From: Myxococcota bacterium
GTDB lineage: Bacteria > Myxococcota_A > SURF-8
Assembly: GCA_963674735.2 (NCBI GenBank)
Contig: CAXXQS010000002.1
Span: 480,001-544,000 of the forward strand
DNA: 64,000 nt
Direction of reading: 5' to 3'
Below, piece by piece: positions 1 through 64,000 of this stretch. Positions within the stretch are counted from its first letter, which is position 1; every line of letters starts with the position of its first letter. The position numbers were made by a program, and so were the translations under genes. The notes under the pieces were generated by a model. That model saw only the letters and a program-made list of their open reading frames with translations, was not told the origin of the DNA and did not search any database.

Positions 1-226
1 TAAACTTGACACCCGCCAGGTTGATCTTCTCGACCGAGACCAGATAGTGAACGAACGTCAGCACTTCCACATCTTTTTGTGAATATAAACGGCGGTTTCC
101 GTCGGAGCGCGCCGGACGGATAATGCCCCTCGATTCATAGATGCGAAGCTGTTTCTGAGAAATTCCGATGATATCGGCAACAACACCGATGGGAAACATC
201 CGGCGCTTTGGATCCGAAATACGCAT
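1..226 (-). CDS. MerR-family (HspR-like) HTH transcriptional regulator, N-terminal part; runs off the window edge
   Basis: Not in the ORF track. Manual translation from ATG 226: MRISDPKRRMFPIGVVADIIGISQKQLRIYESRGIIRPARSDGNRRLYSQKDVEVL, which fits the MerR HTH pattern (LRxYExxGlixPxRxxgnxRxY). GAGGA RBS at 234-238. Confidence 0.85.
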   Translation of the reverse strand, partial: MRISDPKRRMFPIGVVADIIGISQKQLRIYESRGIIRPARSDGNRRLYSQKDVEVLTFVHYLVSVEKINLAGVKF

Positions 227-289
227 GGAACCGTCCTCGTCTATATCTATCCCACACCTGGGTAGGTAACTTGCATTCCAATCGGGTAT

Positions 290-320
290 ATGATATACCT
301 GAATTGCAAGTAGAAGTCAA
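290..320 (-). promoter_or_regulatory. Putative sigma70 promoter with 19 bp spacer (MerR-type geometry)
   Basis: Minus strand TTGACT (320-315), 19 nt, TATCAT (295-290), embedded in dyads ACTTGCA/TGCAAGT and GGTATA/TATACC. Confidence 0.45.
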
Positions 321-360
321 GTTCGTGTATGCGGGCTGAAACTCCAAACCGACCGATGGA

Positions 361-990
361 ATGATGTCTTGTAAGATAGTGATCAGCTTGTTGTTATTGC
401 TTGGTTTTATCCATATTTTCCCCTCGGCTGCCTACCCCTTGGATCTGGCTGAAAGCGACGACGACACAACCGCCGCTCACCCGGCCGAAGCCTGTCAGGC
501 TCTGTTCATTCCCAGCGGCGAAAACCGCCGCGAAGCGCAAGCCCATCAGAAGAAACTGCTCCGCATCAAGGATACCCGCAAAATCGTCACCCTCATCCAT
601 CGCTCCAATGCCTGGACGAAACCGCCGGTACATGCCCACACGGAGTCGCTGTCCGTGGTGGATATCGCGACCAACGCCGACGGACGACATGTGGCCTTGA
701 TCGAAGTGCCGGAAGATCTGGCCGAAAAAGTCGACTGCGAGCCGGGACTGTATCGCATCGACCGCAACGACGAGCTGCTTCCCGGCACGGATGTGCTGGC
801 GATTAGCGAAGATTTCATCCTGATCGACCATAACGGACAACTCGCCTACCTTACCCCGGGCGGGCCACGGCACGTCACGTTTCGCATGGTATGGCAATCG
901 CCTTGGAGCGTGAAACGGGAAACCGCGACAAGCCAGTCCTCCAGCCGGAAAAAGAAGCGCCGAGGACGCCGCCGGGGACGCCGTCGCTGA
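361..990 (+). CDS. Secreted hypothetical protein with Arg/Lys-rich C-terminal tail
   Basis: Hydrophobic N-terminal signal peptide; ends RKKKRRGRRRGRRR. Confidence 0.6.
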   Translation: MMSCKIVISLLLLLGFIHIFPSAAYPLDLAESDDDTTAAHPAEACQALFIPSGENRREAQAHQKKLLRIKDTRKIVTLIHRSNAWTKPPVHAHTESLSVVDIATNADGRHVALIEVPEDLAEKVDCEPGLYRIDRNDELLPGTDVLAISEDFILIDHNGQLAYLTPGGPRHVTFRMVWQSPWSVKRETATSQSSSRKKKRRGRRRGRRR

Positions 991-1218
991 CTTCGGAATA
1001 TGTCGTCCCGCTTTTCCCATTCTCCCTTTCCTAATCGGCCGCGTTTTCTGTATTGACCTGAGCCACTCTCGTTTGACATCCGTGTTATTTATTGCCACAC
1101 TACCAAGCGGGCCGGGCGTTTTGGCCATCAGTCGAAACCGAGATCAGGAACATGGGGTGCGGGGGTGCGCCACAGGTCGCACGTCGGAACCTTTGGGCCG
1201 CAAACACCGAATGACGGG

Positions 1219-3210
1219 ATGGCACAGGTGGCGACAAGCCGCAGGACAATCAGGCGACGGAAAACCGGAGGATCGCGGCGCATTCTTCCGGCTTGGTGTG
1301 CCCTGCTCGCCGGGCTGTTGCTGCTGCTCAACACCGGTTGCGCCTCGAAAAAAGCGACACCCGACGATGCGTTGCGGCGGCCGCTCATCAAGGAAATCGA
1401 ATTCGAGGGAATGAGCGTCTTCGAAAAAGACGAAATCCTCGCCTATGTCTACATGGACGAAACGTCCTGGCTCCACGGCATCGGCCTGGCCGATCCGCAC
1501 ACCTACTCCAAATCGTTTGCAGTCGAGGACGCGGGCCGCATCGAAAGCCTGTACGCGGCTCATGGCTATTACGATGCGCGTGTAACCGACATCCGCAGCG
1601 AGCCGCTAAACGAGGCGGGGGATAAGGTGCGCGTGATCGTGCAGATCAAGGAAGGCCCGCCTACCCGTTTGCGCACCATCAGCTTCGACTGGAGCGAGCC
1701 CCATCCCGACCGCGTCGCCATCGAAAAGCAGGCCGTCGTCAAGCCGGATGCGGTGTTCAGCATTCCCGATCTCGATGCCGGCACCGACGCGCTGCGTCTG
1801 GAATTGGAGCGGCGCGGACACGCTTTCGCCCAGGTGACGAGCTCGGCCGAAGTGAATCGCGAGGCGCGCTGGAGCGATGTCCGTTTCGCGATTGCGCCGG
1901 GACCGCTGTGCACGATCGGGTCGATCCGATACGAGGGACTCGCGACCGTCCCCGGCCGTCTGCTCGATCCCAATATCGATTTCGCTCCCGGCCAGCGCTA
2001 TTCACCCGAACTACTAGCGCGTATCGAACGCGCGATATACGCCATGGAGGTATTCGATACGGTGGCGGTGCTGCCGGACGAAAATCTGAATGAAAAAGGC
2101 AAACTCGACCTTGTCATACGGGTGAGGGAAGGTCAGCCCCAGCGATTCAAGGTGGGGGTCGGTTTGGGAGTCGAACCCAATCGCTGGGACGGTCACGTCA
2201 GCCTGCAATACACCCATATGAACGTGGCACAGGAACTCATCCGCTTCGACCTGCTCACGCGGGTCGGTTATGCACTGCTCCCCTACCCCTGGGACGTGCA
2301 GGAACACGGACCGATTCTGGAGGTGAATCCCTGGTTTAAAAAGAAGGGGTGGCTCGAACCCAAGCTGGTGTGGTCGTTGCAGCCGAGTTTCAAGCTCGAT
2401 ATCGAACAGGGTTACCAATATTACACGCCCGGCTTCCGGCTGGGCGTCTCGCGTTTTCTGTTCGGCTTCACCTTGGCGGAAGCGGCCTACAACGCCCAGT
2501 TCTTCGATTTCTTCAATCAGTCCGCCGTCTTCGACGCCAATAAATCGGTTTTGGGGCGCGATTACAAAGATCCGTACTTCCTGAGCTTTCTCGAATTTCG
2601 TTACTCCGTGTATTTCACCGATGCCTTCACCGATCCGAAAAACGGCGTGGTGCTCAGCGCCCGCTACGACATCTCGGGCTCGTGGCTGGGCAGCTACTAC
2701 GACTATATGAAGCTGATTCCCGAAATTCGCGCGTATTGGCAAACGTTCTCACACCTGCAAATCGCCGCCCGCCTGCAGACCGGCTGGCTGTTTAAATACG
2801 GCCAAAAACCCGGCACGCCCATCATGCACAAGTACTACCTGGGTGGATCGGACACGGTACGCGGCTGGGGACTCAAGCGCCTGTCACCGCGTATCGAGGA
2901 TTGCGACGCCGACGGCCATTGCCGCAGTATTCCGGTGGGGGGCGAAACCATGGCGTTGGGCAATTTCGAACTACGTTTCAAGGTGATTGAAAGCCTTTAC
3001 ATCGTCCCCTTCGTGGATGCGGGTGACGTACAGGACGGCGAGATGACCTACAAACCGACGCAGTGGAGCTACAGCACCGGTGGCGGCATGCGTTACGCCA
3101 GTCCCATCGGCAAGTTTCGTGTCGATTTCGGTTGGCGCTTGAATCAACCGGCCCGCTTTGCCGGAGAGCAGCGTTGGGCCATTCATCTGAGTTTCGGAGA
3201 AACCTTCTGA
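1219..3210 (+). CDS. tamA: Omp85/BamA-TamA family outer membrane protein (POTRA domains plus beta-barrel)
   Basis: Lipobox-like LNTGC, POTRA-like segments, YLGGSDTVRGW and SPIGKFRVDFG motifs, C-terminal Phe (FGETF); coupled to a TamB-like gene. Start codon uncertain. Confidence 0.8.
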   Translation: MAQVATSRRTIRRRKTGGSRRILPAWCALLAGLLLLLNTGCASKKATPDDALRRPLIKEIEFEGMSVFEKDEILAYVYMDETSWLHGIGLADPHTYSKSFAVEDAGRIESLYAAHGYYDARVTDIRSEPLNEAGDKVRVIVQIKEGPPTRLRTISFDWSEPHPDRVAIEKQAVVKPDAVFSIPDLDAGTDALRLELERRGHAFAQVTSSAEVNREARWSDVRFAIAPGPLCTIGSIRYEGLATVPGRLLDPNIDFAPGQRYSPELLARIERAIYAMEVFDTVAVLPDENLNEKGKLDLVIRVREGQPQRFKVGVGLGVEPNRWDGHVSLQYTHMNVAQELIRFDLLTRVGYALLPYPWDVQEHGPILEVNPWFKKKGWLEPKLVWSLQPSFKLDIEQGYQYYTPGFRLGVSRFLFGFTLAEAAYNAQFFDFFNQSAVFDANKSVLGRDYKDPYFLSFLEFRYSVYFTDAFTDPKNGVVLSARYDISGSWLGSYYDYMKLIPEIRAYWQTFSHLQIAARLQTGWLFKYGQKPGTPIMHKYYLGGSDTVRGWGLKRLSPRIEDCDADGHCRSIPVGGETMALGNFELRFKVIESLYIVPFVDAGDVQDGEMTYKPTQWSYSTGGGMRYASPIGKFRVDFGWRLNQPARFAGEQRWAIHLSFGETF

Positions 3211-6200
3211 TGACGGTCGATCCGCACAAACAAGCGGACACGCCGCCCGAGCCGCGTGACGAACCCGCGCCGCCTTCACCCCGGCATCGCTATTGGGGAC
3301 GCCTGCGCAGCGCCTTCCGCTGGCTGCGCATTTCCGTGTGGCTGCTTGTCTTCGTGCTGCTGACGTCTTGTGTGCTGTTGCTCATGACCGACAGCGGCCT
3401 GCGCCTGATCCTGCGTAAGGGCCTGCCGATCTACAACGACCTGATTCCCGGTGAAATCCATGTGGGAGCGGTGGACGGCAGCCTGTTCTTCGGTTTCGAT
3501 CTGCAAAACGTCACCGTGGCCGACCGACGGGGTCGCCTGCTGGTAGGGGTCCGGCGTCTGCGGCTGAACATCTCGCCGCTTCTGATCATCGATGGTCTGG
3601 TGGACATCCGCCTGTTGTCGCTGGTGGCCCCCGAACTGCATCTGCGCCAAGGCCCGCGAGGCAGCGCGTTTCTCGATCTGGCGCCCGAAAGCGACGGAAC
3701 ACCGCCCGAGCCCTCCCCGCCCGAACCACCCCCCGAACCCGACGCACCCCTGTTTACATTGCCCGTGGCGATACGCATCGAGGAACTGATGGTGGATGGT
3801 TTTCACCTGGTGCTTCATGCGGATGACGACGAGGAAAGCGAAGAAGAGACGGTCTTGGTGGAGCATGCCGGGCTGCGTCTGACCGCGCGCGGACGCGGGG
3901 CTGTCGTCGAAACGATCGTTCGCGATCTCTCCGCTGAAATCCCGGTTACCGGAATCAGTCTGCATCAGCTTGAACTGGAGGCGGCCTGGGAAGGGCGCGC
4001 CGCCTACCTGCGGCAGTTGGACGCGGAAACCTCGCTGGGAAACCTGCACCTGGTCGATACGCGTTTCGATCCCACAATCCTTGGGGGACGCGTCAACCTC
4101 ACCGCCCACAGCGCCGCCGCCGATCTGCATGAACTGACGGGCCGCCGCTTTGCCGGAGAAGCCACGCTTGAACTGCACGCCAAGGGCGACCCCGGCGATC
4201 TGGCGCTGACCTTGAAGGCGGCAGTGGGCGAAGCCCGACTCGATATGCAGGCGAAGGGCGCCTGGGAACCGCAACCCTGGGCCGAGTTGGATTACCGGTT
4301 GGCGGGTATCGATCCCAAGCGTTTCGGGCTTCCCAAGGCCGGACTCCTTGGCGGAGAAGGACACGCAAAACTTAAAGGCGTAACGCTGGAGACGCTCGCG
4401 GCTTCGCTGGCCTTTACCTGTCGTCGCTGTCGCCTCGACCCGGTCGGGGCGCTGGCGCTCTCCGTGAACGCCCGCCTGAAGGCGCGCAACGCGGATGCGG
4501 ATGTAAAACTGCAAACCGCCGGTGTGAACGTGACGGCCACGGGCGCGTTGCGCGAGTTCGAGGAGTTGACGGCGGAGCTGGGGATCGCCATTCCCGATCT
4601 CGGTCCCCTCGCGTCGGTCTTTCTGCCCCAACCCGTCGGCGGACGTCTGCAGGCCGCCGCAACCTGCGCGGGCCGCTGGCCCATGCCGTCCTGCACGCTC
4701 GACGCGCAACTCGGCAACGTAACGATCGAGGATGTTTCGCTGGCCGAGGCGGTTTTAACGGCGCGTTCCCGCCCACGGGCGAAGAGCCTGGAGTTCAACA
4801 GCCGCCTGGATCTGCGCAAGCTCAACGCCGGAGCGATCACCCTTGCCACCGCACGTGTCGACGCGACCGGCACGCCCACCGATATCGGCTTGCAAATCGA
4901 GGCGACGGCGGATGAGCGCAACCAGGGGAGTCTGGCTCTGCGCGTTCGTCCCGGCGCATCCTTGCGCATCGATCTGCGTGAAGGCCGGGGGCTGGTGGGT
5001 GGACACAACCTGCACCTCACCCGACCCGCCGCCGTCGAGATCGTCAAACGGCGCGTGCGGCTGCACGATTTCGAACTGGCCATCAACACGGGACGCCTGA
5101 CGGTCGAGGGGCTGTTCAACCCGGCGGGGACAAACGACCTGAAGCTGTCTGTGACCGGCTTCGAGCTGGCATGGCTCGCAGAATGGCTACCCGATCCCAA
5201 GCTGGCCGGGCGGCTCGACCTCGAAGCCGCGCTCACCGGAAGCGGGCAGGCCCCGAAACTGAGCGCCACCCTTAGCGGAACGGATTGGCGCGTGAACGAA
5301 CACCCGCTGGGCGACCCGATCTTGCAAGCCGGGTTGGACGGAAGGTACGCCGAGGCCGATCTGGCGGTGCACGATACCGTCGGTCCTTGGTTCGAAATGA
5401 ACGCCCGCGTTCCTTTTCAGCTCAATCTGCAAAGCGGAAAGGCCCGTTGGCGAAAACGGCAACCCCACGACCTGACCGCCACTCTCAGCCGCTTCAAATC
5501 GGAACGCTTGGCGGGGCTGGTGGAGCTGCCGCCAGAATTGTCCTTCGCCATCGACGGCGAGGCGCAGGCAAGCGGTCCGGCGGACGCACCCACGGCCACC
5601 GTCGTGCTGACGGGCGATCTGAACTACGACACCTTACCGCCCCAGCCGCTGGAAATCCGTATGGCGGCCGAAGCCAAGCGGCAACAACTGGATGTCGTTT
5701 TGGATGCCGCCGGACCGTTCCCGCTTCGTTTGCAGGCGGAAACGAGGCTCGATCTCGCGCGGCTGACGCAGGGAATCGGCGACCCCGGCCAAGCACCGCT
5801 CGCGCTGGACCTTCAGGCGGACGGCTTCGAGTTGGCCACCCTCAATCCGCTTTTGCCTGCCGCCTTGCAGGAGCTGAAGGGGCGTCTGTTCGCCGACTTC
5901 AATGTGACGGGCACCCTCGCCGCGCCCAAACCGGCCGGTCGCCTGCGCCTCGAAGGGGGGCGGGTCTACCTGTTGAACGTGGCCGATCCCCTGCGCGACA
6001 TCGAATTGTCGTTGGCGCTGGAGGGACGGCGTGTGACGCTCGAACACTTGAATGTAACCAGCGGCCGGGGCACGCTCACCTCACAAGGTACGCTGACGCT
6101 CGGAGCGGCGGGCGAGCTGGACGGCCGCTACGATGCGGAATTGAAAGACTTCCAGCTGCAAGCGCCCGGCCTGCCGCAAACCTTCATCGATACGCGTGTG

Positions 6201-7196
6201 TCGGTGAAAGTCGATGGCGACGACAAGCGCATCAAGGTGGATACGACGCTGGCCGGAACCACCGTGGATGTCTACACCAGCTTCACCAAGGCTCCCAAAC
6301 CCGTACCCAGCCACCCCGCTCTGGTGTTCGTCGATCAGCCGAAGGCCGCAGCCGACGGTCTCAACCTGCCCACCAACCGCGATTTTCTGGCAACGATCCG
6401 CCTGGCCGATCCGGCCATCATCAAAAGCGATTTCATGGATATGAGCTGGGGTGGGGCCGTATCGGCCGCCGTGTCGGATAAGGAAACGGTGCTGACGGGC
6501 GAATTGACGCTCGATCGCGGCGAATTCGAATTTCTCGGTAATCCCTTCAAGGTCGAGTCGGCCGCCGTGACGTTCCCCCCCGGTGCAGACAACGAACCCT
6601 TCCTCAACCTCCAAGCCGTGGCGGCGCTGACGGATGCGGAAGTGAATCTGGTCATGCGTGGTCGGGTTTCGCAGCCGGAAATGAAGCTGACCTCGAATCC
6701 GGCCATGCCGGAATACCAGATCTTCACCTTGCTGGTGACGGGCACCGTCGAGACCAACCAGGAAAGCCAGGATGAGGTGCAGGCCAAGGCGGCCAACCTG
6801 GGCGCGGGTCTGATCGCCTACCAGTATCCCCAGTTGCAGCAGCAGATCAAGCGCCGCACCGGCATCGACCGCGTCTCTCTCAGCTTCGGCGACACCGCCG
6901 AAGAACCCATCGTGACGGTGGGAAAACGCCTCAGCCGTCGCGTCTACATCCAAACCCAGTACCACCACAACTCGCCCGAGGACGTCAACCGCGCCACCGG
7001 CATGATGGAATTCCGGCTCGCCCCCCAGTGGACGCTCGAAACTTTTTACGGAGACCGCAACGTGGGTGGGGTCGATGTCTTCTGGCACCTGCGTTTTCGC
7101 AAACCGAGCCTCGACGGCGCGCCGCCGGATTCCGCCAGCCAAAGCTCGACCGACAACCCGGCGTCACCTACAGCACCTGATTCTGAAACACCGTAA
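3210..7196 (+). CDS. tamB: Translocation/assembly module TamB (AsmA-like, DUF490-type C-terminus)
   Basis: ATG overlaps the upstream stop (TGATG); N-terminal TM anchor, long beta-rich repeats, C-terminal VTVGKRLSRRVYI. Confidence 0.8.
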   Translation: MTVDPHKQADTPPEPRDEPAPPSPRHRYWGRLRSAFRWLRISVWLLVFVLLTSCVLLLMTDSGLRLILRKGLPIYNDLIPGEIHVGAVDGSLFFGFDLQNVTVADRRGRLLVGVRRLRLNISPLLIIDGLVDIRLLSLVAPELHLRQGPRGSAFLDLAPESDGTPPEPSPPEPPPEPDAPLFTLPVAIRIEELMVDGFHLVLHADDDEESEEETVLVEHAGLRLTARGRGAVVETIVRDLSAEIPVTGISLHQLELEAAWEGRAAYLRQLDAETSLGNLHLVDTRFDPTILGGRVNLTAHSAAADLHELTGRRFAGEATLELHAKGDPGDLALTLKAAVGEARLDMQAKGAWEPQPWAELDYRLAGIDPKRFGLPKAGLLGGEGHAKLKGVTLETLAASLAFTCRRCRLDPVGALALSVNARLKARNADADVKLQTAGVNVTATGALREFEELTAELGIAIPDLGPLASVFLPQPVGGRLQAAATCAGRWPMPSCTLDAQLGNVTIEDVSLAEAVLTARSRPRAKSLEFNSRLDLRKLNAGAITLATARVDATGTPTDIGLQIEATADERNQGSLALRVRPGASLRIDLREGRGLVGGHNLHLTRPAAVEIVKRRVRLHDFELAINTGRLTVEGLFNPAGTNDLKLSVTGFELAWLAEWLPDPKLAGRLDLEAALTGSGQAPKLSATLSGTDWRVNEHPLGDPILQAGLDGRYAEADLAVHDTVGPWFEMNARVPFQLNLQSGKARWRKRQPHDLTATLSRFKSERLAGLVELPPELSFAIDGEAQASGPADAPTATVVLTGDLNYDTLPPQPLEIRMAAEAKRQQLDVVLDAAGPFPLRLQAETRLDLARLTQGIGDPGQAPLALDLQADGFELATLNPLLPAALQELKGRLFADFNVTGTLAAPKPAGRLRLEGGRVYLLNVADPLRDIELSLALEGRRVTLEHLNVTSGRGTLTSQGTLTLGAAGELDGRYDAELKDFQLQAPGLPQTFIDTRVSVKVDGDDKRIKVDTTLAGTTVDVYTSFTKAPKPVPSHPALVFVDQPKAAADGLNLPTNRDFLATIRLADPAIIKSDFMDMSWGGAVSAAVSDKETVLTGELTLDRGEFEFLGNPFKVESAAVTFPPGADNEPFLNLQAVAALTDAEVNLVMRGRVSQPEMKLTSNPAMPEYQIFTLLVTGTVETNQESQDEVQAKAANLGAGLIAYQYPQLQQQIKRRTGIDRVSLSFGDTAEEPIVTVGKRLSRRVYIQTQYHHNSPEDVNRATGMMEFRLAPQWTLETFYGDRNVGGVDVFWHLRFRKPSLDGAPPDSASQSSTDNPASPTAPDSETP

Positions 7197-7668
7197 GGGG
7201 AATGCAACGCCGACCGGTCTGCGGGTCCGGCAGGAACCCTTCCTTGCACACACATATCGCGGCGTCACCGACCTTCGTGCAGCTGCCGTTGTCGGAGCAA
7301 TCGATGCCGGCGCACGGATCGGGACCGTTCTCGGTCGTCGGGGGTGCCGCCGAGCAGGTTGCCTCCCAAGTCAGGCTGCAATCCACGTATTCCGGTAACA
7401 GCGCATTCGGGGTATCCCGGCAGTCGCCGTGTGCCGTGGCGACCACCCGACCGGGAAAGCAGGCCGTCTGCGCGGCGACGGTGGCCCGGTCTTTGGCGGT
7501 GGCGCAACAGGCCGCTTGGGTGGGCGTCACCTCGACATTTGCCTGCCCCCGCTCGATGCGCGTCTCCGCCGCAGCGGGCGGCGAATCGCTTGGCGGGGCG
7601 CTTTCCTCTGCGTCTACGAAGGTGCTCGGAAAAACCGATAACAGCAGGATGAGGACAAAACGTTTCAT
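7168..7668 (-). CDS. Small secreted Cys-rich protein with C-terminal EGF-like module
   Basis: Signal peptide MKRFVLILLLSVF; CAGIDCSDNGSCTKVGDAAICVCKEGF...C has EGF-like spacing; start overlaps the stop of the upstream TPR gene. Confidence 0.7.
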   Translation of the reverse strand: MKRFVLILLLSVFPSTFVDAEESAPPSDSPPAAAETRIERGQANVEVTPTQAACCATAKDRATVAAQTACFPGRVVATAHGDCRDTPNALLPEYVDCSLTWEATCSAAPPTTENGPDPCAGIDCSDNGSCTKVGDAAICVCKEGFLPDPQTGRRCIPLTVFQNQVL

Positions 7669-10600
7669 GATTTCTCCCGATAGCGCAGAGGGTCGTAGCT
7701 GTCTCCCGGAGACGGTTTAACGGGGTCGTCGGGCTGGCGCTTGTGCGAGAGGCGCAGGGCGAGTTCCCGGGGTTTTTCGTCGGTAACGGAAAGGGTTTCA
7801 CTGGCCTCGAATTCGCCCAGCGTCGCACGCACCCGGTAGTCCCCCATGGGAAGATAGCAATTCACTTTTTCATTGAGGGCGGCGGTTAAAAAGAGGTCGG
7901 GCTTCTCGTCGATGGTAATGCTGGCGACACTGTCCTGAAAGCGGCGGGTGGAACCGAGGGTGACCACCTTGAACTCGACATAGGTCTCGCGTTGTTCGAA
8001 ATCCAGTTCCAGTCGGGTGTTCTGTCCGCTCTCGATGTCGATTTCCCGTTCCGATTCCTCCGTGCCGATCACGTCGCCGGTGGTGGGATGCTTGAGCGTG
8101 CCGGTGATATACAGTTTGTGGCGGCAAGGTTGCAGGCCGTTGAAACGGAAGCTCGGATTGCGCACGAGCACGGTGCGCAACCCGAATAATCGGAACAGGG
8201 CGTTGAAGCGATCCTTCATCGGACCGCTCCAGCGACCGGTAAAAAGGGAATCGTAACGCCAAACGAAACGGCTGTGCAGCGGAACCAGGCGCACGACGAA
8301 ATGACTTTCTTCCACTTTGTTGTAATAACGGATCGTGAGGCTGAGCGATCCGACCTGTTTGGCTTGCAGGCGGCGCTTGACCATCCGGATGACGAGCCCG
8401 AGCACGATCAGGGCCAGTACGCCCAGCACACCCAGGAAAAGCGGATTCATCCTGCGCAGTTGATCGAGGTTGGAGGTCAGCAGACCCTGCCGATGCATGA
8501 ACGCGTCTTTGGCTTTGAGATAACTTACGACATCCAAACGGTAGCGGCGTTCGCCAGTTTCCTCGTCGATGCTTTCCGACACGGAATACAGCAACGCACC
8601 GTCGAGACCGGCCTGCTGAACGGCGTTTCGGAAACGTTGCAGGTTGAAGGCCGTTCCGTTGGGAAATTGCACTGCCGTCGGCGGTTTCTTGAAATCGACC
8701 GCGTCGATGGCGGGAATCGTGTTTTCAGCCGGAAGCGCAGACGGAGCCTCGGCAAAATGACGGGTGACCGGTTCCGGGCCGGACAGGGCCGTCTGTTGAT
8801 TGGCCAATTTGCGCAACGCCTCGTTTAACGGCGATTCGTTACCCACGGCCAAGCGGGAGGGGCTGAAACCCGCCTCCAACATTTTCGGGGCCTCGCTCGT
8901 TTGCGGCAACGACGCCTGATCGAGGATCGTCATGTTTCCGTCTTTGGGCGGCAGCATGTCGCTCAACTCGCGCGGACCGCCCATCAGCGCCAATAGCTCG
9001 GGGAAGGTCTCGCCCGGCTGAAAATCGGTGATGGGACCGACATGCACGGTCCGGCCCGATTCCAGGCGTTGCGTCAACAGGCTCTGTACGATGGCATACA
9101 AACGCACATCGCGGCGGCGCAGGTCGGCCAGGCGCGTGTCTTGGGCGTTGAACAGGTTCGCCGAAATATCCGCCAGTAGCCACTCGGCCAAGACCTGCGG
9201 ATCGCCGGGGCATGCGCGGTCGAGCTTGGCCAACGACTTACGCAAATCCTGAGCGCGTCCGCACTCGCGCTCCATGCGCGCCAGATCGAGCAGCCTGTCC
9301 GTCGAATCCGCTGGGTTCGCTGGAGCCGCCGGAGCCGTTGGGTCCACCGCAGCATCCGGGCGCTCCCCTCCTTTCAAAAACGTGCTCAAACCCGCCTCGT
9401 ATTCCCCTTGACGCACCAACGACCAGGCCAGTCCGCGACGAGCGGCCGGATAATGGATGTCGCTGGCGGGGACACGAGCGAAAACCCGAGCCGCCTCTTT
9501 GTAATCGTTCAGGTAGAACAGAATCTTTCCGGCCATGAGCGCCACACGGGGCGACAAACCCGGATCGATGATGGCTTCGCGACAATAATAACCCGCCTCG
9601 TCGAGGTGACCTTCGAGGGTGGCGATACGCGCGCGCAGGCAGGAGATCCCGAAGCTGTCGCCGCCGACATGCCGGGCGATAACGGCTTTCATCAAGGGAA
9701 GCTGCGCCGGGGTGAGCCGGTCGAGTGCGATCCGGTCGAGCAGTTCGGGGGGACCGCCTGCGAGACGGGCACGCAGCAGGTATCCGGCGGCATTGGGATA
9801 ATCTTCCTGGGCCGTACAAACGCGGGCGGCGGCTTCATAGGCGTCGGAGACCTCAAGCAGGCTGCGCTCGGTCAGATACGCCTCGGCGAGTTGCCGATAA
9901 ACCCAGGGATCGGGGCTTTTTTGCTTGGCCGCTTGTTTGAGCTGCCGAAGGCGCGAGGCGGCGTGCAGCGGGTCGCGGTAGTAGAGCGCCCACAGACGAT
10001 GCGCCAACGCCGGATCGTGACGGGATTTCTCGAAGCGCAGAAGCCAGGGTTTGGCGGCCTTGATTTTTCCTTGCCGGATTTGCAAGGCGATCAAATGCCC
10101 CATCGCCGCCGCGTCCTTGCGCTTTTTTTTCAGCGCGCGCCGGTACAGCTTTTCCGCCTCGTCATCCGCTCCCTGCAAGTCGAGCAGCCGTGCGTCCAGG
10201 TGGGCGGCTCGGACCCGTTTGCCTTTCGTCGCCGTGGCGTCGATGAGCGCCGGAAGACGGTAGCGCGCCCAGCGAGAGAGCGGCACTCCCTGATCGCGCA
10301 GATCGAGCAAGGCATCCAAGGCTGGGATCGTTTTCCCGGCGCGCAACTCGGTAAAAGCACGGCCGAGCCGGGCCACCGAGCGATCGCCGAAATCGCGGTC
10401 GCCGTGAGTCGGCGGCGCAGGCAGTTCGTCCAGAACAAGCAGGTAATGGCTCAACTGCGTCGCCAACGAAGCCAGGCTGGGCGTGTGGGAGACGATGGAC
10501 AGGCGGTTGTCGCCGGTGGCCGCCGCGTACACACGCAGACTGGCACGCCAACCCGACGCCAGCCGTTTAAGGCGCACGAGTGCCAGCGTGCGGGTGTTGA

Positions 10601-11006
10601 CCGCCTCGGCGAGCTGCCGTACCGCATCGGGATCGAGAGCGGGCATGGGACTGGCGAAATCCTGCTTCGCCCAGATATCCTCAACATGGCGAAGGGGTGC
10701 GGTGCTGCGGCGCGGGTCGCGCAGCCATTGCTGATTGAGCAGCACGGCGAGCCCACGGGCATAGTCCGCTTCCGGCGCGGAGGCGTCGACCCACAAAGCC
10801 GCATCGAATACCCGGCGTTTGACCGACTCCGGCCCGGTGTCGCTCGGATCGGTTGAATCCACGGTATCGCGGACGGCGGACACCGGGTTCGACGGCGGTG
10901 ATGCTTCTGCCGTTTCCGCCTGTAACGGCAGAGTCAACGTAAGCCAGATTCCCAGGCAAAAACAACCCAGAATTCCTGCTTTCCAAGATGCACAGCCGCG
11001 TTGCAT
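7665..11006 (-). CDS. Large TPR-containing membrane-anchored protein
   Basis: Signal peptide, helical TPR-like repeats (AEKLYRRAL, YKEAARVF), TM helix LFLGVLGVLALIVLGLVI followed by a basic stretch and a beta-rich C-terminus; GAGGT RBS before ATG 11006. Confidence 0.7.
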   Translation of the reverse strand: MQRGCASWKAGILGCFCLGIWLTLTLPLQAETAEASPPSNPVSAVRDTVDSTDPSDTGPESVKRRVFDAALWVDASAPEADYARGLAVLLNQQWLRDPRRSTAPLRHVEDIWAKQDFASPMPALDPDAVRQLAEAVNTRTLALVRLKRLASGWRASLRVYAAATGDNRLSIVSHTPSLASLATQLSHYLLVLDELPAPPTHGDRDFGDRSVARLGRAFTELRAGKTIPALDALLDLRDQGVPLSRWARYRLPALIDATATKGKRVRAAHLDARLLDLQGADDEAEKLYRRALKKKRKDAAAMGHLIALQIRQGKIKAAKPWLLRFEKSRHDPALAHRLWALYYRDPLHAASRLRQLKQAAKQKSPDPWVYRQLAEAYLTERSLLEVSDAYEAAARVCTAQEDYPNAAGYLLRARLAGGPPELLDRIALDRLTPAQLPLMKAVIARHVGGDSFGISCLRARIATLEGHLDEAGYYCREAIIDPGLSPRVALMAGKILFYLNDYKEAARVFARVPASDIHYPAARRGLAWSLVRQGEYEAGLSTFLKGGERPDAAVDPTAPAAPANPADSTDRLLDLARMERECGRAQDLRKSLAKLDRACPGDPQVLAEWLLADISANLFNAQDTRLADLRRRDVRLYAIVQSLLTQRLESGRTVHVGPITDFQPGETFPELLALMGGPRELSDMLPPKDGNMTILDQASLPQTSEAPKMLEAGFSPSRLAVGNESPLNEALRKLANQQTALSGPEPVTRHFAEAPSALPAENTIPAIDAVDFKKPPTAVQFPNGTAFNLQRFRNAVQQAGLDGALLYSVSESIDEETGERRYRLDVVSYLKAKDAFMHRQGLLTSNLDQLRRMNPLFLGVLGVLALIVLGLVIRMVKRRLQAKQVGSLSLTIRYYNKVEESHFVVRLVPLHSRFVWRYDSLFTGRWSGPMKDRFNALFRLFGLRTVLVRNPSFRFNGLQPCRHKLYITGTLKHPTTGDVIGTEESEREIDIESGQNTRLELDFEQRETYVEFKVVTLGSTRRFQDSVASITIDEKPDLFLTAALNEKVNCYLPMGDYRVRATLGEFEASETLSVTDEKPRELALRLSHKRQPDDPVKPSPGDSYDPLRYREKS

Positions 11007-11261
11007 AGAAATACCTCGCCCTTTGTCGTAAATGCGTGCCGGTTTCAGTTTTTTATGTAAGTAAGCTCTAGCCGAACACAAAGATAAAGGCAAGCAATTA
11101 GCAGATAATTGCAAAGGTTTTACTGACGAGAAAGTCAGGCGAAATGGAACGATCGCAGGTCGGTTCTCCCCCCTCTGTCTGGTTTACGCCGTCGGCACCT
11201 ATTGACAGCCTACTCCGACCCCGGTAGGCTGGTTCTCTTTCAATGGGTTGGTGGAGTGAGG

Positions 11262-12551
11262 ATGGATCACGTTCTTCTGCCGTATATCGCACCGCTTAAA
11301 CCGGGGCGTCCTTTCGCGCGGCGCTTCGTTCTGGAGGAGATACGCGGGGTTTACTGCGTTGAGCTGCACTTTCGCGACCGGGTGGACGCCCGTCGTTTCG
11401 CGGTCCGTCTGGTGCCCCACGAGTCCGGACAAGGTGCCTTCGCCAGCACGGGCCTAGTCGATCTTTCCTTGAAACTCACCGGGCCGCCTTCGCGCGATAT
11501 CGACCTGCTGGCGCTGTCGGTGGGCAAGCTTCTGAGCCGCAACATGCACGGCCTGACGGCACAAGACGTCCGCGCGCTCTTTTCCGAACCGGCCATTGTG
11601 GATATCAACGGGACGTCGCAGGAACGCCGCATCGACTTTTTCGTGGGCTATCGCTGCCCGGCGCAATGCCGCTTCTGCACCGACCGCAAGGATAACGACG
11701 AACCACCGCATCTGAGTCTGGCGGAGCTGTCGCAGCGTTTCGCGGACGCCGCCGCGCAGGGTTTCACGAGCGCCACCCTGACCGGTCTCGAACCCACCCT
11801 GCGCCCCGATCTGCCCGAACTGATCCGCGCCGCCCGGCATAGCGGTTTCACCGACGTTCAGGTGGTGAGCAACGGCGTGCGCCTGCACGAACCCGCTTAC
11901 ATGGAACGGCTGCTCGAAGCCGGAATGACGGTCTTGATCCTGTCGGTGCACGCCGCCGATGCGCTGACCGAGTCGCAGTTGACGGGCGTCCCCTGGCTGT
12001 TCGAGCGCAAGCTGGCCGCCCTGAAAAACGCCCACACGCTTTTCGGATCGCGGCAAATCCAGGAACGCCGGGGGCTGTTCTTCCGCACCAACAGCGTGTT
12101 GACCGTTCCGGGTCTGGCGGGCCTGCCGCAGTTGGTCGATCTGCTGACCGAGCATGAAAGCTATCTGATTCCGCTGCATTTCCCCTGGATTCAAGGCCGC
12201 GCCGCCGCGCACTTCGCCTCCGTCGTCCCCCGTTACCCGGACGTGAAAGAGGCGCTCGGGCCGCTCGCGCCGCTGCTGCAGGATCCCGAGCATCCCGTCT
12301 CGGTGCTCAATCTGCCGCCTTGCGTGATCGAAGAAACGGACATCCCGGCGTTGCGGGTCAAAACGCAGGTCAGCGCCGAAAGCGATCCCGATGCCCCCGA
12401 GACGGCCGGTTGCGCGCGCGAGCGCAAAATGGATGAGACCTTGGTTTATCCACCGTTGTGCGCCGCCTGTTCCGCACGAACGCGGTGTCCGGGAGTCTCG
12501 TCGTTGTATCTGGAGCATTACGGAACCGCCGGACTCGCGCCGCTGTCTTGA
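11262..12551 (+). CDS. Radical SAM protein with Cys-containing SPASM/twitch-like C-terminus
   Basis: CPAQCRFC (CxxxCxxC), TGLEPTLR, SNG, C-terminal CAACSARTRCPG...YG; GGAG/GAGG RBS. Confidence 0.85.
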   Translation: MDHVLLPYIAPLKPGRPFARRFVLEEIRGVYCVELHFRDRVDARRFAVRLVPHESGQGAFASTGLVDLSLKLTGPPSRDIDLLALSVGKLLSRNMHGLTAQDVRALFSEPAIVDINGTSQERRIDFFVGYRCPAQCRFCTDRKDNDEPPHLSLAELSQRFADAAAQGFTSATLTGLEPTLRPDLPELIRAARHSGFTDVQVVSNGVRLHEPAYMERLLEAGMTVLILSVHAADALTESQLTGVPWLFERKLAALKNAHTLFGSRQIQERRGLFFRTNSVLTVPGLAGLPQLVDLLTEHESYLIPLHFPWIQGRAAAHFASVVPRYPDVKEALGPLAPLLQDPEHPVSVLNLPPCVIEETDIPALRVKTQVSAESDPDAPETAGCARERKMDETLVYPPLCAACSARTRCPGVSSLYLEHYGTAGLAPLS

Positions 12552-12669
12552 CCCGCGCGACCTCGCTTTTCATCGTAAATTGATGATTTGTTCATCGCCA
12601 TGCAACATGCTATAGAATAATGTAACTGACTTTTCCGTTTGTCGTCGAACCGCCATAGAGGACGTTTTC

Positions 12670-13320
12670 ATGAAGTACCGATTGCGCCTGCCGGACCGCG
12701 AGCAGACCCTGAACGAAGAAATCGCCAACAGCGTCACCCACGGACTCGGCGCGGGTCTGAGCGTGGCCGCCCTATCCATCCTGGTCACCCTCGCCGGACT
12801 GGAAGGCGACCCCTGGCGAATCGTCAGCTTCAGCATTTTCGGCACAGCACTGATTTTGCTGTATCTGGCCTCGACGCTCTATCACGCCTTTCAAAATCCG
12901 CGTGTCAAACGCTTTTTCAACATGATGGATCACTCCATGATCTTCATCCTGATCGCGGGATCGTATACACCCTTCACACTGGTCACCCTGCGCGGCGCAT
13001 GGGGCTGGACGCTCTTCGGCCTGATCTGGGGCTTCGCGCTGGCCGGGGTCACGTTCAAAATCATTTTCAAGCGCCGTTTCATGATGGTTTCCGTGGGTTT
13101 TTACCTGGCCATGGGCTGGCTGGTGGTGATTGCCATGAAACCGCTGATCGACGCCTTGCCGCCTTGGGGGCTGGGCTGGCTGGCCATCGGCGGCGCTTGC
13201 TACACCCTGGGTGTCGTGTTTTATATCTTCGACCGCCTGCCCTACTGGCATACCATCTGGCACCTGTTCGTGCTCGGCGGCAGTTTCAGCCACTTCTTCG
13301 CCGTCTTGTGGTTTGTCTGA
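12670..13320 (+). CDS. Hemolysin III / PAQR (TrhA-like) membrane protein
   Basis: EEIANSVTHG, STLYH, DHSMIFILIAGSYTP and HTIWHLFVLGGS motifs; about 7 TM segments. Confidence 0.93.
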   Translation: MKYRLRLPDREQTLNEEIANSVTHGLGAGLSVAALSILVTLAGLEGDPWRIVSFSIFGTALILLYLASTLYHAFQNPRVKRFFNMMDHSMIFILIAGSYTPFTLVTLRGAWGWTLFGLIWGFALAGVTFKIIFKRRFMMVSVGFYLAMGWLVVIAMKPLIDALPPWGLGWLAIGGACYTLGVVFYIFDRLPYWHTIWHLFVLGGSFSHFFAVLWFV

Positions 13321-13435
13321 CATTTCCCGCCTTCTCTCGGGCCGTGCATTCCGTTGGTAATTCTTACGGCGGCGGGGTACAATCTTTCGGCCTGATTCAA
13401 ATCGAGGATCGGATGGGGAAAACAGGAGGCAGGAG

Positions 13436-14893
13436 ATGAAATCGTTTGGGCGATGGGTTGTATTGGCCTTGATGATCGGCCTTGGGGTGGCGTGCAACGA
13501 CTCGACGGACAACGCCGCTGAGCCCGACGGCGATAGCGAAACGGATACCCCCGCCGCCGACGGCGACGCGGACAGCGACGCGGAAGCGTCAGCCATCACC
13601 CAGCCGCCGGTGGCCTGTGGCATGGCCGAATACGTCTGGCAGCCGACGGAAAACGTCGGTATCCCCATGGAATGGGAACCGCTCGATCTGTGGACGATGA
13701 ACAAGGACGCCTTCGCCAACATGATGCGGGCGGCGGGATTGGAAAGCCCGATTCCGCTGAAGTACGATTTCGCCACCTATCGCTACCGCTACGTCACGCA
13801 GGATCGCGGGCAGTTGGTGGAAGCCACCGGCACGCTGGCCGTCCCCGTCACGACGGATCTCGAACAGCTGCCGACCGTGCTGAACATTCACGGCACCACC
13901 GGTTGGTCCGATCCCTGCGCGCCCACCGCCAACCTGCTGGATCAGTCGCACGCCTTGGCGGGTTTTCTGGCCGCCATGGGATACATTACGGTATCGCCGG
14001 ACCACATCGGAATGGCCGGTTTCGGCGACGCCTCCACCGTGCCGCACGCCTACATTGCGGGCGAGCCCATCGCGCTGGGTTCCTGGGACGCGCTACGCGC
14101 CGGGTTGCGGCTTCTTTCCGACGACCTGGAGGCGGTGGTGGAACCGGATGGTCGGGTGGTGCTGTTCGGGGCTTCGCAGGGCGGGCACGGGGCGCTTTTC
14201 ACCGAATTGTTCGGCCCGTATTACGCGCCGGAATTCGACGTGCGCGCGGTGGTGGCCGATGTGCCCGTTGCATCGCTACACTACGCCACCCGTTTTTCGG
14301 GGGCCGACGACAGTCTTTCCGTCCCGGGTATCTTGGCGATCACGTTGATGTCTCAGTCTCTGTGGTACGGCCAGGGCGATCTGGCCGACCTGCTGACCGA
14401 CAGCGAGCCTCATTTCTTCGCCCAAGATTTCGCCGACGGCATCTATGCAACCGACGACTGTCCGCTCGGTGATTATCCGCCGGTGGATGCCACAACCTTC
14501 GACAACCTTTTTGCGCCCGACTTTCTGGCCGCGGTTGACGCCGGAAGCGCGCCGGAACCCTGGGCCTGCTTCCTGGACGAAAACAGCCTCGACACCACCC
14601 GGATAGAGCCGCTGCGCCACACACCCACGCTGATGACCTTCGGCGAACTGGACCCGCTGGTCCCGCCTGCGGAGATGGACGGTGTTTTCGATGCCCTGTG
14701 TACGGCGGGCTACCAACTGGAGTATCGGCAATGTAAGGGTGCAGGCCACATGGATGCCGCCCTGTGGTCGATCGCGGAACAATACTCCTGGATCGAGGCA
14801 CGCCTGGCGGGTGACCCCATCGAGGCGGAACGCCTGTGTACGCGGCGGCCCGCCGAGTGTTGCCTGGGCAGCCCCGCTGAAATCTGTGAGTGA
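13436..14893 (+). CDS. Secreted lipase (LIP-type alpha/beta hydrolase), lipoprotein
   Basis: Lipobox GVAC, HGTTG, GASQGG nucleophile elbow, DPLVP, GAGH. Confidence 0.85.
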   Translation: MKSFGRWVVLALMIGLGVACNDSTDNAAEPDGDSETDTPAADGDADSDAEASAITQPPVACGMAEYVWQPTENVGIPMEWEPLDLWTMNKDAFANMMRAAGLESPIPLKYDFATYRYRYVTQDRGQLVEATGTLAVPVTTDLEQLPTVLNIHGTTGWSDPCAPTANLLDQSHALAGFLAAMGYITVSPDHIGMAGFGDASTVPHAYIAGEPIALGSWDALRAGLRLLSDDLEAVVEPDGRVVLFGASQGGHGALFTELFGPYYAPEFDVRAVVADVPVASLHYATRFSGADDSLSVPGILAITLMSQSLWYGQGDLADLLTDSEPHFFAQDFADGIYATDDCPLGDYPPVDATTFDNLFAPDFLAAVDAGSAPEPWACFLDENSLDTTRIEPLRHTPTLMTFGELDPLVPPAEMDGVFDALCTAGYQLEYRQCKGAGHMDAALWSIAEQYSWIEARLAGDPIEAERLCTRRPAECCLGSPAEICE

Positions 14894-14934
14894 AGGTGCG
14901 AACGATTGCGCTGATCATCCGCTAACGAACCCGT

Positions 14935-16233
14935 ATGGGGAAGAAGTCCATGCCTACCGTCACGCCCAAATCTCCCGGACCCGAGCCCGAACGGCCGGGC
15001 CTTTTCAAACAGCTTTTACCCTTTGTTTTTGCGGTGGGCATCTTGGTATGGGTGTTTACCGGGTTGTCGGTCAACGTGGTCGATGAGGCGCTACGCATCG
15101 ACGAGCACGGGGAGGCGCGGCTGGCCAAACACGGAGTCAAGACGCATACGCTGGTACTCAAAAGCACCGACGGAAAACGCCTTTACTGCGGAGTATCGGA
15201 GGGGGCGGAGGCCGCCGAGGCCTGTCCGCAGGGCGTGGATTTCCATGTACGCATGCTCGACGGCGCGGCCGTACTGCTGCGTGCGTTGCCGGATCGGCTT
15301 GCACCGGGAACGGACTTGCGCGCCGATTACGTGCACACCCTGAGTATCGGCGATTTGGTTCGGCAACTGGAATCGGTGGACCTCGGGTGGTTCATTCCAG
15401 TCATGATCGCGCTGATGGTGATCTTCTTTTCAAGCGATGTCTTCGGCTTCGGCGGAGCCTATCGTTTGTTCAACGTTCCCGATATGTCCTGGCGCGAAAT
15501 CCTCGTTTTGCGCGGCGGCCCTTATCTGGTCCAGGTCGGTCTGGCGCCGCTGGCGGAGGTTTTGTTTCCGCTTTATCTGCTGCGGGTCAAACGCGTGCCG
15601 GTGACGCATACGCTGAGTTCCAACCTGTGGACGCTGCTCAACGATGTCGCGGCCATCTTTACGCTGCTCACCCCGGCGGTGTTGTACAATCTGTTCGTAA
15701 ACACCGTGGTGCCGGTGATCGGTTTCGAGTGGCTGATCGGCTGCGCGCTTTTCTGGGCGCTTTACTTCAGCGGCATGTTTTTCTGGCCGAGCGAACGTGG
15801 ACGGCGGCTGTCCAAACGCACGGGCGGACTGATGCGCAGCTTCACAAAAGCTCAGCCCCTGCATTACCTGCGGATTTACGCGGTGCGCATCACGGTCTGG
15901 CTGGCGTTCGTGGCCGCCAATTATGCGGCGCTGCGAGCGGTGGGCATGGACCCGACCCTGCCGGTGGCGCTGATCGGGATCCCCCTGATCGTGATGTCTA
16001 TCTTTCTGCCCATCGGGGTGGGCGGCTACGGCGGCCCGCAACTGATTGCCTGGTTTCTCCTGGTGAAAATCGGCGGAGCGGGCACGGCCGAACAGGCGGT
16101 TTTATACTCACTGCTGTTCTCCACGGCCTTCTTGGCCGGACGCGCCGCCATCGGGCTCGTCTTTTTCCGCACCTTTTACAATCGCTGCCTGCGCCGTCAT
16201 CCCATCGACACCTCGCAACCCGAAGCGGTGTGA
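14935..16233 (+). CDS. Multi-pass membrane protein, LPG-synthase TM / UPF0104 flippase-like, with inserted soluble domain
   Basis: Many TM helices; FLPIGVGGYGGPQ resembles the P-x-P/GGxG motif of this family. Confidence 0.6.
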   Translation: MGKKSMPTVTPKSPGPEPERPGLFKQLLPFVFAVGILVWVFTGLSVNVVDEALRIDEHGEARLAKHGVKTHTLVLKSTDGKRLYCGVSEGAEAAEACPQGVDFHVRMLDGAAVLLRALPDRLAPGTDLRADYVHTLSIGDLVRQLESVDLGWFIPVMIALMVIFFSSDVFGFGGAYRLFNVPDMSWREILVLRGGPYLVQVGLAPLAEVLFPLYLLRVKRVPVTHTLSSNLWTLLNDVAAIFTLLTPAVLYNLFVNTVVPVIGFEWLIGCALFWALYFSGMFFWPSERGRRLSKRTGGLMRSFTKAQPLHYLRIYAVRITVWLAFVAANYAALRAVGMDPTLPVALIGIPLIVMSIFLPIGVGGYGGPQLIAWFLLVKIGGAGTAEQAVLYSLLFSTAFLAGRAAIGLVFFRTFYNRCLRRHPIDTSQPEAV

Positions 16234-17105
16234 AGCGGGCCTCCAAGGCGCCCGTGGCGTCCTTTCGTCCATTCGCCGTGACGAACGGAAAGCGTCGCAT
16301 CTGCAATTTAACGTGAACACCTCGAAATTTGGCCACATTGCCTGCCTGGGTGGCGATTCGTTCAATACGCCAAATGCGCCGTTTGACGGAGGCATTTTTT
16401 GCTTTTGTTGAAATCATTGGCTTTTTCGTCCGCGCGACGGGGGTCAAAGTAGTATTCCTATCGGTAAACAGAGATTGCCGTAATACGTCACATCAGAGAG
16501 GGACGAACGGGCGGCGGCACGTGCCCCTGACGCCGGGGCTACAGCTGGGAGGTCTGCCGAAACAACTCCCATACCCGTGTTATTTCAAACAGATGGCGCT
16601 ATCGCAGCCCGACTTTCGAAAGCGGGAAAGCCGTCGGAACGGACGGCGGAACCGGTCATAAATTATTTTAACTAGACTATATTAAATATATTATATAAAA
16701 GATATTTTAAAGACAGCCTCTTATCTTGCTGATATCATTGGGGTTTATCATATTTCGCCAAATGGCCTCGACAGGCACCCGCAAACGGCGGGTAAAATCG
16801 CCACTATGTTGTTTAATATCAAGACGTTACAAAGGCAATAGCCCGCGCAACGGCGCGTCACGCCGGAACACGCTTGCGGCCTTTTTTCCCCCACGATCGA
16901 TTTCTAACGATCCTCTAACTTGCACCTGGGTATAAGAGTCTTATCTTGGAGGCGGGGCAGAGCCTGGCGCTCCATAATGTTGACCGGTAACCGCTTTTCT
17001 TGTTATACCGGTTTGGCTTCGTTTTTTGGCTGCAAGCGAAAACGGCGCACCCGGCAGGATTGTCGGGATCATGTAAGCTATCAATCATGAAAGAAGGTCA
17101 TACCG

Positions 17106-18377
17106 ATGCAACGAACGCTCCTTGCGGCGCTTTTAGCGCTGGGAATCATGCTGGGATTGAGTGCGCCCGCCGACGCCGGACTGATCGAACGCCTCAAGCT
17201 GGACGACGTGACCTGGTTGCCCGTCGAGGATGATACACATGCCGCAACTCTCACCCTCGACGAGCGTCTCCAGACACCGCCCGCCACCCCCAAACTGCTC
17301 GACGAACGCTGGGAGCCCATCGTTTTGGTGCGCACGCTTTACGTCACCACCATGCAGGATTCCTACACCGTCACCGACGCCAACGGGCAGACCCTCGCAC
17401 TCGATAGCCGCGCCATGGACCCGGCCAAATTCGGGCATCGCGAAGGCTTCGTGCTCGAAAACGTCGAGCTGGGCATGAAAGGCCGCTTCAACGATCAGGG
17501 CCTTTATTACAAGGTCAAATTCGAGTTGATCCCGCGTGAAAAAGACGGCAACCGCTCCTCCGATTACCTGAAAGACGCCTACTTCGGCTGGAACACCTAC
17601 CGCGTTTTCGACGTGCGCGCCGGGCGCATGAAGATTCCGTTCAGCCAGGCTAACCTGCAGCCGACCGAATACAGCCCGCTGATCTACAAACCGCTGCTCA
17701 ACGTGCTGACCCCGAAACGCCAGCTCGGCCTGATGGTCGGTTTCGCCGATCCCTGGGAAGTCGCCCGGTTGCGCGGCGGCGTGTTCAATTCGGTGTCGCT
17801 GGCCGTCGAGCAGATGAAAGATTCCAAGCAGCTCATGTACGTCGCGCGCCTCGATTTCAGCCTGGGCAACCTGCTCAAAGCCACCAACACGCATTTCATG
17901 GATTTCGAATTCGACCTGGGCGGCAACATCGCCTATACCAAGGAAAACTTCGATCCCACCACCGAGCATCGCTGGACCGGTCTCGACGCAAGTATCCACC
18001 TGTGGATTTTCACCCTCAAGGGCGAGCTGATGTTCAAGGACTTTTACTCGGGTGACGTGGATGAAAACGGCGTCCAGCCTGCGCGGCGCGGTATCGGCTG
18101 GCACGCCGACCTGATCGTGCACGCCTGGCCGGAAGTCATCGACGTCACCGGCCGCATCGAACAGATGGACGGCGAAGACGATTTCGTTCGCGGCGAGTCG
18201 GCCACACTTTCCATCGATGAAATTTCCAAGCAAAAACAACGCTGGATCACGGGCGGACTGACCTTCCACATCTCCGAAATGGCGCGCATCGATTTCAACT
18301 ACATCCATCGCGAAGAATTGGAAGGTTACAAGTTTGCAAACGATGCATTTTTGGGAATGTTCCAGTTTAATCTATGA
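17106..18377 (+). CDS. Outer membrane porin (OprO/OprP-like)
   Basis: Signal peptide; LKDAYFGW...VRAGRMKIPFS pattern; amphipathic strands; ends MFQFNL. Confidence 0.7.
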   Translation: MQRTLLAALLALGIMLGLSAPADAGLIERLKLDDVTWLPVEDDTHAATLTLDERLQTPPATPKLLDERWEPIVLVRTLYVTTMQDSYTVTDANGQTLALDSRAMDPAKFGHREGFVLENVELGMKGRFNDQGLYYKVKFELIPREKDGNRSSDYLKDAYFGWNTYRVFDVRAGRMKIPFSQANLQPTEYSPLIYKPLLNVLTPKRQLGLMVGFADPWEVARLRGGVFNSVSLAVEQMKDSKQLMYVARLDFSLGNLLKATNTHFMDFEFDLGGNIAYTKENFDPTTEHRWTGLDASIHLWIFTLKGELMFKDFYSGDVDENGVQPARRGIGWHADLIVHAWPEVIDVTGRIEQMDGEDDFVRGESATLSIDEISKQKQRWITGGLTFHISEMARIDFNYIHREELEGYKFANDAFLGMFQFNL

Positions 18378-18476
18378 TCCAGATCATAGAAGCGAACACG
18401 TTACTATTGAAAAATGATGAATCGAACCGTAGTTCCGTACCTCACAAAGGTGGAAGTAGCCGAAAAGAGGAGTAAT

Positions 18477-19892
18477 ATGAAGAAGATAACCAAACAATGG
18501 ATGCCGATCTATAGCCTCGTGGCGCTGTTGGGGCTGCTGGTCGGCGGCTGTGCTTTTTCCGATATGACCGCCGATTCGGAGTTGGACGGCGACAGCGACA
18601 CCGCGGGTCCGAGCACGGACGGCGACCTCGATTTCGAAGTGGAAGTCAGTGAGATTATTGAAGTCACACCTCCTCAGCAGTGGCTGATGGACGAGAACCA
18701 CACGCCCGAATACGTGCATATGACCTGGCAGCACGAGCCTTCCACCACCATTACCCTGCAATGGCAAACCGATGTCAACGATATCGAAACCTATACCCCG
18801 AAGGTTTGGTTCGTTCCGGCCGACGAAGTCGAGGGAAGCGGTGGAGACGTAAAAATGCCCTACGCCGATCAATTCGTGGCCGAGGGGGCGGGTTTCAACT
18901 ACGAAGCGTTTTTCAACAGCGAAAAACAAATATTCGCCCAGTGGGAAGTCGAGCTTCTGGGCCTCGAACCGAACACGCTCTACTACTACCGCGTGGGCAC
19001 CTGGAACGGCTTCGATAAAGACAGCGGTTCGTTCGACCGTCCCAACCTGGGACCGGCGCACACCTTCAAAACCGCCCCCGAAAAGGGATCGCGTGAGCCC
19101 TTCAGCGTCATGCTGGCGGGTGATTCGCGCGGCGGCTACGACGGCATCTCGGCCAATATCGAGCGTCTCAAAGCTTATGATGCCGATTTCTGGCTGTTCA
19201 ACGGCGACATGACCGACGCGGGCGGACAAGGGGAGTGGTTCACCTGGTACACCGCCATGTCGCCGATTTTGCTCGACACCGTGCTGATGCCGGTGCAGGG
19301 CAACCACGAAATCGTGGCCGAGCTCTATTATTGGCAGTTCGCCTTGCCGCAGGAACCGGAACTGCCCGAGGATCGCAAAGAACACGCCTGGTCGGTGGAT
19401 TACGGCAACATCCACTTCATCGGTCTCAACTCCAATACCACGAGCCTAGTGGAAGAGCAGACGGACTGGCTCGAAGCCGATCTCAAAGCCGCCAGCCAGG
19501 ATGAGAAGATCGACTGGATCGTCGCCATGTTCCATCATCCGGCTTATTCGGCCTGCAAACACGGCAGCACCGAGCGTGTCCTGGCCAACTGGACGCCGCT
19601 GTTTGAAAAATACAACGTCGTTCTGGCCTTCTCGGGACATGACCACAATTACGAGCGCACCCATCCCATTCGCGGCGACCAGGTCGTGGATGCGAGCCAG
19701 GGCATCACCTACGTCACCGCCGGTGGGTTCTACTCGGACGGCTACTCCAACGGCCAGGACTGGTGGACGGTCAAGAGCTTCCATGGCGACATAGGCAACA
19801 TGGTGCATCTGGAAGCCAATGGTCTGGAGTTGAACGCCACCGCTTACGACGGCGACGGCAACGTACTCGACACCTTCAGCCTGAGCAAGTAA
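18477..19892 (+). CDS. Purple acid phosphatase-like metallophosphoesterase lipoprotein (FN3-like N-domain)
   Basis: GD, NGDMT, GNHE, FHHP and SGHDHNYER motifs; GLEPNTLYYYRVG; lipobox VGGC; GAGGAG RBS. Confidence 0.9.
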   Translation: MKKITKQWMPIYSLVALLGLLVGGCAFSDMTADSELDGDSDTAGPSTDGDLDFEVEVSEIIEVTPPQQWLMDENHTPEYVHMTWQHEPSTTITLQWQTDVNDIETYTPKVWFVPADEVEGSGGDVKMPYADQFVAEGAGFNYEAFFNSEKQIFAQWEVELLGLEPNTLYYYRVGTWNGFDKDSGSFDRPNLGPAHTFKTAPEKGSREPFSVMLAGDSRGGYDGISANIERLKAYDADFWLFNGDMTDAGGQGEWFTWYTAMSPILLDTVLMPVQGNHEIVAELYYWQFALPQEPELPEDRKEHAWSVDYGNIHFIGLNSNTTSLVEEQTDWLEADLKAASQDEKIDWIVAMFHHPAYSACKHGSTERVLANWTPLFEKYNVVLAFSGHDHNYERTHPIRGDQVVDASQGITYVTAGGFYSDGYSNGQDWWTVKSFHGDIGNMVHLEANGLELNATAYDGDGNVLDTFSLSK

Positions 19893-19918
19893 GCCGATTA
19901 TTCTTTCGCGAGCGTATC

Positions 19919-19943
19919 GCCCCGGCTTCGGCCGGGGTTTTTT
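19919..19943 (+). terminator. Rho-independent terminator
   Basis: GCCCCGGC-TTCG-GCCGGGGT then a T-run, just after the phosphatase stop. Confidence 0.85.
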
Positions 19944-19968
19944 ATTTGGGTGATCGCCCTTTTGAGTT

Positions 19969-19993
19969 TGGATCCCATCGGAGATGCGCTCCA
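19969..19993. repeat. REP-like palindrome family A (TGGAGCCCATCGGAGATGCGCTCCA), copy 1
   Basis: Related copies at 20330-20344 (half), 21282-21306 and 25866-25890. Confidence 0.65.
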
Positions 19994-20127
19994 ACTTGGG
20001 GAGACCTGAACCAACCTAGAGGGCGACTTTTCCGTTAGAGCAGGGCTCCCGTCCTGCTCTGTTTGTTTGTCTTCAAACAAGGCTTCGCCTTGTTTCCGGC
20101 GGGGCTGGTTGCGGTGAAAAAGAGTAA

Positions 20128-20168
20128 GACAAATCTGCGGAGCATGACAGAGCCATGCTCCTGCTCAA
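20128..20168. repeat. REP-like palindrome family B, copy 1
   Basis: TGCGGAGCATGACAGAGCCATGCTCCTGCTCAA (33 bp) is identical at 21324-21356; stem GGAGCATG/CATGCTCC. Confidence 0.85.
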
Positions 20169-20444
20169 AGGGATTTGGGATGACTCCACAAGTATAACCG
20201 ATTGGATGGACGCCCTTTCTTATTACCCGAGTCGGCTACGTAAGGTGCCGTATCGAGGGACCCTTCGATACGATTCCGCTTCGCAAAATCATTCAAGGTG
20301 AGCGGCATTTGGCGCAATCATAATCAGGAGGAGATGCGCTCCAATTTGTGGTTTGAAAGAAATAGGATACACTACACGTCATGGAATGGATGAACCCCGC
20401 AGCCCGACACGGCCGCGACCCGCAGACCGATTCGAGAGACACCC

Positions 20445-21227
20445 ATGAACGCGTTAACCTACAAACCCTGCCCGCCCCACGACCCGATGTTGCAACGTTT
20501 CCTCGCCCGCGACCCGCTTCGCCATCTCTATCTGTTGGGTGACACACAGCCCCCTTTCAGCCGCTACAGCCGCTTCTGGTTGGCCACCGACGGTGACGAC
20601 GCACGGGCTTGTGTTCTGTGTTTTCAAGACGGAGCGCGAGCGGCGTTGTTGGCGGCAGGCGATCCGCAAGCCACCACGGAGCTGTTCGCCCGCATCGAAA
20701 CGCCCCGGCAAGTGGTCTACCTGCTTGAAGAAACACACCTGGACACGCTCTTGCCAAGCTTCAACGTCGAGCGCGCCATGCCATTCAAACGTATGGGATA
20801 CGACGGGTCATCTCCCCGCCACGCCTCTGGAATTTCCTGGCGGCGTCTCACCCACGCGGATGTGGACCTCGCCGAGAAGCTGGCCCGCGATGTATCCGAG
20901 GTCGCGTTTACGCGGCGACAATTTCTGAACAACCCCTTTGTGGGCGCCTTCGACGAACAAAACCGGGTGATCGCCATGGCGGGGACGCACGTCTGTTCGC
21001 AACGGCTGGGGATTGCCGCCATCGGCAGTGTCGGCGTCCATCCACACCATCGACGGCAAGGGCTCGGACAAACGGTGATGCAGGCCATTGTTTCCGAATT
21101 GCATCCGCGCTTTGCCGTAATCGGCCTCAATGTCGCCGCCGACAACCGGGCGGCGCGCCGCCTGTACCGACGCCTCGGCTTTCACGACGCCTTTTCGTTT
21201 CTGGTCGGAACGGCCACGCAACGCTAG
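20445..21227 (+). CDS. GNAT-family N-acetyltransferase
   Basis: VGVHPHHRRQGLG acetyl-CoA motif A; NRAARRLYRRLGF motif B. Confidence 0.9.
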   Translation: MNALTYKPCPPHDPMLQRFLARDPLRHLYLLGDTQPPFSRYSRFWLATDGDDARACVLCFQDGARAALLAAGDPQATTELFARIETPRQVVYLLEETHLDTLLPSFNVERAMPFKRMGYDGSSPRHASGISWRRLTHADVDLAEKLARDVSEVAFTRRQFLNNPFVGAFDEQNRVIAMAGTHVCSQRLGIAAIGSVGVHPHHRRQGLGQTVMQAIVSELHPRFAVIGLNVAADNRAARRLYRRLGFHDAFSFLVGTATQR

Positions 21228-21281
21228 GCAATACCGATACTTGCGTTGCGTTGATGACCGTTTCCCTGCGGCAATGGGTGC

Positions 21282-21306
21282 TGGAGCCCGTCACAGACGC
21301 GCTCCA
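21282..21306. repeat. REP-like family A copy
   Basis: TGGAGCCCGTCACAGACGCGCTCCA; same arms as the other family A copies. Confidence 0.55.
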
Positions 21307-21315
21307 GCATGGGGG

Positions 21316-21356
21316 GACAAACATGCGGAGCATGACAGAGCCATGCTCCTGCTCAA
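21316..21356. repeat. REP-like family B, copy 2
   Basis: 39 of 41 nt identical to 20128-20168. Confidence 0.85.
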
Positions 21357-21430
21357 GTTTGCCAAACGGCTATTCGGGATGAGCGGGTTATGTTTCGTTT
21401 AATTAGGAGAGGTTACGCTATGCCCCAAGC

Positions 21431-21454
21431 GATGGGCAACAAGTTGCCCATCCT
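21431..21454 (-). repeat. GTAG-type REP hairpin interrupted by the IS110 element (insertion target)
   Basis: GATGGGCAAC-AA-GTTGCCCATC is a perfect inverted repeat. Rejoined with the right flank it gives ...CCCATC-CT-AC, i.e. GTAG-GATGGGCAAC on the minus strand. Confidence 0.8.
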
Positions 21455-21468
21455 TGTATTATCCCTTT

Positions 21469-21675
21469 CAAGCGACTGTCATCGTTTGTGATGATAAGAT
21501 GAAACGACCTCCCGTAGCAAGCGGGAGGCCGTGGTGGGCGGCGAGATCGTCCCATCCTGGGGCCTGATGAGCCCGTTTTGTAGCCGGATCCGCCGTCCGT
21601 TTCGTCCGGGAAAACCCGAACAGTCGCAGGGGCCATTGTAATCGAAATGAGCCCGTATTGGCAAGGAAGGGTGCG
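21469..21675 (+). ncRNA. Bridge RNA (target-binding loop ~21536-21598, donor-binding loop ~21614-21672)
   Basis: Guides TCCCATCCT (21550-58) and GTAG (21580-83) match the target. ACAGTCGC (21620-27) and CAAG (21662-65) match the end junction. Each pair flanks an inner GGGC/GCCC hairpin. RNA ends are estimated. Confidence 0.85.
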
Positions 21676-21677
21676 CC

Positions 21678-22613
21678 ATGAAGAAATGGATCGGGATCGA
21701 CGTCAGCAAAGCCGTTTTCGATGTCGCCGTCGACGGCGAAAGCACGTGCGTCCGCTACGCTTACACCAAAGCCGGCATGACACGCTTCGTCCGTTCGTTG
21801 AAGCGGATCGAGGTGGAGGGCGTCGTGATGGAAGCCACCGGCGGCTACGAACGGGAGCTGTGCAAACGTCTTCAGAAAGCGGGTTGGCCGGTGGCGGTGG
21901 TCAATCCCCGGCGCATCCGGGATTATGCCCGCGCCGTCGGCGTGATGGCGAAAACGGATCGACTCGATGCGGGCATCATCGCACGCTACGCAGCCGCCAT
22001 GCGTCCCGCACCGAACGAAACGCTCGGCGAAACCGCCCTCCTGTTAAAAGCCCTGTCTTCACGGAGGCGGCAGCTGGTCGCCATGCGCACGATGGAGAAA
22101 AACCGCACCGAACACGTGGGCGATCGGACGATCGGACAAAGCCTGCACCGCATTCTGGAGGTGATCGAACGGGAAATCGAGCGGCTGGATCGGGCCATCG
22201 CGGCGGCCATTGCATCGGATCGGGAGCGCAGCGACCGGGCCGCGCGGCTCCAAACGATGCCGGGCGTCGGCGCGTGCACGGCGAATCTTCTGGTGACGGA
22301 TCTGCCGGAGCTGGGGATCTACAACCGGCGGCAGATCGCGGCGTTGATCGGCGTGGCGCCCATGAATCGGGACAGCGGAACGTTTCGGGGTAAACGCATG
22401 ACCGGCGGCGGTCGTCATCGCCTGCGCACGGCGCTCTACATGCCGACGCTGGTGGCGATTCAACACAACCCGGTGATTCGCGGACACTACCAGCGGCTGG
22501 TCGGACGCGGCAAACCGAAGATGACGGCGGTGGTGGCCTGCATGCGAAAATTGGTCCTCATTCTCAACACGATGATGCGGAAAAACGAAGCCTGGAACCC
22601 GAATTTCGCTTGA
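21678..22613 (+). CDS. IS110-family transposase / bridge recombinase
   Basis: RuvC-like DEDD residues in GIDVSK, MEATGGYE and KTDRLDA; Tnp20 domain with PGVG, APMNRDSG (catalytic Ser), GRHRLRTALYM and ACMRKL. Confidence 0.97.
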   Translation: MKKWIGIDVSKAVFDVAVDGESTCVRYAYTKAGMTRFVRSLKRIEVEGVVMEATGGYERELCKRLQKAGWPVAVVNPRRIRDYARAVGVMAKTDRLDAGIIARYAAAMRPAPNETLGETALLLKALSSRRRQLVAMRTMEKNRTEHVGDRTIGQSLHRILEVIEREIERLDRAIAAAIASDRERSDRAARLQTMPGVGACTANLLVTDLPELGIYNRRQIAALIGVAPMNRDSGTFRGKRMTGGGRHRLRTALYMPTLVAIQHNPVIRGHYQRLVGRGKPKMTAVVACMRKLVLILNTMMRKNEAWNPNFA

Positions 22614-22658
22614 CACCGATAACAGTCGCTACTTTTCTACCTTCTAGGGGTTTTGAAT

Positions 22659-22756
22659 GGGTGGCATAGTTTCACAAACGACGTTCGAGAGGCTGTGTCT
22701 TCTTTATTTCGCACAGCTTCCCACGATCCGTCGGATCGCGTGAAACTATGGCACCC
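22659..22756. repeat. Composite palindromic element (17 bp outer inverted repeat enclosing two hairpins)
   Basis: GGGTGGCATAGTTTCAC ... GTGAAACTATGGCACCC (16/17); inner GCTGTG/CACAGC and CGATCC/GGATCG. Confidence 0.7.
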
Positions 22757-22933
22757 CCTTGATTCGCTAACCTTTTCCTTGATCAAGCAAGATTGTATCC
22801 GGCTCGATCTCGACCACCCCGTCTTCGCTTCGCGTGTGCAAGCGGTACATAGGTTACATTTCAGACCGGGGACATGGGCAACACCTTGCCCCTCCACCTT
22901 TTTCTGGCCAAGCATTGTCGCGACCTGCGGCTG

Positions 22934-23833
22934 CTACACCTCGACACCGAAGCGTTCGGCCAGGGTCAGAGCGGCCTGCATGCCGTCGCCCATGGCAATG
23001 GAGCCTTGACGATAGCGTCCCCGGCATTGGTCGCCGACCACGAAGAGGTTGGGACAGACGGTTTCCCCGCCGAAACCGTCACGCGCAAGTGGCACGCGGC
23101 CGTTATCGTCTACGACAACCGGCGGCTGGGGCACGCGCCCGATGTGAGGCACGATGAAACGATACGGGCCGGGATCGGGCAGGTCGTCGCGCCACACCCC
23201 GGCCTCGTCCACGCGCCAGACAGGGCGGCGGGAGATATGCTCGGCGATGTCCAGCCCACGCACGCGTTCCACGATGCGCGGCAAGGCGCGCAAGCGCTCA
23301 CGGCGACGCGCCAACGTAACCGACGCGCCCGCCAGACGCCAACGGGCCGCCTGATCGTAGGCCACATCCCCGGCACCGACCACCAGCACCTTGCCCGTCG
23401 GATCGGGCGGCAACTCGGGATCGGTCCACAGATAGGGCCGGACTGCCTCGGGGACATCCAGCTCTTTGGCTTGCAGCCCGCAGGCCAACACCACCGCCTC
23501 GGCATCGAAACGGCCCGGCTCACCGTGCAGGGCGAAGGGCTCCCCCGCCGCGCCCGCCACGATGCGATGGACCCGCACGCGCACCGGCACCAGGTTGAAG
23601 TCGCCCAGGTGCGCGGCCAACCGTTCGGCGATCACGCGCCCGGCCGTCCCGTTGGGAAAAGCGGGCCAGTTTTCGACCCGCCAGGCCATGCGGATGATAC
23701 CGCCCGGTTCGCCGGGCTCCAAAAGCAGCACCTGAATCCCCATGCGCACCAGTTGGACGGCGCAGGTGATGCCCGCCGGGCCCGCCCCCACGACCGCCAC
23801 TTGTGAAACAGGTTGACTCGCGCCGTGGGTCAT
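22934..23833 (-). CDS. NAD(P)/FAD-dependent oxidoreductase (thioredoxin reductase-like fold)
   Basis: VAVVGAGPAG, VENWPAF, VLVVGAGDVA, LFVVGD and AMGDG motifs; start overlaps the upstream stop. Confidence 0.85.
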   Translation of the reverse strand: MTHGASQPVSQVAVVGAGPAGITCAVQLVRMGIQVLLLEPGEPGGIIRMAWRVENWPAFPNGTAGRVIAERLAAHLGDFNLVPVRVRVHRIVAGAAGEPFALHGEPGRFDAEAVVLACGLQAKELDVPEAVRPYLWTDPELPPDPTGKVLVVGAGDVAYDQAARWRLAGASVTLARRRERLRALPRIVERVRGLDIAEHISRRPVWRVDEAGVWRDDLPDPGPYRFIVPHIGRVPQPPVVVDDNGRVPLARDGFGGETVCPNLFVVGDQCRGRYRQGSIAMGDGMQAALTLAERFGVEV

Positions 23834-24501
23834 GGCCAAAGCTCCTCCAGGGTTGTCGCGCCACCCACCCCATCGGCCATGGCGGCCAGCAATCGCACAT
23901 GCTGGGTTTCGGTCCAGGCGGCGCAGGCATCCGCCAGCACGACCGGGAAAAATCCCAGACACAAGGCGTGGCGCGCGGTGGTTTCCACGCATAGATGGCT
24001 GGTCACCCCGGCCAGCAGCAGCACGCGCACGGCGCGTTCGCGCAGCCACTCGCACAAATCCGTCCCCTCAAAGGCGGAGTAGGTGTCTTTGGTAAAAACG
24101 GGCGCAGCGAGTGGAGTCAACACGGATTCGAGCGCGGGATGCAGAGCGGCCAGAGGGTCGCTTTCCAAAAGACGCTTGTGCCAGATCGACAGAAAAGGAA
24201 AGGGATCGCTATCGGCGCGGTGGGCGTGTCGGGTGGCGGCGACGGAAATACCCGCCCGTGCGGCACGATGAACCGCCTCGCCCAGTCGCGGCGTCACGGC
24301 TTGCGCCACAGGTAGCGCCGCAGGCGAAAGCGGATCGAGAAAAAAGCGTTGAGCATCGATCACCAGCAAAGCCTGCGGTCCCTCCGGGATGGCGGGAAAC
24401 GCACGACCGCTCGCTCGACACACGGCCTCTAATTGGGTGTGGGCGACGGCGCTGATGTCGCGGTCCTTGAGATAGTCTTCGCGTTTGGGCGACATGGGCA
24501 T
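23830..24501 (-). CDS. Isochorismatase-family cysteine hydrolase
   Basis: ALLVIDAQ, KDTYSAFEGTDL and AGVTSHLCVETTAR give the D-K-C triad. Start uncertain; the upstream part of the track ORF is a shadow. Confidence 0.88.
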   Translation of the reverse strand: MPMSPKREDYLKDRDISAVAHTQLEAVCRASGRAFPAIPEGPQALLVIDAQRFFLDPLSPAALPVAQAVTPRLGEAVHRAARAGISVAATRHAHRADSDPFPFLSIWHKRLLESDPLAALHPALESVLTPLAAPVFTKDTYSAFEGTDLCEWLRERAVRVLLLAGVTSHLCVETTARHALCLGFFPVVLADACAAWTETQHVRLLAAMADGVGGATTLEELWP

Positions 24502-24663
24502 ACCTGCTCGATTCGACATGCCCCACTTTAGCACGAACCGTCGCCGGTGCAAGCCACAATCAGCTTTCGCCGCCACCACACGCTGCATCCGTTCCGGCTC
24601 GACAGCTTGGGCCGGGTATGCTAGCATTCGCTTGTTTGGATCACGGCTGCGGAGGGAAACGAC

Positions 24664-25851
24664 ATGCACCGGAAGCTTTGGATTCTCGGCGTTCTGCTGG
24701 CGTTGGTTGTGTGTGCGGCTTGTGCCGAGGGCGGGTTCAGGCGAGCCCAGGACCTCGTCAGCATCCACTGGAGCGGCGGCGATTTCGAAAAGGCCCAGAC
24801 CATGCTGCGCCTCGACGACCTGCGCGAATTTCAGAAAGCCGAAGTGCATTTTCTCACCCTGCGCATCAAGAATCGCGACGACGTTCAGATTGCCGGATGG
24901 CTCAACCAGCTTTACATCGCCTGGGCCGAGCAACTGCAAAGCGAAATCGATCTGTTGCGCTGGAAACTGGCGGCCAGCTATGCCGCCGACAACCAATCCG
25001 ACCTGCGGGCCGTCTTCAACCTGCTGGACTACCGCCAAGCCCAGTGGTGGGACGCCCTCAACAGCGCGCGCATGCTGGGCAACGTACTGGTAACCTACGA
25101 CGACGACAGCTACATCGGCCACCGCAGCATGGCCGACTACTACCGCGTCCTGGGCGACCGCGAAAAGATGGAAAACGAACTGAAGGCGGTGGAGGCGCTC
25201 AACCCCGACTCCAACGGCCTGCGCTTCATTCGCGGCGCGGCGCTGGCACAATTCGAGAAAAACTACAGCGAGGCCATCCGCTATTACGACGACGCCCTGG
25301 ACCACGACCCGATGTTCGTGAAAGCCCTGTACTTCAAGGGGCTGGCCTTGCACGAGCTACAGCGTAGCGACGAGGCGGTGGCCGTGATGACGCAGGTGCT
25401 CGAAAAATCGCCCAAACACCCCGGAGCCCGGCTGTATCTGTCCACCGAACGTTACGTACAGGATCTGGCGCAGGAGGCCCGTCAACGTTTGGCCGATACG
25501 CGCGTGGCGTCCCGCAGGATCAAAGACGACCCGGCGCGCGCCATGCTGATCGAGTGGTCGGCCAAGTGCGTCGCAGACCGCGCCGATCTGCATTTTCGGG
25601 TGGCGGGCCCGGCCGACGACGACGCGGAAGTGCGGCTGTCGGCGGTTTTGACCGACAAACTGGGGGCGATTCTGGCGACGCAGGAGAAGCAACTCGACCT
25701 GCCCGCCTCGGCTTTCTACAGCGGCCAACTGGACTTCGACCCCACCCCCGGCAGCGAAGCTCGGGAGGTTTTGTTGCATCTGCAGGTCAAACGACCGGAC
25801 GAACAGGTGTATACCACCGTCGATATCCAGCACGCCCCGCTCGAACCGTAA
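24664..25851 (+). CDS. TPR-containing exported (probable lipo)protein
   Basis: Signal ending CAAC; TPRs YSEAIRYYDDALDHDP and ALYFKGLAL; GGAGG RBS. Confidence 0.8.
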   Translation: MHRKLWILGVLLALVVCAACAEGGFRRAQDLVSIHWSGGDFEKAQTMLRLDDLREFQKAEVHFLTLRIKNRDDVQIAGWLNQLYIAWAEQLQSEIDLLRWKLAASYAADNQSDLRAVFNLLDYRQAQWWDALNSARMLGNVLVTYDDDSYIGHRSMADYYRVLGDREKMENELKAVEALNPDSNGLRFIRGAALAQFEKNYSEAIRYYDDALDHDPMFVKALYFKGLALHELQRSDEAVAVMTQVLEKSPKHPGARLYLSTERYVQDLAQEARQRLADTRVASRRIKDDPARAMLIEWSAKCVADRADLHFRVAGPADDDAEVRLSAVLTDKLGAILATQEKQLDLPASAFYSGQLDFDPTPGSEAREVLLHLQVKRPDEQVYTTVDIQHAPLEP

Positions 25852-25865
25852 ATCGGTCGCGGCCA

Positions 25866-25890
25866 TGGAGCCCATCGGAGATGCGCTTCA
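25866..25890. repeat. REP-like family A copy
   Basis: TGGAGCCCATCGGAGATGCGCTTCA; near-identical to 19969-19993. Confidence 0.65.
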
Positions 25891-26003
25891 ACCTAGGGTC
25901 TGCGTAACGACGCCGCACATGGCCATTATGATCAGTTCGATAAGACACAGGTAGAATCTGTCCTTAGAGATGTTCGAGCTTTTATTAACCGCTACCCAGC
26001 CTG

Positions 26004-26102
26004 ACCCCCTCCCTCCCGCGGAGGACTCCCCCTTGTAAAGGGGGAGATTAATCCCCTCCTTTACAAGGAGGGGTGGATTCGCGAAGCGAAGACGGGGTGG
26101 TC
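26004..26102. repeat. Paired palindromes (REP/BIME-like) between convergent genes
   Basis: CTCCCCCTTGTAAAGGGGGAG (26026-46) and CCCCTCCTTTACAAGGAGGGG (26053-73) are mutually inverted hairpins. Confidence 0.65.
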
Positions 26103-26111
26103 ACTCCCGCG

Positions 26112-27923
26112 TCAGAAGCAGCGGCCGGTGCCGGGATCGGGGCGCGTGCCCGCCTGGCAGGTGCAGGCGAAACGACCCTCGGCGGCGTTCCACTGCCAGT
26201 CGCCCTTGGGCTGACACAGATCGGGCAGGCAGTAGCTGCCGTCGAAGCCCTCGATGCAGTTCAAACCCTGAATGCAGTCCCCGGTCTCCGGGCAACGCTG
26301 CAAACAGGCCCAGCCTGCATCCCCCAGGGGCACACAGGATTCATAGGGCAGGCATTCCTCGTCGCCGCCGCAGGGATAGAGGCATTGGCCGGTTCCGGCC
26401 AGTTCGCCGTCCAGTTCGATCCCGTAGCAGGACACATCCGGCGGGCAGGTTTCGTCGCGCCCGCAGGAAAGTTGGCGATTGCGATGGCAAATGCCGCCAC
26501 CGCAAGCCTGTTCGGCCATGCAGTCTTCGGGTTCGCTGCATGCGCCGAGTTGCTCGCAGCGATTGGTGAAGGGATCGTGCGCATAGCCGTCGTCGCAGGC
26601 GCAGTCCCACAGGCCGTTGGGCAATTCCTCCCAGTGGCCGTTGGTTTTGCAGGCATCCGGCACGCAAGCCGTGACACCTAAAATTTCGCGGCAGGACTGC
26701 CCGTCCGGGCACCCCTCGTCGTGGCGGCACAGGGCGCGGCAGATCCCGCCGTCGGGGCGGTTGGGCACGCACAGCTCGGAAGGACGGCAGTCGGCGCTGG
26801 CGCTGCAATCGGACGAACACACGCCGTCACCCAGCAAATCGTTGCCGTCCTTTTCGCCCAGACATTCGCTTTCGTCCTCGCATTGCAGGTTCGAGCGGCA
26901 GGTCACCGCACGCGGCGTGTGACAGGCACCGTCGCGCCCGCAAACCTGATTGGCGTAGCAAGCGGCGGAGGTCTCGCAGGCCACCGACTCGTCCGGCTCG
27001 GGACAGGTGCCCATCAGGACGTCGTCGAGATAGCCATCGCGCCCGATAAAGGCATAGGCCAGCGGGCGCTCGCTGTCGATGGTGTCGGTGAAGGAACAGC
27101 GGGTGACGTTGTCCACATCCACGCGCCATTGGGCATTGGTCAGACGGTACAGGATCACCCGGTGCCAGCCCTCGTCGAGGCCATCGATGCTGCAATGGGC
27201 CATTCCGGCCTGCTCCAGCACGTCGATACGCTGACCGGTCGGCATCGGTTGGGCGTCGCCCTCCTCGTCGAGGTCGCCATCGGTCGACGCGGCAGGGGCA
27301 TCGGTGGCGGGAAGGTGGAACAGGCGGATTTCCGGCACCCAGTTTCCGGTGGGATTGTCGTCGTCGTTCAGCCAGAACAGGTTCTCGGTTCCCTCGGCTC
27401 CCAGCTTGGTGCGGAAGTGGAAGGCGTTGGCCTGCGCGGGCAGCGGCGTATAAAGCCGGGCGGTGGGCAACTGGGAACCGGTGTCGTCCGAACAGCCCGA
27501 CAAGACCCGTCCGCCGACCTCCGCATCCTCGATCACCACCGGACGCACGGCGGATTCCGGCTGATCGTCGGGTACGTTCAGTACGCGGTGATCCTTTTGC
27601 CAAACCGGATTCGTGGTGGTTTCACCATCCTCGAAACTTTCGAGGAACAAAAGCGCGCCCCCGGCACAGAAGGCCGGATCCTGCCAGCGATCGAGGGTGT
27701 CGTCCTCCCAGGGGATGCGCTCCACCTCGGGCGCTTCGACTTCCGTCACCTCCTCTTCGGCCGCCTCCGCGTCCCGATCTTCGTCGCCGGAAAGCTCGCC
27801 TTCGCCGTCCAGGTCGCCATCGACGGCGTCGCCGCCACCGCTGCTGCAAGCCGCAAGCATCCAAACGCCGAACGCCAGTATCGCCACCGTCAAGAACAGC
27901 CCTTTTCGTGTCAACGCTACCAT
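26112..27923 (-). CDS. Cys-rich surface lipoprotein (beta-sandwich-like domain plus many C-x5-C / EGF-like repeats)
   Basis: Lipobox LAAC, acidic DGD linker, Cys-dense C-terminal half; GGGAGG RBS. Confidence 0.75.
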   Translation of the reverse strand: MVALTRKGLFLTVAILAFGVWMLAACSSGGGDAVDGDLDGEGELSGDEDRDAEAAEEEVTEVEAPEVERIPWEDDTLDRWQDPAFCAGGALLFLESFEDGETTTNPVWQKDHRVLNVPDDQPESAVRPVVIEDAEVGGRVLSGCSDDTGSQLPTARLYTPLPAQANAFHFRTKLGAEGTENLFWLNDDDNPTGNWVPEIRLFHLPATDAPAASTDGDLDEEGDAQPMPTGQRIDVLEQAGMAHCSIDGLDEGWHRVILYRLTNAQWRVDVDNVTRCSFTDTIDSERPLAYAFIGRDGYLDDVLMGTCPEPDESVACETSAACYANQVCGRDGACHTPRAVTCRSNLQCEDESECLGEKDGNDLLGDGVCSSDCSASADCRPSELCVPNRPDGGICRALCRHDEGCPDGQSCREILGVTACVPDACKTNGHWEELPNGLWDCACDDGYAHDPFTNRCEQLGACSEPEDCMAEQACGGGICHRNRQLSCGRDETCPPDVSCYGIELDGELAGTGQCLYPCGGDEECLPYESCVPLGDAGWACLQRCPETGDCIQGLNCIEGFDGSYCLPDLCQPKGDWQWNAAEGRFACTCQAGTRPDPGTGRCF

Positions 27924-28069
27924 GGGGAACCTCCCGCCATTCACCGATTCGTCTGCCGCGTCGCTTCCTGCAGAAAACGCGAAACGGCATCCGGTTCTTT
28001 TTGCATACGTGCCTAGACTCGCAAGTGTATCACATGCGGCAGGCGGCGGAAAGGATTGGCTAAACCGGC

Positions 28070-28252
28070 TAGAGCTTTTCAATTCTGATTGAGTCTCGAA
28101 TCATCTTCGATCGATGATGGGTGGCACGGGCTAAACCGTCAGGTTTGCCCGTGAAAACAGCATGGGCAAGCCGAAAGCTTGGCCCATGGCACCCCGTAAA
28201 CCGAATGATAGTGGGTGGAAAACGGTGAAAAGCTTCGAAGTGAATCGCCCTA
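28070..28252. mobile_element. MITE-like non-autonomous element, copy 1
   Basis: Ungapped match to 52448-52623 with 10 mismatches in 176 nt (counted by hand); imperfect 17 bp terminal IRs bounded by TA; central double hairpin. Confidence 0.75.
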
Positions 28253-28264
28253 AACAGCACCGGG

Positions 28265-29368
28265 TCAGTTCATCCAGGTTTTCGGGTCGCCCTTGTCGCG
28301 CGGACCACCGCCCGGAAACAGATCCCGTGGGGCCGGAGGAGGGGGCGGCGGATCGTCCAGCGACTTGATCACCGCATCCATCCGTTGCTCCTGCGCCTCC
28401 CAAACCGCCATGCGACGCCGCTTCTCGCGCCGCCGTTTGAGATAGCCCAGAATAAACAGCACCGAGGCCACGCTCCACACGGTGGCGCCGGAGGTAATCA
28501 GCGGAATCCAGTTGTAGGCCAGCTTCATGCCCGCCAGCCAACGCGTTTCCAACTCGGGTAAGGTCAAGGCGTAAACGCGCTGCAGCGCTTCGGCGAAGGG
28601 TTCGCCCGCGCCCAGCCGCTTGATCAAGGCGTGAAAGGGATCGAGCCCGTATTCCCCGATCAGGAAATTGATGACTTCGAAGCTTTCGTCGTAGGCGATG
28701 GGAACATGGGCCGGATCGGCAGGCCAGCGCCGGGTGAGCTCGGCCAAGGGAATCCAGCGTCCCGACAGCATGGCTTTCGACAAGCGCAGCACGCGCTCCA
28801 GATCGAATTCGCGCGCCTGCCACTGGGCCAGCCCTTCCACGAACCAGCGCGGCATCTCGGCCCCCGCATCGGTGGCCTGGCGCAAGATAATGTGCGACAT
28901 TTCATGCACGAAGGTCTGTTCCAAGGCGATCGGTTGACCGCGCGAGCCCGCCTGACGCAAAATAATGGTATTCAAATCGCCGTAGGCCACGCCCGCCACC
29001 CAACTCGGCAAACGCCGTCCGCCCGGCTGCAGGGCCTGAAAGTCGTCCGCCGCCGCCAGATAGACGCGCGTCGTTTCGCGCGGGTCCACCCCGATGGTCG
29101 CCACCAGCTCCGCCCGCACGCGCGCCGCCATATTCACCAGATCCATGGCGCGTGCACGGCCGCGTTCGGGAAAGACGAACAGAAACGAACCGGATGAAAG
29201 CTCACTATAACCGGCAGGAACGCGAATCGTCCGATCACGGCCCGTCACGGTGGGCGGCCGGTATTCGCGCGGGGCGGCTTCCAGATTCGCGCAAGTCGAC
29301 CAACCGACGATCAGAAACAGCACGATCCATAGCGGGATAATCAAAGAGGGACGGATACCGGAAATCAA
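28265..29368 (-). CDS. Peptidase MA-like zinc metalloprotease, membrane-anchored
   Basis: HEMSH (HExxH), PRWFVEGLAQW, AYDES; N- and C-terminal TM segments; probable TTG start overlapping the yggU stop. Confidence 0.85.
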   Translation of the reverse strand: MISGIRPSLIIPLWIVLFLIVGWSTCANLEAAPREYRPPTVTGRDRTIRVPAGYSELSSGSFLFVFPERGRARAMDLVNMAARVRAELVATIGVDPRETTRVYLAAADDFQALQPGGRRLPSWVAGVAYGDLNTIILRQAGSRGQPIALEQTFVHEMSHIILRQATDAGAEMPRWFVEGLAQWQAREFDLERVLRLSKAMLSGRWIPLAELTRRWPADPAHVPIAYDESFEVINFLIGEYGLDPFHALIKRLGAGEPFAEALQRVYALTLPELETRWLAGMKLAYNWIPLITSGATVWSVASVLFILGYLKRRREKRRRMAVWEAQEQRMDAVIKSLDDPPPPPPAPRDLFPGGGPRDKGDPKTWMN

Positions 29369-29667
29369 ACGCCCAGATGTTCGCGCAACGCGGCGACCTC
29401 GATTCCGGTGACCTGCACGGTTTTGCTGCGACCGGTCGCACCGCTCGAAATCGTAATCTGGTTTTTGGGAAGACGGAGTCGTTTGGCCAGAAACGCAATG
29501 AGAGCCTGATTCGCCGCCCCATCCACCGGGGGAGCTTTGAGCCGCAGCTTCAGGCGGCCGTCGTGTTCGCCGACGATCTCCGTTCGGGAGGCACGCGGCT
29601 GGACCCGGATCAAGAGGCGTACGCCATCGGCGGTGGGAATCAACCAAGCGGGCATGGCGGGGTTCAA
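29365..29667 (-). CDS. yggU: DUF167 / YggU family protein
   Basis: VQPRASR, APPVDGAAN and SGATGRSK motifs. Confidence 0.92.
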   Translation of the reverse strand: MNPAMPAWLIPTADGVRLLIRVQPRASRTEIVGEHDGRLKLRLKAPPVDGAANQALIAFLAKRLRLPKNQITISSGATGRSKTVQVTGIEVAALREHLGV

Positions 29668-30383
29668 ACCTCATCCACGGCCGTTTCCGGCGACGCATCC
29701 TCGTCCCCGTCACGCCGCTCGATGTCGGCCTCCTCATCGGACGCCTCCTTTCGAGGCACAGCGTCGTCGGATTCATCGGGTTTATCGGGCTCATCGGATT
29801 TATCGGGCTCATCGAACGCGGCGGGCGTCTGCGGGTCGTCTGCAGCGGGATCCTTTCGGGGCGACTCGACCCAGGGCTGCCGTTTCGCCTCCTGGCGCTC
29901 CAGTTCCCGCCGGTCCGCCTCACGCCGGTCCGCCTCGTACTCCTGCAGGGCGTCCAGCATCTTCAGATGCACCTCGATGGCATGGCGCAAGGTGGTTTCG
30001 AACTGGACCTTCTGCCGCTTGAGGTCGTGGATCTCCGAAACCAGCATTTCGCGCCGCCGCACCGCATCCTGGATCAGGCGTTCACCTTCCATCTCGGCGT
30101 TGGAAATCACCATGCGCGCCTCGCGCTCGGCGATCCCTTTGACGTCGTCGGCCATCCGTTGGGCCGTCAACAGCGTTTCTTTCAGGGTCTGCTCGCGCTC
30201 GCGGTACTCCACGATCTGATCTTCCAGCCCCTTGAGACGGTCTTTCTGCTCGTTGGTTTCGCGCGTCAGTTCCTCGAGTTCCTCCGAGACAAATTGCAGG
30301 AATTCCTCGACTTCTTCCACATCGAAACCGCGAAAACCGGTGCGAAATTTCTTCTGCTTGATTTCAAGCGGCGTAAGCTTCAT
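29664..30383 (-). CDS. divIVA: DivIVA domain protein
   Basis: MKLTPLEIKQKKFRTGFRGFDVEEVEEFL followed by coiled coil and an acidic tail. Confidence 0.92.
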   Translation of the reverse strand: MKLTPLEIKQKKFRTGFRGFDVEEVEEFLQFVSEELEELTRETNEQKDRLKGLEDQIVEYREREQTLKETLLTAQRMADDVKGIAEREARMVISNAEMEGERLIQDAVRRREMLVSEIHDLKRQKVQFETTLRHAIEVHLKMLDALQEYEADRREADRRELERQEAKRQPWVESPRKDPAADDPQTPAAFDEPDKSDEPDKPDESDDAVPRKEASDEEADIERRDGDEDASPETAVDEV

Positions 30384-30393
30384 CGAAGCCTCC

Positions 30394-30705
30394 CTAGTGC
30401 ATCTTCAGGTAAAGCGACAGGTCGTACAGATTTTGCACCACCGCCTGCTGCAAAAGAAAAACAACGGCCAGAATCACGAGCGGCGTGAGATCCAGCCCCC
30501 CCATGTTGGACAACATCGGCAGCCAGCGGCGCACACGGCGAAAGGCCGGTTCGGTCGCACGGACCAGAAAACGCACGATGGGATTGTAGGGATCGGCGTT
30601 GACCCACGAGATAATGACGCGCCCGATGATAATGAACATGTAAATCTGCAGAAACATTTCCATAATCAGGGCCACACCCTTGATTATATTGGCCACGACA
30701 AACAT
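30394..30705 (-). CDS. yggT: YggT family membrane protein
   Basis: ISWVNADPYNPIVRFLVRATEP; GGLDLTP. Confidence 0.93.
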   Translation of the reverse strand: MFVVANIIKGVALIMEMFLQIYMFIIIGRVIISWVNADPYNPIVRFLVRATEPAFRRVRRWLPMLSNMGGLDLTPLVILAVVFLLQQAVVQNLYDLSLYLKMH

Positions 30706-30719
30706 GTCTCGTCCTTTCG

Positions 30720-31421
30720 CTAGGTATTGCGGGGACCGAACAGGTCGGTACCCACCCGCACGATAGTCGCCCCTTCTTCGATGGCGACTTCCATATCCTT
30801 CGACATGCCCATGGACAGCTCTGCAAGCGCCATCCCCGTTTCGTCACGCAGCCGGCGCGCCAGTTCCGCCAGGCGGCGATGATAGGGCCTTAGCGCCTCG
30901 GGATCGCTGAGAAAGGGCGGAATCGACATCAATCCACGCAATTCGATATGCGGAGCGTCGAGCGCCCGCCGAACCAATTCCCGGACGTCCCGTTCGGCCA
31001 CCCCGCCCTTGCTGCTTTCCTCTCCGACGTTCACTTCCAGCAGGCAGCCGACCCGGCAATCCGCCGCCGCCGCCCGTTTCTCGATTTCGTCGAGCAGTTT
31101 GGCACGGTCCACCGAATGAATCAAGTGCGTCCGCCCCACAATCTGCCGAATTTTGTTCGATTGCAAACGACCGATGAAATGCCAGCGGATCGGCTGGAGC
31201 AGCTGCGCCTGCTTGGCCAGCAGTTCCTGCACGTAATTTTCACCGATATCCAGCAAACCGGCCTCGGCCGCCCGGGCCACGAGTTCCCCCGGCTTGGTTT
31301 TGGCGACGCCCAGAAGCTGCACGTCTTGCGGCGCCCGCCCGGCTCGTTCGCAGGCCCGCTGCATTCGCGCCCGGATGCGGGCCAGATTCCCGGAAACATC
31401 CACCGCCGCTGGAACCGTCAT
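30720..31421 (-). CDS. yggS: PLP homeostasis protein YggS
   Basis: GENYVQE, WHFIGRLQSNK, LSMGMS and VRVGTDLFG motifs. Confidence 0.95.
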   Translation of the reverse strand: MTVPAAVDVSGNLARIRARMQRACERAGRAPQDVQLLGVAKTKPGELVARAAEAGLLDIGENYVQELLAKQAQLLQPIRWHFIGRLQSNKIRQIVGRTHLIHSVDRAKLLDEIEKRAAAADCRVGCLLEVNVGEESSKGGVAERDVRELVRRALDAPHIELRGLMSIPPFLSDPEALRPYHRRLAELARRLRDETGMALAELSMGMSKDMEVAIEEGATIVRVGTDLFGPRNT

Positions 31422-32008
31422 GAGCGTGCCTCCTGCGAGGAGGCCAGAAGCGCCAGCGTCTCGGTCATGGGAAGGCCGATCACATTGGTGTAGGAACCCT
31501 GAATCCGATGCACCATGCCGCCGGCCTGGCCCTGGATCGCATAGGCTCCGGCCTTGTCGTAAGGTTCGGGCGTATCGAGGTAGCGCTCCAGTTCTTCGGC
31601 TCCGATCCGGCGAAACGAGACCGAGGTCCGCACCCGTTCGAGGTGCTCGCGACCGTCTGCCGTCAACACACACACACCGGTCAACACCTCGTGCGTCTCA
31701 CCCGACAGGCGCATCAGCATGGCGCGGGCATGGGCCCGATCCGTGGGTTTACCCAGCACATCGCCATCGAGGACCACCACTGTATCGGCCGTGAGGATGG
31801 TTCGGAGTTCCCCGTTCAAGTCCCGTCGCGCGGCCGCGGCCTTTTCACGCGCCATGCGCAGCACGAAATCTTCCGGAATTTCGCCGTTGTTCCGGGTTTC
31901 ATCGATGTCCACCGGACGACAATCGAACAAAATTTGAGCAGCCGCGAGCAACCGCTTTCGTCTGGGAGAGGCCGAAGCCAGGATAATGGGGGGGATACAT
32001 TCACTCAC
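31418..32008 (-). CDS. maf: Maf nucleotide pyrophosphatase
   Basis: ILASASPRR, ADTVV, LGKP, DKAGAYAIQG and NVIGLP motifs. Confidence 0.95.
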   Translation of the reverse strand: MSECIPPIILASASPRRKRLLAAAQILFDCRPVDIDETRNNGEIPEDFVLRMAREKAAAARRDLNGELRTILTADTVVVLDGDVLGKPTDRAHARAMLMRLSGETHEVLTGVCVLTADGREHLERVRTSVSFRRIGAEELERYLDTPEPYDKAGAYAIQGQAGGMVHRIQGSYTNVIGLPMTETLALLASSQEARS

Positions 32009-32261
32009 AGGGACTTCCTCTTACGTCTAAACCACAAATTACAGAACCTATTTATTATAATTTTTTTTCTGCTTACGTCAAGAAAACGCTTTGTTTTCAA
32101 GGGGTTTTAAATTTCACAGATCCTACACAAGAAGTTTTTTGGCCTATTGACCGGAGTGTGTGACATATTACGACACACATCCAAGTGCATGATCAAACTC
32201 CACTCGGATTCTGTTTTCTGATGTGTATTGATGAGAAGTACTGCGTCGATCGGAGGAAAGT

Positions 32262-33272
32262 ATGGCAGGCGGCCGTCCCAAGGGTAAGTATTCCCAAGCC
32301 TATCGCCTCGTCCGAATGCTCGAAATGCTGCTGGCCCGTCATCATCTTACGGTCAAGATGGTGATCGATGAGTTCAATATCTCGCGGCGGACCGCCCACC
32401 GCGACCTAGCCACCTTGCAGGAAACCTACTCCATTTGCGAGGCCGGAAGCTTGCCCGACGGACAAAAAATCTGGCGTCTGGTTGGAACACGCCAAAATGA
32501 GATCCTGAAACTCTCGGTGATGGAGATGGCGGCGTTGTTCATGGGGAAAAATCTGTTCAATTTTACCCGTGGCACCGCCTTGAAAAACAGTATCGATTCG
32601 CTGTTTACCAAGGTCTCACATCGGCTGGCCTCCAACCGCAGCAGTTACCGAACGCGGCTTGAAACAAAGTTCTACTGCACCCCCGGATCTCCGAAAGATT
32701 ACACGGGGTTGGATGATCAACTCAATGAACTGGTAACCGGTCTGCTGGAAGAACAGGCGGTGGAAATCGAGTACCAGCGGCCGGGCTCCGACCCCTACCG
32801 CGATACCATTCACCCCTGGTCCCTGGTGGTGCACAACCACGCCCTTTACCTGATCGCCTATTCCGAACGCGCCGAGGCAGTCCGGACTTTCGCCGTCGAA
32901 CGGGTCCGTAGCGCCAAATGGAAAAAGGGAGTTTCATTCGATTATCCGGAGGGTTACACACCCGGAGACTATCTGTCACATGCCTTCGGGATCACCGTCG
33001 GACAACCCGTGACGGTTTTGTTGCAGCTTCGCCCCGAGGTGGTCGATTATTTCCGCCATCGACAGTGGCATCCCAGCCAGAAAATCGAAACATTCGACAA
33101 CCAGGCGACACGAGTTCATCTGGAAGTCCCGATCACGGCCGAGCTGGTCTCATGGCTGTTGTCGTTCGGCGACAAGATCGAGGTGATGGAGCCGACCTCG
33201 TTGCGCCGCCAATTGCGCAAGGAATCGCTGGGAATCATGACTCTCTACGAACCGGATGCCCCTCTGAACTGA
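32262..33272 (+). CDS. WYL-domain transcriptional regulator (wHTH-WYL-WCX)
   Basis: ISRRTAHRDLATL HTH; LYLIAY...VRTFAVERV WYL; WHPSQ and WLLSFGDKIEVMEP WCX. Confidence 0.92.
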   Translation: MAGGRPKGKYSQAYRLVRMLEMLLARHHLTVKMVIDEFNISRRTAHRDLATLQETYSICEAGSLPDGQKIWRLVGTRQNEILKLSVMEMAALFMGKNLFNFTRGTALKNSIDSLFTKVSHRLASNRSSYRTRLETKFYCTPGSPKDYTGLDDQLNELVTGLLEEQAVEIEYQRPGSDPYRDTIHPWSLVVHNHALYLIAYSERAEAVRTFAVERVRSAKWKKGVSFDYPEGYTPGDYLSHAFGITVGQPVTVLLQLRPEVVDYFRHRQWHPSQKIETFDNQATRVHLEVPITAELVSWLLSFGDKIEVMEPTSLRRQLRKESLGIMTLYEPDAPLN

Positions 33273-33309
33273 ACCCCCACCGGACGACCCTCCTGCCGTC
33301 CGGATATTA

Positions 33310-33337
33310 AAACGGACCGCTCTTTAGCGGTCCGTTT
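33310..33337. terminator. Probable bidirectional terminator between convergent genes
   Basis: AAACGGACCGC-TCTTTA-GCGGTCCGTTT, perfect 11 bp stem. Confidence 0.75.
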
Positions 33338-33360
33338 GCTTGTGTGGGATATCGTCGATC

Positions 33361-34875
33361 TTATTGAATGGTGAAGGGATAGGAAACCGTGACCGATCCA
33401 CCCGATTTGGGGAAGCGGATCCGTTCGATGGTCGCGCCGACACAGTCGGCCACGTAGGTGCCCTTGAATTTTTCGGAGAGAACGTTCGCTCCCACCACCG
33501 ATCCACGGCGACTGACCGTGAAACGCATATTCATCGTACCCGAAATGGCCCCATATTTCTTCTGAGCGGAAACGCAGGCGGCAATACGGCCCATGTTCTG
33601 GCGGATGACTTTGTTGACTTCTCCCTGGGACAAGGGCTCTTTGCGGTTGATGCCGGTCGTACTCAACTCACCGATGGTCTCCATCTCGGTGCCGTCGCCG
33701 TCCATGGAAAAATCGAGTTCCGTCACGCCGCCATTACTTCCACCGCCGCCGCCGCCATTGCTGCCGCCTCTGCGACGGGCAGCAAGAGCCTGACGCCGCT
33801 CCAAGGCGCGCCGTTGGCGTTCCAGACGCTCTCGCCGGGCTTTCTCGGCCTCTTCGGCCAGACGCTGGCGCTCTTCTTCTTCCTTGGTGGCCTTCAACGC
33901 GATCTTGGCTTCATCGATCTTGACCAGCATTTCCCACTGCTCACGCAGCTTGGCGTAGTGATCGACCTCTTCCTTCTTGAAGTAGATCCCGATAACCGGA
34001 ACTTTGTCCAGGTAGGGGACTTCGATCACTTGTTTCTGATGCAGAACCAACGGCGTCGCGATAACCACGATCAGCAAAGATAAAAGAATCGCAATCGGAA
34101 TGATCGGAATCTTCTTTTTCGTCGGGGGAACGTATTCCTCGATCTTCACCGAACGCCGCTTCGCATCGACGGGTTGCCCGGCCGTCGGCACGACGCGAGA
34201 AGCGCCGGAATCGTTTTTCGCCATTAACTCGGAAAGATCGATTTTCTGCGAGGCCGCAGGCTGGGCCGCCTGAAGCTTGTCGCCGGTTTCCGATTTCAGC
34301 AGCTCCGTAAAAGTCGGTCGCGGCGGTTTGGCAGGGGAAGGGGTCGGGGCTTCCGTCGTCTCGGCTTGAGCGGGTTGCTCCGGCTGCGGAGCAGACACGG
34401 AACGCGCCCGCTCCATGATAGCGACGACCTGAGCGAATTCGGCGACCTCTTGAATGCGCTTCCAATTATCGAAACCGGCACGCCAGACGTAAACCTCACC
34501 CTTGACGACCACCTTGGCCAGGTGCTCGCCGATCTGGGCGACGGTCATGGGGCCGCGCTTGTTTTTACTGTAAGCCAGATACCAGGCCGCTTGCCCCGCC
34601 GGGGACGGCTCTTCGCTCAAGGGCTTGCCCTCCATGGTCAAACGCGGTTTGGCGGCCGTTTCGGGTTGGGAAGCGGGAGCCGCAGGCCGCACCACACCGG
34701 CGCTTTTGGGATCCATCACCGTTTTGGCCAGATCGCTCGGGTCGGCCTCGCTGACTTCGGGACGAACCTGCACAACGGCACCGCAACGTTTACAGGTAAA
34801 CCGTAGCGCCCGGCCTTGCACCTTTTCATCGGGCAGATTATAACCTGCTCCGCACTTATCGCATTGAATTCGCAT
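33361..34875 (-). CDS. AgmX/GltJ-like protein (zinc ribbon, GYF_2, TM, coiled coil, TonB-C-like domain)
   Basis: CDKC...CKRC; WYLAY...GPMT...YVWRAGFDNWK; C-terminal FTVSRRGSV...FPKSGGSVTVSYPF. Confidence 0.85.
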   Translation of the reverse strand: MRIQCDKCGAGYNLPDEKVQGRALRFTCKRCGAVVQVRPEVSEADPSDLAKTVMDPKSAGVVRPAAPASQPETAAKPRLTMEGKPLSEEPSPAGQAAWYLAYSKNKRGPMTVAQIGEHLAKVVVKGEVYVWRAGFDNWKRIQEVAEFAQVVAIMERARSVSAPQPEQPAQAETTEAPTPSPAKPPRPTFTELLKSETGDKLQAAQPAASQKIDLSELMAKNDSGASRVVPTAGQPVDAKRRSVKIEEYVPPTKKKIPIIPIAILLSLLIVVIATPLVLHQKQVIEVPYLDKVPVIGIYFKKEEVDHYAKLREQWEMLVKIDEAKIALKATKEEEERQRLAEEAEKARRERLERQRRALERRQALAARRRGGSNGGGGGGSNGGVTELDFSMDGDGTEMETIGELSTTGINRKEPLSQGEVNKVIRQNMGRIAACVSAQKKYGAISGTMNMRFTVSRRGSVVGANVLSEKFKGTYVADCVGATIERIRFPKSGGSVTVSYPFTIQ

Positions 34876-34968
34876 GTCTTTTCACTTCTTTATAGCGAAA
34901 CGTCCCCCACTTGCCTGCGCATTTCATACCATGAAAAATACGGCCCGGTCAAGTGAGGGACAACGGAT

Positions 34969-37900
34969 TTAAAGGATCGAGAAGCCCAGATAATTCCGCA
35001 GGTGGAAATACGCTTCCGAAATCGAGAACGCGATCAAATCCGCCACGAGGTCGTCCGTCGAAACCTTGCCGACCGGGCTTTTATGCTTTTTAAGCGTCTC
35101 GATGGCCGTGGACAGATCGTTGCACATCAGCATACCGGCACGATTGGCCGACAACACCAGGGCTCTGCGCCAACGGTCGATATCCAGATCGTCGGCGATC
35201 TGAGCGTACTCCGAAACGAAGCCCGAAAGCGTGGGCCGCAATTTCTTCGGCAGGGCGCGGTCGATCTGCTTGGACAGATTCTTGGCGGTCTTCGCATCCG
35301 TCTTCCCCTTGAATCCGGCATCGAACAGCAGGGTGCTGGCGTCCAGCAGGGAGCGGATCTGCTCCGCCGGGAGGGTCAGGGTGGTCAGGAAGTCCGGTCG
35401 TGCCAGAACCGCGTTTTTAGCCACCAGGAAGACCAGTTCGCGTTGCGGGTAATTCTCGAAGGCATCGGCCCCGATCAACAAGCCCGCCGGGCGAATGGGC
35501 AGAGGTTCGACGCCGGGACCGTAGCCCTTGCGAGTATAAATGTCCGGCTGCGGCAGGCCGAGAGCCTTGAGAATGTACGTGGTGGTCGTGCAGAAGTTGA
35601 GATGCTCGCCCAGATCGAGGCGGTCCTTCTTCTTCAGATTTTCCTTGCGCAGATCGGACGGCATGAGCCCCGACATGTGGTGGAACAGGATGTTGAGAAT
35701 CTGGCCCACATTGTGGCGCGCATCCTCGTGCAGCAGCAGGGAACCCCACAACTGACGATCCAGCGTGTTGATGGCCTCGCGTTTGACCTCGTGCAGGTTC
35801 TCTTTATAGAACGCCGCCGCCGGAACCTCGGTTTCACCGAGCGCGGCCACCGCCGAACCGAAGCAGAAGGCCTCGTCGAAGTGTTCCGACTCGAAGCTGA
35901 TCTTCCACAATGCCCGGTAGGAATTGATGCGTTCCGGTTTTTTGGCGATCAGGCTGCGGTGCATCGCGATAGCCTGCTCGCGGTATTCCGGTGAACGGGC
36001 GTACAGATCGGCGATATGTTCCTGCACCTCTTCGTTATCGGGTTCGAGCTGCGCCACCACTTCCCAGGCCTTGATGGCGTCGTCCAGGTTCCCGGCCTTG
36101 TCGGCCAAAAGCGTCCCGAGCTTCTTCCACAAGTCCAGCCGCCGTTCGGCCTGTTCGTTGGGAAGGCGCGCGATCATGAGGCGGTAGTTGTTATCGAGTT
36201 CCTCCCAGTTCTCCTGTTTGAGGAGCAGATCCTCGATCATCTCGAACACATCCAGGCGTTCCGGTTTGAGGTCCAACGCATGGTTGTAATAAGTCAGACA
36301 GGCTTCCGGATTTTCGTCGTGTTCCCTCAGCAGGTTACCTAACTCCAAATCGAGGAAGATCAGACGGTCGGGATCGGTTTCGATGGACACCGCCGACTTC
36401 AACACGCCGATGGCATCTTCGATATTCCCCGCGCTGACCAACAGTTTCGACACCTTGGCCAGCAGCTCCACATCGTTAGCCTTGATTTCAAGGGCGTAAC
36501 GATACGCTTCCAGACCTTTATCGGGCGCATCGAGACGATCGGAATAGACGTCGCCGATGGCGCGCCACTGTTCGAACAACTCATCGCCTTGCAGCCGCTT
36601 GATCAGCTTGCTGCGGAATTGCAGGACTTTCTTCCAGTTCTCCAGCGACTCGTAGAAGAACACGATCGCCTTGAGTGCGCGCACGGATTCGGGATCGAGT
36701 TCGAGGGCCTTTTCGTACATGCGTACGGCCACGTCGTTCTTTTCGATCTGGCCGTTCACTTCACCCAGGCGGCAGAACAGCTCGACCAGCTCGGGCACGC
36801 TCTTGCGCTCGCGGAAACGAACCAGGATCGTCTGGTAAACGCGGAAGGCGCGCTCCCAGTCCTCGCGCTTGTACAACGCCCGGGCCAGACCTTCGAGCGT
36901 AGCCAGGTTGTTGGAATCGAGTTTGTAGGAGGCCGTGTAATGCTTGAGCGCCTCCGAATCGTCGTTCTGTTGCTCGGAGATGTAGGCCAGCTTGTAATGA
37001 ACCTGAGCCTTGTCGGCTTCGGTCAGTTCGTCGGGCAGATCAAGCAGTCTGGCCAGGACGTTCTGCCCGGCTTCCCACTCCTGCCGTTCGAAGTAAATGT
37101 GTCCGAGTACGCGCAAGACCGGCGCGAAGGTGTCGGCCAGTTCCAAGGCCTCGCGATAGAGCGTCAGAGCGCCGTCCACGTCGCGCTCCATATCGTGATA
37201 GTAGCGGCCTTCCTCATACAGCAGTTCGGCCTTCTCACGCGGATCTTCGACGTACCGTTTCTCTTCTTCCACCATGCGCAAAAACTCGGGCCAGTTTTCG
37301 GTGGCGGCATAGTACTGGCGCAAGGCTCGCAGAGCCGGGACGAAAGTCGGATCTTCGGCCACCATGCGATCGAAAACCGCCTTGGCTTTCTCGCGGTCGC
37401 CGAGGTTGTCGAGGTAGAGCTGTCCCAAACGCGCCAACGCATCGACGCGCTCGGCCTTGTCGTCGGCCAACCCGGCCAAGTCGTCCAGGGTCTCAATGGC
37501 CTCGTCCCACTTCTCGTTGGCGATGTACAGCTCCGACAGGGCCCGCATGACACCCAAGTTGGTCTCGTCGATCTTGAGCGCTTTCTGGAAGTACTCGATC
37601 GCCTTGGCGGGCTGGAACAGGTATTCGCCGTAGATCTTACCCATTTCGGTGTAGAGACGAACGATCTCGTCGGCGTCGATCACCTGATCGATATGGCGCT
37701 GATAGGTCGACGCCAGCGCGGGCCAATCGGCGGCTTCGCGGTAGATCCGTTCGAGAGTGGCGATGGCTTCCATGTTGTTGGGCTGGATGGCCAGCATCTT
37801 TTCAAGATAATTGACGGCCATGTCGAGCTGCTCGAACTTGGTCTCCCAGATGTCGGCCATTTTGCGGTAGATGCTCAGCTTGTCGGCATCCGCCTCGGCC

Positions 37901-40900
37901 ACGTTGACACGGCGAGACAACACTTCCAGCAGTTCGTCGTAATTCGCTTCGGACTCGTAGATATGCTCCAGTTGATCCAGAGCTTCCTGGTGTTTGGGAT
38001 CGTCGGCGATGATGGAACGGTAGTAGACCTTGGCCTGCCCCAGATCGTCGAGACGCTCCTGGTACAAGCGGGCGATGGACAAGCGGATGGCCGAGATTTC
38101 GTCCTCCGCGATCACCATGTGCAACTTGTGGCGCAGCTGTTCGACCAGGTCTTCGTAGCGGTCCAGACGCTGGAAGATCCCGATCAGGGCATCGTTGGCT
38201 TCCAGGCAGGCATCGTCCATCTTGAGCACCTGTTGCAGCGTGCGGATGGCGCGGTCGGTTTCGCCAAGATGGGTGTCGAAAATGTGGCCGACCTTCACGC
38301 CGACGATCACTTTCTGTTCAAGGTTCATATGCGGCACCTTGAGGTGATAGGCGTCGACCAATTCCTGCCAATCTTCGATGGTTTCGTAGTAATCGATCAG
38401 GAAGTCCACCGCCTGATCGTCATAGGCGCCCGTTTCGAGGAACATCTTGAAGTATTCGGCGGCCAGATCGGGATTCTCGGCCTTTTCTTCGTAGAGCCGC
38501 GCCACCTTCATGACCAGGACGCGGTAGAGCCGTGCGTCCGCCTCGATTTGGGGCAGGATGTCGCGAACCAAATGCGCCAGTTCCAAATGCTTGCCGGTGC
38601 TTTCGGCCAGCTCTTCCAGATGCGCCAGCAAGGCCTCGTCGGAGGGATCGCGGCGGAACACTTCGGCCAGAGCGCCGAAGGCCTGTTCGGGCTGCTGGAG
38701 GCGCGTTTCGTAGATTTCCGCCATCTGACGGTAGAGATCGGCCTGGTCGGCTTTTTCGAAGGCTTCGCTCAGCCGAATTTCCAGAATACCGATCAGTTCG
38801 GTCCACGCGCCGTCACGGCGGTAGATCGGTTCGAGCAGCTCGGCGGCCTGCAGGTTGCCCGGACGCAAACTCAAAACGCGTTCCAGGCACTGGCGCGTCT
38901 TGTCTAGGTTGTTCAAACGATCCTGCCACAGATCGGCCATGCGGAAGTTGAGGGCGACGATGTCCGACTCGTCCTCGCTGGCCGTAGCTTGCTTTTCGAG
39001 AATCTCCATGTGCAGTTCGTGGGCCGGTGAGTTCTGGAACATGCGCTCCAGTCGACCCAATTCGGCCAAGGTCGGCTCCATGCCGAGCACCTGGCGCGCC
39101 AGGCTCTCGCCTTCGGCCAGATTGTCGATGCGCTCGACCTGGATGGACGCGAGACGCAGATACAGGGAGCGCAGTTCGTCGCCCTGCACCTTCGGCACCA
39201 GCCGCTTCAGCAGCTCGGCCAATTCGCGCCAGTTCTGATTGGCGAGGTAGATTTCCTCCAGCGTGTCGATGACCTCCAGATCGTCGGGGGTATATTCGAG
39301 CACCTTGAGGTAAAGCTGGGTGGCCATGTCTTCGCGTTCGAGACGCAGGCGATAGACGCCGGCCATACGCTTGGTGAGCGCCGCGCGTTCCTGGCCGCCG
39401 CGTGCACCCCGCAGGCGTTTCTTGTAATGCGCCACCAACTCGTTCCACATTTCTTCGTGCTGGTACAGCTCTTCGAGCTTCACCATCACCTGCTCGTTCT
39501 GCTCGTCGAACTGCAAGACGCGATTCCAAAGCGGAATGGCTTCGCGGGCCTGACCGAGCTTTTCGTACAACACCTGGGCCATTTTTCCGTAGAGACGCGC
39601 CTTTTTGGTGTCGCCGCGCGCGATGCGCACTTCAGCCTTGTAGATCTCGATGAGCTCCGGCCATTCCTCTTCGGCTTCGTAGAGACGTTCGAGCGCCGCC
39701 AGCGCAACGGCGTTATCGGGCTGCTCGTCGAGCACCTGACGATAGACGTCGATGGCGGTGAGGTTGTCCTGCAGTTTTTCTTCCCACAAAGCGCCCAAAC
39801 GCAGACGCTGTTCGATCACTTCCTTCGGATCGTCGAACAACTCGAACTGGTTGGGAATCAATTCCACCAAATCGCTGTATTGCTCCAGGTGTTCGTAGAG
39901 ACGATCCAGAGCCAGCATGGCGGTGAAGTTTTTCGGATCGAGTTTCAGAACGCCCCGGTAGCTTTCCACCGCTTCTTCCGGGTTCTGCAACTGCTCTTCG
40001 TAAATCCGGGCGATTTTGGTGAGGATCTCCAGCTTGAGCGCTTCGTCGGCAACCTGGTCGAAGAAGGCGCGATAGGTATTGACCAGCCCCTCGAAACCGC
40101 CGGTCACAACCGCCAGGCGTTCCATTTCGAGTCGCGCGTCCTGATCGTGGAAATCCTCCTCGAAGATGCGGCAGGCGACCTGGAAGGCGCGCGAGGCATC
40201 CGACAGCTTGTGCTCGTAAAGCGATTTGATGCGACCGAGAACGGCGATGCGCTCGGCGGTTTCGCCCAGGGTGTCGAACTGCGATTCCAACAGATCCGCC
40301 AGACGCTCCCACCAACCCTTCGCTTCGAACAAAGGAGCCAGCACGTCGAGAACCTGACTTTGCAGATCGAGGTTGGCGATCATGTGCTCCAGGCTGCGGA
40401 TAGCGTCGAGGTATTCGTCGTCATCGTCGAGAATCGAGCGATAGACGTCAAAGGCTTCGGCGGCGTCTTCCAGACGTTCTTCGATAACCCGGCCCATGCG
40501 GTAGGTGAGTTCCAGCTTTTCAACCTTCTCATCGGCCAGCGCCACGCGCCGCGCCAAAATGCCGCGCAGGGCGCTCCAATCGGCCAACCCGGCGTACAGG
40601 CGATCGAGTTGATTCAAGGTGGGCAGGTGATCGGCATCGACATCCAGCACCTTGAGGTAGCAATCCACCGCGCCGTTTGGCTCGGAGAGCTGGTGTTCGC
40701 GCGTTTCGGCGGCGCGGGTGTAAAGGGCGATGCGCTCGGCCGTTTCCTCGCTCAGGTCGGCCTTGGTGAAGAACACGTCGACCAGTTCCTCCCACTTGGC
40801 CAACCGCTCGAAGATCTCTTCGAGGGCGTCGAGAGCCTGGAGGTTGTCGCCCTGCCGTTCACGGGCGGCCGAGTAATCGGCTTCGGCGGCGGCCGGATCG

Positions 40901-43900
40901 TCCTGCTCGCGCAGGCAGATACGACCGGCATTCAACAGGACGTCCACCTGCAAGGCGACATCGTCGTTTCCGGCGACCCGGTTGCGATAGGCGGCGGCCA
41001 GTTCGTCGAAACGGTTGGTTTCGGCGGCCAGACGTTCCATTTGCTCGCGGATGGCTTCGTTGGGTACATCGTTGATAAACGCGCTGACGGTGAACGCAAA
41101 GGCACGGTCGAGCAGGTTGAGTTCGATTTCCGCCAGATCGGCCATGCGCAGGAACAGGTCGCGCTTGGGCTCGCCCGCATCGGCGTATTCGGCCTGAATC
41201 GCCAATACGTCGATCAATTCGGCGGAAAGGCTTTCCTTGGTGTAGATGGGCTCCATGAAACGGGCGGCGGCCAGCTCGGAGTCGCTCTCGACGAGCATGC
41301 CTTCCATGGCTTCACGGCAAGCCGGATGCGCATTGTTTTCGGACAGGACTCCGGCGAAGACATCGAAGGCCGCCTGCCAGTCGGATACTTTTTCCCAGTA
41401 GACCATACCGATGGCGTAGCGCAGATCCCAGCGTTGTTCGTCGGTCTCGGCGATCTCGAGTTGGCGGCTGCGCATGGCGATCAGCTTGTCCCACAACGAT
41501 TCGACGGTGCTCAGGCGTACCAAGGCGCGCAGCACGTCATCGTCGCTATCGTCCATTTCAAGCATGCGCTCATAGGTGCCGATGGCGTCGAGGTTCTGCC
41601 CCAGCTCCTCTTCGAAGATGTTGCAGATCTGGAAGAGGATGTTTTTCTTGTCTTCCAGGCCTTCGGTGATTCCGTTTTTGGATTCCAGGATCTCGATGAG
41701 TTCCGGCCATTTTTTCTGCAGCGAGTAAATACGCTCCAGATAGCCCAGCGCCTCGGGATGGTCGGGATGCAGCTCCAGCACATGGCGATAGTAACCGGCG
41801 GCCGTTTCCACTTCCTGCAGGTAGGTCTCGGTGATGTGCGCCAGGTTCATCAGCAGGTCGACCATATCGGCGGCCTGGGTGTCGGAATCGAGTTTGTCGA
41901 TCTCTTCCAGATACAGGGTGGCGAGCTGTTCGTACATGCCCAGCAGACCCGCCAGCCGCTCCAACTCCGACTGCACGAAGTCGTCGGTGGGCCTTTCGCG
42001 GAAGGCGCGCGTAAAGACGCCGTAGGCCATGTTGGTCTGATCGAGGCGGTCTTCGTAGGCTTGCGCCATGGCCTTGAGCAGACGCACGCGCTCGGGGATA
42101 TCGTCGGAATGGGAGAACTGGTGTTCCTGCATGTCGATCATGCGGTTCCAGTCTTCGCGGTCACGGTAGAAGGGCTCCATGAACTGCGCCAGTTCGGCCT
42201 GGAACTCGTCGCGCTCGACGTATTCCTCCAGTTTGATGAGGGCTTCCTCATCCGCGCTGTCGACCGTGATCACATCCTTGTACAGATCCTTGGCGGTCAC
42301 GAAGTCGTCGAGCCGTTCCTCGTGAATAACGGCCTTGTCCAGCTTGAGGCGGTTCTGCTCGGCGGGGTAATCGATGAGCGAAATCTTGTGCGCCAGCAAA
42401 CCCGCCAGCTTTTCCCATTGTTCCTGTTGGGTGTAGAGGCCGAGCAGGTGGTCGACCACTTCGATGTCCTGGGGCGTCAGATCGAGAACTTGCTCGTAAT
42501 AAGGCGTGGTGCCCATGGGATCGTCGAGTTGATGTTCGAACAGAATGCAGATGTTCTGGTACAGCTCTTTTTTCTCGGCGATGTCTTCGGTGAGTTCGAT
42601 GCGCTGCAGGTAGATATCGCGCAGTTCCTCCCAGCGTTCGGTTTTGCGGCACAGGCCTTCAAGCGCGCCGATGGCGGTCATGTTGTTGCGATCGCGGTCA
42701 AGCACTTTGCGGTAAGCGCGAATCGAATCTTCCTGGAAGGCCAGGATGTCTTCATACAAACGCGCCGCCTTGATGAACAAGGTGGTCGATTCATCGTCCT
42801 CTTCGGCGGCCGTACCGGCGTTTTCATACACCTCGGCCAGCTCTTTCCAGGCCCCCAGTTCGCCTGCCAGTTTTTCCAATTCTTCGAGCGCGGCCTCATT
42901 GCGGCAGTCGTCGATGAAGACACGCGCGAATCCCTCGAAGGCCTTTTCGGGATCCTGCAGTTTTTCCTGGTAGATGTTGGACAGCTTGGCCAGCAGCTTG
43001 GCCTTTTCCTGCGTATCCTCTTCGTGGCGAATCTGGATTTCGTAGACGTTCACCAGCCGTTTCCAGTCGGCCACTTTGATGTATTTCTGTTCCATCTCGT
43101 TGGCGATGGTGAGCTGGGTGGTGTCCTGGGCCAGCAGACGGTCGACCAGCGCCCCCACCACCGGGTAGTTCCAGTAGTTGCGCACCAGTTCCAGGTACAA
43201 TTCCATGGCTTCGTCGCGACGGTCCAGGTTGTTTTCGAGCAGCGAACCGATCTGAATTTTGACCGGCAGAATCTCGTCGTCCTCACGCAGGTATTTGAGT
43301 TTGCGTTCCAGCAGGTCGAGCAAGTCGGCGTAACGTTCCTGATCGCCGTAAATCTCCTCCATTTTGTCGAAGACCTGCGGGTCGTTCTCGCGTTCCTCCA
43401 TCAGGTCGGACAAAATCTCCAGCGAGCGATCGGGATCACCCAGACGGCGGAAGCGCAGATCGGCCATTTCCAGAGCCGATTCGCGCCGGACGTTTTTCTC
43501 GGCGGCCACGGCGCATTTTTTCTCCAGCAGATCGGCCAGTTCCGAGGCATCGTCGCGGGCGCGGGCCAGATCGATCAGGGCATCGATGGCCGCCTCGTTT
43601 TCGGCTTCCACATCGAGAATGTCGAGATAACGTTGACGGGCGGCGTCGGTATCTTCCAGCACCGCCAGTTCGGTTTCGGCCAGGGCGAACAGCAGGCTGA
43701 CCCGCTCGGCGTCTTCCAGTTCCTGTTCGAGCTTGTCGTCACCCAGAATAATGAAGGTGGCCTGCTCGTTGGTTTCGGTGGCACATAACGCCAGTTCCTT
43801 GAGCAGCCCCACGCCGCGGCCGTCCAAAAAGGCCTTGCCGTACCATTCGAGGGCTTTGACGTAATCGGCGAATTCCTCCTCATAAAGCGAGGCCACGCGC

Positions 43901-46900
43901 ACGGCGAGCTGATAGGCATCGTCGCCTTCGGCATAGCCGTATTGGATGGTCAACACATGAATGAGTTTATCGAAATCGCGGCGATCTTCGAAGATGGGCC
44001 GCAGGGTCTCGGCTACGATACGATCGGCTTTCCCTTCCTCGCGGAAACGGTCCATGGCGGCGAAGGCGGCGACATGCTGCGGATCTTCGGCCAGCACGGC
44101 GGCGTTGAGCTTGGCCGCTTCGTCGTAGTCATCGAGCCGGTCGGCGTGAATGGCCGCCAGGCGGACTTTGACGGCGATGCGCTCGGCCGGGTCGTCCACT
44201 TTCTCCAATTTGTCGAGCAAGGTCAAAACGGCGGCTTCCCATTGTTCGGCCGCTTCCTGCAGGCGCAGCAGTTCATCCAGCGCGCGCAGGTTGTCGGGAT
44301 CGCTTTCGAGCACGCGGTTCAGCAGCACCTGGGCCGAATCGTTTTTGTCGAGCCGTCGTTCGTAGACGTCGGCGATTTTAAACAGGGTCTGCGCCTTGTC
44401 GGCGGGATCCGGCTGAACGGCGGCCAGCTTTTCGCCGAAGGCGGCCAGCTGCACCCACTGTTCGGTTTGCTCGAAGAAACCGGCGACCTGGTTCAGGGTC
44501 TCGGGTTCATCGGGTCGCGTCTCGGCGGCGGTGAGGTAATGGTGCTCGGCCTGCTCGGCGTCCTGCATCCCTTCCCAGTAAAGCGCACCCAGGCTCAGCG
44601 CCAGTCGCACCTTCTGGTCGTCGTCGTCCACCGCACCCGCCTTGGCTTCCAGCAGATCGAGCAGATCGCTCTGCTTGCCCAGCTTGCGCGAGGCCTCCAA
44701 GGCCAGCTTGAGAAAATCGGCATTCTGGTAGGGGGTTTTCAAGCCCTCTTTGATCCACGAAAACGCATCCTCGGGTAACGAGCGATCGGTAAAGTAAAGA
44801 TCGGCCAGCTTGTGGCACAGCGCCCCGCGGGTTTCGGCATCCTCTTCACTGAGGATCAGCGCTTCATAACCGGCGGCCAGTTTGTCGAAGCGCTCCAGCT
44901 TGCGGTAATACGATTCCAGACCGCGGAAGATATCGTTGACCAGCACACCTTCGTTGAGCAGCTCTTCCAGCATTTCGATGGCGGGCAGGTGAGCGGGATC
45001 GGTATCCAGCACGGCCAGATAGGCTTTGGCCGCCCCTTCCGCATCGTCGAGGTTGCGACGGCGAATGTTACCCAGCTTGAAGTTGAGGTTGACCTTCTCC
45101 GGCAGCGAGGTAATGACTTCCAACTCGCGCACGATGACCGTCCCCAGCTCCTCCCATTGCGCGGCTTCCTCATGCAGCTCTTCCAGGCGTTTGAGGGCGT
45201 CGAGCTCGTCGGGATCGACCGCCAGGACGTCCTGGTAGGCGGCGATGGCGCTTTCGGCATCGATCAATTCCAGTTCGAAGATGCGCGCCCGCTCCATTAG
45301 CACGTCGCGGCGCTCTTCCATATCTTCGGTGATACGCGCTTTTCGATTCAGCACGTCCACCATGTTTTCCCAGCGAAGATCCTTGGAGTAAAGACGGCTC
45401 AAGGCGTCCAGCACATCCAGCTCGGCTTCGTCGTCCAGCAATTCCTGGTAGCAGGCTTCGGCATCTTCATACTGGCTGAGTTCGCGGTCGTAAATCTGCC
45501 CCAGGCGGAATTTGAGGCTGCGCCAGTTGGCGGGCTTGGGATCGAGATCGAGGACGCGCCCCAGAAGCGCCACCAGATCCTCCCAGCGCTCCAGTTCGAT
45601 GGTCAGTTCTTCGAGTTCGCCCCAAACCGCTTCGTCGGTCGCATCCAATTCGAAGGCGGCGGCATAGTGGGTGAAGGCCGGATCGAGCTTGCCCACCCGC
45701 GTGCGCAGCAATTCGCCCAGCTTCAATTCGAGCTCGCGGCGCTCGCCGTCGTCGGCGGCTCCGTCGAGAACCACGGGATACACGTCCAGCAGTTCTTCCC
45801 AGCGGCCGTTCTCCGTGTACAGCTCCACCAGCTTGCGGGCGGCTTCGACGGAAGCGGAATTCAACTCGCGTGCCTGCTCCAGATGTTGAATGGCGGCGGC
45901 AATATCGCCGGACTGGGTTTCGGCCAGACGCGCCAGGCCGAGATGCGTATCGAATTTGGAGCTGGCTTCATAACAGCGCCCCAGGCGATCGTTCAACAGG
46001 TCTTTGAGTTGATCCCACTGTTCGCGCTCGGCCAGATCGCTTTCCACCTGACGATAGGCTTCGTTGTGTTCGGCATCGAGTTGGATAATCTGGCGGTACA
46101 ATTCCAGGGCGTCGCTGCGGCGGTCCAGCTTGTCCAAAAACAGCTTGGCAGCCTTGTCCATCGCCTCCACCTTGAGCGGTTCTTCAAACGTACGCTCGAC
46201 GATGTCGCGGTAGAAATCGGCCAGACGCAGCCAGCTTTCGCTTTCGAGCAGGAAACGCTCGCCCAGCAGCATGGCGCGCCGGTTGTTGGCATCGAGAATC
46301 AACCCCTTCTCGATGGCGGACATGATGTCCTCATCGCGGTCGGGGGCGTAGAGGTAATAAATGGCGGCAACTTTGAGGTAAATCGCCGAGGCTTCGCGCT
46401 TGTCGGAAATATTGATGGCCTCTTCCTGGTAGCGGCGGGTGAGTTTTTCCCAGCGCTGATCGAGGGAATCCAGTTCTTCCAGGCGCTTCTTGGCCGCTTT
46501 CGACTTGGGTTGCAGCTCCAATACCTTATTGAGGTAGGTAACGGCACGCTCTTTCTCGAACGGATCTTCGGCCAGAGTGAGGCCGACTTCGAGATAAAGC
46601 TCGCCACGCGCTTTTTTATCGTCCAGCAGCGCGTCTTCGCGCTCCACCAGTTCGAGGGCGTGATCGACGTCGTAAACCCGGAAGTAATAAGCCTTGAGAC
46701 GGCGCAGCGAGTCGAGATGTTCGGGAGCGGCTTGTTGCGCGAGCCGCAGCGCTTCGACCTGCTTGCTTTCGTTGCCAAGCTCTTCCAGCCACAAAACGGC
46801 GGCCTCGGTGAAAAGATCGGCCTGTTCGTTCGGCGTTTCGCGATGTCCGGCTTCCTGTTCGAGCAGACGGATCAAGGCTTCCCACTGGCGGCCGTCGCGA

Positions 46901-47202
46901 TAGCGTTCCTTCAGTTCCTTCAACGCGCGGGCGTTGAGCGGATCGGCATCGAGCACCTTCTGTAAGCATTGCTCGACTTTGTCGAGTTTGGCCAGGCGCT
47001 CGGCATAGATATCGGCGGCTTTAAATAACAGATCGGGTACCTGTTGCGACCCGGCGGTGCGGCCGGCGCGCTCTTCGTAAATCGCAGCCAACTCTCCCCA
47101 TCGCTCCTGGTCTTGGTATATCGTCGCCAGCGCTTCGAAAGCCGGGACGTTATCCGGGGATGTTTCTAGGATTTTCAGGTAGTTCCGAATCTGTTTCTCC
47201 AT
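34969..47202 (-). CDS. Giant TPR protein (4077 aa), AgmK/GltI-like
   Basis: Dozens of helical repeats of the form A..YxxVLxxdP....AlxALExLY....W..L; directly upstream of the AgmX-like gene; GAGGT RBS. Confidence 0.85.
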   Translation of the reverse strand: MEKQIRNYLKILETSPDNVPAFEALATIYQDQERWGELAAIYEERAGRTAGSQQVPDLLFKAADIYAERLAKLDKVEQCLQKVLDADPLNARALKELKERYRDGRQWEALIRLLEQEAGHRETPNEQADLFTEAAVLWLEELGNESKQVEALRLAQQAAPEHLDSLRRLKAYYFRVYDVDHALELVEREDALLDDKKARGELYLEVGLTLAEDPFEKERAVTYLNKVLELQPKSKAAKKRLEELDSLDQRWEKLTRRYQEEAINISDKREASAIYLKVAAIYYLYAPDRDEDIMSAIEKGLILDANNRRAMLLGERFLLESESWLRLADFYRDIVERTFEEPLKVEAMDKAAKLFLDKLDRRSDALELYRQIIQLDAEHNEAYRQVESDLAEREQWDQLKDLLNDRLGRCYEASSKFDTHLGLARLAETQSGDIAAAIQHLEQARELNSASVEAARKLVELYTENGRWEELLDVYPVVLDGAADDGERRELELKLGELLRTRVGKLDPAFTHYAAAFELDATDEAVWGELEELTIELERWEDLVALLGRVLDLDPKPANWRSLKFRLGQIYDRELSQYEDAEACYQELLDDEAELDVLDALSRLYSKDLRWENMVDVLNRKARITEDMEERRDVLMERARIFELELIDAESAIAAYQDVLAVDPDELDALKRLEELHEEAAQWEELGTVIVRELEVITSLPEKVNLNFKLGNIRRRNLDDAEGAAKAYLAVLDTDPAHLPAIEMLEELLNEGVLVNDIFRGLESYYRKLERFDKLAAGYEALILSEEDAETRGALCHKLADLYFTDRSLPEDAFSWIKEGLKTPYQNADFLKLALEASRKLGKQSDLLDLLEAKAGAVDDDDQKVRLALSLGALYWEGMQDAEQAEHHYLTAAETRPDEPETLNQVAGFFEQTEQWVQLAAFGEKLAAVQPDPADKAQTLFKIADVYERRLDKNDSAQVLLNRVLESDPDNLRALDELLRLQEAAEQWEAAVLTLLDKLEKVDDPAERIAVKVRLAAIHADRLDDYDEAAKLNAAVLAEDPQHVAAFAAMDRFREEGKADRIVAETLRPIFEDRRDFDKLIHVLTIQYGYAEGDDAYQLAVRVASLYEEEFADYVKALEWYGKAFLDGRGVGLLKELALCATETNEQATFIILGDDKLEQELEDAERVSLLFALAETELAVLEDTDAARQRYLDILDVEAENEAAIDALIDLARARDDASELADLLEKKCAVAAEKNVRRESALEMADLRFRRLGDPDRSLEILSDLMEERENDPQVFDKMEEIYGDQERYADLLDLLERKLKYLREDDEILPVKIQIGSLLENNLDRRDEAMELYLELVRNYWNYPVVGALVDRLLAQDTTQLTIANEMEQKYIKVADWKRLVNVYEIQIRHEEDTQEKAKLLAKLSNIYQEKLQDPEKAFEGFARVFIDDCRNEAALEELEKLAGELGAWKELAEVYENAGTAAEEDDESTTLFIKAARLYEDILAFQEDSIRAYRKVLDRDRNNMTAIGALEGLCRKTERWEELRDIYLQRIELTEDIAEKKELYQNICILFEHQLDDPMGTTPYYEQVLDLTPQDIEVVDHLLGLYTQQEQWEKLAGLLAHKISLIDYPAEQNRLKLDKAVIHEERLDDFVTAKDLYKDVITVDSADEEALIKLEEYVERDEFQAELAQFMEPFYRDREDWNRMIDMQEHQFSHSDDIPERVRLLKAMAQAYEDRLDQTNMAYGVFTRAFRERPTDDFVQSELERLAGLLGMYEQLATLYLEEIDKLDSDTQAADMVDLLMNLAHITETYLQEVETAAGYYRHVLELHPDHPEALGYLERIYSLQKKWPELIEILESKNGITEGLEDKKNILFQICNIFEEELGQNLDAIGTYERMLEMDDSDDDVLRALVRLSTVESLWDKLIAMRSRQLEIAETDEQRWDLRYAIGMVYWEKVSDWQAAFDVFAGVLSENNAHPACREAMEGMLVESDSELAAARFMEPIYTKESLSAELIDVLAIQAEYADAGEPKRDLFLRMADLAEIELNLLDRAFAFTVSAFINDVPNEAIREQMERLAAETNRFDELAAAYRNRVAGNDDVALQVDVLLNAGRICLREQDDPAAAEADYSAARERQGDNLQALDALEEIFERLAKWEELVDVFFTKADLSEETAERIALYTRAAETREHQLSEPNGAVDCYLKVLDVDADHLPTLNQLDRLYAGLADWSALRGILARRVALADEKVEKLELTYRMGRVIEERLEDAAEAFDVYRSILDDDDEYLDAIRSLEHMIANLDLQSQVLDVLAPLFEAKGWWERLADLLESQFDTLGETAERIAVLGRIKSLYEHKLSDASRAFQVACRIFEEDFHDQDARLEMERLAVVTGGFEGLVNTYRAFFDQVADEALKLEILTKIARIYEEQLQNPEEAVESYRGVLKLDPKNFTAMLALDRLYEHLEQYSDLVELIPNQFELFDDPKEVIEQRLRLGALWEEKLQDNLTAIDVYRQVLDEQPDNAVALAALERLYEAEEEWPELIEIYKAEVRIARGDTKKARLYGKMAQVLYEKLGQAREAIPLWNRVLQFDEQNEQVMVKLEELYQHEEMWNELVAHYKKRLRGARGGQERAALTKRMAGVYRLRLEREDMATQLYLKVLEYTPDDLEVIDTLEEIYLANQNWRELAELLKRLVPKVQGDELRSLYLRLASIQVERIDNLAEGESLARQVLGMEPTLAELGRLERMFQNSPAHELHMEILEKQATASEDESDIVALNFRMADLWQDRLNNLDKTRQCLERVLSLRPGNLQAAELLEPIYRRDGAWTELIGILEIRLSEAFEKADQADLYRQMAEIYETRLQQPEQAFGALAEVFRRDPSDEALLAHLEELAESTGKHLELAHLVRDILPQIEADARLYRVLVMKVARLYEEKAENPDLAAEYFKMFLETGAYDDQAVDFLIDYYETIEDWQELVDAYHLKVPHMNLEQKVIVGVKVGHIFDTHLGETDRAIRTLQQVLKMDDACLEANDALIGIFQRLDRYEDLVEQLRHKLHMVIAEDEISAIRLSIARLYQERLDDLGQAKVYYRSIIADDPKHQEALDQLEHIYESEANYDELLEVLSRRVNVAEADADKLSIYRKMADIWETKFEQLDMAVNYLEKMLAIQPNNMEAIATLERIYREAADWPALASTYQRHIDQVIDADEIVRLYTEMGKIYGEYLFQPAKAIEYFQKALKIDETNLGVMRALSELYIANEKWDEAIETLDDLAGLADDKAERVDALARLGQLYLDNLGDREKAKAVFDRMVAEDPTFVPALRALRQYYAATENWPEFLRMVEEEKRYVEDPREKAELLYEEGRYYHDMERDVDGALTLYREALELADTFAPVLRVLGHIYFERQEWEAGQNVLARLLDLPDELTEADKAQVHYKLAYISEQQNDDSEALKHYTASYKLDSNNLATLEGLARALYKREDWERAFRVYQTILVRFRERKSVPELVELFCRLGEVNGQIEKNDVAVRMYEKALELDPESVRALKAIVFFYESLENWKKVLQFRSKLIKRLQGDELFEQWRAIGDVYSDRLDAPDKGLEAYRYALEIKANDVELLAKVSKLLVSAGNIEDAIGVLKSAVSIETDPDRLIFLDLELGNLLREHDENPEACLTYYNHALDLKPERLDVFEMIEDLLLKQENWEELDNNYRLMIARLPNEQAERRLDLWKKLGTLLADKAGNLDDAIKAWEVVAQLEPDNEEVQEHIADLYARSPEYREQAIAMHRSLIAKKPERINSYRALWKISFESEHFDEAFCFGSAVAALGETEVPAAAFYKENLHEVKREAINTLDRQLWGSLLLHEDARHNVGQILNILFHHMSGLMPSDLRKENLKKKDRLDLGEHLNFCTTTTYILKALGLPQPDIYTRKGYGPGVEPLPIRPAGLLIGADAFENYPQRELVFLVAKNAVLARPDFLTTLTLPAEQIRSLLDASTLLFDAGFKGKTDAKTAKNLSKQIDRALPKKLRPTLSGFVSEYAQIADDLDIDRWRRALVLSANRAGMLMCNDLSTAIETLKKHKSPVGKVSTDDLVADLIAFSISEAYFHLRNYLGFSIL

Positions 47203-47761
47203 ACCGACACCTCTTCCGCCTGCGGGGACTCATGCCCACGGTTGCCCATGGTTGCCCCCAAATAAAAGTTTGCGTTAACGCATACCCTTCTCAACAAACG
47301 CCCCACCGGGCGCGAGTGGTTGGATCCTTCGCGTGAGTGCTGACAGGGCGAATCCTGCGTCTCCGACTTCCTCTGGGATCACGCGCCGTTCGGTCACGGC
47401 GATTATGGTTTCAGCGTAAGATTCAGAGTCTGCAACTTGGTTACAGATCAACGCTAAAGCTAGCATTAATTCGAACATTGTCAAATTAATTACCCCGAAC
47501 ATCGCACCTTCCGTCCACCCTCCTAAGAAAAAGACAAGTATGCGAAATATCACTCAAAATATAATCTTAATGAGACACGGAACAAGCCGGCTATTCCCTC
47601 GATTTTGCAGGTTTTCCCTTTCCGAAATTTACATCAATGTAGATTCTCCGGATCAATCGCCGGTCCACCGCGAACGGCAAGCGGCTTGTGTCGCAGCCGG
47701 GTTTATGGTACATCCTGGACAAAGCGAATCACACAACACTGCACTAAATGGGAGAACGGAT

Positions 47762-48526
47762 ATGCACGAAACCCTCGATATGAAAGGCAAAGTCGCCATT
47801 ATCACCGGCGCCAGCCGCGGTATCGGAAAAGAAATCGCCAAAGAAATGGCGCACCTGGGCTGCGACGTGGCCCTGTTGTCGCGCAAGCAGGAGGCGCTGG
47901 ACGTCGTGGCGGAAGAAATCCGTAAGGATTACGGGGTAAAAGCCCTACCGCTGGCCTGCCATTGCGGCAAAGCCGAGGCCATTGGTCCGGCGGTGGAGAA
48001 AATCGCGGCCGAACTGGGACGCATCGATGTGCTGGTTAACAACGCCGCCACCAACCCGCACTTCGGCCTGGCCATCGACGGCGATTGGGGCATGTTCGAA
48101 AAGATCTTGCAAACCAACGTGTTGGGTTACTTCGCCATGATCAAAGCGGCCGCCCCGCACATGGACAAAGTCGGCGGCGGCAGCATCGTCAACCTCACCT
48201 CCGTCGCCGGAATCAGCCCCATGCCCTTTATCGGCTTGTATTCGGTCTCGAAAGCAGCGGTGATCTCGCTCACCAAGACGCTGGCGCGCGAAATGGGCCC
48301 ACGCAACATCCGTATCAACGCGGTCGCACCGGGATTGATCGACACCGATTTCTCCAAGGCGCTGATTTCCAATCCCACGATCCTGGAAGAGGCGCTCAAA
48401 AGCCACGCCATCCACCGCGTGGGAAAACCCGACGAACCGGCCCGGGTGGTGGCGTTTCTGGCCAGCCCGGCGGCGAGCTTCGTCACCGGCGCGATTTACA
48501 CCGTGGACGGCGGCAGCACGATCTGA
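47762..48526 (+). CDS. Short-chain dehydrogenase/reductase (DHRS4-like)
   Basis: [26 protein letters not shown] and VDGG motifs. Confidence 0.93.
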
Positions 48527-48953
48527 CCGACGCTCAAGCAGCAAGCCTGTAACCGGATACCGGCCCGCTCACTCGGAAGACTCGCTCAAGGCGGCATCTT
48601 CGCACGAGGAGCGGGCTTTTTTCTTGCCACGTTAGGCAGGAACAGGGTTCTGTCCGGCTCCGACGGAAAGTGAATAAACTTTCTCTCATACACATCCATT
48701 TAACAGGGAGTATGCATCCCTTTATTGCGCCTGCCCCAGTACTCCCACCATTCGACCCATCCGCCACTGTAACAAGCGGAGCTATCGGACATATTTGTCG
48801 CACTTGCTGTCCGTTCCGCCGGGTTGTCGAGTCCTTATCCATGCAACAACAGTAAATTTACATGCACATACAGACTTGGCTTAGGTTTTGCAAATGTCAC
48901 GACCGCAACAAGCAAACCGGACGGTAAAAGCAGGATAACAAGGGAGGCATGAC

Positions 48954-50948
48954 ATGTATGTCGCAAAATTCGTGAACTCGATCACACTCGCTTCACTATT
49001 GCTAATCACGATTCTGATTTTATCGACCTGCGCCGGAGACAGCGAAAAGGAAGAACAGGATACTCCTAATCTCGATGGCGATGCACTCGATTACGGCGAC
49101 GCCGAATGGGATCGCGCCCCCCTGAATGTCCCCGGTGGCGAAGGGGACGCATCCAGTTTCCCCGACTGGGGAGACGAACCGGATGGCGATTCTCCCGACG
49201 GCGACTATTGGACGGATCCCGATGGCGATAATGAGCAGGCGGATGACGATTGCCCGGAAGTCGCAGCCTGCCAAGCGCCAGCTTGGTGCGCAGACGATAG
49301 CACCATCCTGGTCTGCAGCATTCAGTCGGACCCCGATCGGCCCGAGTGTCTCGCACAAACACTCGATCCGGTAACTTGTGAAGACACTACAATCTGTTTG
49401 GAGCCGGATGGTGACGCCGATTTCGAGGTCAACTGCTACTCGCCGGATGGCGATGCGGACCATGCCGAAGACACCGAGGATGCCGAAAACATCGAGAGCG
49501 CCGACGATGAATCGGCCGAAAGAGAGGGCGAGAGTTTGCGCGCACGGCCTCTCGATGCCCAAGCAACGCAATGCCCCGACATCCCGGAACCGGTTATTCT
49601 TTACATGTCCAACGATGATTCGAATTCGATGGCCTCCCCCATTCTGTGTCGAGCCAAAATTCTCGCGGGTCATACAGTCTGGCCGGACGAAGTTCGCATT
49701 CACGAGTTTTTAAACTACTATGATCTGAGCTACGAAAATCCCGAGAACAAACCCGTTTCGGTTGCCATGCAAATGCGGCGCAGCAACGCGGACACCGGCG
49801 AGTTCACCCTTTTGCTCTCGGCCCAGGGTCGCCGAGTCACCCCGTCCGCCCGGCGACCGCTCAACTTGGTTTTCTCGCTGGACATCTCCGGTTCAATGAG
49901 TGGTGAACCCATTCAACGCGTACGCGACATCCTTGCGGCCATCGCTTCCATCCTGGACAAAGGCGACGTTATCTCGGTAGTGAAATGGAGCAACGAACCG
50001 AGCGTACCGCTCGAATCCTACAAGGTTCAGCAAAACAACGATCCGGTATTGCTGGATCTGGCAGCGAGCTTGGAGACAGGCGGCAGCACCGACCTTCATG
50101 GCGGATTGGTGCGAGCATACCAGTTGGCCCAGGACAACTATTCCGCCAACCGCATAAACCGCGTGATCATGATTTCCGACGGCGGAGCCAATGCGGGCGT
50201 CACCGACATCAACATCATTGCCGAAGCGGCCGCCGATGAAAACGGCGAGGGTATCTACATGGTCGGTATCGGCGTCGACGATTCGCCGACCAGCTACAAT
50301 GACTATCTCATGAACGAAGTTACCGACGCGGGAAAAGGCGCTTACGTATACATCGACACCGCCGAAGAGGCCCACCGCATTTTCGGCGACGGCACCCGCT
50401 TCCTGTCGATAGCCGAGGTGATTGCTCGCGATGTGCGAATGGAATTGACAATGCCCTGGTACTTCGGGATGAAAGAATTCCATGGTGAAGAGTACTCGGA
50501 GAATCCCGAGGAAGTCGAACCCCAGCATCTGGCACCCAACGACGCGATGAGCTACCATCAGATCATCAAGGCCTGCGATCCCACATTGATCCATCCCGAC
50601 CATATCATCGAAGCCGAAGTCACCTTTAAAGACCCCATCACACGCACCGAAGTGAGCGAAAAACACCAGATGACCATTGGCGATCTCGTTACCGCGAACG
50701 CCAGCCAACTCTACAAAAGCGATGCAATCGTGAGCTACGCCCAAAGTTTGATCGTCATCGGCTACCTGGTTAGCACCGAAGAGTATATCGGAGCGTATGA
50801 AACCGCGCTCGGCATGAGTGGCTGGCTCGAACAGGCGGCTTCGGAGCTGGAGGACGCGGAGATCGCCGAGATCACCCAATTGATGCAATTTTATACGGAG
50901 ATCCTGGCCGATTATCTACCCGCCGATTCCCAACTGAGCGGGAATTAG
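48954..50948 (+). CDS. von Willebrand factor A domain exported protein (YfbK-like)
   Basis: EFLNYY, LDISGSM MIDAS, GGSTDL and MISDGGANAG; acidic DGD-rich N-terminus. Confidence 0.85.
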   Translation: MYVAKFVNSITLASLLLITILILSTCAGDSEKEEQDTPNLDGDALDYGDAEWDRAPLNVPGGEGDASSFPDWGDEPDGDSPDGDYWTDPDGDNEQADDDCPEVAACQAPAWCADDSTILVCSIQSDPDRPECLAQTLDPVTCEDTTICLEPDGDADFEVNCYSPDGDADHAEDTEDAENIESADDESAEREGESLRARPLDAQATQCPDIPEPVILYMSNDDSNSMASPILCRAKILAGHTVWPDEVRIHEFLNYYDLSYENPENKPVSVAMQMRRSNADTGEFTLLLSAQGRRVTPSARRPLNLVFSLDISGSMSGEPIQRVRDILAAIASILDKGDVISVVKWSNEPSVPLESYKVQQNNDPVLLDLAASLETGGSTDLHGGLVRAYQLAQDNYSANRINRVIMISDGGANAGVTDINIIAEAAADENGEGIYMVGIGVDDSPTSYNDYLMNEVTDAGKGAYVYIDTAEEAHRIFGDGTRFLSIAEVIARDVRMELTMPWYFGMKEFHGEEYSENPEEVEPQHLAPNDAMSYHQIIKACDPTLIHPDHIIEAEVTFKDPITRTEVSEKHQMTIGDLVTANASQLYKSDAIVSYAQSLIVIGYLVSTEEYIGAYETALGMSGWLEQAASELEDAEIAEITQLMQFYTEILADYLPADSQLSGN

Positions 50949-50979
50949 CGCTGTTGCTTGCAGGCTCTCCCACCCACCC

Positions 50980-52275
50980 CTACTCCTCATCCGGGGCCGG
51001 GCCGCGCTCTTCCTGGATATCCACCCAGGCGTCGAGGTCGTTGGCGATCAACGCCGCCAGCCAGCCTGCCATCGTCACCTCGCCGATACGGGTGGTTTCC
51101 AAACCACCCAGCACCACGTTGCTCATCAGATCGGTCAGGGCTCCCTCCGGCAGTTCCACCGCGCCCAGATCCGAGCCGATGATGCCGCTCGGATCGGCCA
51201 GCAGTGACGTGTGCTGTTTGCCGTCCGTGATGAAACGCCGGAAACGGTCGGGATAAGCGGTATGAATGCGGTCGGTCTGGGCCTGCAACGCATCGGCGTA
51301 CTGACTCCCCGGAATTTGCAGGAAGACGCCCGCCAGAACGCCGTCGTACCAGGAGGAATACATCCCGATGCGCAGGTTTGCATCGCGTTCCAGGAACCAC
51401 GCAAACAACCCGGTCAGGTGACCGTTGTCCAGGCAAAGGGGGCAATCCTCGGGAATGAAGCGCTGAACGTTGAACTCATCCAACAAAACCTGCATGTACG
51501 CGTCATCGCCGTCGCGTCCGATGCCGATGCCGGAATCCGCCATCATGATCAGCTCGGTATCCGGGTAGTAATGCCGCAAAAGCGGTCCGGCCAGCAGCAA
51601 TCCGTAAGCCCCCCCGGACGATCCCGCCAGCAGGATGCGTTTGGGCTGCGGGAATTGCTGCGCCACCACCTCGAAAGCGCCGGTCAGATTGGCCAGTCCG
51701 TGGTGGTAACGCGCCCCATTGTCGTAGATATTGTCGTCGTACTCGGCATCGCCCACAAACATGGAGCCATCGCAGTAAGGCAGGTAGACCATATCCCAGT
51801 CGGCCACCGGATTTCCCTCGAACTCCGGATTCATGATCTCAACGTCCGGGATGCCCTCGAACGCCCCCGTCACCGCCAGACAAAACTCGGACCAGCACGC
51901 GCCGCCGCCCTGCAGGAAAATAAGCAGGTTGTCCGAGTCGCTATCGCGCACGCTCGTCGTGTAGTCGGCGCCGCGCATGCACAGGGGCCCCTGATCCGGG
52001 TCGAAGGTGTAGGTGGTGACGCCCCCCTTTCGGCTGTACTCGATGGGGTCGATTTGTCCGACGTACTGGGTCAAGCCCAGCGTCTCTGCCAACGACGGCT
52101 CGCCCTGTTCCGCATCGCCGTCTTCGCTGTCCCCGTCGGAGGTGTCTCCGTCTCCAAGCTGGTCGGCGTCGCCGTCCGTTTCGTTATCATCCGTCCCACT
52201 GTCCAAGCAGCCCGACGAAAGACAGACAAGCCCCGCTACCAAAGCCAAAGTCAACCAAAGGGGGTGACGCGTCAT
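50980..52275 (-). CDS. Pectinacetylesterase/Notum-like hydrolase lipoprotein
   Basis: FLQGGGACW, YLPYCDG and LAGSSGG motifs; lipobox SSGC; GGAGGA RBS. Confidence 0.85.
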   Translation of the reverse strand: MTRHPLWLTLALVAGLVCLSSGCLDSGTDDNETDGDADQLGDGDTSDGDSEDGDAEQGEPSLAETLGLTQYVGQIDPIEYSRKGGVTTYTFDPDQGPLCMRGADYTTSVRDSDSDNLLIFLQGGGACWSEFCLAVTGAFEGIPDVEIMNPEFEGNPVADWDMVYLPYCDGSMFVGDAEYDDNIYDNGARYHHGLANLTGAFEVVAQQFPQPKRILLAGSSGGAYGLLLAGPLLRHYYPDTELIMMADSGIGIGRDGDDAYMQVLLDEFNVQRFIPEDCPLCLDNGHLTGLFAWFLERDANLRIGMYSSWYDGVLAGVFLQIPGSQYADALQAQTDRIHTAYPDRFRRFITDGKQHTSLLADPSGIIGSDLGAVELPEGALTDLMSNVVLGGLETTRIGEVTMAGWLAALIANDLDAWVDIQEERGPAPDEE

Positions 52276-52440
52276 GGCACATTCCTCCAAGATGGGTGCA
52301 AAACAATTCGGGTCGTGAAGTCGATGTCGTAAGCATAGCCCAAGTCGGAAACAATGAAAAGAATATTTACGCGCTGTCTTATTCGCTTGCCGACCGGGCA
52401 TATGTGCGGTGATCGTCCCCCGGCTTTTCGTTTCGTCGCA

Positions 52441-52623
52441 TCCGGCATTTCAATTCTGATTGAGTCTCGAATAATCTTCGATTGATGTTGGGTGGCACGG
52501 GCTAAACCGTCAGGTTTGCCCGTGAAAACAGCATGGGCAAGCCAAAGGCTTGGCCCATGGCACCCCGTAAGCCGAATTATAGTGGGTGGAAAACGATGAA
52601 AAGCTTAGAATTGAATCGCCCTA
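52441..52623. mobile_element. MITE-like element, copy 2 (left tip degenerate)
   Basis: About 94% identical to 28077-28252, same orientation; right end AGAATTGAATCGCCCTA. Confidence 0.75.
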
Positions 52624-52725
52624 TTCGTCGCATCCGCCACTGGCCCGTTTTCATCGTGTGTGGTACACTTCGCTCCAGCGGCGGCATGACGCCGCCTCAT
52701 CACCCAAGTGGCAGGAGATGAACGC

Positions 52726-53295
52726 ATGAAGCTGTGGCTGGAAGAAACTCCGCTGCGCGACTGCTTTTTGGTGAAACAGGAACGGTTTCACGACGAGCGC
52801 GGCTTTTTTATGGAAGTCTATCGCGAGGATCTATACCGCGAAGCGGGGCTACCTGCACGCTTCGTGCAGATGAACCACTCCAAGTCGGCGCGCGGCGTCG
52901 TGCGCGGGTTGCATTTTCAGTATGAGCCGCCCATGGCCAAGCTAATGCGCGTGATTCAAGGCACGGCCTATCTGGTGGCGGTGGACATCCGTCCGGGCTC
53001 CCCAACCTTGGGTCAACACGTGGGCTTTACGTTGAGCGCCGACGACGCCGCTCAGTTGTACGCCCCGCCGGGATTTGCACGCGGCTTCGCCGTGTTGTCC
53101 GAAACGGCCGAGATTCAGTATTTCTGCACCGGCATTTACAATCCAGCGGGAGAATCGGGTATTCTGTGGAACGATTCCGACATCGCCATCGACTGGCCCG
53201 TCGATGAGCCGCTCCTATCGGACAAGGACGCGCAGGCGCAGACCCTGTCCCAGTGGCTGGCGCGCCCGGAGGCGGAACGGTTCCGCTACGAATAA
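52726..53295 (+). CDS. rfbC: dTDP-4-dehydrorhamnose 3,5-epimerase
   Basis: DERGFFME, QMNHSKS, RGLHFQ, VDIRPGSPT and LSDKD motifs. Confidence 0.93.
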   Translation: MKLWLEETPLRDCFLVKQERFHDERGFFMEVYREDLYREAGLPARFVQMNHSKSARGVVRGLHFQYEPPMAKLMRVIQGTAYLVAVDIRPGSPTLGQHVGFTLSADDAAQLYAPPGFARGFAVLSETAEIQYFCTGIYNPAGESGILWNDSDIAIDWPVDEPLLSDKDAQAQTLSQWLARPEAERFRYE

Positions 53296-53306
53296 GGAGA
53301 GACGTC

Positions 53307-54251
53307 ATGGCCCTGCCCTACGCTCAAACCGCGGTCATCATCCGCACGGTCGACCGGCCGCTGTTTCTCAAACGGGCGCTGGAAAGTCTTGCGGCCCAGC
53401 GGCACCGCGACTGGCTGGCGGTGGTGGTGAACGACGGCGGCGAGCCGGAAGCGGTGGAACGCACCGTCACCGAGGCGGGCGAGGCGCTGTCCGGGCACGT
53501 GCACCTGCTGCATATCGAAACCTCGAAGGGACGCAAGCATGCCGCCAACCGGGGTGTCGCCGCCTGCGACAGCCGTTTCGTCACCCTGCTGGACGACGAT
53601 GACAGCTGGGATCCGGCTTTTCTCGAACGCTGCGTAGGCTACCTCACGCGCTACGACGACGCACGCCTGGGCGGCGTCGCCACCCAGTCCATGCGCCTGC
53701 GCGAACGGCTGGAGGACGGCGTCCCGTTGATCGAAGCGCGCGAACCGGCCAACCCGGATCTGACGTCGCTGACCCTCGACCGTTTCTTCGACGAGAATCC
53801 CATCCAGGTCAACAGCTTCGTTTACAAGCGCAGCGCCTACGACGCCATCGGGCGTTACGATGAAACCATTCCGCTTTGCGGCGACTGGGATTTCAACCTG
53901 CGCTTCATCGCGCGTTTCGATATCCACGTCATTCCCGAACCCCTGGCCAATTACCATTTCCGCGTGGGGGCGAGCGGCGCGGCGGCCAACTCGGTGAGCG
54001 GGGACGGGCGCGCGTATTTCCTCAACATGCGCGCCGCCATCAAAAACAAATATATCCGCGCCCACCTGGAAAACGGCGGGCACTCCCTGGCCGACTACGT
54101 GGCCGCACACTTGCTGGTTCAAGGTGCCGTGAACGACAGCCCGGTGCTGCGCGATTTCGAAGACCGCGTGGTGTATCGGCTGCTGCTGTCCCTCAAAAAA
54201 CTGCCCGGCATGCAGTGGGCGCTCAAGGCTCGCCGGGCCTGGCGGAAATAA
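53307..54251 (+). CDS. GT2 family glycosyltransferase
   Basis: LKRALESL, VVVNDG, LLDDDD and GDWDF motifs. Confidence 0.9.
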   Translation: MALPYAQTAVIIRTVDRPLFLKRALESLAAQRHRDWLAVVVNDGGEPEAVERTVTEAGEALSGHVHLLHIETSKGRKHAANRGVAACDSRFVTLLDDDDSWDPAFLERCVGYLTRYDDARLGGVATQSMRLRERLEDGVPLIEAREPANPDLTSLTLDRFFDENPIQVNSFVYKRSAYDAIGRYDETIPLCGDWDFNLRFIARFDIHVIPEPLANYHFRVGASGAAANSVSGDGRAYFLNMRAAIKNKYIRAHLENGGHSLADYVAAHLLVQGAVNDSPVLRDFEDRVVYRLLLSLKKLPGMQWALKARRAWRK

Positions 54252-54255
54252 ACCC

Positions 54256-55485
54256 GTGTCTCGTTCGCCATCTCCATCTTCGACCCGCCCCTTTCGCCTG
54301 CTGCAACTGCTGGGCTCGACCGGCATCGGCGGCATGGAGGAACATGCGCTGTCCGTGGCACGCGGCGCGCTTGAACGCGGTTGGTCGGTCGATGTCGCGT
54401 TTCCGGAACGCGACGCTACGGCCGAGTTGCGGGCCGCCTACCGCGCAGCCGGAACAACGGCGCATGCCTGCGAGCTGGCCGACCGCCCCGCGGCGGGACG
54501 TCCGGTCAAACTGCTGCGCTGGGGCGCTCAGGCGCGGGACATCCGGGGACTGCTCAAGCGTCTCAAGCCCGACGCGGTGCAACTCAACCTGCCATCGCCG
54601 ACACGTCTACCGGGAGTGCTGCTGGCCCTGGCCGCCTCAGGTCTGCCGACGGAAGTCGTTTTTCATCTCGTGACGCCCTTCATCACGCATCCCGCCTGGC
54701 GGCCGCTGTACCATTTGGCTTGTTCGCGTAAGCAACGCTGGGTGGCCGTCTCCGCCCACAACCGCCGCCTGCTGGCCGACGGCTTCGATGTCGATGTTCA
54801 TGATATTACCGTGATTCTGAACTCGGCGGCGGTCCCCGACGACGCGGTTTTGGAAGCGGCGCGGGAAACGCGCTCTGCCCTGTTGCACGCCTACAAACTC
54901 GATCCCGCGCGTCCGTTATGGCTGACGGCCGGGCGGCTGCATCCGCAGAAGGGTTACGATCTGCTGCTCGACGTGCTGCCGGAACTGGTGGCGACACAGC
55001 CGGCGCTGCAATGCCTGTGGCTGGGAGAAGGCCCCGAACGGGCGGCGCTGGTGGCGGGTCTGGCGGAACGCGAACTGACACAGACGGTGACCCTCCTCGA
55101 CCGGGTGCCGCACGCGGATCTTTTGGGATTGCTGCGCGCGGCGGATCTATTCGTGTTGCCGAGTCGCTACGAAGGCTCCCCGCTGGTGGTGGCCGAGGCG
55201 CTGGCCAACGGCGTGGCGGTCGTCGCAACCCGCGCCAGCGGTATTCCCGAACAGATCGAGCATGGCCGCGAAGGGTTGTTGTCAGAGGTGGACGACCGCG
55301 AAGGGTTGTTGGAAAACCTGCGGTTCACCCTCGCAGAACCCGAGGCCCTACAGAGCATGGGCCGGGCCGGACGCGCACGCATGCAAGCGTATCGTCTGGA
55401 GGATATGGTCACGCGACATCTGGATCTGCTGGCGGATGTGAAGGATATAGGGAGTGTTGCGGCCACAAAAAAACCCGCCGGTTAA
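54256..55485 (+). CDS. GT4 family glycosyltransferase
   Basis: GGMEEH, GRLHPQKG and FVLPSRYEGSPLVVAEA motifs. Confidence 0.9.
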   Translation: MSRSPSPSSTRPFRLLQLLGSTGIGGMEEHALSVARGALERGWSVDVAFPERDATAELRAAYRAAGTTAHACELADRPAAGRPVKLLRWGAQARDIRGLLKRLKPDAVQLNLPSPTRLPGVLLALAASGLPTEVVFHLVTPFITHPAWRPLYHLACSRKQRWVAVSAHNRRLLADGFDVDVHDITVILNSAAVPDDAVLEAARETRSALLHAYKLDPARPLWLTAGRLHPQKGYDLLLDVLPELVATQPALQCLWLGEGPERAALVAGLAERELTQTVTLLDRVPHADLLGLLRAADLFVLPSRYEGSPLVVAEALANGVAVVATRASGIPEQIEHGREGLLSEVDDREGLLENLRFTLAEPEALQSMGRAGRARMQAYRLEDMVTRHLDLLADVKDIGSVAATKKPAG

Positions 55486-55493
55486 GGCGGGTT
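55467..55493 (-). terminator. Rho-independent terminator of the tRNA gene
   Basis: Minus strand AACCCGCC-TTAACC-GGCGGGTT then a T-run, immediately 3' of the tRNA. Confidence 0.8.
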
Positions 55494-55501
55494 GGATCGG
55501 C

Positions 55502-55577
<76 letters not shown>

Positions 55578-55783
55578 GTCAGGGCCAGTCAAGCCGAGAT
55601 CACTGATTACGCCACCCGACCCCGATTGTCAAGAATTTTTCGGAAATTTCAATCCGATAGGCCGAAAATACGGCCTTTTTCCTCCCCGCGATTCGGGGTT
55701 TGCCCAGCAACGAAATTTGGGGTAGCATGAAAACCGACCATCTATATGGTCCAGTCAACCCATTTCGAAACGGAGCAGCGGCG

Positions 55784-56653
55784 ATGACGCAACCGGAACG
55801 GCAAACGAATCGACATGCTTTCAAAGCATCTTCACCAGCTTCCCGTTCCAAAGCCTGGCAACGCGTCTGTCGCGTTTGGGTCGCTTTGCTTTTATTGTTC
55901 GTGTTTACAGCCGGTTGCGAGCGTTGCCAGTCGTCGCCGGTTGTGTCGCCAACCGGCCAACTGGTGGTGGTAACGGACGAATCCCTGGCGCCGTCCTTGC
56001 GGGTTTTCAGCGATACCTTCAACCGGGTGGCGCTTGATCAAACCGTGACGGTCGTGGAAGCCGATCCGGCTAAACTGGCGGAAATCGAGGCCACACCCGG
56101 CGCGGCCGATATGCTGATTGTGGCCGGAGCGCGGCATGTCGGACGTTTGCTGAATGCCAAAAAGCTCAGCGGGACGGCCAACCCCTGGATCGCCACCCCG
56201 GTCGAACTGGTGGCGCGCGCCGATCAACCGCACCGGCTGCGGGTCCCCGCACATCTTCTGCAGCCGGTTTTCAAAGGACTGGGTCTGCCGGTCGAAAGCG
56301 ATCCGGTGGGGCGCAGCGCCCGAGCCGTTTTGCGTCAGTGGAATCTCGAAACGCGTCTGGCGGGCAAACTCGTCGATCGACCATCCGCCCGAGCGGCACG
56401 GGAATCCCTGGTGGCGGGCGAGGTGGATCTGGCCTTCATGACGCGACTCGAACGGTTGCAGGCACGCGGTTTGGAACCGCAGCTGGCCGATTCCCGGCGT
56501 CCCGAAACGCGCATCGTCTACTATCTGGTGATCCCGGCCGACGCGAAGAACCCGGCTGTGGCCCAGAGCTTTCGCCGCTACCTGGCGGGTTCCGATGTGG
56601 TGAGCATGGCCCTGAGCATGGGTTTCGAAAAGCCCCCGGCCCCATCGAATTAG
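55784..56653 (+). CDS. ModA-like (class 2) substrate-binding protein, divergent
   Basis: Lipobox-like TAGC; DPVGRSARAVL, GEVDLAF and AQSFRRYL resemble ModA. Start uncertain. Confidence 0.6.
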   Translation: MTQPERQTNRHAFKASSPASRSKAWQRVCRVWVALLLLFVFTAGCERCQSSPVVSPTGQLVVVTDESLAPSLRVFSDTFNRVALDQTVTVVEADPAKLAEIEATPGAADMLIVAGARHVGRLLNAKKLSGTANPWIATPVELVARADQPHRLRVPAHLLQPVFKGLGLPVESDPVGRSARAVLRQWNLETRLAGKLVDRPSARAARESLVAGEVDLAFMTRLERLQARGLEPQLADSRRPETRIVYYLVIPADAKNPAVAQSFRRYLAGSDVVSMALSMGFEKPPAPSN

Positions 56654-56753
56654 GGACAAGAAAACGGAACCGGGCGCCGTTCGTTTCCCGCTGAAAACGA
56701 CAACCAGCGCCCAGCGTCCCTCGAAAAGCGCCGATCAACAAATTCCGACTCAG

Positions 56754-56773
56754 GAGCCCGCCACGGGCTTTTT
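56754..56773 (+). terminator. Rho-independent terminator
   Basis: AGCCCG-CCA-CGGGCT followed by TTTT. Confidence 0.6.
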
Positions 56774-56848
56774 CCTTGTCTGTTTCCGGGCTAGTCCGTT
56801 ATACTCGGCAAGTTTGATCTCGCTGCACGCTAAGGAGAAACAGGTCTC

Positions 56849-59338
56849 GTGTCCACTAAGCATGTTGTTGTCGATAACCCCGGATCGTCCGGTTTTTTTC
56901 GTTTTCTAAAGCTGGCGCTGCTCGTCTTCGTCGTCTTGGCCCTCGTTTGCGGCCTGGCACTCGGAGTGTGGCTGCATTCGCTGGCCAAGGATCTGCCGCA
57001 TTTCGCCTCGGTGGAGGAGTATCACCCGGTTTTGGGATCGACGCTTTACGCCGATACCGGCGCACCGATTGCGGATTTCTCCATCGAAAAACGTCAGATC
57101 GTCCCCTTTGAGCGGATTCCACGCCTGCTGATTCTGGCTTTCGTGGCGGCGGAGGACGAAAATTTCTTCCAGCATTTCGGGGTCGATCCGCTGCACGTGT
57201 TACGCGCCGCCTGGAAAAACCTCAAGGCCGGTCACTTCAAGGAAGGGGCCTCCACCATTACCATGCAGCTAGCCCGCACCTTCTTCCTCTCCCGAGAGAA
57301 GAAGCTCACGCGCAAGCTGCGGGAAGTGATCCTGGCCATCACGGAACTGGAACGGAACCTGACCAAAGACGAGATTCTCTGGCTGTACCTCAACCAGATC
57401 TACCTCGGCCACGGCGCTTACGGCGTGCAGCAGGCCTCGAAAATCTACTACGGCAAAAATGTCTGGGATATCACGCTGCCCGAAATGGCGGTTCTGGCCG
57501 GACTGCCCAAGGCCCCCGGACGCGACTCGCCTTATGTCAATCCCGAAAAGGCCCGCGGACGCAAAGCCTACGTGCTGCGCCGTCTTTTCGAAGAGAAATA
57601 CATCAGCGCCGCCGAGCGGGACGCGGCCCTGGCCGAACCCATCGTGCTGCATCAGCCGCCCGATCTTTTTCTGGAAAGCGCGCCGCATTTTTCCGAACAC
57701 GTGCGCAAATACATTTACGACACCTACGGCGAGGACATGCTGTACAAGGGCGGCCTGCACGTAACCACCACCATGAACTTCACCTCCCAGGTGCTGGCTC
57801 AAGAGGCCGTAGCCTACGGGCTGCGACGTCTGACCAAGCGTCAGGGCTGGTTCGGTCCGGTGGCGCGGCTGCCGCGCGAGCAACGGGCGGAATTTCTGGC
57901 CAACACCGAAGCCCGCTACACCGACGCGCTGCCGCGTCGCAACCGGGTGTATTACGGCCTGGTCACCCGTGTGGACGATGCCAAGAAAATCACCCGTGTG
58001 CGGGTAGCGAATTGGGAAGCCGACATCCGGCTGGCGTCGATGAGCTGGGCGCGCAAGCCCAATATCGATGTCTTCTGGGAGTGGGTCAAGCTGAACCGTC
58101 CCTCCCAGGCGCTCAAGGTGGGCGATGTGGTGATGGTACGCCCCAGCGACCCCAAAAACGTGGAAGATGCCAAGGATTTTCGCAGCGATGCCCCCATCGA
58201 TCCCGAAAAGATGGTGTGGGAGCTGGAGCAGGAACCGCGCGCCCAGGCGGCCTTGATCGCCAAGGAACCCGACACCGGCTATACCGTGGCCATGGTGGGC
58301 GGCTACAACTTCGAACGCTCCGAGTTCAATCGCGCCATCCAGGCCTGCCGTCAACCCGGTTCCGCCTTCAAGCCGGTCGTGTACACCGCCGCCATCGACA
58401 AAGGGTGGACGGTCTCCTCACCGATCATCGATTCTCCCATCGTCGACGGCGAATGGAAGTGGAAGTGGAAACCGGAAAACTACGGCGAGGATTTCAAGGG
58501 CGAAGTGTCGCTGCGTTACGCTTTGCAGCATTCGCTCAACATCCCGGCCATCAAAACCATCGATCACTTCGGCGTCTCGACCATCATCGATTACGCGCGG
58601 CGCATGGGTGTCAAAAGCGCAATCGCAGAAGACCGCTCCATCTCGCTGGGCTCCGCCTGCATGACGCCCGAAGACCTGGTGGATGTGTATGCGCATTTCC
58701 CGCTGTTCGGCAAAAAGCCCAAGCGCGTATACGTGAAAACGATCATGACTTCCGAGGGCGAGCTGCTCGAAGACAACCGTGCCTATTTCGATCCCAGCCT
58801 GGATACGGCCGAGACGCTCTCGCGCCTGGAAGCCGCCGTGTTGGAAGACGAGCCGCAGATCATCCCGGCCACCACCGCGTTTATCCTCACCTGGCTGCTT
58901 GAACAGGTGGTGCAGGGCGGGACGGGTTCGGGCGCGCGCGCGCTGGGACGATCCTGCGCAGGCAAGACCGGCACCACCAACGATGCCTACGACGCCTGGT
59001 TTGCGGGCTACGTGCCGCAACTGGCCACGGTGGTGTGGATCGGTCACGACGACAATTCGCGGCCCTTGGGCCGTCTGGAAACCGGTGGCCGCGCGGCGCT
59101 ACCGATCTGGCTTGACTTCATGAAGCGGGCATTGGAAGATGTACCGGTTATGGAGTTCGAAGCGCCGGAAGGCATTCACTGGGTCCGCGTGGAAGAGAAG
59201 GACGGGCGGCGCGTCCCCTCCAGTGCGACCGGCGGTGTAAAGGCTCCGTTCAAAACCGGAACCAATCCGCCTGAATCGGCGGGTGGCGAAAGTGGCGTCA
59301 ATCCCGACGAATTTTTGAAAATGAGCGAGATTTACTGA
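56849..59338 (+). CDS. mrcA: Penicillin-binding protein 1A (class A, with OB insertion)
   Basis: AAEDENFFQH, GASTITMQL and YLNQIYLG glycosyltransferase motifs; SAFK, SLN and KTG transpeptidase motifs. Confidence 0.95.
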   Translation: MSTKHVVVDNPGSSGFFRFLKLALLVFVVLALVCGLALGVWLHSLAKDLPHFASVEEYHPVLGSTLYADTGAPIADFSIEKRQIVPFERIPRLLILAFVAAEDENFFQHFGVDPLHVLRAAWKNLKAGHFKEGASTITMQLARTFFLSREKKLTRKLREVILAITELERNLTKDEILWLYLNQIYLGHGAYGVQQASKIYYGKNVWDITLPEMAVLAGLPKAPGRDSPYVNPEKARGRKAYVLRRLFEEKYISAAERDAALAEPIVLHQPPDLFLESAPHFSEHVRKYIYDTYGEDMLYKGGLHVTTTMNFTSQVLAQEAVAYGLRRLTKRQGWFGPVARLPREQRAEFLANTEARYTDALPRRNRVYYGLVTRVDDAKKITRVRVANWEADIRLASMSWARKPNIDVFWEWVKLNRPSQALKVGDVVMVRPSDPKNVEDAKDFRSDAPIDPEKMVWELEQEPRAQAALIAKEPDTGYTVAMVGGYNFERSEFNRAIQACRQPGSAFKPVVYTAAIDKGWTVSSPIIDSPIVDGEWKWKWKPENYGEDFKGEVSLRYALQHSLNIPAIKTIDHFGVSTIIDYARRMGVKSAIAEDRSISLGSACMTPEDLVDVYAHFPLFGKKPKRVYVKTIMTSEGELLEDNRAYFDPSLDTAETLSRLEAAVLEDEPQIIPATTAFILTWLLEQVVQGGTGSGARALGRSCAGKTGTTNDAYDAWFAGYVPQLATVVWIGHDDNSRPLGRLETGGRAALPIWLDFMKRALEDVPVMEFEAPEGIHWVRVEEKDGRRVPSSATGGVKAPFKTGTNPPESAGGESGVNPDEFLKMSEIY

Positions 59339-59350
59339 AAAGGCGACGGC

Positions 59351-59773
59351 ATGTTCGGCCTGGGTATGTGGGAAATCATGATCATTTTGGTTCTGGCGCT
59401 GATTTTCATCGGCCCGGCCAAACTGCCCGGTCTGGCCCGCACCATCGGTAAAGGGATGGGTGAATTTCGCCGGGCGGCCAACGACCTGCGCAGCACCGTC
59501 GATATCGATGAGGCGGTGGCCCGCGACATCACCCCCGATCCCGCCGCAGCGGACCCGGCCACCCCGGCCGCTCTACCCCCCACTTCGGAAAACGGCGCTC
59601 CGCCGCCGGTGACGCCCTCCGAGCCTTACGACGAAACCGCCCAAGCCCGCGACGCCCAGCCCGACGCGCCTGCATCCTCCGCCACGGAAGTCCCGAACGC
59701 GGCAACGACCCCCACTCCGGAAACGACAATCGCGGATGCAGCCCCCAAGGACTCCGGGAAGTCCGATGCCTGA
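59351..59773 (+). CDS. tatB: Twin-arginine translocase TatA/TatB subunit
   Basis: MFGLGMWEIMIILVLALIFIGPAKLP; long Pro/Ala tail; precedes tatC. Confidence 0.85.
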   Translation: MFGLGMWEIMIILVLALIFIGPAKLPGLARTIGKGMGEFRRAANDLRSTVDIDEAVARDITPDPAAADPATPAALPPTSENGAPPPVTPSEPYDETAQARDAQPDAPASSATEVPNAATTPTPETTIADAAPKDSGKSDA

Positions 59774-60593
59774 TTCCACGGCTCCCGCGCCGGAGGCCCC
59801 CGTCGATTCGTCCATGAGCGTTCAGGAACATCTGGAAGAGCTGCGTGTTCGCCTGGTGCGGGCCGTGCTAGCCTTGGCGGGCGGCTTTGTGGTCGGCTGG
59901 ATTTTTCGCCGGGATATTCTGTATGTTCTCAAGCGCCCCCTGCTGGAGGTGTTGCCGGAAGAGGCGCGCCACACCATTTTACTCAAGGTGATCGACAAAT
60001 TTTTCATCGATCTGAAAGTGGCCTTCATCGGCGGCTTGTTTTTGGCCACCCCCTTCATTTTGTACCAGATCTGGCGTTTCGTGGCTCCCGGCTTGTATCC
60101 CCACGAGAAGCGTCTGGCTTTTCCCCTGGTTGCCATCGGCGTTTTGTTTTTCTTCGGCGGCGTATCCTTTTGTTACTTTCTGATTCTGCCCTTCGCGTTT
60201 GCTTTTTTGGTGAGCTACAGCCAGAGCGGCGGGGATCTGTTACTGTTGCAAAATACGCTGCCGGATGCGGTGGCCGCCGCCGATCGCCTGACGGTGGCGC
60301 TACGCGAGCATATCGGCTTTACCGCCTCGATTTTATTTGCTTTCGGCCTGGCCTTCGAAACGCCGCTGGTGATGTTTTTTCTCGGCTGGACCGGCGTCGC
60401 CACACCCGACTGGTTTGCCCGCCAACGCAAGTTCGCCATCGTGGCGGTGTTCGTTTTCGGTGCGTTCCTCACCCCTCCCGATCCCTGGACCCAGGCGGCT
60501 CTGGCCATTCCGCTCTACCTATTATATGAGCTGGGGATCTGGGCCACTCGTCTCTTTCTCCTGTTCCGATCTCGTAAAGACCTACAATCCTAA
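59766..60593 (+). CDS. tatC: Twin-arginine translocase TatC
   Basis: HLEELRVRL, YQIWRFVAPGLYPHEK, FETP and TPPDP motifs. Confidence 0.96.
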   Translation: MPDSTAPAPEAPVDSSMSVQEHLEELRVRLVRAVLALAGGFVVGWIFRRDILYVLKRPLLEVLPEEARHTILLKVIDKFFIDLKVAFIGGLFLATPFILYQIWRFVAPGLYPHEKRLAFPLVAIGVLFFFGGVSFCYFLILPFAFAFLVSYSQSGGDLLLLQNTLPDAVAAADRLTVALREHIGFTASILFAFGLAFETPLVMFFLGWTGVATPDWFARQRKFAIVAVFVFGAFLTPPDPWTQAALAIPLYLLYELGIWATRLFLLFRSRKDLQS

Positions 60594-60867
60594 TCGGAAT
60601 ACTACGATTAACTTCATTTTGCCCTTGACGAAATACAAGTTGCATGCTTAGTATTGAGATGGATGCTGAACTGGGAAACTTATAAATATAGAATTGCGTG
60701 AGGGGAGCGATTCGGACGTTTGGAGTCATTCAACGTTCCGGTGGCTTTTTTCGATGTAACGCATTGTAATTACTGTGTGTATTCTGCTTATAGACACAAC
60801 ATGGGTTTTTTTGTCTTGGGTTTCGTAATAAAAATGATTGTTTTTTGAAATAAATTGCAAATAAGTA

Positions 60868-60895
60868 TTGACATCTTTTTTGTGATCGTTATAAT
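60868..60895 (+). promoter_or_regulatory. Consensus sigma70 promoter upstream of the ECF sigma gene
   Basis: TTGACA-16 nt-TATAAT with AT-rich upstream sequence, about 70 bp before the ATG. Confidence 0.75.
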
Positions 60896-60965
60896 TAACA
60901 CAGAGTTTGTGATTGATAATAAATTTTCGAACCCACTCCCCTCGGGAGTATGAAAGGAACGCGCC

Positions 60966-61517
60966 ATGATGATGCCGGAAACCAGCAAAGCCAAGGCGAA
61001 AACCCATTTCGAAGAAATCGCGCTGCCCCACATGGGTTACATCTATAAAACGGCCTATCGCCTCACCGGAAACAAATCGGCGGCCGAAGATCTCACACAG
61101 GATGCGTTTTTCATCGCCATGCAGAAATTCGACCAGCTCAAGGATCAGGCGAAATGTCGCTCCTGGCTATTCGCCATCCTGCGCAACCTCTTTTTGGGCA
61201 CCATCGAGAAAACCAAGAATAAGTATTTCTTGGATTACGAAGATGTGGCCTACGGCTTGCCGGACCATTCGCATAAGGCCGGAGAATTATGGCGGGACGG
61301 TTTTTCCGACGATGTTCAGCACCAGCTCGATCGGCTGGACGAGAAATACAAGACCCCGCTGGTCATGTCGGTTCTGGGCGACTATTCCTATAAGGAAATC
61401 GCCGACTCGCTCGACATTCCCATCGGGACGGTGATGTCCCGCATCGCCCGCGGCAAGATTTTCCTGCGTCGTGAAATTCTGAAGAAAACAGACCGGGAAG
61501 AATTGATCAGCCGCTGA
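60966..61517 (+). CDS. ECF sigma-70 factor
   Basis: AEDLTQDAF and SWLFAILRN (region 2); SYKEIADSLDIPIGTVMSRIARG (region 4). Confidence 0.93.
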   Translation: MMMPETSKAKAKTHFEEIALPHMGYIYKTAYRLTGNKSAAEDLTQDAFFIAMQKFDQLKDQAKCRSWLFAILRNLFLGTIEKTKNKYFLDYEDVAYGLPDHSHKAGELWRDGFSDDVQHQLDRLDEKYKTPLVMSVLGDYSYKEIADSLDIPIGTVMSRIARGKIFLRREILKKTDREELISR

Positions 61518-61679
61518 ATCGCTTTTTCGCTACGCCGTAAGGCGTACGGGCCCAAAGCCCGACGTTCATCTCCTCCTCCTTGACGCGCGGTATGTTTAGC
61601 CAGCATGCCGCGCGTTTTTTATGCTCGCCGCCTACGTCTTTGGATAATCGTGGTTTTTTTTAAGGGGCAAAGACCCGCG

Positions 61680-61949
61680 CTACTCGTCGAGCCCGTGCCA
61701 GTCGCCGCGTGTGTAGCGGTAGGCTCGGCCTTCCTGCTCGTTGTACACCACCATTCCCTCCTGCGGATCGGTAAACACCCAACGGCGGCCGTCCCATTCG
61801 GCCACTCCGTTTTTATGCGCGGCCCAGGCTCCGCCGGGACGGTCGAGAATGCCGAAGCGCGCGCCGGTTTGCGGGTCGGGTGGCGGATGGTTGTAGTCGC
61901 AGATCACCGGCGGGTGAGTTTCGATCGCTTCGTCGCGTTGTTTCGGCAT
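61680..61949 (-). CDS. Stand-alone DUF2793-like small protein
   Basis: PPPDPQTGARF...GAWAAH...AEWDGRRWVFTDPQEG...W matches the DUF2793 pattern as recalled; GAGG RBS. Confidence 0.7.
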   Translation of the reverse strand: MPKQRDEAIETHPPVICDYNHPPPDPQTGARFGILDRPGGAWAAHKNGVAEWDGRRWVFTDPQEGMVVYNEQEGRAYRYTRGDWHGLDE

Positions 61950-61995
61950 AACGCAAACCTCGCGCGGTTAGGAAGTTGGCTGAAAACGAGACAGG

Positions 61996-63027
61996 CTACC
62001 AGCGGGCCTGGTGCTCCTCGGCCCAGCCGGTCAATCCCGAAACGTCGAGGCATTCGCCGTCGTCGGTTACGAGCAGGCCTTCGAAGTGGCCGAACACTTG
62101 GTGAACCGCGCTTTTCAGCACACCCAGATTGGTGTTGGCGGAGCGGTCGAAGATCGGTCGCAGGGTGAGCTTGCAGCGGCCCTCGCGGTCGGTGAAGCGC
62201 CAGGGAGCCAACCAGTCGCGCGGGCTGTATTCGAATTGCACCGGCCCCAGCTTGTGCAGCTTGCCATCGAGGAAGAGACTGTTTTCGGTGGCGGCGGAGA
62301 GATCGCCGAAGCCCTGCCCCAGGTTCAGGCTCAAAATGCGGCCGTCGTCGCGACGCGAAAAGGCGCTGGCCCAGTTCCAGAAGGAGCGATAGGGCCACAC
62401 CCCGCGCCCCCAATCGAGCACGCCCAGCGCGCCGTCGAGCGGGCCGTCGACCCAGCCGTCAAGCTGCGCCGTGCCGGTCACGGGCATACCGGGAATCTTG
62501 TCGTTGTAGTAGAAGCCGTTTTTGCCGATGGGCGTCGCCATGACGATGTGGTCGCGCGTCTCGGGTTCGTCGAAGCGCAACTCGGCGCGGAAGGTCTTTT
62601 GGCCGTCGAACTTGGGCCACACGAAGGCCGCACGCCGTTCGCCGGGACGTTTGGTGAAGGTAACGCGCAACCCGCCCTTGACATACTCGCTGTCGCCCGC
62701 GCGGCTGCTGGTCGGCAGGGAGACGCCACGCCCCAGCGGAGTGAGGGCGGCCTGCTCGATCATGCGGTCCCGCTTGAAATCGATAATGTAGGCGAACATC
62801 AGCCCCATGTAGCCGATGTGGCTGATGGTAATGGAAAGAAACAGGTCGCCGCACCACACGCCGTAGTAGTCCCACTCTTTGAGCCGCAGGCGGTTGAGGG
62901 CTTTGAACGGCGTCAGGCTCAGACGCTCGGGGTTGTAATCCGACACGGGTTGCAGAGCGTAACCCGGCTCGCGCAGACGCCCCGAGGCGTCGAGCAGCGG
63001 ACCGGCGGCGGTGATTCGATGTTCCAT
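61996..63027 (-). CDS. DUF2804 family protein
   Basis: RLKEWDYY, FYYNDK, LDWGRGVWPY, WNWAS, ENSL, HQVFG and EEHQARW motifs. Confidence 0.88.
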   Translation of the reverse strand: MEHRITAAGPLLDASGRLREPGYALQPVSDYNPERLSLTPFKALNRLRLKEWDYYGVWCGDLFLSITISHIGYMGLMFAYIIDFKRDRMIEQAALTPLGRGVSLPTSSRAGDSEYVKGGLRVTFTKRPGERRAAFVWPKFDGQKTFRAELRFDEPETRDHIVMATPIGKNGFYYNDKIPGMPVTGTAQLDGWVDGPLDGALGVLDWGRGVWPYRSFWNWASAFSRRDDGRILSLNLGQGFGDLSAATENSLFLDGKLHKLGPVQFEYSPRDWLAPWRFTDREGRCKLTLRPIFDRSANTNLGVLKSAVHQVFGHFEGLLVTDDGECLDVSGLTGWAEEHQARW

Positions 63028-63054
63028 GAGGGGTTTCTCCGGTTTGTTCAACGA

Positions 63055-63606
63055 TTACTCCGGCTGCCAGCGGTCGAAAAAGGTGTCCATGGGCGCAGCC
63101 TGACCAAAAGGCAGGTGGCCGTATTTCACCGACAACTGCCCGGCCGCCTCATCCTTGCTTTGGCCTTCCATTACCACTTTCCACATGGCCGAGACCAGCC
63201 CGGCGCGGTCGGCTCCGGCGCGGCAGTGGATCAGCAGCGGACGCGGCGCGTTTTTGAAGACCTCCAGAATGGCGGCGACGCGCTCCGGCGGCGGTTCGAA
63301 GCGTGCGCGGATGCCCACGTCGTAATGGGTCAGTCCCAACTCGCGGCTGACGCGCATCTCGTCGTCGTACCAGCTTTCGCCGGGGGTGGCCCCACGCAGG
63401 TTCAGCACGCTGCGGATGCCGTGCTCCGCCACCACCTCTTTCAAGCGCGCCGCCGAGAGCTGGCCCGAGCGGTACACCTCGCCGGGGGTGACGGCGTGCA
63501 CGTTGCCGCGAATCTCGAATTGCCAGAGATACGCGCCGTAGAGCAACAGCAGCACGGCCAGAACGGACAAGACGATTTTCGTAGCTTTTTTCTTCGGTGA
63601 TGTCAT
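63055..63606 (-). CDS. Dual-specificity / tyrosine phosphatase family protein, N-terminally anchored
   Basis: YRSGQ, LNLRG, and HCRAGADR (CX5R). Confidence 0.9.
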   Translation of the reverse strand: MTSPKKKATKIVLSVLAVLLLLYGAYLWQFEIRGNVHAVTPGEVYRSGQLSAARLKEVVAEHGIRSVLNLRGATPGESWYDDEMRVSRELGLTHYDVGIRARFEPPPERVAAILEVFKNAPRPLLIHCRAGADRAGLVSAMWKVVMEGQSKDEAAGQLSVKYGHLPFGQAAPMDTFFDRWQPE

Positions 63607-63647
63607 TGCGAGCCCTTCGTGTTACGGATCGTGGCGCTCATGACGGC

Positions 63648-64000
63648 TCAAGCCGCGTCGGCGGAACGGGGCGGTCCGGCCTGGGGGAGGTCGCCGAGTT
63701 CTTCGGCCAGACGACGGCACAAGCTGGCGTAGTCCGGGTTGGAAATCCCGTATATGCCGGCCACCGCGCGATCGATGGCAAGCACCTGGGCGTCGAAGGC
63801 ATCGCCCTCAAGCCCCGCAAGTTCGGCGACCGCCGCTTCGATGGCCTGCTGGCGTTCTTCGGGCGCCCACTTCAGCGGCAGGCGTTCCAGGTTGCCGCGC
63901 AGCACCTTGAGCGTGAAAAAGCTGAAGGTGTAGTAATACTGAAGCACGCTGGAATTGAGCAAGGCCAGCAGATAGGCGGGACGAAAGCCCGGCAGCTTGG
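63648..64000 (-). CDS. C-terminal target-recognition region of an N6-adenine methyltransferase / type IIG-like RM protein (partial)
   Basis: YLLALLNSSVLQYYY...LRGNLERLPL...IDRAVAGIYGIS resembles TaqI-C/Eco57I-type C-termini; frame open to the window edge. Confidence 0.6.
   Translation of the reverse strand, partial: KLPGFRPAYLLALLNSSVLQYYYTFSFFTLKVLRGNLERLPLKWAPEERQQAIEAAVAELAGLEGDAFDAQVLAIDRAVAGIYGISNPDYASLCRRLAEELGDLPQAGPPRSADAA

Follow-up and report, generated by a model that had tools for sequence, protein, structure and literature searches.

Background

The described system against which this locus is best read is IS621 of Escherichia coli, which combines a bridge recombinase with a 177-nt bridge RNA (Durrant et al. 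2024, PMC11208160; Hiraizumi et al. 2024, PMC11208158). In the published layout, the RNA carries left and right target guides and left and right donor guides (LTG/RTG/LDG/RDG), the 3' guide side pairing with the top strand over 4-7 nt; the IS621 core is CT and its wild-type target is ATCAGGCCTAC (PMC11208160). The catalytic roles of the DEDD and Ser residues of IS621, as well as the concept of handshake guides, are described in PMC11208158. Reconstitution of a promoter at the junction of the joined ends is an established IS621 mechanism, and expression from integrated IS621 copies is reported to be weak (PMC13626964). A prediction of 2024 assigned bridge RNAs to 85.7% of IS110-group elements.

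We analysed a candidate element of this kind in the window, by which we mean the whole stretch of 64,000 nucleotides under study. A preliminary description had proposed that the left end of an IS110 element encodes a bridge RNA whose two loops spell out the element's own target and donor sites; on reading the sequence, we found every motif where it had been placed, including two 5' hairpins at 21477-96 and 21508-28. We consider it highly probable that the IS110-group insertion sequence at 21455-22630 moves by bridge-RNA-guided recombination and that it is active, or was so very recently. We regard it as a genuine bridge RNA system, a further diverged member of a system known since 2024 with no new mechanism. 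The features are collected in Table 1.

Table 1. Features of the element and its flanks, with the evidence for each.
Feature	Position	Strand	Evidence
REP-like hairpin GATGGGCAAC-AA-GTTGCCCATC	21431..21452	+	3' arm is the left target; 5' of all 8 copies; 42 full palindromes in the genome
Left target plus core GCCCATC-CT	21446..21454	+	Sequence read; flank of all 8 copies; 16 empty GCCCATC-CT-AC sites in the genome
IS110-group insertion sequence	21455..22630	+	1176 bp, with the core CT assigned to the right end; 8 copies alike in sequence and boundaries
Right donor TG and -10 box TATTAT (21457-62) of the junction promoter	21455..21462	+	Sequence read; hexamer also used by the promoter scan
Predicted bridge RNA, ~207 nt	21469..21675	+	Start placed from the -10 box, end at the foot of the donor-loop stem; R1 match 21532-21675, 135 bits
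AGCGACTGT	21471..21479	+	Perfect inverted repeat of the last 9 bp at the right end; complementary to the left donor guide; pairs with 21620-27 in minimum-energy folds
5' stem-loop CCTCCCG...CGGGAGG	21508..21528	+	Folds; in relatives a hairpin differing in sequence takes this place (by eye)
Target-binding stem-loop	21536..21598	+	Outer stem 21536-43 plus 21545-48 with 21587-98; inner hairpin 21560-74; RNAalifold
Left target guide TCCCATCCT	21550..21558	+	Positions 2-9 match CCCATC-CT; covaries with the left flank, 67 loci; IS621 AUCGGGCCU in equal columns
Right target guide GTAG and handshake CC	21580..21585	+	GTAG 21580-83 is the reverse complement of CT-AC; CC 21584-85; covariation
Donor-binding stem-loop	21614..21672	+	Outer stem ACCC 21614-17 with GGGT 21669-72; inner hairpin 21630-54; RNAalifold, covariation
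Left donor guide ACAGTCGC(A)	21620..21628	+	ACAGTCGC 21620-27; matches right end 22622-29; covariation, 67 loci
Right donor guide CAAG and handshake GA	21662..21667	+	CAAG 21662-65 is the reverse complement of CT-TG; GA complementary to target TC 21451-52
Recombinase gene	21678..22613	+	311 aa; catalytic D8, E52, D94, D97, S233; PF01548, PF02371
-35 box TTGACA, overlaps the stop codon	22610..22615	+	17 nt from TATTAT in the circle; sequence read
Left donor ACAGTCG, core CT and right target AC	22622..22632	+	Sequence read; all copies

Eight identical copies at REP-like hairpins

Reading 21300-23100 placed the left junction at GCCCATC (21446-52), CT (21453-54) and TG (21455-56), and the right junction at ACAGTCG (22622-28), CT (22629-30) and AC (22631-32), giving the element a left end of 223 nt and a right end of 17 nt. 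It sits in the intergenic gap between two long host reading frames, 20445-21227 (+) and 22934-24055 (-). A DNA search of the own genome (5.26 Mb, three contigs), with copies oriented, returned eight copies, each exactly 1176 bp long with 0 differences; these identical copies fix the boundaries of the element independently of the guides. GATGGGCAACAAGTTGCCCATC-CT lies 5' of all eight, as does the longer palindrome GATGGGCAAC-AA-GTTGCCCATC plus CT. AC follows all eight on the 3' side and ACT seven of them, beyond which the flanks diverge.

The palindrome is present in 42 full copies and its right arm alone in 75. That arm is followed by CTAC 16 times, forming the empty target GTTGCCCATC-CT-AC, and by CTTG, the start of an inserted element, eight times. 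These paralogous empty sites show directly that removing the element rebuilds the target, as had been proposed. The 10-mer CCCATCCTAC (CCCATC-CT-AC) is unoccupied 17 times in the own genome, each time inside a REP hairpin, and a search of that genome for a copy of the motif outside REP hairpins gave none. The element behaves as a REP-targeting insertion sequence.

Five of the eight insertions (C1:44591, C1:316291, C1:2611590, C2:305996 and C2:1074275 of the own genome, G000) have an unoccupied CCCATC-CT-AC about 20-25 bp beyond the left end of the element, on the opposite strand where the printed sequence permits checking. At these five insertions, the REP hairpins are paired and one member of each pair is filled.

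Contigs from three DNA runs of one study included a 1202-bp repeat contig spanning 21431-22632 at about 8x the depth of its flanks. Neither a joint of right end to left end nor a deletion of the window copy was seen in these contigs, in which rare forms are invisible. The lack of a circle junction or site-specific empty allele in DNA contigs would suit a bridge system that is real by descent and now inert, its eight copies having spread by duplication or by homologous recombination between REP clusters; the leader, which may mask the left donor guide (see below), would suit it as well. Such a history sits poorly with eight copies that show 0 differences and have kept both their reading frames and their catalytic residues intact. 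Duplication would also bring flanking DNA, whereas the copies have seven different right flanks beyond ACT and varied left contexts, a longer right flank being common only to L006 and L007, and each copy lies exactly at the guide-specified junction. We judge an inert system quite unlikely, and from the sequence evidence we infer that the element is transcribed and active.

A DEDD/Ser recombinase

The sole long reading frame inside the element (21678-22613, +) encodes 311 aa with matches to PF01548 (DEDD_Tnp_IS110, N-terminal RuvC-like; 79.5 bits, cut-off 29, E 3e-22) and PF02371 (Transposase_20, C-terminal Tnp; 68.2 bits, cut-off 21.3, E 8.3e-19). In an alignment to the IS621 structure 8wt6, whose chain numbering is offset by 2, D8, E52, D94, D97 and S233-G234 align with IS621 D11, E60, D102, D105 and S241-G242, and the catalytic D, E, D, D and Ser-Gly are invariant among 34 aligned relatives. 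Both domains and the five catalytic residues point to an IS110-family DEDD/Ser (bridge) recombinase, in agreement with the preliminary description.

The best relatives of solved structure were ISCro4 (9t56, E 3.2e-37, residues 4-300) and IS621 (8wt6, E 1.3e-34). In a collection of 5.8 billion sequences, the nearest proteins were 62-64% identical, and many hundreds of 311-aa relatives lay at 50-57%. A tblastn search found plasmid relatives that, among the matches listed, reached about 44-46% identity at the top and were annotated only 'IS110 family transposase'; three further plasmid records fell in the 60-80% identity band. The own genome held no other PF01548 gene, and blastn of the element against E. 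coli genomes gave no match. The protein had been called compact. This is nothing special, because 311 aa is only a little below the 326 aa of IS621 and thousands of relatives have the same length.

Comparative evidence for the bridge RNA

Single-sequence thermodynamics was weak for the core of the predicted RNA. Folding of 21500-21675 gave z = -0.97, with 35 of 200 shuffles folding equally well, and folding of 21469-21675 gave z = -3.41, to which pairing between 21471-79 and 21620-27 contributes. Every single-sequence fold contained the first stem-loop and its large internal loop. In minimum-energy folds of the full leader, 21471-79 paired with the left donor guide in competition with the donor loop. 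Thermodynamics alone is thus unpersuasive, and it is the comparative evidence that we take as decisive for the predicted structure.

Orthologous loci came from the related genomes G008 (eight copies), G001, G004, G009 and G052, from species-representative genomes (Terriglobia, Gemmatimonadales, Mesolinea and BD1-7), and from 80 metagenome loci. The RNAalifold consensus of 11 orthologous left ends recovered de novo the same two stem-loops, with inner hairpins formed by GGGC 21560-63 with GCCC 21571-74 and by GGGC 21630-33 with GCCC 21651-54. A covariance model, R1, built from nine orthologues and containing no enterobacterial sequence, matched 88 of 91 orthologous loci (89 hits), always just upstream of the gene and on the same strand. 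L060, L111 and L121 gave no match to R1, L111 having only 77 nt upstream. In the own genome, R1 found exactly the eight element copies and nothing else. Counted on an alignment of 89 rows fitted to model R1, standard pairs filled 95.6% of cells, compared with 70.6% after shuffling and 31-52% with slid partners. Compensatory changes occurred at 22 of 24 pairs, including 12 of 12 in the outer stem of the target loop. The fold and the covariance model both bear out the proposed structure. Its gene lies in the long left end, upstream of the recombinase on the same strand, which is where IS110-group elements encode a bridge RNA. No Rfam 15 family matched within 21000-23000; a minus-strand sX15 match there (23.5 bits, below the gathering score of 55; E 0.35) was dismissed as chance.

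The model also reached the bench-validated system. The E. coli W chromosome carries four full-length IS110-family genes whose products are 33-34% identical to the window protein; the one whose annotation we read is an "IS110-like element IS621 family transposase". R1 matched upstream of all four (38.1 bits each, E 3.5e-9), and the IS621 guides AUCGGGCCU, GUAG, ACAGUAUC and CAAG fell in the columns of TCCCATCCT, GTAG, ACAGTCGC and CAAG. Since a model built from this clade detects the IS621 RNA with its guides in equal columns, the window RNA is a homologue of a bench-validated bridge RNA, and the LTG/RTG/LDG/RDG layout previously assigned to it holds.

Two 5' hairpins had been considered extra to this layout. 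The one at 21508-28 is not, as it occupies the place of a 5' stem-loop already described for IS110 bridge RNAs and is kept in relatives (by eye); the one at 21477-96 is not visibly conserved.

Some relatives are rearranged. L009, from a Gemmatimonadales MAG and 43% identical, has a second partial left end directly after its right end (about 2424-2560). This fragment ends at its own left-target-guide segment (...GATTGATCCCCT), followed by an AAC-flank, and looks as if recombination had taken place in the very DNA that encodes the guide, a sequence similar to the target by design. At L024 and L031 (G052 C1:166100-173451), a relative of 41% identity is present as several tandem copies and fragments in a span of about 7 kb, and there is one in-frame TAA in each full copy.

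Guides track the flanking DNA

In the own element, the left target guide matches its target at 8/9 positions and the right target guide at 4/4. We evaluated whether guides change with flanks across 87 RNAs, having dropped a 3'-truncated second hit in L024 and the 5'-truncated L053. Only the TGTAT motif was used to set the left end, and of its occurrences the one closest to the RNA was chosen, which left 67 of 87 loci usable (16 had no TGTAT within 220 nt and four had too little flank). This makes the left-target test conservative, as some loci took an internal TGTAT and some RNAs were offset by one column. A scan of the whole upstream region with the left target guide gave a self mean of 7.0 against 6.0 for non-self; since its window was cut off near left ends it was too blunt, and the position-defined test was used instead.

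Guide positions 2-7 agreed with the six bases before the core in 287 cells, which 0 of 10,000 permutations reached, with the reservation, which applies to all our permutation results, that permutations ignore relatedness among loci and this inflates such tests. By position, self agreement was 0.58-0.79 against 0.25-0.63 for non-self. For the right end, the sole marker was the -35-like TTGA box at the stop codon (again usable in 67 of 87 loci), and the core was CT in 61 of the 67. Right-target positions 1-2 agreed with the reverse complement of the guide in 119/134 cells (47.6 expected) and positions 1-5 in 246/335 (99.5 expected), while the left donor agreed in 420/469 cells against 353 expected by permutation; each of these values was reached by 0 of 10,000 permutations. 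Covariation of guides with insertion sites, proposed earlier as a check, was thereby found for left target, right target and left donor. CAAG was present in 79 of 87 RNAs.

Even so, many independent states underlie the signal. Left-guide hexamers came in 50 distinct forms, of which 17 matched their own flank perfectly, and right-target triplets in 25, of which 21 did so. Left-donor heptamers came in 12 forms, and for ten of these at least one locus had a perfect 7/7 own right end. Beside the own pairing of TCCCATCCT with GCCCATC-CT, examples include TCCCGACCT with the flank (G/A)CCCGAC-CT in G008 and G009, CTCGCAG with CT-GCGAG in Mesolinea, and both TAACAAG with CT-TGTTA and ACGATCGC with ACGATCG-CT in G052. 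Exceptions were G004, which sits in a degenerate hairpin with a 6/9 guide match, and L037, a G008 copy whose right flank is TC, not AC. Three of the seven G008 insertions shown (L033, L037 and L047) lie outside a REP hairpin (by eye).

Two mismatches in the own element fall at positions where the family is loose. T21550, position 1 of the left target guide, mismatches target G; the proposed 8/9 identity is correct, and the odd base sits where the clade has no guide signal (self 0.24, non-self 0.26). Similarly, the proposed left donor guide ACAGTCGC stood, though its next base, A21628 (the ninth), mismatches core T. This is ordinary, because the family is variable there (CC 22, CT 18 and CA 8 of 67 loci).

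The handshake positions follow the same pattern. Pairing is possible between C21584 and donor G7 and between G21666-A21667 and target T6-C7. In 60 of 67 loci the first handshake base of the target loop pairs with position 7 of the donor, and in 55 that of the donor loop pairs with position 7 of the target; the second does not pair family-wide (14 of 67 loci). The alignment of about 90 loci is a natural-variation map of the guide positions that the clade reads, namely six plus two on the left and two to five on the right.

Single motifs of 4-9 nt are short enough to arise by chance in a GC-rich structured leader. Chance resemblance would still have to place all four motifs in structurally equivalent loop positions and make them change with the flanks in relatives, and with 0 of 10,000 permutations reaching the observed match it was tested and is unsupported; its probability is negligible.

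A structured left end could instead be a 5' leader that regulates translation of the recombinase and makes no choice of DNA. The right donor guide and 3' stem overlap the purine-rich AAGGAAGGG, which lies 9-15 nt ahead of the ATG, the donor loop has its 3' strand (21662-72) directly before the start codon at 21678, and small RNAs of ISPpu9 have been proposed to modulate expression. That view leaves the tracking of flanks by 50 guide hexamers and 25 right-target triplets unexplained, along with the reported requirement of the homologous IS621 RNA for recombination, and as the sole function of the structure we hold it most improbable. A regulatory side role beside guiding could coexist. The stretch 21662-21677, formed by the right donor guide with its handshake bases and by the donor stem's 3' strand (CAAGGAAGGGT), is purine-rich and lies just before the recombinase ATG, so that binding of the recombinase to the RNA could affect its own translation as well.

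Promoters and a leader complementary to the donor guide

Joined ends would make a TTGACA-17-TATTAT promoter, which predicts a transcription start near 21469, in line with the preliminary description. The TTGA box lies at equal distance from the core in 61 of 67 orthologues. For the integrated state, a promoter scan found a weaker hybrid, TGGGCA-18-TATTAT (21433-21462, 9/12 matches), whose -35 box comes from the left arm of the REP hairpin. The hairpin followed by CTTGTATTAT also scores as terminator-like. Because it supplies a -35 box and resembles a terminator, the target hairpin may both insulate the element and weakly drive it.

A perfect 9-bp inverted repeat joins AGCGACTGT, 16 bp inside the left end, to ACAGTCGCT at the right terminus (22622-22630). 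Among relatives, it occurs at equal offset only in G001 (AGCGATTGT) and G004 (GGCGACTGT), where both changes keep G-U pairing. Complementarity of leader to donor guide was rejected as a trait of the family, with 8/8 matches in three of 50 loci against 2.5% in shuffled leaders. As those three loci are close kin with equal offset, it counts as one inherited feature, and we treat AGCGACTGT as a feature of the sub-clade. A speculative and rather unlikely reading is that in the own element, G001 and G004 the 5' bases of the RNA, AGCGACUGU (21471-79), serve as a built-in anti-guide that closes the donor loop until the recombinase or 5' processing opens it, making a self-masked bridge RNA, with the integrated copy fed by the weak REP-hybrid promoter. 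A DNA-level role of the inverted repeat as a second, inverted half-site is equally open.

Proposed mechanism

From homology and covariation, we infer the following mechanism for the window element. Excision would join the right and left ends into a circle whose junction builds the TTGACA-17 nt-TATTAT promoter, and transcription would begin near 21469. Folding of the resulting left-end RNA, about 207 nt long, would give a 5' stem-loop, one loop that binds the target and one that binds the donor. Within the target loop, CCCAUCCU reads as the target's top strand does, so it would pair with the bottom strand, and GUAG would base-pair with CT-AC on its top strand; in the loop for the donor, ACAGUCGC and CAAG would pair likewise with the junction ACAGTCG-CT-TG. 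One base after each 3' guide (C21584, G21666) could pair with position 7 of the other DNA, as the IS621 handshake guides do. Four copies of the 311-aa DEDD/Ser recombinase would hold both loops and, with S233 forming a phosphoserine intermediate, cut after the CT core and exchange strands, inserting the circle after CCCATC-CT, the 3' arm of the REP-like hairpin.

The element would thus provide a naturally multi-copy, apparently active bridge recombinase, with an identity of only 33-34% to IS621 and of 62-64% to the closest relatives in the database. With native target, donor, handshake and promoter all readable from its sequence, it is a ready candidate for panels of genome-editing orthologues. 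It opens no new biological question.

Comparison with known systems

The element shares with IS621 its two protein domains, its DEDD and Ser residues, and, by R1, a homologous RNA with guides in equal columns. The CT core, right target AC, CAAG right donor guide and donor ACAGTnn-CT-TG flanked by ATA...TAT are common to both, as are a sigma-70 promoter at the junction and insertion beside REP sequences. The two differ in the protein (33-34% identity; 311 aa here, 326 aa in IS621) and in the target, CCCATC-CT-AC here versus ATCAGGC-CT-AC. In the window clade, moreover, the first of the nine left-target-guide positions lacks a guide signal. The RNA predicted here would reach about 207 nt because of a leader longer than that of IS621, and this leader is complementary to the left donor guide.

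Other members of the family offer narrower comparisons. ISCro4 (9t56) is the best solved-structure match and a distant relative, compared by protein sequence only. ISPpu10 of Pseudomonas putida is an IS110 element whose insertions are all reported to adjoin a GC-rich stem-loop immediately 5' to the base-paired target (bioRxiv 10.64898/2026.03.19.712850). The window element resembles it in that a REP hairpin supplies the left target, as its 3' arm, at all eight insertions and all 17 empty sites, whereas G008, which carries a relative of the window element, has insertions at sites without such a hairpin (three of the seven shown, by eye). The ATA...TAT trinucleotides flanking the window donor are as described for the IS110 group. 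The IS1111 group belongs to the same recombinase family and is likewise described as choosing target and donor by RNA. Its bridge RNA or seekRNA lies downstream of the gene, its left ends are short and its right ends long, and it has subterminal inverted repeats of 7-17 bp. With a left end of 223 nt and a right end of 17 nt, the window element has the layout of the IS110 group, unlike that of IS1111.

What the first reader, a model, noticed from the sequence alone, without database searches (positions are those of the whole stretch)
21469..21484. Second, inverted, complete donor site hidden at the start of the bridge RNA
Seen: CAAGCGACTGTCATCG (21469-84) reverse-complements to CGATGACAGTCGCTTG, 15/16 identical to the circle junction CGATAACAGTCGCTTG and containing the full 11 nt donor ACAGTCGCTTG. 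Unlike the true junction, this copy exists in the integrated state and overlaps the predicted transcription start. In the RNA, GCGACUGU (21472-79) is complementary to the left donor guide ACAGUCGC. Inference: it could be (i) an RNA-guided operator for autorepression, (ii) an antisense switch masking the donor guide, (iii) a cruciform arm at the circle junction, or (iv) a scar of an inverted self-recombination. I do not recall this in the IS621 RNA, so it may be an undescribed control layer; it could also be an ordinary sub-terminal inverted repeat.
Basis: partly seen in the sequence, partly recalled or inferred. Interest (0 to 1): 0.8.

Follow-up and report, generated by a model that had tools for sequence, protein, structure and literature searches.

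The report
Inverted donor copy in IS110 left end
A mobile element of the bridge-RNA (IS110) kind carries, just inside its left end, an upside-down copy of the sequence that forms when it circularises, so the circle junction can fold into a hairpin; related elements show the same feature, though mostly decayed, and its function is untested.

Summary
Positions 21469-21484 are the reverse complement, 15 of 16, of the RE-LE circle junction of an IS110-group element. The element spans 21455-22628, has 8 identical copies, and sits in a REP-like hairpin at a CT core. The match is not chance.

The inverted copy starts at the consensus-predicted start site of the junction promoter. It lies in a roughly 40-nt leader ahead of the conserved bridge RNA.

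Among 75 distinct relatives:
- Only L021 and L022 keep it at 10 of 11.
- L013, the sister lineage, has a junction hairpin in a different register.
- Elements at 48% or more recombinase identity show weak but significant complementarity. More distant ones show none.
- It does not track donor variants (0 of 23).
- Active multi-copy relatives have lost it, so it is dispensable.

Best reading (0.4): an ancient, decaying, IS1111-like sub-terminal inverted repeat that makes the junction a hairpin-capable palindrome and acts on the circular DNA intermediate. The RNA-mask, operator and relic readings remain open. It is a new variant of a known kind. There are no RNA data, and function is inferred, not shown.

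The parts
21431..21452 (+). REP-like target hairpin (GATGGGCAAC/GTTGCCCATC). Its 3' arm is the left target read by the bridge RNA.
   Evidence: I14, 10 nt, 100%; 14 unoccupied exact sites in the genome.
21453..21454 (+). Left copy of the CT core.
   Evidence: Flank comparison of 8 copies. Empty-site loose end at 21454.
21455..21468 (+). First 14 nt of the LE: right donor TGTAT and the -10 hexamer TATTAT (21457-62) of the junction promoter. This stretch is the loop of the junction hairpin.
21469..21484 (+). The finding: an inverted copy of the junction (5 RE nt, then donor positions 1-11). It is the right arm of the palindrome and lies at the predicted start site of the junction promoter.
   Evidence: (I4).
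21492..21500 (+). Possible internal promoter of the extended -10 type (TG-A-TAAGAT), with a start near 21507.
   Evidence: Read from the sequence. -10-like boxes occur at the same place in relatives. Not listed by the scan. Inference.
21509..21529 (+). 5' stem-loop, the first element of the conserved bridge RNA.
   Evidence: (I16).
21551..21558 (+). Left target guide CCCATCCT, identical to the target's left half plus core.
21580..21583 (+). Right target guide GTAG, the complement of CTAC.
21620..21627 (+). Left donor guide ACAGTCGC.
   Evidence: (tracks RE variants).
21657..21665 (+). Right donor guide (AT..CAAG).
   Evidence: by analogy with the IS621 pairing scheme in PMC11208158 (passages read). 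Conserved.
21678..22613 (+). IS110-family recombinase gene (311 aa).
22610..22615 (+). -35 hexamer TTGACA of the junction promoter, overlapping the stop codon.
   Evidence: conserved in most relatives.
22617..22630 (+). RE terminus plus core (CGATAACAGTCG CT). This is the left arm of the palindrome and contains the left donor.
   Evidence: I4.

Best explanation
The site is the left-end arm of a long sub-terminal inverted repeat of an IS110-group bridge-RNA element. The right-end arm is the RE terminus. When the element circularises, the two arms form a 16-nt (15 of 16) palindrome across the RE-LE junction. The 12-nt spacer holds the -10 box of the junction promoter. The left arm holds the whole guide-read left donor, the CT core and 2 nt of the right donor.

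The repeat is ancestral to a clade of these elements and is decaying in most of them.

Inferred mechanism: it acts on DNA, on the circular intermediate. The junction folds into a hairpin on a single-stranded circle, or a cruciform on a supercoiled double-stranded one. In that fold the left donor and core are base-paired, and the rest of the right donor is an open loop. This assists or tunes donor recognition and junction-promoter use. The function is accessory, not essential.

Shown: the repeat, the element boundaries, the partial conservation and the predicted stability. Inferred: that the fold forms in vivo and what it does.
For: - Element boundaries and junction come from 8 identical copies.
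- The match is not chance.
- The junction hairpin is predicted with DNA parameters: WIN -14.9, L021 -11.8, L022 -11.4, L013 -8.8 kcal/mol. L013 uses a different register that also includes the core.
- WIN and L021/L022 fall on both sides of the basal split of the six-lineage clade, so the repeat is ancestral there.
- The substitutions in L021 (C to T) and L022 (A to G) keep G-T/G-U pairs.
- Clade-wide enrichment: 33 representatives at 48% or more identity have mean z -1.58. Without the three strongest, n=30, mean z -1.19. Controls: reversed arm -0.08, deeper LE -0.57. The 35 more distant representatives have +0.17.
- Both core bases pair across the junction in 14 of 33 near elements against 5 of 35 distant ones (Fisher p=0.015).
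- The LE arm pairs better with the RE arm than with the LDG context in WIN (-24.1 vs -16.2), L022 (-21.8 vs -18.4) and L021 (-21.2 vs -19.0). Its CAAG end matches the junction's CTTG, not the flank of the LDG.
- Literature context: IS110 excision yields a top-strand single-stranded circle (10.1101/2025.10.25.684509 sections 7 and 9; 10.64898/2026.08.31.748434 sections 6 and 9). A target-side intra-strand stem-loop enhances ISPpu10 integration (10.64898/2026.03.19.712850 sections 7, 8 and 11).
Against: - There is no experimental or RNA/DNA-structure evidence.
- Only 3 of 75 distinct elements keep 10 of 11 or better.
- L013, L023 and L121, inside the same six-lineage clade, have lost the WIN-type arm, and L013 and L023 are still multi-copy.
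- No inverted copy follows donor variants: 0 of 23.
- The cognate-versus-swapped arm test is only modest. The cognate arm ranks first in 4 of 14 and in the top three in 8 of 14. L022 ranks 5th and L136 12th.
- In the L052 group the LE arm still matches the WIN-type RE (GATAACAG) rather than its own RE, so the arms did not co-evolve there.
- Related sequences are not independent, so the p-values overstate.
- A 12-nt loop disfavours cruciform extrusion in double-stranded DNA (general knowledge).
Confidence: 0.4

Rival explanations
1. RNA-level switch. Transcripts that start at the junction promoter (near 21470) carry the inverted copy as a 5' leader. The leader pairs with the left donor guide and masks it. 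As a variant, it pairs with the RE copy in the 3' UTR of the full-length mRNA to form a panhandle. Transcripts that start at an internal promoter near 21507 lack the leader and are active.
For: - The 211-nt RNA from 21470 has an MFE of -89.6 kcal/mol in which GCGACUGU pairs with ACAGUCGC. Its z-score is -3.47, with 0 of 200 shuffles as stable.
- The 174-nt RNA from 21507 has z -1.30.
- L021 and L022 can form 10 pairs with their LDG, and their substitutions are G-U compatible.
- -10-like boxes lie ahead of the 5' stem-loop in relatives.
Against: - The leader-LDG helix appears in the MFE only for WIN, partly for L013, and not for L021 or L022.
- The second leader helix of WIN is not seen in relatives (inspection).
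- The alignment consensus structure excludes the leader.
- The RE arm pairs better than the LDG context.
- Masking the donor guide in the circle state, where integration needs it, is hard to rationalise.
- The start site is unknown.
Confidence: 0.2
2. Relic. The repeat is a decaying remnant of an ancestral IS1111-like sub-terminal inverted repeat and has no present function in this element.
For: - Most of the clade retains only fragments: 7 elements at 8 of 11, against 3-4 in the controls.
- It is lost in active multi-copy relatives.
- The arms diverged without compensation in the L052 group.
- There is no covariation with donor variants.
Against: - WIN, L021 and L022 keep 10-11 of 11 while the leader around the site is unalignable at 57-59% recombinase identity.
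- Their changes are wobble-compatible.
- L013 has rebuilt a junction hairpin in another register.
Confidence: 0.25
3. RNA-guided operator or second donor. The recombinase-bridge RNA complex binds the inverted site in double-stranded DNA, using LDG 8 of 8 and the CTTG part of the RDG. Binding represses the internal or hybrid promoter, or the site is used as a half-match recombination site.
For: - The site holds donor positions 1-11.
- Half-site matches suffice for IS621 recombination (10.64898/2026.08.31.748434, sections 6 and 9 read).
- The site overlaps promoter-like elements: a hybrid TGGGCA-18-TATTAT and a possible -35 position for TGaTAAGAT (sequence inspection).
Against: - There are no products of its use. 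All 8 copies are collinear from the LE start, and no inversion joint appears in contigs of 3 runs, although contigs miss rare forms.
- It does not covary with donor variants.
- Its position relative to internal promoter-like boxes differs among relatives.
Confidence: 0.1

Closest known systems
IS621-type IS110-group bridge recombinase elements (Durrant 2024, PMC11208160; Hiraizumi 2024, PMC11208158; passages and section 12 read)
   Same: - DEDD_Tnp_IS110 plus Transposase_20 recombinase.
- Bridge RNA in the LE with target and donor guides.
- CT core.
- Junction promoter split between RE (-35) and LE (-10).
- REP target.
- Nearly the same donor (ACAGTCG CT TGTAT here).
   Different: A leader of about 40 nt lies between the junction start site and the 5' stem-loop, and it carries a 16-nt inverted copy of the junction. 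IS621 itself could not be fetched (one search found nothing). The IS621-like elements in my set (ACAGTAT and ACGGTAT donors) show no such copy.
3-bp STIR of the IS110 group (ATA ... TAT flanking the donor; PMC11208160, Extended Data Fig. 10 legend read)
   Same: It is present here: GATA | ACAGTCGCTTG | TAT.
   Different: That repeat is 3 bp and flanks the donor symmetrically. Here the arms are 16 nt, one arm is the donor itself, and the other lies 12 nt further into the LE.
Sub-terminal inverted repeats of the IS1111 group (11-13 bp, extensions of 7 bp left and 3 bp right; PMC11187229, passages read)
   Same: - The length and near-perfect match.
- The right arm lies within 0-3 bp of the right end, so it must overlap the left donor (inference from geometry).
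- The arms lie about 10-12 bp apart in the circle.
   Different: The left arm lies 14-17 bp from the left end rather than 7, so the core sits inside an arm and not in the spacer. The bridge RNA is in the LE and the RE is short, as in the IS110 group.
Target-encoded stem-loop of ISPpu10 (10.64898/2026.03.19.712850, abstract and sections 7, 8, 11 read)
   Same: - An intra-strand complement of the guide-read left half-site.
- This element's own REP target has exactly that form (21431-52).
   Different: It is on the donor, not the target. The complement lies 3' of the site and the stem includes the core. The ISPpu10 stem-loop has been tested; this one has not.
ISPpu9 A-box palindrome near the left end (PMC12288879, passages read)
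   Same: A conserved palindrome close to the LE of an IS110-group element that targets REPs. Its role is unclear, and mutating it did not stop circle formation.
   Different: The ISPpu9 palindrome is a short local one (GCCC-N4-GGGC) that resembles the target. It is not an inverted copy of the RE or the donor.

Membership tests
IS110 family, IS110 group (bridge-RNA elements) | Recombinase with DEDD/RuvC-like and Tnp (Transposase_20) domains | tested here: met
   Pfam PF01548 at 3e-22 and PF02371 at 8.3e-19.
IS110 family, IS110 group (bridge-RNA elements) | Long LE that encodes a structured RNA whose loops match the target and the donor; short RE | tested here: met
   - LE is 223 nt; the RE extends 15 nt past the stop codon.
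- LTG, RTG, LDG and RDG were read in the sequence.
- The LDG is a direct copy of the RE end in 58 of 60 loci and follows RE variants.
- The structure is conserved, with 9 pairs changed on both sides.
- No Rfam family matched. The only hit was sX15 at E=0.26, below its threshold.
IS110 family, IS110 group (bridge-RNA elements) | Site-specific insertion at a CT core, which is present at both ends | tested here: met
   8 of 8 copies lie in the same REP site, with CT on both sides.
IS110 family, IS110 group (bridge-RNA elements) | No terminal or long sub-terminal inverted repeats (only a 2-3 bp STIR) | tested here: not met
   A 14-16 nt repeat links the RE terminus and LE +15..+30. This is the point of the finding. 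The 3-bp ATA/TAT repeat is also present.
IS110 family, IS110 group (bridge-RNA elements) | Promoter reconstituted at the RE-LE junction | tested here: inconclusive
   TTGACA, 17 nt, TATTAT by consensus. There are no RNA data.
IS1111 group | Sub-terminal inverted repeats of 11-13 bp, with 7-bp left and 3-bp right extensions | tested here: not met
   The arm length fits. The extensions are 14-17 bp on the left and 0-2 bp on the right.
IS1111 group | Long RE that carries the guide RNA | tested here: not met
   The RE is 15 nt and the RNA lies in the LE.

The most novel reading that the evidence does not exclude
The inverted copy is a cis-encoded 'bottom strand' for the donor. IS110 excision is reported to release a top-strand single-stranded circle. 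In vitro, a single-stranded top-strand donor forms the LD-RT junction about 20-fold less well than a duplex (10.1101/2025.10.25.684509, section 7). The left donor guide pairs with the bottom strand, which such a circle lacks (PMC11208158).

Folding of the junction hairpin pairs donor positions 1-11 with 21469-79. That supplies exactly the strand the LDG reads. Positions 12-14 stay in the loop, free for the RDG.

The element would then be able to integrate straight from the single-stranded circle. This would be a donor-side counterpart of the target-side stem-loop gate of ISPpu10.
Probability: 0.15. Interest if true: 0.8.

Novelty: new variant of a known kind. Interest (0 to 1): 0.55.

Why it matters
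Bridge recombinases are being developed as programmable genome editors. Their natural cycle is under active revision on several points: single-stranded circles, half-match recombination, and target stem-loops.

A donor-side hairpin that contains the guide-read half-site would matter in three ways:
- It would add a structural layer on the donor, parallel to the target-side gate.
- It would suggest how single-stranded donors could be made efficient substrates.
- It would link the IS110 group, described as having only a 3-bp STIR, to the long sub-terminal repeats of IS1111.

If it is only a decaying relic, it still marks the ancestral junction architecture of this clade.

Tried and rejected
- **RNA evidence.** No RNA holder was listed for the element. 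The three DNA runs are contigs only. They confirmed the boundaries and showed no junction or inversion joint.
- **IS621 comparison.** A distant blastn of an IS621-like locus (L089) against E. coli genomes found nothing, so IS621 itself was not examined.
- **Closer relatives.**
  - The genome-contig scan gave 80 loci.
  - 101 relatives' genomes were searched.
  - In 401 genomes of the phylum, 5 had E<=1e-95.
  - All three gave only four other lineages at 54-62% identity.
  - The metagenome scan returned nothing above 55%. The contigs of the 64% and 59% proteins were not recovered.
  - The viral contigs (28 loci, all 44% or less) were not used.
- **Exact-motif search.** The exact inverted 7-mer occurs in 2 of 60 loci. 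This was too strict and was replaced by mismatch and duplex scoring.
- **LE starts.** The first assignment was wrong for some elements, for example L013 and L035. It was redone.
- **Outer-arm covariation.** The suggestion from the WIN versus L022 comparison did not hold up as extra stability in the arm-swap test.
- **Rfam.** No bridge-RNA family matched.
- **Supplementary files.** Those of the papers were not seen. They hold the IS621 and orthologue sequences and the STIR covariation data, which could show whether such a repeat has already been tabulated.
- **Literature.** Searches found no paper that describes a donor-side stem-loop or an inverted donor copy in an IS110-group LE.

Full report
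**What is there**

The window holds an IS110-family element. Its ORF at 21678-22613 matches DEDD_Tnp_IS110 (3e-22) and Transposase_20 (8.3e-19). The genome has eight full-length, 100% identical copies. In all eight, the left flank is GATGGGCAACAAGTTGCCCATC-CT followed by TGTATTAT..., and the right end is ...CGATAACAGTCG-CT-AC, after which the flanks diverge. So the element runs from 21455 to 22628 and is bracketed by the CT core (21453-54 and 22629-30). It sits at the 3' foot of a REP-like palindrome, and 14 unoccupied exact copies of that palindrome remain in the genome. A contig loose end at 21454 that continues as an empty site agrees with these boundaries.

The LE carries the expected guides:
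- CCCATCCT (21551-58) and GTAG (21580-83) for the target.
- ACAGTCGC (21620-27) and AT..CAAG (21657-65) for the donor.

These follow the pairing scheme described for IS621 (PMC11208158, passages read). In 58 of 60 homologous loci the RE end recurs as a direct copy 50-115 nt upstream of the start codon, and it follows RE variants (ACAGCCG, ACAGTTG, ACAACTG, ACAGTAT, ACGGTAT and others). An alignment of 15 LEs gives a conserved structure in which 9 pairs have changed on both sides.

In the circle, TTGACA (22610-15), a 17-nt spacer and TATTAT (21457-62) make a consensus promoter with a start near 21469-71. This is a consensus argument only.

**The observation**

Positions 21469-84 are the reverse complement of the junction 16-mer with one mismatch. 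The window holds 6 matches with up to 3 mismatches against 0.35 expected, and this is the only 1-mismatch hit. The repeat finder reports 21471-84 / 22617-30 as 14 nt, 93% complementary.

In the circle the two arms are 12 nt apart. The -10 box lies in the spacer. The left arm holds the whole left donor, the core and 2 nt of the right donor.

**Where it sits**

The conserved bridge RNA begins at the 5' stem-loop (21509-29). The inverted copy lies in a leader of about 40 nt that is not alignable among relatives and is not part of the consensus structure. Relatives with LEs of about 180 nt have no such leader.

**Conservation**

I collected loci from species-representative genomes, metagenomes and relatives' genomes and obtained 75 distinct elements with both ends assigned. 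Each element's own inverted 11-mer was scored in LE +5..+60:

| Best match (of 11) | Elements |
|---|---|
| 11 | WIN |
| 10 | L021, L022 |
| 9 | L036 |
| 8 | 7 elements |
| 5-7 | the remaining 64 |

The two controls never exceed 8, and reach 8 in 4 and 3 elements. None of the 23 elements with another left donor exceeds 7, so the copy does not covary with the donor.

Duplex energies between the junction arm and LE +9..+55 were compared with dinucleotide shuffles. 12 of 75 elements have z < -2. After collapsing to 68 representatives:

| Group | n | Mean z |
|---|---|---|
| 48% or more recombinase identity | 33 | -1.58 |
| Same group without WIN, L021, L022 | 30 | -1.19 (t-test p=2.6e-6; relatedness inflates this) |
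| Control in the 33-element group: reversed arm | 33 | -0.08 |
| Control in the 33-element group: deeper LE segment | 33 | -0.57 |
| Below 48% identity | 35 | +0.17 |

With DNA parameters, both core bases pair across the junction in 14 of 33 near elements against 5 of 35 distant ones (Fisher p=0.015).

On a recombinase tree, WIN is sister to L013, and L022 is sister to L021 plus L023, with L121 also in this clade (no support values were examined). The WIN-type arm therefore lies on both sides of the split. It is most simply ancestral, and was lost or rebuilt in L013, L023 and L121. L013 has 8 copies and L023 at least 4, so the arm is dispensable for activity.

L013 nevertheless has a junction hairpin in another register, which also includes the core (-8.8 kcal/mol with DNA parameters). 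The L052 group keeps ...GACTGTTATC, which matches the WIN-type RE rather than its own RE. There the arms drifted apart without compensation.

**DNA or RNA?**

The left donor guide has the same sequence as the left donor. Any complement of the RE end is therefore also a complement of the guide.

Points that favour the RE-LE (DNA) relation:
- The LE arm pairs better with the RE arm than with the guide's context in WIN (-24.1 vs -16.2), L022 (-21.8 vs -18.4) and L021 (-21.2 vs -19.0).
- Its CAAG end matches the junction's CTTG, which has no counterpart next to the guide.

Points for the RNA reading:
- The RNA from 21470 is predicted to pair GCGACUGU with the guide (MFE -89.6, z -3.47).
- The RNA from 21507 has z -1.30.

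Against the RNA reading, this helix is in the MFE only for WIN and partly for L013.

The arm-swap test gives modest support for cognate specificity. The cognate arm ranks first in 4 of 14 and in the top three in 8 of 14, but L022 ranks 5th and L136 12th. The extension of the outer arm that I first read as compensatory does not add measurable stability there.

**Use as a second donor**

All eight copies are collinear from the LE start. No inversion or permuted joint appears in the contigs of three runs, although contigs cannot show rare forms. There is no sign that the site has been used for recombination.

**What is known**

- The IS110 group is described as lacking inverted repeats apart from a 3-bp ATA/TAT pair that flanks the donor (PMC11208160, section 12 and an extended-data legend). 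That pair is present here.
- The IS1111 group has near-perfect 11-13 bp sub-terminal repeats, 7 bp from the left end and 3 bp from the right (PMC11187229, passages).
- The repeat found here has IS1111-like length and an RE-proximal arm. Its LE arm lies 14-17 bp in, so the core falls inside an arm. The element is otherwise IS110-group, with the RNA in the LE and a 15-nt RE.
- Two preprints report that excision releases a top-strand single-stranded circle. One also reports that a single-stranded top-strand donor forms the LD-RT junction about 20-fold less well than a duplex (10.1101/2025.10.25.684509, sections 7 and 9; 10.64898/2026.08.31.748434, sections 6 and 9).
- A third preprint shows that an intra-strand stem-loop containing the left target enhances ISPpu10 integration (10.64898/2026.03.19.712850, sections 7, 8 and 11). 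The REP target here has that same form.
- ISPpu9 has a small palindrome near its LE, of unclear role (PMC12288879, passages).
- Searches found no description of a donor-side stem-loop or an inverted donor copy in an IS110-group LE.

**Verdict**

The feature is real and not chance. It is best described as a long, ancient and mostly decaying sub-terminal inverted repeat, with the donor itself as one arm.

| Reading | Confidence |
|---|---|
| It makes the circle junction hairpin-capable and acts as an accessory DNA-level element on the circular intermediate | about 0.4 |
| Functionless relic | 0.25 |
| RNA mask or panhandle | 0.2 |
| RNA-guided operator or second donor | 0.1 |

The boldest reading not excluded is that the LE arm supplies the missing bottom strand of the left donor on a single-stranded circle (about 0.15).

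Noticed in passing
window 21431-21456; G000 sites listed: A REP-like palindrome family, GTAGGATGGGCAAC-NN-GTTGCCCATCCTAC. The genome has 14 unoccupied exact target sites and 8 occupied ones. A second REP copy in inverted orientation often lies 20-30 nt upstream of an insertion.
   Followed up: partly
window 21664-21635 (minus strand): A strong promoter-like site on the antisense strand, inside the donor-binding loop: TTGCCA-18-TACAAT, 10 of 12. Its transcript would begin roughly opposite the left donor guide. A weaker one, TTGCTA-18-TATCAT (21520-21491), would start near 21484 and read through the inverted copy.
   Followed up: no
window 21433-21462: In the integrated state the REP supplies TGGGCA 18 nt upstream of the LE -10 box (9 of 12). 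A weak hybrid promoter with the same start site as the junction promoter may therefore exist without circularisation.
   Followed up: no
window 21492-21500: An extended -10-like TG-A-TAAGAT lies 7 nt ahead of the 5' stem-loop. Relatives have -10-like boxes at the same place, and several have good -35 boxes, for example L032 with TTGGCA-17-TAGAAT. This may be an internal bridge-RNA promoter of this clade.
   Followed up: partly
window 22606-22612 and 22626-22630 plus 21455-56: TCGCTTG occurs twice in the junction: once over the -35 box and stop codon, and once over the donor and core. The LE arm can therefore also pair in a second register (I2: 17 nt, 82%).
   Followed up: no
window 21532-21664 (minus strand): A weak Rfam hit to the Xanthomonadaceae sRNA sX15, antisense to the bridge RNA (23.5 bits, gathering score 55, E=0.26). 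Probably chance.
   Followed up: no
window 21585-21609 and 22011-22035: A 25-nt stretch, 80% complementary, links the bridge-RNA linker and donor-loop stem with the recombinase coding region (I1).
   Followed up: no
L039 LE; L027, L042-L044, L067, L130, L136, L137, L163, L075, L083 right flanks: - L039 has a tandem GAGTT run in its leader.
- The other listed relatives insert at CT-GA rather than CT-AC, so they use different targets with the same donor.
   Followed up: no
window 22650-22700: The right flank of this copy is about 90% identical to two other places on the same contig (L009, L010). It is another short repeat family, unrelated to the IS.
   Followed up: no

Follow-up and report, generated by a model that had tools for sequence, protein, structure and literature searches.

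An IS110-family insertion sequence with a predicted promoter split between its two ends and rebuilt in the circular form

Promoters that arise when the two ends of an excised insertion sequence meet in a circle have been described for several elements. The circle of IS621 (Escherichia coli) is described as reconstituting a sigma-70 promoter across the point where the right end meets the left (RE-LE), which drives the bridge RNA (PMC11208160). In the model put forward for this element, genomic copies are weakly expressed and excision is rare, the junction promoter then boosting expression (PMC13626964). For ISPpu10 of Pseudomonas putida KT2440 a strong hybrid promoter is reported as measured, in which the right end supplies the -35 and the left end the -10; the same account describes the native promoter of the element as weak, and adds that the element targets REP sequences and has an antisense sRNA (PMC12288879). 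ISPpu9, from the same strain, is likewise an IS110-family, REP-targeting and circle-forming element; it is reported there to have no junction promoter and a good native internal promoter for its transposase gene (PMC12288879). Further reports of circle-junction promoters concern ISEc11 and ISEc21 (PMC11187229), and promoters formed from abutted circle ends (Pjunc), as proposed here, are described for ISEc11 and IS492 (IS1111/IS110) and for IS3, IS21 and IS30 (PMC11187229, PMC12288879). The IS3, IS21 and IS30 families have DDE transposases and no bridge RNA, unlike the element described below, and the IS1111 group differs from it in carrying the RNA downstream of the gene. An earlier note on the present DNA had called junction promoters established for IS110/IS621 circles, and published accounts document them for IS621 (PMC11208160, PMC13626964) and ISPpu10 (PMC12288879). 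A split junction promoter is an expected trait of the family, though some IS110 elements, such as ISPpu9, lack one.

The element described here lies in a 64,000-nt stretch of DNA, the window, from a host genome of 5.26 Mb (56% G+C, 3 contigs). Its gene, ends and target are as follows, a slash marking the edges of the insertion.

Positions 21455..22630, + strand: IS110-family insertion sequence, 1,176 bp with the right-hand CT counted in; 8 of 8 genomic copies are identical across this span
Positions 21453..21454, + strand: left copy of the CT core; the empty site reads CCCATCCT/AC, the occupied site CCCATCCT/element...GCT/AC
Positions 21431..21452, + strand: target hairpin, a REP-like repeat of the form GATGGGCAAC AA GTTGCCCATC; the same hairpin stands 5' of 8 of 8 copies
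Positions 21678..22613, + strand: bridge recombinase gene, 311 aa; matches PF01548 (3e-22) and PF02371 (8e-19)
Positions 22621..22630, + strand: right-end terminus (left donor), AACAGTCG plus the CT core; CAGTCGCT is nearly invariant in relatives

Both IS110 domains were found in the recombinase, namely DEDD_Tnp_IS110 (PF01548) at 79.5 bits against a cut-off of 29 and Transposase_20 (PF02371) at 68.2 bits against a cut-off of 21.3, and the element thus belongs to the IS110 group of the IS110 family, that of the bridge-RNA recombinases. Among solved structures, the protein matched ISCro4 (E 3e-37) and IS621 (E 1e-34) over residues 4-300. It contains GIDVSK (residues 6-11), MEATGG (51-56), KTDRLDA (92-98) and RDSGTF (231-236), which we take to be the D, E, DxxD and S motifs, respectively. 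A Shine-Dalgarno sequence, AAGGAAGGG, is found at 21663-21671.

A DNA search returned eight full-length copies of the element in the genome, each at 100% identity, and the only PF01548 matches genome-wide were these same eight. To the left of every copy stands one and the same hairpin repeat, whose last bases are ...GTTGCCCATCCT. When the flanks were compared by script, AC followed the element in 8/8 copies and ACT in 7/8, with divergence beyond. Written out, the occupied site is CCCATCCT/TGTATT...GTCGCT/AC, and comparison of the eight copies with 14 empty sites left CT as the only sequence present at both ends, which is the core behaviour of IS110 elements. Insertion is site-specific at this short core, with neither terminal inverted repeats nor a longer target duplication. 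The boundaries placed by the earlier note were therefore borne out, without any use of the promoter, by eight identical copies and 14 empty hairpins, and the matches of the RNA guides to target and donor (see below) confirm the element ends a third time. With the ends so mapped, position 22630 would abut 21455 in a circle that retains one CT, and the 21-nt junction string that had been predicted is indeed window 22620-22630 followed by 21455-21464.

The left target consists of the 3' half of the hairpin plus CT. The hairpin core has 62 strand-wise matches in the genome, which amount to 31 hairpins because the core is palindromic; eight of these run into the element, 14 read CCCATCCTAC and are element-free, and one reads CCCATCCTAT. 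A second target hairpin was seen about 40-50 nt further left in five of the eight copies, mostly in the opposite loop orientation, which places the targets in clustered, BIME-like repeat arrays; the window copy has a single target hairpin. The stretch 21431-21462, comprising the target hairpin with its 9-bp stem and the T-rich start of the element (CTTGTATTAT), was flagged as terminator-like on the + strand and could, judging by its sequence, block read-through into the integrated element. The window also holds a second family of hairpin repeats (GGAGCATG...CATGCTCC), at 21327-21349 and at about 20136, the two lying 1,188 bp apart on either side of an ORF at 20445..21227. This family has seven exact copies of a 22-mer genome-wide.

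In the assembled contigs of three runs from one study, the element appears as one collapsed contig of 1,202 nt (21431-22632), whose depth is 79 in X1 and 91 in X2, whereas the right flank has about 10-12. Junction 20-, 24- and 30-mers built in silico had 0 occurrences in the genome assembly, and no joint from 22630 to 21455 was present among the assembled contigs of the three runs, a form of data that drops rare forms. The sole contig joint, from 21356 back by 57 to 21300 with 1131 letters between, was rejected as a circle, since it is accounted for by the recurrence of the second hairpin repeat 1,188 bp upstream. The element at 21455-22630 is active-looking and probably active, and we infer that it forms circles.

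The 223-nt left end, upstream of the gene, is non-coding and encodes a putative guide RNA with two loops.

Positions 21469..21677, + strand: predicted bridge RNA and leader, with target- and donor-binding loops and a 5' stem-loop at 21508-21528; from alignment and fold
Positions 21551..21558, + strand: left target guide (LTG), CCCAUCCU; identical, in top-strand sense, to the 8 nt left of the insertion, core included
Positions 21580..21583, + strand: right target guide (RTG), GUAG; complement of CT+AC and invariant in 7 of 7 left ends
Positions 21619..21627, + strand: left donor guide (LDG), AACAGUCGC; same sense as the right-end terminus 22621-22629 (9 nt)
Positions 21662..21665, + strand: right donor guide (RDG), CAAG; complement of CT+TG at the circle junction, overlapping the Shine-Dalgarno sequence

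Seven left ends could be aligned at 67% mean identity. Their consensus fold has 32 pairs, seven of them with compensatory changes, mostly in the stem round the target loop, and the window RNA folded singly reaches -87.6 kcal/mol (z -3.25), with 0 of 200 shuffles folding as well. Each aligned left end has a 5' hairpin of its own, differing in sequence. The AC matched by the right target guide forms the right flank of all eight copies. Within the left donor guide AACAGTCG is invariant in 7/7 left ends, as is GCAAGG round the right donor guide across the aligned set. By sequence comparison, the left target guide covaries with the left flank across relatives: it is CCCATCCT in the window element and the relative G001 and CCCGACCT in G008 and G009, while the Terriglobia elements carry ACCGCCCC against a flank of ACCGC(A/C/T)CCT and G004 carries TCCGACCT against ATCGACCT, with one mismatch. 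A search of Rfam matched no family to the bridge RNA; it returned a single hit, to sX15 on the minus strand (E 0.52), which is at chance level and well below the gathering score.

According to the earlier note, excision and circularisation would assemble a near-consensus promoter from the following parts.

Positions 22610..22615, + strand: -35 half, TTGACA, 6/6 consensus; read from the sequence, overlapping the TGA stop
Positions 21457..21462, + strand: -10 half, TATTAT, 5/6 consensus; read from the sequence, element positions 3-8
Positions 21469..21471, + strand: predicted transcription start, 7-9 nt past the -10, with the first purines at 21470-71; from promoter geometry only

The details of this claim proved exact. 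The recombinase stop codon that TTGACA was said to overlap is the TGA at 22611-22613, the 15 nt counted from TTGACA to the end of the CT core are 22616-22630 (CT at 22629-22630), and the left end begins, as described, with TG (21455-56) followed by TATTAT (21457-62), with CT at 21453-54 before it. Joining 22630 to 21455 does give TTGACA-17 nt-TATTAT, whereas the coordinates put the halves about 1.15 kb apart in the integrated form, as had been stated. The central proposal, that the circle would assemble a near-consensus promoter, accordingly finds support in the sequence and in the comparison with relatives, the junction scoring 11/12 consensus matches at the optimal 17-nt spacing. One end supplies the -35 and the other the -10, at a distance within 16-18 nt and facing the transposase gene, which is the Pjunc layout. 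The TG before the -10 was considered as an extended -10 (TGn) and rejected, since it directly abuts the TATTAT hexamer and leaves no canonical extended -10; the scan field TG_before_second likewise read "no".

The host itself uses a consensus of the TTGACA/TATAAT type, as sites of at least 10/12 are enriched upstream of tRNA genes (9 of 47 upstream 120-mers against 23 of 3000 random 120-mers). In the integrated copy, TATTAT faces TGGGCA from the target hairpin at 18 nt, a hybrid that matches the consensus at 9/12 positions against 11/12 in the circle; these are scores, not measured strengths. No + strand site of at least 9/12 was found inside any of the seven left ends, and no terminator-like site on the + strand between 21469 and the start codon.

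The right end is short. Its non-coding part, 22614-22630, is 17 nt long and is made up of two bases of the -35, five variable bases and the 10-nt donor terminus; the -35 overlaps the stop codon because the right end is this minimal, extending only 17 nt past the stop. The same 17-nt layout was found in 10 of 12 related right ends.

Relatives were collected by protein searches (39-62% identity). For G008, G009 and a Terriglobia MAG the ends were located by comparison of the copies that each genome carries, and for G001 and G004 by conserved termini. With the window element this gives six distinct elements mapped at both ends, the relatives having 45-62% protein identity to the window recombinase. 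Their circles would read as follows.

Window element: TTGACA, 17 nt, TATTAT
G008: TTGACT, 17 nt, TATTAT
G001: TTGACG, 17 nt, TATTAT
G004: TTGATT, 17 nt, TATTAT
G009: TTGACT, 17 nt, TATGAT
Terriglobia MAG: TTGATT, 17 nt, TATCTT

The split geometry with a spacer of exactly 17 nt thus recurs in 6/6 elements, which are kin rather than independent samples. The -10 hexamer is TATTAT in four, TATGAT in one and TATCTT in one, and in all six the ORF stop ends 17 nt before the element end. The -35 match is 4-6/6 in the circle against 1-4/6 for the best integrated candidate, the circle being the better in each of the six. Over 12 distinct right ends, TTGA(C/T)N stands exactly 15 nt from the end in 11, while the first bases of the spacer vary; the exception is a fragmentary copy in G020 that lacks the box. 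Half of these right ends (6/12) were placed by terminal-motif similarity rather than by copy comparison, and the 12 leave out L031, L033 and L043, which have no recognisable right end. The first listing of right ends required TTGA, a requirement that was dropped in a later look. G052 was counted for its right end only, its copies lying a few kb apart in one region with apparently common flanks. In two of five copies in the Terriglobia MAG OZ253554.1 (L029 and L030) the longest frame stops at element position 829-830 instead of 1156-1157, so that their recombinase genes appear broken; their ends and promoter halves are intact.

We read the locus as an IS110-type element whose promoter is split between its ends and rebuilt on circularisation, where it would drive the bridge RNA and the recombinase, and give this reading a probability of roughly 0.82. 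In the integrated state the halves stand in the wrong order, 1.15 kb from each other, and expression should be low because the -10 meets only the poor TGGGCA. Excision as a circle with a single CT would abut the ends and create TTGACA, 17 nt, TATTAT. Transcription would then start at about 21469-21471, yielding a bridge RNA of about 200 nt and reading on into the recombinase gene, as no terminator-like site lies between; the start, the strength of the promoter and a transcript shared by RNA and mRNA are all predictions from sequence. Recombinase and bridge RNA would insert the circle behind another copy of the hairpin (...CCCATCCT/AC...), and reinsertion would split the promoter again and turn expression off.

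The most serious alternative is that the TTGA(C/T) box is kept for the stop codon or for recombination, that expression comes mainly from integrated copies, and that the junction promoter is incidental or minor. In 10 of the 12 elements counted by their right ends, the ORF terminates at the TGA within the box, which partly confounds the demands of coding with those of a promoter. In G052, however, the ORF stops at a TAA 7 nt earlier and TTGACT is still kept, which indicates that the box is not kept solely as a stop codon, and the base before TGA is T in all six mapped elements although this is a synonymous third position. Retention for other reasons is also at odds with the distance to the -10, exactly 17 nt in every mapped element. 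As to recombination, the box sits outside the donor-guide match in the right end, 6 nt away from it, and a 22-bp IS621 donor without the -35 box is reported to recombine once the RNA is supplied in trans (PMC11208160). Expression from the integrated state would rely on read-through or on the weak hybrid promoter, much as a native promoter drives ISPpu9. The 9/12 score of TGGGCA-18-TATTAT is in its favour and may allow some expression, ISPpu9 is described as circling without a hybrid promoter (PMC12288879), and IS621 genomic loci are said to show weak read-through transcription that suffices for excision (PMC13626964). Conversely, the left end has no internal + strand promoter of at least 9/12, and the hairpin directly upstream is terminator-like, which speaks against read-through. 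Taken together, we consider this alternative unlikely.

It is very unlikely that the right-end -35 serves instead to pair with a -10 in the flanking host DNA and switch on neighbouring genes. Some other insertion sequence families do switch on neighbouring genes via outward-facing half promoters, and a perfect TTGACA facing outward 15 nt from the right end would suit such a role. In the window copy, however, the right flank offers at best 3/6 (TTTTCT) at 16-18 nt from the box, the six other flanks compared (from five distinct relatives) offer 1-4/6, and only AC(T) is conserved on the right side of the target. An outward hybrid promoter was accordingly rejected, the flank -10 candidates being poor.

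That the hexamers are aligned by chance has a negligible probability: its only support is that single hexamers are common, sites of at least 11/12 occupy just 49 of 10,529,558 strand positions in the genome at 17 nt (128 at spacings of 16-18), which puts a junction-spanning match at about 1e-4 to 2.4e-4 for about 20 placements, or about 1e-4 per junction, and the recurrence of the geometry in 6/6 mapped elements and 11/12 right ends refutes chance alignment in practice.

The split promoter therefore remains the preferred reading, and it brings the element close to IS621. Both have a recombinase with DEDD and Transposase_20 domains and a CT core, and in both the left end encodes a bridge RNA that has two loops besides its 5' stem-loop (PMC11208160). 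As is described for IS621, the 5' sides of the loops (8-9 nt) match the top strand and the 3' sides (4 nt in the window element) its complement. In both, the -35 lies in the right end and the promoter, a predicted one in the window element, spans RE-LE, the IS621 geometry being taken from the published text. The window protein is only distantly related to that of IS621, and its target is a hairpin repeat of its own genome. Its right end extends 17 nt past the stop, against an RE-LE of 298 bp in total reported for IS621 (PMC11208160). For ISPpu10, compared here by its published description, the REP target, the hybrid and native promoters and the antisense sRNA all have sequence counterparts in the window, where promoter activity and antisense RNA are predictions. 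The promoter layout is the opposite of that in ISPpu9, which is described as forming circles that lack a hybrid promoter (PMC12288879).

The window element thus adds a new case, well supported at the level of sequence, to a known arrangement, and the orthologue tables of PMC11208160 might already list it or its relatives. Because a circle-dependent promoter has already been published for IS621 and ISPpu10, the understanding of IS110 biology is unchanged. Its value lies in a cleanly delimited element, with eight identical copies and 14 free targets in one genome, in which guides, target, donor and a predicted expression switch can all be read from the sequence, and in a subgroup whose right end is reduced to 17 nt, the -35 and the stop codon overlapping. 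This makes it a compact candidate orthologue for bridge-recombinase work and an annotation template for its relatives.

Two further features of the left end bear on the predicted transcript. The first is a leader segment at 21470-21479 (AAGCGACTGT, 10 nt), the reverse complement of both the right-end terminus (22622-22630) and the donor guide (21620-21627). Read as DNA, it forms a subterminal inverted repeat; the seekRNA paper describes IS110-type elements as being without one (PMC11187229). The minimum-energy fold has the leader paired to the donor guide; it contains no donor-binding loop and keeps the Shine-Dalgarno sequence unpaired, whereas in the consensus bridge-RNA fold the GGG of the Shine-Dalgarno sequence is paired in the basal stem of the donor loop. 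It is conceivable, if doubtful, that the junction transcript, starting 1-2 bases before the leader complement, switches between serving as mRNA and serving as bridge RNA. Three of the six distinct elements (window, G001 and G004) contain the leader complement, and G008 has a 6-nt version at another position; predicted folds use it in the window element only, and partly in G008.

The second feature, identified by promoter scan, is an antisense site.

Positions 21635..21664, - strand: antisense promoter-like site, TTGCCA-18-TACAAT, 10/12, directed outward through the left end

It lies antisense to the donor-binding loop. A site at the homologous place is the best on the minus strand in four of the seven left ends (10/12 in the window and in G001, 9/12 in G004, 8/12 in G009); it is not the best in the two Terriglobia left ends, and in G008 other sites score higher. 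This conservation may, alternatively, stem from constraints acting on the bridge RNA. In position it resembles the promoters described for the antisense sRNAs Asr9 and Asr10 of ISPpu9 and ISPpu10 (PMC12288879), and it may add a further layer of control to the putative transcript switch.
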